Positions 1 to 13,560 of a stretch of 13,560 nt of DNA are shown here, piece after piece. The translations under genes and the position numbers were made by a program. Source of the DNA: a virus. Lineage: Duplodnaviria; Heunggongvirae; Uroviricota; Caudoviricetes. Location: the IMG/VR virus record IMGVR_UViG_3300021354_000005, positions 1-13,560 of that record; one strand, 5' to 3'. Below the pieces are notes generated by a model, which saw only the letters and a list, made by a program, of their open reading frames with translations, did not search any database and was not told the DNA's origin. How positions within the stretch are numbered: the stretch's first letter is position 1; each line of letters starts with the position of its first letter.

Positions 1-2190
1 AACTTCTTGTAATTGAACTTGTAAATCTCTAGCATTATCTGTAGTATCTCTTAAATCACTTTTAAGTTTCTTATCTTCTTCAGATAAATCTCCTTGGAAT
101 AAGAATTTAAGTTCTGTATCTAGATTAGTATAAATAGATATAGTCTTTTGAGCATTATTAAACTCTCTACTCATATCATTTAACTCCTTCTCACTGAATG
201 ACTTAGGATCTTTACCTTTAAATTTATCCTCATACTTCTGTATCATATTCTCTAGCTGTCTGTTTAACACTTTAGCTTGAGTTAATAAAGGACCAAGGTC
301 ACCTCTCATTTGTAACTGTCTGATACTCTTAAATAAAATATTCAATTGATCATTCTTACTAAGTCTTTCTGAAGGAGTTATGCCTTTCTTAGCAAGTCTT
401 TCATATTCACTATTAAGTTTAATTAATAAAGCATCAATCTTTTTATTACCAGTAGTTTCTTCTTTAAGACCTAATGGAATCAAATAGTCTTTATTAATGT
501 TTTCAACATTAACATCTCCTATCTCAACACTTAATAATTTAGGTATTTCCTTAGTAGTAAGATTCATACTTGAGTATTGAGCTCTAATAGGAATCATTCT
601 TGTTTGGTCAAAGTTTTTTGCACTAACTCCATATCCAGCTTCAAGAATAAGCTTATATTGAGTCATTTGTTTTCTCCAAGATTGTATATAGTATGGAGGT
701 AAATCTTTATTCTTAGTAATATCAATATCTATAAACTTCCAGTCAAGTATATTTACTTTTCCTTCAGGAGTGATTGCTAAGAAATCTATAGTACCAGCTA
801 CATTTCTTTTAGCATCGTACACTGTCACCTCAGACATAAACTTAGTTCCCTTAGGAAATGTGTTTAATCTTTGCTCTAAGTTATTCTTAAGTGTATCATA
901 AAAGTCTCTGCTCTCAGGGTTTAATTGAGATGTATAGTTTGAATCATCTAATGGCTCATCTCTTAAATTACCATCTTTATCTACAAATGTACCAAAAGCA
1001 TTTTCAATATCAGCATGTCCTTTTGTACCATTAGCTGCTTTATCCTCATCAACTAATGCTTTATATTCAGACTTATTTAATTCATTAGCTTTAAATAAAT
1101 CATAATTAGAAGCTTTTACAAGCTCAGTAACTCTTTTAGTTTTTTTATCATTTACATAATAACCATCATCTCTTTTATCTATCTTAGTTGCACCATCTAT
1201 AATCTTCTTATATATCTCATCTTGAGATGTTCTCTGTAAATATACATTGTTCTCAGCTTCTCTAATATCTTGAGCTGTACCAATAGCTTCTCCAGACATC
1301 ACCTTAAGAGCTGCTTGGTCCATACCAGATTTAACAAATAGACTTTTGATAGCGTTAATTATCTTCTCCCACCAGCTTTCCACCTTAGCTAAGTTCTCAG
1401 GTATTTCTGTCTTACCCTCAGCTTTTTGAATGATAGTTTCAGCTAGCACCTTAGCAATAGCTTCTTCTTTTAACTTAATAACATCAGGTTTACCTTCCTT
1501 AGTTTGATAGTTCTTATCTCCAGCATATGTCTTAAATACATTATTAAGCATAGCATAGCTATTAATCTCCTTTAACAATTGATTGTATAAAGCTGGATTG
1601 GTTTGTTTAATAATGGCCACAGCAAAGTGCATAGCTTCCTCAGGAAGTACACTAGCCTCTTTACCCTCAACAACCTGTACTAATTTCTGCATGATTACAG
1701 CAGCACCATTAGCATCTTGCTTAACACCATTAACAACAATAGCTTGTAATGTTTTAATATCAACATCAATTCTTTTTAAGAAATCTTTGATTGCTGATAT
1801 TGTTTGAGGAGAAGCAGTAGATGAAGGAACTTCTTCTTTTTGAAAAAACTCACCTCTTTGGTCTTCTGTATATCCACCTCTTTCTTTATCAGCTTCTACT
1901 AATAGATTAGCTTCATCTCTTAACTTATTCTCATAATGAGTAAGATATTGTTGTGTTAGATCTTCTGAAGGATCAATATAATAATGAGTTTTACTAACTA
2001 CACTAGGAGTGATAACATCTTCATTAAAGCTTTTGTTAACCTTTCTAGCAGATTCAGCAGCTTCTCTAGCATCAGTGATTTCAAGAGTGTCTCTTTGATC
2101 AAGAGCCTCTTTAAATCCACCATAGCTTAAAGCATCTTTTTTAGCTTTATCAATAATGTCATACTTAATATCTACTAAACATTTACTCAT
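1..2190 (-). CDS. Large virion/ejected protein (3'-partial, 730 aa visible) with degenerate zincin-like domain and PD-(D/E)xK nuclease domain; crAss-like RNAP-associated protein
   Basis: Hand translation from ATG at 2190-2188 gives MSKCLVDIKYDIIDKAKKDALSYGGFKEALDQ...DNARDLQVQLQEV with no stop in 730 codons up to position 1. Codon usage matches the upstream giant gene. Motifs: LPEEAMHFAV (EEAMH at 1627-1641), KEEAIAKVLA, WWEKIINAIKSLF, GTKGH, SEV..AGTIDF..ILDWK, QMTQY. Absent from the ORF track, presumably because it has no stop inside the window. Confidence 0.92.
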   Translation of the reverse strand, partial: MSKCLVDIKYDIIDKAKKDALSYGGFKEALDQRDTLEITDAREAAESARKVNKSFNEDVITPSVVSKTHYYIDPSEDLTQQYLTHYENKLRDEANLLVEADKERGGYTEDQRGEFFQKEEVPSSTASPQTISAIKDFLKRIDVDIKTLQAIVVNGVKQDANGAAVIMQKLVQVVEGKEASVLPEEAMHFAVAIIKQTNPALYNQLLKEINSYAMLNNVFKTYAGDKNYQTKEGKPDVIKLKEEAIAKVLAETIIQKAEGKTEIPENLAKVESWWEKIINAIKSLFVKSGMDQAALKVMSGEAIGTAQDIREAENNVYLQRTSQDEIYKKIIDGATKIDKRDDGYYVNDKKTKRVTELVKASNYDLFKANELNKSEYKALVDEDKAANGTKGHADIENAFGTFVDKDGNLRDEPLDDSNYTSQLNPESRDFYDTLKNNLEQRLNTFPKGTKFMSEVTVYDAKRNVAGTIDFLAITPEGKVNILDWKFIDIDITKNKDLPPYYIQSWRKQMTQYKLILEAGYGVSAKNFDQTRMIPIRAQYSSMNLTTKEIPKLLSVEIGDVNVENINKDYLIPLGLKEETTGNKKIDALLIKLNSEYERLAKKGITPSERLSKNDQLNILFKSIRQLQMRGDLGPLLTQAKVLNRQLENMIQKYEDKFKGKDPKSFSEKELNDMSREFNNAQKTISIYTNLDTELKFLFQGDLSEEDKKLKSDLRDTTDNARDLQVQLQEV
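600..1170 (-). other. PD-(D/E)xK (RecB/AddB-like) nuclease domain within gene 2
   Basis: Ordered motifs: KRVTEL, GTKGH (His 1015-1017), Glu of MSEV (829-831), AGTIDF (Asp 784-786), ILDWK (Asp 742-744, Lys 736-738), QMTQY (655-669). Order and spacing match RecB-family PD-(D/E)xK nucleases. Boundaries approximate. Confidence 0.85.
1300..1790 (-). other. Zincin-like metallopeptidase fold, degenerate motif EEAMH, in gene 2
   Basis: Beta-strand-like segment (DANGAAVIMQKLVQVVEG), helix LPEEAMHFAVAII, third-ligand-type helix KEEAIAKVLAE (1453-1467) about 55 aa later, then amphipathic WWEKIINAIKSLF. This is the layout of phage HExxH...ExxA zincin domains with the first His replaced by Glu. Confidence 0.65.
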
Positions 2191-2192
2191 TA
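2188..2192 (-). promoter_or_regulatory. TAATG stop/start overlap (translational coupling) between gene 1 and gene 2
   Basis: The minus strand reads ...TGT GCA TAA TG AGT AAA TGT. Gene 1 TAA (2192-2190) shares one base with gene 2 ATG (2190-2188). No properly spaced Shine-Dalgarno; A at -3, consistent with Bacteroidota-style initiation. Confidence 0.85.
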
Positions 2193-5100
2193 TGCACAGT
2201 TATTTTGGTTATCATCCTCAATTGCTGGTAATCCTTCAGGAGCTATTTCCTTTCCTCTAGTTTGTGAAGGTAAGTTTTCTTCTTCAGTTTTTGGTCTAAA
2301 ATACTCAATAATATTTTCATCAGGGATTTCTTTTTCAACTTCGATAGTACCATTATTGAATACAGACTTTCTAGCATCTGTGTACATCTCTGTAGCATAC
2401 TGGCCATCTCCCCAAAGGTTGATAGCTTTATAAATCACCTTAGTACCAATTTCTAAAGGAACTTTTTGAAAGCCCATTACATCATTCAAAGTTTTATCTC
2501 CAGCAGCTTTTCTTTGGTTATATTCAGCACGTGATATTACTTTATTATCAACAATATCAATTCTTTCCTTTTCATTATAAATCACTCTAGGAACTAATAT
2601 ATAATCAGAACTTACATCAAAGAAGTTGTTAAATCTATCAAGTACTAATACATTTCTAGCTCCTACATTAGATAATCCTTCCATTACTGGAAACTCATCA
2701 AATTGAATAGCAGTAGTATATTCTCCTCCTACATTAAAGAAATTTGGTATTAGTGTACTCACTTTCTTAAATACATTCTCATCATTCCAGTTGTTTCTTT
2801 CAAATGCTCCTTTACTAAAGTTATCTGCATTTAAATCAGAGCTAACTGAATCAATTGCTGGTTTAACCTTATTAGCATAATCTTCAATAGGAATAATATT
2901 TTTAATAGAGATAGCTGATTGATAGGTTCCTTGAAGGATAGCTACATCAATAATTCTATTGTATAAACCATTTGTAGCTGGATTATCTCTAAGCTCTCTC
3001 ATCATACCAGTGTACAAGTTCTCATCAAAAGCATCTTTAAGATTAGCTTTTAATTTAATACTAGTAGCACCTCCTATTCTATCAGATGATACAGCTACTA
3101 AGTTATTAAGAATCTCCATTTCAGGATGAGCTTTTCTTGCCTTAGCTAATTCGCTAGCAACAGAAGTCTCAGGGTTAATTAATAACTCATTGATTCTATC
3201 ATTCAATCCTGTTTTAGTTTGAGTGATGTAATCAACAAAAGATGACTTAATCTTTACAGCTATTTTATCAAAATCATCAGCACCTAAATATTCATCTTGT
3301 ATATACTTATCTAACACCTTATTAGTGATAACTGAGTAGTCTAATTGATCAAGTTTTAATATAGATCCTAAAGAGTTTATAGACGCTTGAGTTAACTCAG
3401 CTTGCTTACCTATGTGTGAATTCTTTAATATGTCTTTTGCAGATGTAAATATATTTGAATCTTCAGCCACATCAGTCCTCAACATCTTCTTATTCATAGC
3501 TTCAGTACTCTTGAACCTAGTGGTATCATAGTTAGTAGCTTGTGTAAGTTTAACTAAGTATTGAGCCATCTTATTATATTTCAAGAACTCAGCCAATATC
3601 TTTTGTTGTTCTACATTATCAATTGTCTTTTTCTCTGAATAGTAGGTTTGAATATTAGTAGCAAGATTCTTAAGCTCTATTTTTGCAGCTCCTACCTTCT
3701 TAACATCAGCAGGGAACATACCACGAATATAGTCTAAATTCTTTTTGCTGTATATAGATTTAGAATCAATACTATCTAGATATTTTAAGTATTCTTTAAT
3801 AATAGGTTGATTCATAAATAAAGCACTAGTCTTTAAAGGAGTTCCTATTCTTGTTAAGAACATGAATGTGTTTACAGCAAGATTACTATTAATTATCTTA
3901 AGGATGTATGGATTCTTAGCTACATCCACAAATGATGTAATGAATCCAGATAGGTTATCAGAAATGTATTTATTAGCCTTATCTTTAATTCCAGATAAAG
4001 AGATTCTTTCCTTACCATCAACTGTCATCTTATTATGAGGAAGAGCTATTTGACCATTACCTAATATCTTCTTCTCATATGCAGATAATGAAGCAAGCTT
4101 AACAGGATCAAGATAGGTTTGAACTTTTTGAGCTAATGAATGGTTTGTAATATTTACAGCACCAATACCAACCCACTTCTTAGCAATTATAAACGCATGT
4201 CTCAATGCTGTTAAATAATTACCATCAAGCAATCTGTTCTTCACCTTAGTCTCATCTATACCCATAAGCTTATCTAATTGCTTAGATACATCTTCTAATC
4301 CACCATCAGATACAGGATTAACTAATCTATCATAGTTCTCAGGAAGAGTTAATAACTTCTCAACACTATCAAAGTATTCATTCTCAAGGGATTGCTTATA
4401 TAATCTATCTGCTAATTTACCATAATCATCTTCTGTAGCAGCTACTGTTCTTTCATTAATATCAAATATACTTTCAAGGTCTTCTTTTAATATGAACTTC
4501 TTAATAGCTTCTTTAGCTTTATCACCATATCCAAAGAAAGGAACTTGCTTTAACTGACCTTTAGAATTGATGTATGTATTCTTTAAATACATATTTAACT
4601 TATCTATATCAAAATCAGATCCAGCTATTTTGGTAATTTCAGAAGGTACCACCACTGTAGCTCCCATGAACTGTGGTAAGAATCCTTTGATTTTAAATAC
4701 CATTATAGAACTTAAAGCCTGTGTAGGAATACGGAAACCTATACCCTTAAGAATTGATTCATTCTCAGGCTTGTTTAAATATGCTAATAATTCTTCATCT
4801 GATTTAAATCCAGCTTTCTTAAACTGATCTTTAAATTGATGAGGAACTAATATTTCCATATATGGATTCTCTTTACTATAAGACTTAAGACTACCATCTG
4901 TAAATACCTTCTTACCATTAATTATAGTAACTCCTCTTTTTTCTCCAGACTTTTCCCATAATGTCACAGCAGTTTGCACTGCAGATAAACCATTCATTTT
5001 AGGAGAGATGAGAGCTTTGTTTACCATAGAGTAAAGAATACTTCTAACTTGTTCATATTCAGGAGTAGCTTCAAATGGAACCACCCATTGACCATTCTCA

Positions 5101-8100
5101 TCAAGACGTAATGTATCTTTAATATTATCAGATGAATCTCTCTTTAACATTTCTTGTTCAAGAGCTTCAGCTGTAGCTTTTCTATCTACAATATTATATC
5201 CATCTCCAAGATCTTCAATACCTAATCTATCTAATAACTGTGTATAAGCTTCTACATGTAATCCATCTAATGCATCATTATGACGTTTATATTCTATACC
5301 AGCTTTTTCACTTACAGGAGCACCATTTTCAAATATATCTATAGTAGCTATCTTAGTAGTTTGAGAACCACGTGTTTGTGCTTTAGGCTTTTCATAACTA
5401 TTCTCCACTTGAAGACCATAGGTTTTCCAAGCTACAGAAACATTATTATTAAATGGTTCTGTATTAAAACTACCATCTGTATTATATAAACTATACTTTC
5501 CTTCAGATCCTTCCTTTCTACCAGATTCAAATACAACATAACCTTTCTCTTCCTCAAACATCTTAATATATAAATTTGCTAAGTTAGTTCCTTCAATAGC
5601 TTTATAATATAAAGGCATTTGAGAGAACTTATCTAACACCATATCAAATTGGTTTTTACCATATTTGTTACCAGATACAATAGGTTTTAATACATCTACA
5701 ACATATTCAGGCTCAGGAGTTTTAAGAAGTTCTTCATCATGAGCTCTTAATTTCTCATTCTTTCCATAAGTCCATTCAACATCAGATCTTTTATCAAGAG
5801 CTTGTCTTGTGTAAGCCATTTGCCATTGATGCCATGATTCAGCAGTCTTATCATCCCATTGACCATTTCTAAGTTTAGCATCTCTCCATGTAGTATCTAT
5901 AATCATAGAAGCCGCATCAGCTTCATTTATATCACCATTAACTGTTATATCTTCAAGAGTAACAGTATCTATGAAAGATTTAAATAAATGATAGCCAGGC
6001 TCACCAGGTTTTAAATCAATATCACCAGCTTTATTATACTGCTGATTGTGGAATGTATTAAATTCAGGACTATCAAATGTTGTTCTTCTAGGAGATAAGA
6101 AAGACTTAATACGTTTAGTCTCATCTAGTTGACCCTTATCAATCTTAAATTGATATGGATCACCAAATAAAATTTTATGCAATTCTATATTATTAATAAT
6201 ATAGTTTGCTCTAGCAAATACCATAAGGTTATTCACTTGATCTTCTGATAATGAATTCTTATTTAAACCTTTAATTGCAGTTAAGCTATCATACTTAAAT
6301 GTACCATTAGGATTGTTAATAATCTTTTTATTATCCATCAATACCTTCTTAGTAGCTTCTGCGTTATCTTGTATAAAGGTTTTAACATCTTCATTGATAT
6401 TAGCAATATTATCATTGATATATGTATTAATATCTTCTTCTGTAGCCTTATTGATAATCAAGTTGTTAACATCAGATAAGGTCTTACCAGTAAGAATATC
6501 TTTAAAGAAACGTAATTCTGTAGCTCTAGGTTTTGTATTATCTAAATAGCTTCTATTGCTTTGTGCTAAAGCTATCTCATCTTTTAAATATCCTTTGAAT
6601 GTACTATAAATAGTATTCCAAGCAATTCCACCATCTACTTCATCATAAGAAATAAGATTACCTAAGTTAATCATAAACTCTCTAGAACTATCTGCAGGAA
6701 TGATTATATTGTAATTACCATTAATGTTTTGATTAATTTCTTGAGTAAATCTATTACCAAGAGTTAATCCTGTGGTACTTGTATTTATATTGTCTTTTTC
6801 ATTCTTTGTACCATCAATATATGAAATCTTCATTGACTTAATTCTCTTACCAGCAGCATTGAAGAATCTACTCCAAATAGTGCTATTTGTAGAGAATACA
6901 TCATTAAGCTCAGGTCTAGCTGATTTCAATTCCTCTATGTTATCAGATTCATTAAACTCATTCTCAAATAAAGAAGGTGCATTGTTATTATCAAATGCTT
7001 GTGTATTTTCACCTTCTACATTAGGGAATGTACTATCCTGTGAAGGATTTTCTACTTTAACATATAATTTAGAAAGAGTATTTAATGGACCATCAATAGC
7101 TAAAGTCTTAGAAGTAACGCTACCCAATTCTGTTGTTTTTCCAAAGAATGTATGAATAGCTCCAACAGCATCTGCAAACTCAGTTCTATCTTTATCAGTT
7201 AATTTCAAATATGAATCTAATCCAAATGTAACACCAAGCTTACCTAAGAAGTTAGACATTTGTATTGGTGTGCTGATAGGCACATCAGCAGCACTTACAG
7301 TTTTATAAGCTCCTTTAGAATATCTAACAAGAGAGCTCATATCAGTAGCTAAAGCTTTTAGATTGCTAATCCAATCATTCTTAGTTTGTTTAATTACACC
7401 AAACTGATTAGCTGGAGCTGTATAAACTTCTCCTTCATTATTTATATATTGAATTAATGCATCAGGTCTTTGCTTTGTAAAGGTTTGATAGAACTGTACA
7501 AACAATCTCCAATCATGTGGTTCAAACTTAGAAAAGTCAATAAACATTCCTTCTCTATCTCCTTTAAGACGAGTGAACAATCTTACATAATCAGAATCAG
7601 TTTTAGCTAAGTTAGTTAACTTATCTACCATCTTAGTTACACTAGTGGTATTTGCAAGCTTATCTATTACTGTAGCAAATGCTCTACTAGCATTTAAAAG
7701 TTTTAAGAAGTACTTATCAGTAGTAGCCACCTGAGGTAGAGATAGTGTAGAACTATTCTGTTGGTTAGTAGGAACAGTTTCTACTAATGTACCAACTACT
7801 ATTTTTACAGCAAATGGAGAGTTCTTCTTCCAATCTGTAGTAAATGCTTCAGCAGCGTACATTCTATTGTTTACATTCTCTGCATTGATATTCAATAAGT
7901 TATCCTCATCAAATTCAATTTTAAATGTACGTAAGAAATCTTTTGTTTTAACTACAAGATCAGACCAAGTCTTTTCTCCAACTACTTTATCTTCTTCTGC
8001 ATACTCAGCTTTAATAGCATTGAATATTTCTGGAGAGGTCAAATTAGCAATATCATATAATGATCTATTTGTACCAAACACCTTTGCAAAAAATCTAGCA

Positions 8101-11100
8101 GTGATATCTTTAACTGAATCATTAGTTTCCTTCTCAGTCAATCCTTCAACAGCTCTATATTCAATAAAGTCATTTTTAGCAGACTCAGAAAGTGTAGCTT
8201 CTTTAAACTTACCTGTATCAATAGCTTTAAATAACTCCTCTTTTCTAGAAGGTTTATTTACAAATTGCTTAACAAAGTTTATAATATCTCTGAAGAAGTT
8301 TAATATTCTTTCACCTATATTTCTAGCAGGAAGTTTACCAAGTCTGAAATCAGCAAAGTCATCAGCTATTCTTTCCTTAGCTTGTTGATCTGTAGCTTCT
8401 TCATATAATAACATTTTACCAGAAGCTCTATCTTTAAACTTACCAGACTTAGCTTTAAATTCATCAAGGATAGCTTGTTGATTTTCATTAGATAGGAAAC
8501 CTTTCCATACACCCTCAAATATCTCATGATACTCTGTACCTCTTTCACCACCTTTGTAAAACTTAGCTACACCATTTTCAAACACACCCCAAGCTTTCTC
8601 ACCATCATGTGTAGTAATAATATTATTTAATATTTCAAAAGGAATGTTAGGAACATTCTTAGCATGCCATTCTCTGAATAAATCAAGTTCTGCATCACTA
8701 ATTTTATCTACATCTCCCTTACCAAGTACTCTATATTGAGAACCTTTAGGAGGTTTAGATTTACTAAAGTCTGGTTTAACACCACCTTCTAAAGCAGCTA
8801 GTTCTGCATCATATTTAGCATTGATTGGTTTAAAAACATCAGCAACTTTATTTTTAAATGTAGAAGCATATTCTAAAACATCTTTTTTACCACCTGATGC
8901 TGCAAGATAATAAGCACTATAAAGATCAATTTTTAAATCTTTATTTCCTAATTGATCTAATGCAATTCCTTCTCTTATTGATTTATCTATTGCTCCAGTA
9001 GATAAATTAGCTATATTACTTCTTTCAACTTTTAAATACTTTTGACTTGCTTTATCCCATTGATAACTAACACCATCTATAATAAGTCTTTCATATGTTG
9101 CTAAATCTGTATTAGGATTTACTTCTTTAGCTGTAGTTGGTTGAGAAAGTAATGATAATAATTCATTTTGTCTTCTCTTTTCTATATCAGCTTTCTTAGC
9201 TTCTATATCAGAAACTACAGGAGCAGGAGCAGCCTCAACTACAGGAGTTTCAGCTTTAGTTTGAATCTCAGCAGCAATCCTAAGTTTAAGGAAATCCTTA
9301 ACAATATCAATATCACTTTTACTTGCATCAAATTTATCTACTGCTTTTAACGCATCAATAATTTGATTCATCTTACCCTTATCATTAGCTATATCTGTAA
9401 CTGTTTGATTATCAGATATTTTTATAAATGTATTATTATCAGCATCTTGTGTAGCTGTAAATAGTACAGGACCATTAGATAAATCATAAGTATTTTCTGT
9501 AGTACCATCTAATGTATATCCAGTAGGAGCAACTGGTGTTTCAAAAACAGGAGCAGCTGCAGGAGGTAATTGTTCAGGAAGTTCTAATCCTTCTAGAACA
9601 GCATATCTTTGTTTAAAGTTATTTGGAGCAATATCAGTCTTCTCAGCTACATTTGTAGATAGAGGAGTTTCATTAATAGATCTAGTTGTTCCATCAGGAT
9701 ATTTGTCTGCTAATAAATAAGTTTGATAGTTTGTCCACTTAGAAGTAACTAACTCATCCCCAACCATATGTGGTTCATAGAATGGTTCATTAAACTTCTT
9801 AGTAAGTGTATCATTATTTATATTTTGATACACACCCTTCAATTGGTCAACTATAACTTTTTCATTATCAGCAATCTTAGTTAAATCATACTTCTGATTA
9901 CCTAACTCAATATTCATTGTGTTAGTATTAATGAAGATTTGATTAGCACTATTAGCTCCTTTACTTCTCCAATATAATACATTCTGCAAATATGCAGAGT
10001 ATAACCTATTGATTTTGATTGGTTTACCAGCAGCTAATTGACTATTAACATCATCTGAGATTTTCTTTAACACCTCAAATACACCTTGTGATTCTTTGTT
10101 TGTAAAAGTTCTACCTCTTACAACTTGTAGTGTATCATTATATTGAATTAATGGATACCCAATAGGAACATTAACTTGCTTCCCTTTATGAAAAACAAAT
10201 CCTGTAGTGGATATCTTAACAAGTCCTTCTTGTGTAGATATAATATCACTAAGAACTAATGTCTTACCAATAGAGTTTCTTTGGTTTTGTACTGTTTGAG
10301 CAATACCGTTAGACACAGAAAAGTCATACACCTTATATCCAGGTGCATCAAATAACTCAGCTCTCTTAACTTTCCATCCAGCAGCTTTAGCTTCAGCTTC
10401 TGTTTTTTGGTCAGCTCTATATCTAGGAACAGGCTTACCATCTTTATCTGTAAACTTATAATATAAATCAGTGGTAGGCATAGTGTTAAACACCACTTTA
10501 TTCATATCCATAGTCTCACCCACCTTAGCCACACGTTTACCTTGTTCATCTACAAAATAAACATTATCACCATCTTGTTCCACATAAACAGCAACTACTA
10601 AACCATTATCTACATCTGTAGCATCAGCCACTTCAGATAGGGGTTTACCATATTGCATTTCTGCTAGTCCTGCCAATCCAAGAGAGTTCTCTTGATTAGG
10701 AGTAACTAGAATAGCTTTCATTCTAGCTCTATTAGAAAATCCACCAACATTATTCAAGAATGAAATAGCACGTGCCTGATGAGGTTTAGGAACAAAGTCA
10801 TCATCTTCAACTTGAGAAGTTGTTCCCTCAAATAACACTGAAGCATCTTTAAGCTTACCTTCAAATAGATTAACTATAACAGAAGAATCAACAGTGGCAA
10901 CATTACCAGAGTTATGTTCAATCTCTGCTTGATCTTTATTTATATCATCAGCAAACTTCTGTAGTTTCTCTTGATCAGTTTGAATCCTTTCATATCCTTC
11001 TAATTGACTAGGAATAATGTTTTGAGTATTACCATTAATATCTTCAACCTTGATTGTACCATCAGCATTATTCTTAATCACCTTCACCTTACCTAAATCA

Positions 11101-13560
11101 GCAGATGTTTTATTTATATCATCAGCAGCTGCTTGAGCAGCTTCTTTTGTATCATGAAAGGTAACATCTCCATTAGGAGCAGTCACTTGATATCTATCTT
11201 CATCTTGAACTTTATCCACCTTAGCTTTAGCAGCTTCAGGTAATTGATATTCTCTTCCCTCTTGAGCAGTTTCTGTCTCACCACCTTTGTTTGTAAAGTT
11301 AAAAGGACTATCTGGAATATCTGGTGTTTCATCTACTGCCAATGCTTCTTCTGCAGCAGCATCATAATTAGGACCATCTTGATAACCTATATAGTCTTTG
11401 AAATACTTTTCAAATCCTTCTTTATGTTCTTCAGTATTAGCTAGTTTCTTATATTTTTCTATCTCATTATCTAACTGCTTCTGTAACTGAACATTTTCAT
11501 TAATTAAGAAGTTACCTCTCATTTCCTGAGCATTTGCAGGAGATGCAACTTTTTCCATTACACCAAGAGAAGATGCTTCTAAGAAGTTATCAGCTATCTT
11601 ATTATTTAAAAAGATTTGTTTAGAAGTGTTTAAATACTTACTGAATTTAACATCTTCTATATAACTTCTTTTTAATCCATCGTATTTCTTATCATATTCT
11701 CCAAAATCAGATAGAGTTAATCTATCACTATCAAGACTGTTATAAATCTTTTTAAGTTCTTGAATCTTTTGAATTTGTTTATTATATATTTCTGAAGGAG
11801 TAAGTTCATTTCCTAATGAGGAAATATCGTTAGCTCTATTAGAATCATTTGCTAATTGTTCAGATTTTACCTTTAGTATATTATTTAAATGCTGTACACC
11901 ATTAGTATCATTAAGGAAGTTGTAAGCAAAACCTGCTAAACTCTTATCTTGAAGTTCTTGTACCTTTGTATGATTTTCAGCCTGTAATGCATCATACATA
12001 TCTTGTACATTCTTTGTAATACCAGCTAAAGATAAACCAGCATTTGCTAACTTTTGTTGATCAAATTGTACATTACCTTTTGCATCAGTAATCATTTTAC
12101 CATTACTATCTCTCTGAGCAAAGTCTGTTTCATAATATCTTCTATCAAGCTTTGCTTCAGTTATTTGATCATATACAGCTTTTCTTTGTGCAAGTTCTTT
12201 TGTAAATCTACCTGTTCTAATATCTTTACCATAACCAACTAATGATGTAAGTATACCTTGGATTGTACCCAAAGCAATATTGTTTTGACCATTAGGATCA
12301 TTAATGTTATCAACAAAATTCTGTAATATAGAACTTGTTTCACCAGTTTCTCCTAAGCCAGTTCCTGATATTATTCTACCTCTTTTATCTTTCTTTGCAC
12401 CATATTCTTCATCAAGTGTTCTACCAATAGCCACTTGCATACTTTCATTTTGACCATGTTCAAAACCTGTACCAACAGCTCTAATAGCTACATTGTACCA
12501 TTTAGGAGCTTGTTTCTCTAATGCATTAGCTAATACTTCTCCTGTTTCAGGATTAAACACTTTATTTAATAAAGAGTTTTTTACATTTCTCACTGAAGAG
12601 AATAACATTGGAAGTTCTATTAATTCATTTACAAATGATAAAGGAGCTGTATACCAGAATCCTTTTACAGCAGCCTGAGCAGCTCTCTCTTCAATTTGCT
12701 CATTTGTAAAATTATTTAATCCCTGAGCCTTTTGCTCTAGTAAAGATTGTTTAACACTTTCTTGTGCTTCTTTAGCATTTAATCCACTTTGTCCTACAAC
12801 ACCCATTCCAAATAACTCAGCAGCATTTAATGATCTCATTAAATTAGTAGTAGCAGCCTCTCCTGTTACTCCTCCCATTGCAGCAGCTTTATAAAGTCCT
12901 TTTGAGAATAGTTTTCCCATTGCACCAAACTCTTGAGGATTTGCCATAGCACTCTCTATAAGTTTAGTAGCTACACCTGTAGCTTTTACAGCACTTCCTG
13001 TTTCAGCTGCATCTGCTGCTAATGTACCAAATAATCCAAGTCCTCTTGTTTCAGCAAATCCTGGAGCAATTGTAGCTACAGTTAATGCAGCTCTATCTAT
13101 ACCATCACTTAACCACCAATCAGTAGTACTAAGTTTTTGCCAGATGTTTCCTTCTGTATATTGTTTTCCTTTGTATATTGGATTAGTATCTTCAACTCCT
13201 TTAGTAATTCCAGTACCTGCTTTAACTAAAAAGTTATCTGTAAGATTTGATATATCCCATGTAGCAAGTGCAGCAGGTGCACCAACAATAAACCCAGCTG
13301 TTTGTGTTAAATATCCAGCAGTCTTTGCTACTAAGTTAACAGCAGCATTCCCAATTCTATCCATTGAAGTTTGACCTTCATGATGTAAGTATTCATTATT
13401 TACATCTGGAAGAACAGTTTTATATCTATCAGAAAGCTCAGAAACATCATATGCATATTTAGATGAGTCTTTTGTAGAATTAGCTATCATTAAAGCTTGT
13501 TGTAAAGCTGTAAGTTTTGGTTTATCATCAGCACCAGGATTCCCTCCAATACCAGGAATA
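2190..13560 (-). CDS. Giant virion-packaged single-chain DNA-dependent RNA polymerase polyprotein (crAss-like, phi14:2 gp66-type core), 5'-partial, at least 3789 aa
   Basis: ORF track gives 3766 aa from Met 13490. The frame stays open for 23 more codons to the edge (IPGIGGNPGADDKPKLTALQQAL-M), so the true start is probably outside the window. Catalytic GSDFDIDK (DFDID 4602-4616) is preceded by RIPTQ (4719-4733). Further crAss-type motifs: FGDP..DETKR, DKFSQMPLY, FESGRKEG, YGLQVE, RGSQTTK, VGIGAV, VDVAK. Stop TAA at 2190-2192. Confidence 0.93.
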   Translation of the reverse strand, partial: IPGIGGNPGADDKPKLTALQQALMIANSTKDSSKYAYDVSELSDRYKTVLPDVNNEYLHHEGQTSMDRIGNAAVNLVAKTAGYLTQTAGFIVGAPAALATWDISNLTDNFLVKAGTGITKGVEDTNPIYKGKQYTEGNIWQKLSTTDWWLSDGIDRAALTVATIAPGFAETRGLGLFGTLAADAAETGSAVKATGVATKLIESAMANPQEFGAMGKLFSKGLYKAAAMGGVTGEAATTNLMRSLNAAELFGMGVVGQSGLNAKEAQESVKQSLLEQKAQGLNNFTNEQIEERAAQAAVKGFWYTAPLSFVNELIELPMLFSSVRNVKNSLLNKVFNPETGEVLANALEKQAPKWYNVAIRAVGTGFEHGQNESMQVAIGRTLDEEYGAKKDKRGRIISGTGLGETGETSSILQNFVDNINDPNGQNNIALGTIQGILTSLVGYGKDIRTGRFTKELAQRKAVYDQITEAKLDRRYYETDFAQRDSNGKMITDAKGNVQFDQQKLANAGLSLAGITKNVQDMYDALQAENHTKVQELQDKSLAGFAYNFLNDTNGVQHLNNILKVKSEQLANDSNRANDISSLGNELTPSEIYNKQIQKIQELKKIYNSLDSDRLTLSDFGEYDKKYDGLKRSYIEDVKFSKYLNTSKQIFLNNKIADNFLEASSLGVMEKVASPANAQEMRGNFLINENVQLQKQLDNEIEKYKKLANTEEHKEGFEKYFKDYIGYQDGPNYDAAAEEALAVDETPDIPDSPFNFTNKGGETETAQEGREYQLPEAAKAKVDKVQDEDRYQVTAPNGDVTFHDTKEAAQAAADDINKTSADLGKVKVIKNNADGTIKVEDINGNTQNIIPSQLEGYERIQTDQEKLQKFADDINKDQAEIEHNSGNVATVDSSVIVNLFEGKLKDASVLFEGTTSQVEDDDFVPKPHQARAISFLNNVGGFSNRARMKAILVTPNQENSLGLAGLAEMQYGKPLSEVADATDVDNGLVVAVYVEQDGDNVYFVDEQGKRVAKVGETMDMNKVVFNTMPTTDLYYKFTDKDGKPVPRYRADQKTEAEAKAAGWKVKRAELFDAPGYKVYDFSVSNGIAQTVQNQRNSIGKTLVLSDIISTQEGLVKISTTGFVFHKGKQVNVPIGYPLIQYNDTLQVVRGRTFTNKESQGVFEVLKKISDDVNSQLAAGKPIKINRLYSAYLQNVLYWRSKGANSANQIFINTNTMNIELGNQKYDLTKIADNEKVIVDQLKGVYQNINNDTLTKKFNEPFYEPHMVGDELVTSKWTNYQTYLLADKYPDGTTRSINETPLSTNVAEKTDIAPNNFKQRYAVLEGLELPEQLPPAAAPVFETPVAPTGYTLDGTTENTYDLSNGPVLFTATQDADNNTFIKISDNQTVTDIANDKGKMNQIIDALKAVDKFDASKSDIDIVKDFLKLRIAAEIQTKAETPVVEAAPAPVVSDIEAKKADIEKRRQNELLSLLSQPTTAKEVNPNTDLATYERLIIDGVSYQWDKASQKYLKVERSNIANLSTGAIDKSIREGIALDQLGNKDLKIDLYSAYYLAASGGKKDVLEYASTFKNKVADVFKPINAKYDAELAALEGGVKPDFSKSKPPKGSQYRVLGKGDVDKISDAELDLFREWHAKNVPNIPFEILNNIITTHDGEKAWGVFENGVAKFYKGGERGTEYHEIFEGVWKGFLSNENQQAILDEFKAKSGKFKDRASGKMLLYEEATDQQAKERIADDFADFRLGKLPARNIGERILNFFRDIINFVKQFVNKPSRKEELFKAIDTGKFKEATLSESAKNDFIEYRAVEGLTEKETNDSVKDITARFFAKVFGTNRSLYDIANLTSPEIFNAIKAEYAEEDKVVGEKTWSDLVVKTKDFLRTFKIEFDEDNLLNINAENVNNRMYAAEAFTTDWKKNSPFAVKIVVGTLVETVPTNQQNSSTLSLPQVATTDKYFLKLLNASRAFATVIDKLANTTSVTKMVDKLTNLAKTDSDYVRLFTRLKGDREGMFIDFSKFEPHDWRLFVQFYQTFTKQRPDALIQYINNEGEVYTAPANQFGVIKQTKNDWISNLKALATDMSSLVRYSKGAYKTVSAADVPISTPIQMSNFLGKLGVTFGLDSYLKLTDKDRTEFADAVGAIHTFFGKTTELGSVTSKTLAIDGPLNTLSKLYVKVENPSQDSTFPNVEGENTQAFDNNNAPSLFENEFNESDNIEELKSARPELNDVFSTNSTIWSRFFNAAGKRIKSMKISYIDGTKNEKDNINTSTTGLTLGNRFTQEINQNINGNYNIIIPADSSREFMINLGNLISYDEVDGGIAWNTIYSTFKGYLKDEIALAQSNRSYLDNTKPRATELRFFKDILTGKTLSDVNNLIINKATEEDINTYINDNIANINEDVKTFIQDNAEATKKVLMDNKKIINNPNGTFKYDSLTAIKGLNKNSLSEDQVNNLMVFARANYIINNIELHKILFGDPYQFKIDKGQLDETKRIKSFLSPRRTTFDSPEFNTFHNQQYNKAGDIDLKPGEPGYHLFKSFIDTVTLEDITVNGDINEADAASMIIDTTWRDAKLRNGQWDDKTAESWHQWQMAYTRQALDKRSDVEWTYGKNEKLRAHDEELLKTPEPEYVVDVLKPIVSGNKYGKNQFDMVLDKFSQMPLYYKAIEGTNLANLYIKMFEEEKGYVVFESGRKEGSEGKYSLYNTDGSFNTEPFNNNVSVAWKTYGLQVENSYEKPKAQTRGSQTTKIATIDIFENGAPVSEKAGIEYKRHNDALDGLHVEAYTQLLDRLGIEDLGDGYNIVDRKATAEALEQEMLKRDSSDNIKDTLRLDENGQWVVPFEATPEYEQVRSILYSMVNKALISPKMNGLSAVQTAVTLWEKSGEKRGVTIINGKKVFTDGSLKSYSKENPYMEILVPHQFKDQFKKAGFKSDEELLAYLNKPENESILKGIGFRIPTQALSSIMVFKIKGFLPQFMGATVVVPSEITKIAGSDFDIDKLNMYLKNTYINSKGQLKQVPFFGYGDKAKEAIKKFILKEDLESIFDINERTVAATEDDYGKLADRLYKQSLENEYFDSVEKLLTLPENYDRLVNPVSDGGLEDVSKQLDKLMGIDETKVKNRLLDGNYLTALRHAFIIAKKWVGIGAVNITNHSLAQKVQTYLDPVKLASLSAYEKKILGNGQIALPHNKMTVDGKERISLSGIKDKANKYISDNLSGFITSFVDVAKNPYILKIINSNLAVNTFMFLTRIGTPLKTSALFMNQPIIKEYLKYLDSIDSKSIYSKKNLDYIRGMFPADVKKVGAAKIELKNLATNIQTYYSEKKTIDNVEQQKILAEFLKYNKMAQYLVKLTQATNYDTTRFKSTEAMNKKMLRTDVAEDSNIFTSAKDILKNSHIGKQAELTQASINSLGSILKLDQLDYSVITNKVLDKYIQDEYLGADDFDKIAVKIKSSFVDYITQTKTGLNDRINELLINPETSVASELAKARKAHPEMEILNNLVAVSSDRIGGATSIKLKANLKDAFDENLYTGMMRELRDNPATNGLYNRIIDVAILQGTYQSAISIKNIIPIEDYANKVKPAIDSVSSDLNADNFSKGAFERNNWNDENVFKKVSTLIPNFFNVGGEYTTAIQFDEFPVMEGLSNVGARNVLVLDRFNNFFDVSSDYILVPRVIYNEKERIDIVDNKVISRAEYNQRKAAGDKTLNDVMGFQKVPLEIGTKVIYKAINLWGDGQYATEMYTDARKSVFNNGTIEVEKEIPDENIIEYFRPKTEEENLPSQTRGKEIAPEGLPAIEDDNQNNCA
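2300..7830 (-). other. Two-barrel (double-psi beta-barrel) RNA polymerase region of gene 1
   Basis: Beta-like part: FGDP (6156-6167), EADAAS (near 5905-5925), DKFSQMPLY (near 5607-5633), FESGRKEG (near 5507-5531), YGLQVE (near 5403-5420), RGSQTTK (near 5352-5373). Beta'-like part: RIPTQ (4719-4733), DFDID (4602-4616), bridge-helix-like VDVAK (3915-3929). About 1850 aa, similar in size to the known single-chain crAss-like RNAP. Boundaries approximate. Confidence 0.88.
8250..8700 (-). other. Zincin-like metallopeptidase fold, degenerate motif HEIFE, in gene 1
   Basis: AWGVFENGVAKFY strands, then GTEYHEIFEGVW (HEIFE 8514-8528, track aa 1655-1659), then KERIADDFADF helix, then amphipathic ILNFFRDIINFVKQF. 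Zincin layout with the second His replaced by Glu. Confidence 0.7.
8787..9209 (-). other. Helix-flanked insertion cassette: DIEAKKADIEKRRQNEL - 111 aa - INAKYDAELAALE
   Basis: Flank 1 at 9159-9209, flank 2 at 8787-8825, insert 8826-9158. It follows a Pro/Ala linker (AETPVVEAAPAPVVS) and precedes a Pro/Lys linker (GGVKPDFSKSKPPKG). I recall this flank pair from giant phage virion proteins; not verified here. Confidence 0.55.
10935..11127. repeat. Perfect 19-bp direct repeat (TTTATTTATATCATCAGCA) at 10935-10953 and 11109-11127
   Basis: Read directly from the sequence. The copies are 174 bp (58 codons) apart and each encodes ADDINK in gene 1. Confidence 0.9.
12228..13360 (-). other. Gly/Ala-rich hydrophobic helical region of gene 1 (putative membrane-inserting ejection domain)
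   Basis: Several low-charge small-residue segments: AGYLTQTAGFIVGAPAALATW, AALTVATIAPGF, GLGLFGTLAA, AAELFGMGVVG, GFWYTAPLSFV, NIALGTIQGILTSLVGYG. Also a PIY...NIWQKLSTTDWW aromatic motif. Composition is typical of phage internal ejection proteins. Function inferred. Confidence 0.5.

Follow-up and report, generated by a model that had tools for sequence, protein, structure and literature searches.

Paired cysteines at the facing ends of RNA polymerase cargo proteins in crAss-like phages suggest an end-to-end link between separate chains

Results

The locus and its two genes

The window analysed here comprises bases 1-13560 of an IMG/VR record of 89,898 bp and carries two genes on the minus strand. 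Gene 1 (13712..2190 in full, 2190..13560 in the window) is an open-reading frame translating to 3840 aa, the first 51 codons of which lie beyond the window, and gene 2 (2190..1) is represented by its first 730 codons, since the contig ends there. Collinear homolog alignment indicates that gene 2 encodes a gp49-like RNAP-associated cargo protein, its homolog in locus L007 being collinear with crAss001 gp49 (E 9e-10 and 1e-6). The gene 1 stop codon (2190-2192) overlaps the gene 2 start ATG (2188-2190) in a TAATG on the minus strand (2188..2192). Gene 1 ends in ...NQNNCA-stop, with the penultimate residue, Cys3839 (TGT, 2196..2198, minus strand), as the one cysteine of the reading frame, and gene 2 begins with MSKC, in which Cys4 (TGT, 2179..2181, minus strand) is conserved near the N-terminus of homologs; 14 nt separate the two codons. 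An earlier note on this DNA had singled out these two residues as the sole cysteines of their genes, and its coordinates and counts were confirmed.

Judging by homology, gene 1 fuses a crAss001 gp47-like RNAP-associated part to a gp50-like virion RNA polymerase. Residues 114-567 resemble phi14:2 gp078 (E 2.4e-9), residues 1682-1762 the zincin region of crAss001 gp47 (E 3.4e-6), and residues 2594-3320 the phi14:2 RNAP (locus_tag gp077; E 4.7e-27) and crAss001 gp50 (E 2e-25). The conserved polymerase core (aa 2594-3305; 3798..5933, minus strand), delimited by tblastn and blastp against the latter two proteins, holds the catalytic motif DFDID (aa 3033-3037; 4602..4616, minus strand), and FRIPTQ and SDFDxDK blocks are invariant in an alignment of this core (A1). 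In crAss-like phages, DFDxD marks the catalytic site of the virion RNAP, according to a preprint by Drobysheva et al. (bioRxiv 10.1101/2020.03.07.982082). The motif HEIFE (aa 1729-1733; 8514..8528, minus strand), a degenerate zincin HExxH, lines up with HEAFH in crAss001 gp47 and in the cr118_1 fusion protein and, on this alignment, marks the gp47-like part within gene 1.

The facing ends of the two proteins are variable. After its last conserved domain, gene 1 carries a 35-aa C-terminal tail (...PEGLPAIEDDNQNNCA; 2193..2297, minus strand). Among its relatives (alignment A2), the conserved fold stops ~45 residues short of the C-terminus and the linker that follows is variable, with whole inserted domains in some relatives, but the cysteine column at the extreme end is nearly invariant. 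Gene 2 opens with a variable head module of ~110 aa that includes Cys4 (1861..2190, minus strand); in the alignment of its relatives (A3), the first ~110 residues fall into exchangeable classes, the conserved domain begins near ...SPQTISAIKDFLKRI, and the cysteine is the sole invariant column. Further downstream, aa 330-526 (613..1203, minus strand) form a PD-(D/E)XK-like exonuclease region matching phrog_298 'exonuclease' (E 9.4e-7), with no Pfam match.

Homologs of genes 1 and 2 have been detected in the virions of crAss001 and phi14:2, which suggests that the two genes encode RNA-polymerase cargo of a crAss-like phage, probably carried in the particle and injected. That the proteins are present in the virion with their termini intact is an assumption taken from the relatives; the cysteines would be lost if either the N- or the C-terminus were processed there.

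Cysteine depletion

Gene 1 has one cysteine in the 3789 residues encoded in the window and still one in all 3840 aa, and gene 2 has one in 730. A 99%-identical full-length copy of gene 2 (P0135, 1639 aa) has Cys4 as its only cysteine, so the parts beyond the window, where the earlier note had allowed for internal cysteines, add none. The mean cysteine content over all ORFs of this phage genome is 1.03%, and positional base composition predicts ~45 cysteine codons in gene 1 and ~7 in gene 2. Within gene 1, TGY triplets occur 36 and 260 times in the two off-frames vs once in frame. Across the block 22561..1, five large proteins hold 2 cysteines in 7275 aa, and a GIY-YIG homing endonuclease inserted in this block has 3 in 205 aa. 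The upstream cargo-like proteins of this phage (908, 946, and 851 aa) have no cysteine.

Terminal cysteines are conserved on both sides of the junction

We surveyed ~260 gene-1 and 120 gene-2 homologs, together with 76 IMG/VR loci and 12 curated genomes representing three families. Each split between gp47-, gp50-, and gp49-like parts is flanked on both sides by a cysteine, which lies 0-5 residues (in rare cases as many as 13) from the C-terminus and 3-6 from the N-terminus. On the C-terminal side, a cysteine in the last 0-5 residues was present in all 120 gene-1 homologs of the close set (46-93% identity), in 133 of 141 cluster representatives of the wider set (34-57% identity), and in 75 of 76 complete ORFs from the IMG/VR loci (26-54% core identity). 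The other eight cluster representatives are truncated ORFs, further fusions, or proteins with the cysteine 6-13 residues from the end; a distance of 10-13 residues is found in a few relatives (cr10_1, L039). On the N-terminal side, 118 of 120 gene-2 homologs have a cysteine at residue 3-5, the only one of the protein in 108, and the next gene carries one among residues 3-6 in 74 of 76 loci. Both exceptions have inserted genes, and a more distant gp49-like gene there still carries its N-terminal cysteine. The earlier note had predicted terminal cysteines on both sides of Crassvirales junctions, and the survey bears this out: the homologs keep them on either side, and their pairing tracks gene fission and fusion.

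For two cysteines placed at random, the probability that each lands no more than 5 residues from its facing end is ~9e-6, in line with the claim that the pair is not due to chance. The position of the two codons, 14 nt apart around the TAATG, could still be read as chance survival or as a by-product of the overlap or of translational coupling constraints. This reading, which we rate as practically nil, is untenable because the pair is conserved in several hundred homologs with varied flanks. The terminal codons vary synonymously (TGT/TGC) between relatives, and the pairs are kept where the partner genes lie on opposite strands (crAss001, DAC15, IAS, cr116_1) or are separated by inserted genes (L039, L050, L093), indicating that they are not a nucleotide-level artefact of the junction. 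Together, conservation, codon variation, and gene arrangement refute it. The same arrangements make coupled translation, earlier proposed to supply the partners together, unnecessary.

The cysteine stays at the chain end even where accessory domains are inserted before it, and is the only invariant or near-invariant residue in otherwise exchangeable tail and head modules. These alignments bear on a further possibility, that the terminal cysteines are joined by a shared metal ion (e.g. Zn, Fe, Cu), whether within the virion or once the polymerase has re-assembled. Such a bridge would hold under reducing or anoxic conditions, and chain-end thiolates could be aided by a free amino or carboxylate group. 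However, there is one conserved residue per terminus, with no further conserved Cys, His, Asp, or Glu nearby (A2, A3), a Zn site with two thiolates alone is poor, and the variable distance to the chain end (0-5, rarely 13, at the C-terminus; 3-6 at the N-terminus), together with the many classes of flanking motif, argues against a fixed coordination geometry. We regard a metal bridge as quite improbable.

Cysteine pairs follow fission and fusion of the module

With A denoting the gp47-like, B the gp50-like, and C the gp49-like part, the pairs depend strictly, in the genomes compared, on the split or fused state of the module. Where all three are separate (phi14:2, crAss001, DAC15, IAS, cr116_1), cysteines are found at the end of A, at the start and end of B, and at the start of C; in phi14:2, these four are the only cysteines in 5398 aa. 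In the A|BC arrangement (LMMB, crAss002, cr3_1, cr271_1), terminal cysteines occur only at the end of A and the start of BC, and in AB|C (the window, cr108_1, cr118_1, cr10_1, and hundreds more) only at the end of AB and the start of C. The triple fusion P0392, a protein of 5544 aa whose alignment to gene 2 confirmed its fused state, has no cysteine. Additional fissions are accompanied by additional cysteine pairs: L029 has a 534-aa piece with C3 and a last-residue cysteine, followed by a protein with C3 only, and L050 has C1 (C3 and C420 of 421), a GIY-YIG endonuclease gene, and then C2 (C3). Its close relative L040 has an unsplit 2150-aa protein with C3 only; the fission in L050 was due to the endonuclease gene. 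The rule that pairs track fission and fusion requires pairing, as does their polarity, and both are silent on chemistry, leaving room for the metal as well as for a disulfide.

A role that does not link chains, such as a redox or thiol trigger, a modification or processing site, or chain-end protection, has some encouragement from peptidase-like genes between the partners (an Rce1-like CAAX protease in L045, M28-like ORFs in L039 and L093), from the zincin motif of gp47-like proteins, and from the cleavage proposed for relatives with fused proteins. Such peptidase genes are rare, being found in 3 of 76 loci, gene 1 has a degenerate form of the zincin motif, and the distance of the cysteine from the C-terminus is not fixed at the CaaX position. 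A role confined to a single end would also not predict strict pairing at splits and loss on fusion, and we give this reading a low probability.

The outer ends of the module have no terminal cysteine. Among 271 fused gene-1-like proteins, 265 have a cysteine in the last 6 residues, and not one of the 271 has it in the first 8; among 117 gene-2-like proteins, the first 6 residues include a cysteine in 115, whereas the last 8 do so in none of the 117. Tail classes correspond one-to-one with head classes, and the same type of pair can turn up at more than one kind of junction: ..KIKCD with MACKYTYNG at C1|C2 of L050 matches ..KKNCD with MACQYLYKG at AB|C of L067, and ..EDPFTC with MKCDVRLN at C1|C2 of L029 matches AB|C of L073 and L076. 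Linkage of adjacent DNA, rather than co-adaptation, could also give rise to such a class match.

Bonding to other partners, either a structural anchor (portal, capsid interior, tail) or the same chain in tail-to-tail or head-to-head dimers, appears unlikely: it leaves unexplained the joint gain of C- and N-terminal cysteines at splits and their joint loss at fusions, the absence of cysteine from the outer chain ends, and the tail/head class match. It gains some plausibility from the cysteine-rich structural proteins of crAss001, with their many inter-protein disulfides, from the several copies in which each cargo protein is thought to be packed, and from unpaired C-terminal cysteines outside the RNAP module, in cargo-block proteins of some Intestiviridae (LMMB 861-aa protein, crAss002 gp30, cr3_1 299-aa protein), which show that a terminal cysteine can occur with no evident N-terminal partner.

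Co-folding of the facing ends

When the C-terminal 260 aa of gene 1 were co-folded with the N-terminal 260 aa of gene 2, the score was 0.34 vs 0.00 for the best control. Of 80 solved complexes, 58 attained this mark, as did 2 of 110 mismatched pairs; only 7 of the 80, and both of the mismatched pairs that passed, did so with scores of 0.60 or lower. Runs agreed in at least 81% of contacts, and pLDDT of the partner was at least 79. The prediction, which returned no contacts, is weak support for docking of the gene 1 tail with the gene 2 head.

Discussion

Given these patterns, we favor, with a probability of about 60%, a model in which cognate tail-head docking and an inter-chain disulfide in the virion form a redox-labile chain for ordered ejection. 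The positions of the cysteines, their near-universal conservation, and their dependence on splitting or fusion are observed; that the chains are physically linked, by what chemistry, and to what end in packaging or ejection is inferred from them. Both proteins are purged of cysteine like other ejected phage proteins, and the two residues left would form the inter-chain link. The variable tail and head would act as a cognate pair that docks non-covalently during assembly, so that the two chains could be packaged 1:1, and the thiols would most likely be oxidised to a disulfide once the particle meets an oxidising milieu, making genes 1 and 2 behave like the single polyprotein of some relatives. 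As the link sits at the extreme ends, unfolded N-to-C threading through portal and tail would be possible, and the reducing host cytoplasm would then cleave the link and release the subunits. Capsids are assembled in a reducing cytoplasm, and the habitats of many hosts are anoxic, which makes the timing and occurrence of thiol oxidation less certain. The idea of chaining by disulfide or metal raised in the earlier note is supported by the pairing of the cysteines, with a disulfide, a metal, or another bond as the putative chemistry.

The closest systems are phi14:2 g067-g066-g065 (locus tags gp078-gp077-gp076) and crAss001 gp47-gp50-gp49, which are homologous to gene 1/gene 2; phi14:2 g066 is the crystallised virion RNAP. 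They share with this phage the DFDID motif, the A-B-C order, extreme cysteine depletion, and the terminal cysteine pattern, and differ in that A and B are here one 3840-aa polypeptide with a zincin HExxE instead of HExxH. Fused and split forms of the RNAP module were already noted in the Drobysheva preprint.

The giant ejected virion RNAPs of Schitoviridae and their partners (N4 gp50; DEV gp71, gp72, and gp73) are likewise nearly cysteine-free, which has been explained by their crossing of the oxidising periplasm (PMC11445570). The premise that the N4 virion RNA polymerase lacks cysteine is borne out by the same study, which reports 0.00075% cysteine in gp71 homologs and attributes the few in gp72 homologs to errors. 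The RNAP folds are unrelated (T7-like in Schitoviridae vs two-barrel in Crassvirales), and Crassvirales retain one cysteine per junction-facing end, whereas the Schitoviridae proteins have essentially none.

Inter-protein disulfides are known from the tail and portal vertex of crAss001 virions, which also contain three RNAP-associated proteins (PMC10172136). Those disulfides (tail hub, ring proteins, portal-vertex gp57 dimer) join separately translated crassvirus proteins, as proposed here. They were seen in density, away from the termini, and staple folded proteins that stay in the particle, unlike the link proposed for genes 1 and 2, which would connect disordered ends of proteins that leave it. 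No disulfide or other covalent link between the cargo proteins is mentioned in Bayfield 2023 or in the Drobysheva 2020 preprint, and our literature search found no paper on a terminal cysteine rule in crAss-like cargo. A rule held in hundreds of relatives suggests an undescribed end-to-end tie that makes one thread of separate proteins.

The proposed chain would be the functional equivalent of viral polyproteins and of fused crass cargo (P0392, the p-crAssphage RNAP fusion protein), and fused and split cargo states are both found among close relatives. A polyprotein is held by peptide bonds and separated by proteolysis, whereas the parts of the proposed chain would become joined only once translated, and reduction would part them. 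Concatenation through residues at or near the ends occurs in sortase-linked Gram-positive pili and in disulfide-linked multimers of von Willebrand factor and mucins; these differ from the gene 1-gene 2 case in chemistry or enzymes, serve structural rather than translocation roles, and have no homology to it.

The multi-protein chain envisaged in the earlier note stands for the gene 1-gene 2 junction and falls away for the upstream proteins and the C-terminus of gene 2 homologs, which have no cysteine. The chain in this phage has two links only, gene 1 and gene 2, with a single junction pair because A and B form one polypeptide. Gene 1 thus holds, as a fusion, the junction that a second cysteine pair bridges in other crassviruses.

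Identity and cysteine content of the genes at the junction

Gene 1 (13712..2190, minus strand, 3840 aa) starts 152 bases outside the window, and gene 2 (2190..1, minus strand) is visible for 730 codons before the contig end cuts it at base 1. On re-reading the sequence, the minus-strand junction runs from NQNNCA-stop through a TAATG overlap containing the ATG of gene 2 to MSKC, and the Cys codons lie at 2196-2198 (gene 1) and 2179-2181 (gene 2), exactly where the earlier note had placed them. Its claim of a single Cys per gene was likewise borne out, with one in the 3840 residues of the full gene 1 and one in the 730 visible residues of gene 2; in the full-length homolog P0135 (1639 aa, 99% identical to gene 2), the N-terminal Cys of gene 2 is also the only one. 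The virus record comprises 89,898 bp, of which the window is the first 13,560, and is an estimated 78% complete; given this, and an open reading frame of 83 aa at the other contig end that is far too short, a circular continuation of gene 2 there was rejected.

The identity of gene 1 was assigned by tblastn, which gave matches in 114 crAss-like records, and blastp; a local phmmer search returned fewer matches than blastp. Residues 2594-3320 match the RNA polymerase (RNAP) of phi14:2 (E 4.7e-27) and crAss001 gp50 (E 2e-25), placing the core in the Crassvirales two-barrel virion RNA polymerase family (phi14:2 gp66/crAss001 gp50), and the DFDxD catalytic motif, DFDID at aa 3033-3037 (4602-4616, minus strand), is invariant in the polymerase-core alignment A1. 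Roughly half of the gene 1 homologs (P0027-P0122, L016-L095) have a second Cys just upstream of DFDID, ~890-1100 residues before the C-terminus, which is absent from gene 1 of the window. The N-terminal half matches phi14:2 gp078, encoded just upstream of the polymerase (aa 114-567, E 2.4e-9), the zincin-motif region of crAss001 gp47 (aa 1682-1762, E 3.4e-6), and a cr118_1 fusion protein (aa 1701-2086, E 2.7e-14). Because the C-terminal half matches RNAPs, the N-terminal half phi14:2 gp078, and the region around aa 1729 crAss001 gp47, gene 1 is, by homology, a fusion of the first two parts of a three-part cargo module, A (gp47-like) and B (gp50-like). A word-based search for homologs of the first 1800 aa returned fused forms only and no split gp47-like relatives, which were taken from curated genomes instead. 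In the gp47-like part, the HExxH zincin motif is replaced by HEIFE at aa 1729 (8514-8528, minus strand), with Glu for the second His; since long homologs have HExxEGxW in 109 cases and HExxH in 3, the protease activity proposed for this part may be absent from the clade.

Gene 2 is, on the same kind of evidence, the third part of the module, C (gp49-like). It directly follows the RNAP gene, as expected of gp49-like cargo, and its homolog at locus L007 is collinear with crAss001 gp49 (aa 125-329, E 9e-10; aa 980-1538, E 1e-6). A PD-(D/E)XK-like exonuclease region that includes DFLAI and LDWKF was found at 613-1203 on the minus strand (phrog_298, E 9.4e-7), a predicted nuclease-like fold in a putatively ejected RNAP-associated protein. 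Pfam gave no match for gene 2, and neither Pfam nor PHROGs gave one for gene 1 or three upstream cargo-like proteins. The A, B and C proteins have been detected in crAss001 and phi14:2 virions, packaging and ejection having been shown for these homologs only, and fused forms of the module were noted earlier (PMC10172136; Drobysheva preprint).

Cys makes up 0.03% of gene 1 and 0.14% of visible gene 2, far below the 1.03% mean over the ORFs of the genome and as seen for Cys-suppressed ejection proteins; the frequencies among homologs are 0.044% (gene 1-like) and 0.064% (gene 2-like). Positional base composition predicts ~45 Cys codons in gene 1 and ~7 in gene 2, and both other frames are rich in TGY triplets. 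Over the whole block 22561..1, five large proteins contain 2 Cys in 7275 residues. The sole ordinary gene inserted in this block, a GIY-YIG homing endonuclease gene (L002:16443-17060 on the same contig, minus strand, 205 aa), has 3 Cys and lies upstream of gene 1 between Cys-free cargo-like genes (946 and 908 aa), so that it provides an internal control against which their Cys depletion can be read. Cys suppression is established for the ejected proteins of Schitoviridae, which have essentially zero Cys (PMC11445570), whereas here one conserved terminal Cys is retained at each end that faces a junction.

Conservation and polarity of the terminal cysteines

The C-terminal Cys of gene 1 was found within 0-5 residues of the end in all 120 listed homologs (46-93% identity), across many tail classes (NNQNNCG, KLKECY, PNPCGQ, ILKSIC, EDPFTC, DTCVPF). 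Among the matches listed (150 from ~2340 cluster representatives with the RNAP core), 133 of 141 further representatives (34-57% identity) have it in the same range, another three have it at a distance of 6-13 residues, and the last five are truncated ORFs or longer fusions. The core alignment led to 80 IMG/VR loci with 76 complete ORFs (26-54% identity), and the same holds for 75 of these ORFs; the Cys of the remaining one lies 13 residues from the C-terminus. Of 120 gene 2 homologs, 118 have the N-terminal Cys at residue 3-5, as the sole Cys in 108, and the two others are N-truncated ORF calls. In 74 of the 76 loci, the gene after the RNAP gene has Cys at residue 3-6; the two remaining loci have Cys-rich genes inserted at this point, and their gp49-like gene, beyond the insertion, is still Cys-headed.

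In the alignments of the gene 1 tail (A2) and the gene 2 head (A3), no residue other than the Cys is invariant or nearly so, the modules being otherwise exchangeable and the head comprising ~110 aa. The tail Cys remains at the extreme end despite the insertion of whole accessory domains ahead of it. The placement is strictly polar, with Cys in the first 8 residues of 0/271 AB proteins and in the last 8 residues of 0/117 C proteins, and each partner of a prospective inter-chain pair carries a conserved Cys. Synonymous TGT/TGC variation of the Cys codons among relatives and the occurrence of the pattern in non-adjacent genes rule against a nucleotide constraint at the junction, and we regard chance or a junction artefact as hardly credible.

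Accessory domains are present in many gene 1 homologs, before the Cys tail or elsewhere (P0039-P0055, P0063, P0080, P0107 and others), and include YbiA/DUF1768 (PF08719), AlkB-like (PF13532) and helicase (PF13538, PF05970, PF13604) domains. These enzymes would be injected along with the polymerase.

Terminal cysteines follow the fission and fusion of the module

The number and position of the cysteines vary with the way the module is divided into proteins (written with a bar for each split). In phi14:2 (A|B|C), the three separate proteins of 1797, 2180 and 1421 aa contain exactly four Cys in total: A has one as its final residue, B has two (residues 3 and 2179) and C has one (residue 3). The same pattern is seen in crAss001, DAC15, IAS and cr116_1, though the A gene is on the opposite strand. 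In the A|BC arrangement of Intestiviridae (LMMB, crAss002, cr3_1, cr271_1), Cys is found at the end of A and the start of BC and not at the end of BC. For crAss002 gp33 (L012:16089-16190), the true start probably lies 32 codons downstream of the annotated one; Met33-Ser-Cys matches the MSC start in LMMB, cr3_1 and cr271_1. In the AB|C arrangement (the window, cr108_1, cr118_1, cr10_1 and a large environmental clade), Cys is found only at the end of AB and the start of C, and the triple fusion ABC (P0392, 5544 aa), residues 3995-5535 of which align with gene 2, has zero Cys.

Additional fissions come with additional Cys pairs. Locus L029 encodes a 534-aa piece with Cys at residue 3 and at its last residue, and the protein after it has Cys only at residue 3. 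At locus L050, a GIY-YIG/NUMOD3 endonuclease gene (L050:15406-16080) splits the gp49-like gene into proteins of 421 aa (Cys 3 and 420) and 1739 aa (Cys 3), and the close relative L040, 91% identical in the second piece, encodes an unsplit protein of 2150 aa in which Cys 3 is the only Cys. A stretch of ~50 residues in this L040 protein (388-441) aligns to each of the L050 halves, a hint that sequence was duplicated where the endonuclease gene was inserted. RNAP genes are also interrupted by a LAGLIDADG endonuclease gene (cr116_1), a 290-bp gap (cr108_1) and N runs (IAS virus) (L098:12801-23666, L014:12954-24544, L013:14630-23612), and the annotated RNAP ORF ends at these interruptions are probably not true protein ends.

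The TAATG overlap, from which the earlier note had suggested that coupled translation supplies both partners, is present as described; the split, opposite-strand and extra-fission cases, together with the TGT/TGC variation, exclude overlapping stop/start codons or coupled translation as an explanation of the Cys pair. Read across these genomes, the data require that the Cys at the C-terminus of one module protein and that at the N-terminus of the next be taken as a pair that would replace chain continuity.

Tail and head classes match one-to-one across loci, and connector types recur at different junctions, the pair between the two L050 pieces resembling the AB|C pair of L067 and that between the two L029 pieces the AB|C pairs of L073 and L076. 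The matching fits cognate docking elements; alternatively, it may reflect genetic linkage of neighbouring DNA instead of co-adaptation, as the tail and head modules of most genomes lie side by side. When the C-terminal 260 aa of gene 1 were co-folded with the N-terminal 260 aa of gene 2, the score was 0.34 against 0.00 for the best control, with at least 81% contact agreement between runs and a partner pLDDT of at least 79; the prediction gave no interface or contacts for tail and head. The mark for such predictions is reached by 58/80 solved complexes and 2/110 mismatched pairs, and scores of 0.60 or below include only 7 of the 80 complexes and both passing mismatched pairs. The co-fold is thus weak support for the predicted pairing and is not relied on here.

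A disulfide as the proposed link

Some physical link from the tail of one protein to the head of the next is highly likely, and we put the probability of a disulfide-linked chain of the gene 1 and gene 2 proteins, as proposed in the earlier note, at roughly 0.6. A disulfide would be the simplest chemistry for the pair because each end has one conserved ligand at a variable distance from the terminus and within variable flanks, with no other ligand column, and because crAss001 particles contain inter-protein disulfides (PMC10172136). A metal bridge between the same residues would also use both cysteines, and the features just listed make it improbable, since a zinc hook, zinc ribbon or similar site has 3-4 conserved ligands with fixed spacing. 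Bonds of the terminal Cys to third partners, or homotypic dimers, are unlikely; a non-linking role of the end Cys is improbable.

Three known uses of terminal Cys were considered and rejected. Trans-splicing by a split intein would need intein domains at the facing termini, for which Cys at distances of 0-5 and 3-6 residues leave no space, and Pfam gave no match in gene 1 or gene 2. A bacterial lipoprotein lipobox would follow a signal peptide, of which there is none, the Cys at residue 3-6 coming right after Met and preceding polar sequence (MSKCLVDIKYD). A CaaX box has Cys four residues from the C-terminus, and gene 1 ends in C-A, with distances of 0 to 5 in its homologs.

For the disulfide-linked chain, we infer the following steps. 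Tail and head would dock non-covalently first, which they must because assembly occurs in the reducing cytoplasm, and oxidation would then lock the pair. With Cys at the extreme ends, the chain could pass unfolded through the portal and tail, and the reducing cytoplasm would cut the link to release the parts. For crAss001, such a chain of gp47 (262.5 kDa), gp50 (276.9 kDa) and gp49 (154.5 kDa) would have a mass of about 690 kDa. On a broader and more tentative proposal, which we consider possible, crassviruses rebuild a polyprotein from separate cargo proteins through portable cognate tail and head connectors and a terminal disulfide. With disulfide-locked connectors, the polymerase module would be packaged in 1:1 stoichiometry and would leave the particle as one thread, its parts in fixed order, with reductive release in the cytoplasm, and the portability of the connectors would allow the module genes to be split without loss of function, e.g., by the homing-endonuclease insertion in L050.

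For podovirus-like phages, it is an open question how very large internal proteins come to be packed in defined amounts and pass in the right order through a narrow tail, and ejection of the crassvirus cargo is listed as unresolved in the 2023 crAss001 structural atlas (PMC10172136) and a 2026 N4 paper. If true, a redox-labile end-to-end tie would explain why the three polymerase-associated proteins occur in equal copy numbers, why their ejection is ordered, and why fused and split forms interchange freely within the phage order that is most abundant in the human gut. The Cys-avoidance rule would be refined as well, such that ejected proteins avoid Cys except where it is used, and protein engineering would gain natural connector peptides that are small and orthogonal. 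Both virion disulfides and the RNAP cargo module of crassviruses are already known, and the head-to-tail linkage is a new mechanism if confirmed. The crAss001 atlas (PMC10172136) and the phi14:2 RNAP preprint (Drobysheva) do not mention cargo cysteines, and no description of the terminal Cys rule was found in open-access full texts on cysteine or disulfide and crass cargo. The idea is directly testable on cultured phi14:2, crAss001 and DAC15.

Exceptions and neighbouring genes

In Intestiviridae, the proteins that open the cargo block (L010:3780-7279, L012:5394-7067, L097:4127-5026) have a basic C-terminal tail containing Cys, with the endings RCGGHKR, KQSCR, FRCGGKKKIA and CGGRKRMKRK; no N-terminal Cys partner is visible for these, which constitute an unpaired exception outside the RNAP module. 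Cys-rich genes inserted between the RNAP and gp49-like genes (L039:14283-17666, L093:15709-17554) have an M28-peptidase-like ORF in common, and L039 also encodes a 779-aa protein with intein and LAGLIDADG domains. In a single case, a 151-aa ORF of the Rce1-like CAAX-protease family (Pfam E 2.4e-16; L045:13907-14362) sits precisely between the RNAP gene with its Cys tail and the following gene with its Cys head. A tail fibre gene with collagen repeats and an S74 chaperone domain follows the gp49-like gene at several loci (L007:11072-14104, L005:10948-13161, L029:21352-22407, L050:21392-22387). The only Cys in these fibres form an N-terminal cluster at residues 5, 10 and 18 (or 7, 10 and 18), which, by analogy with the fibre N-termini of crAss001, may be a docking element or disulfide plug for the tail hub.
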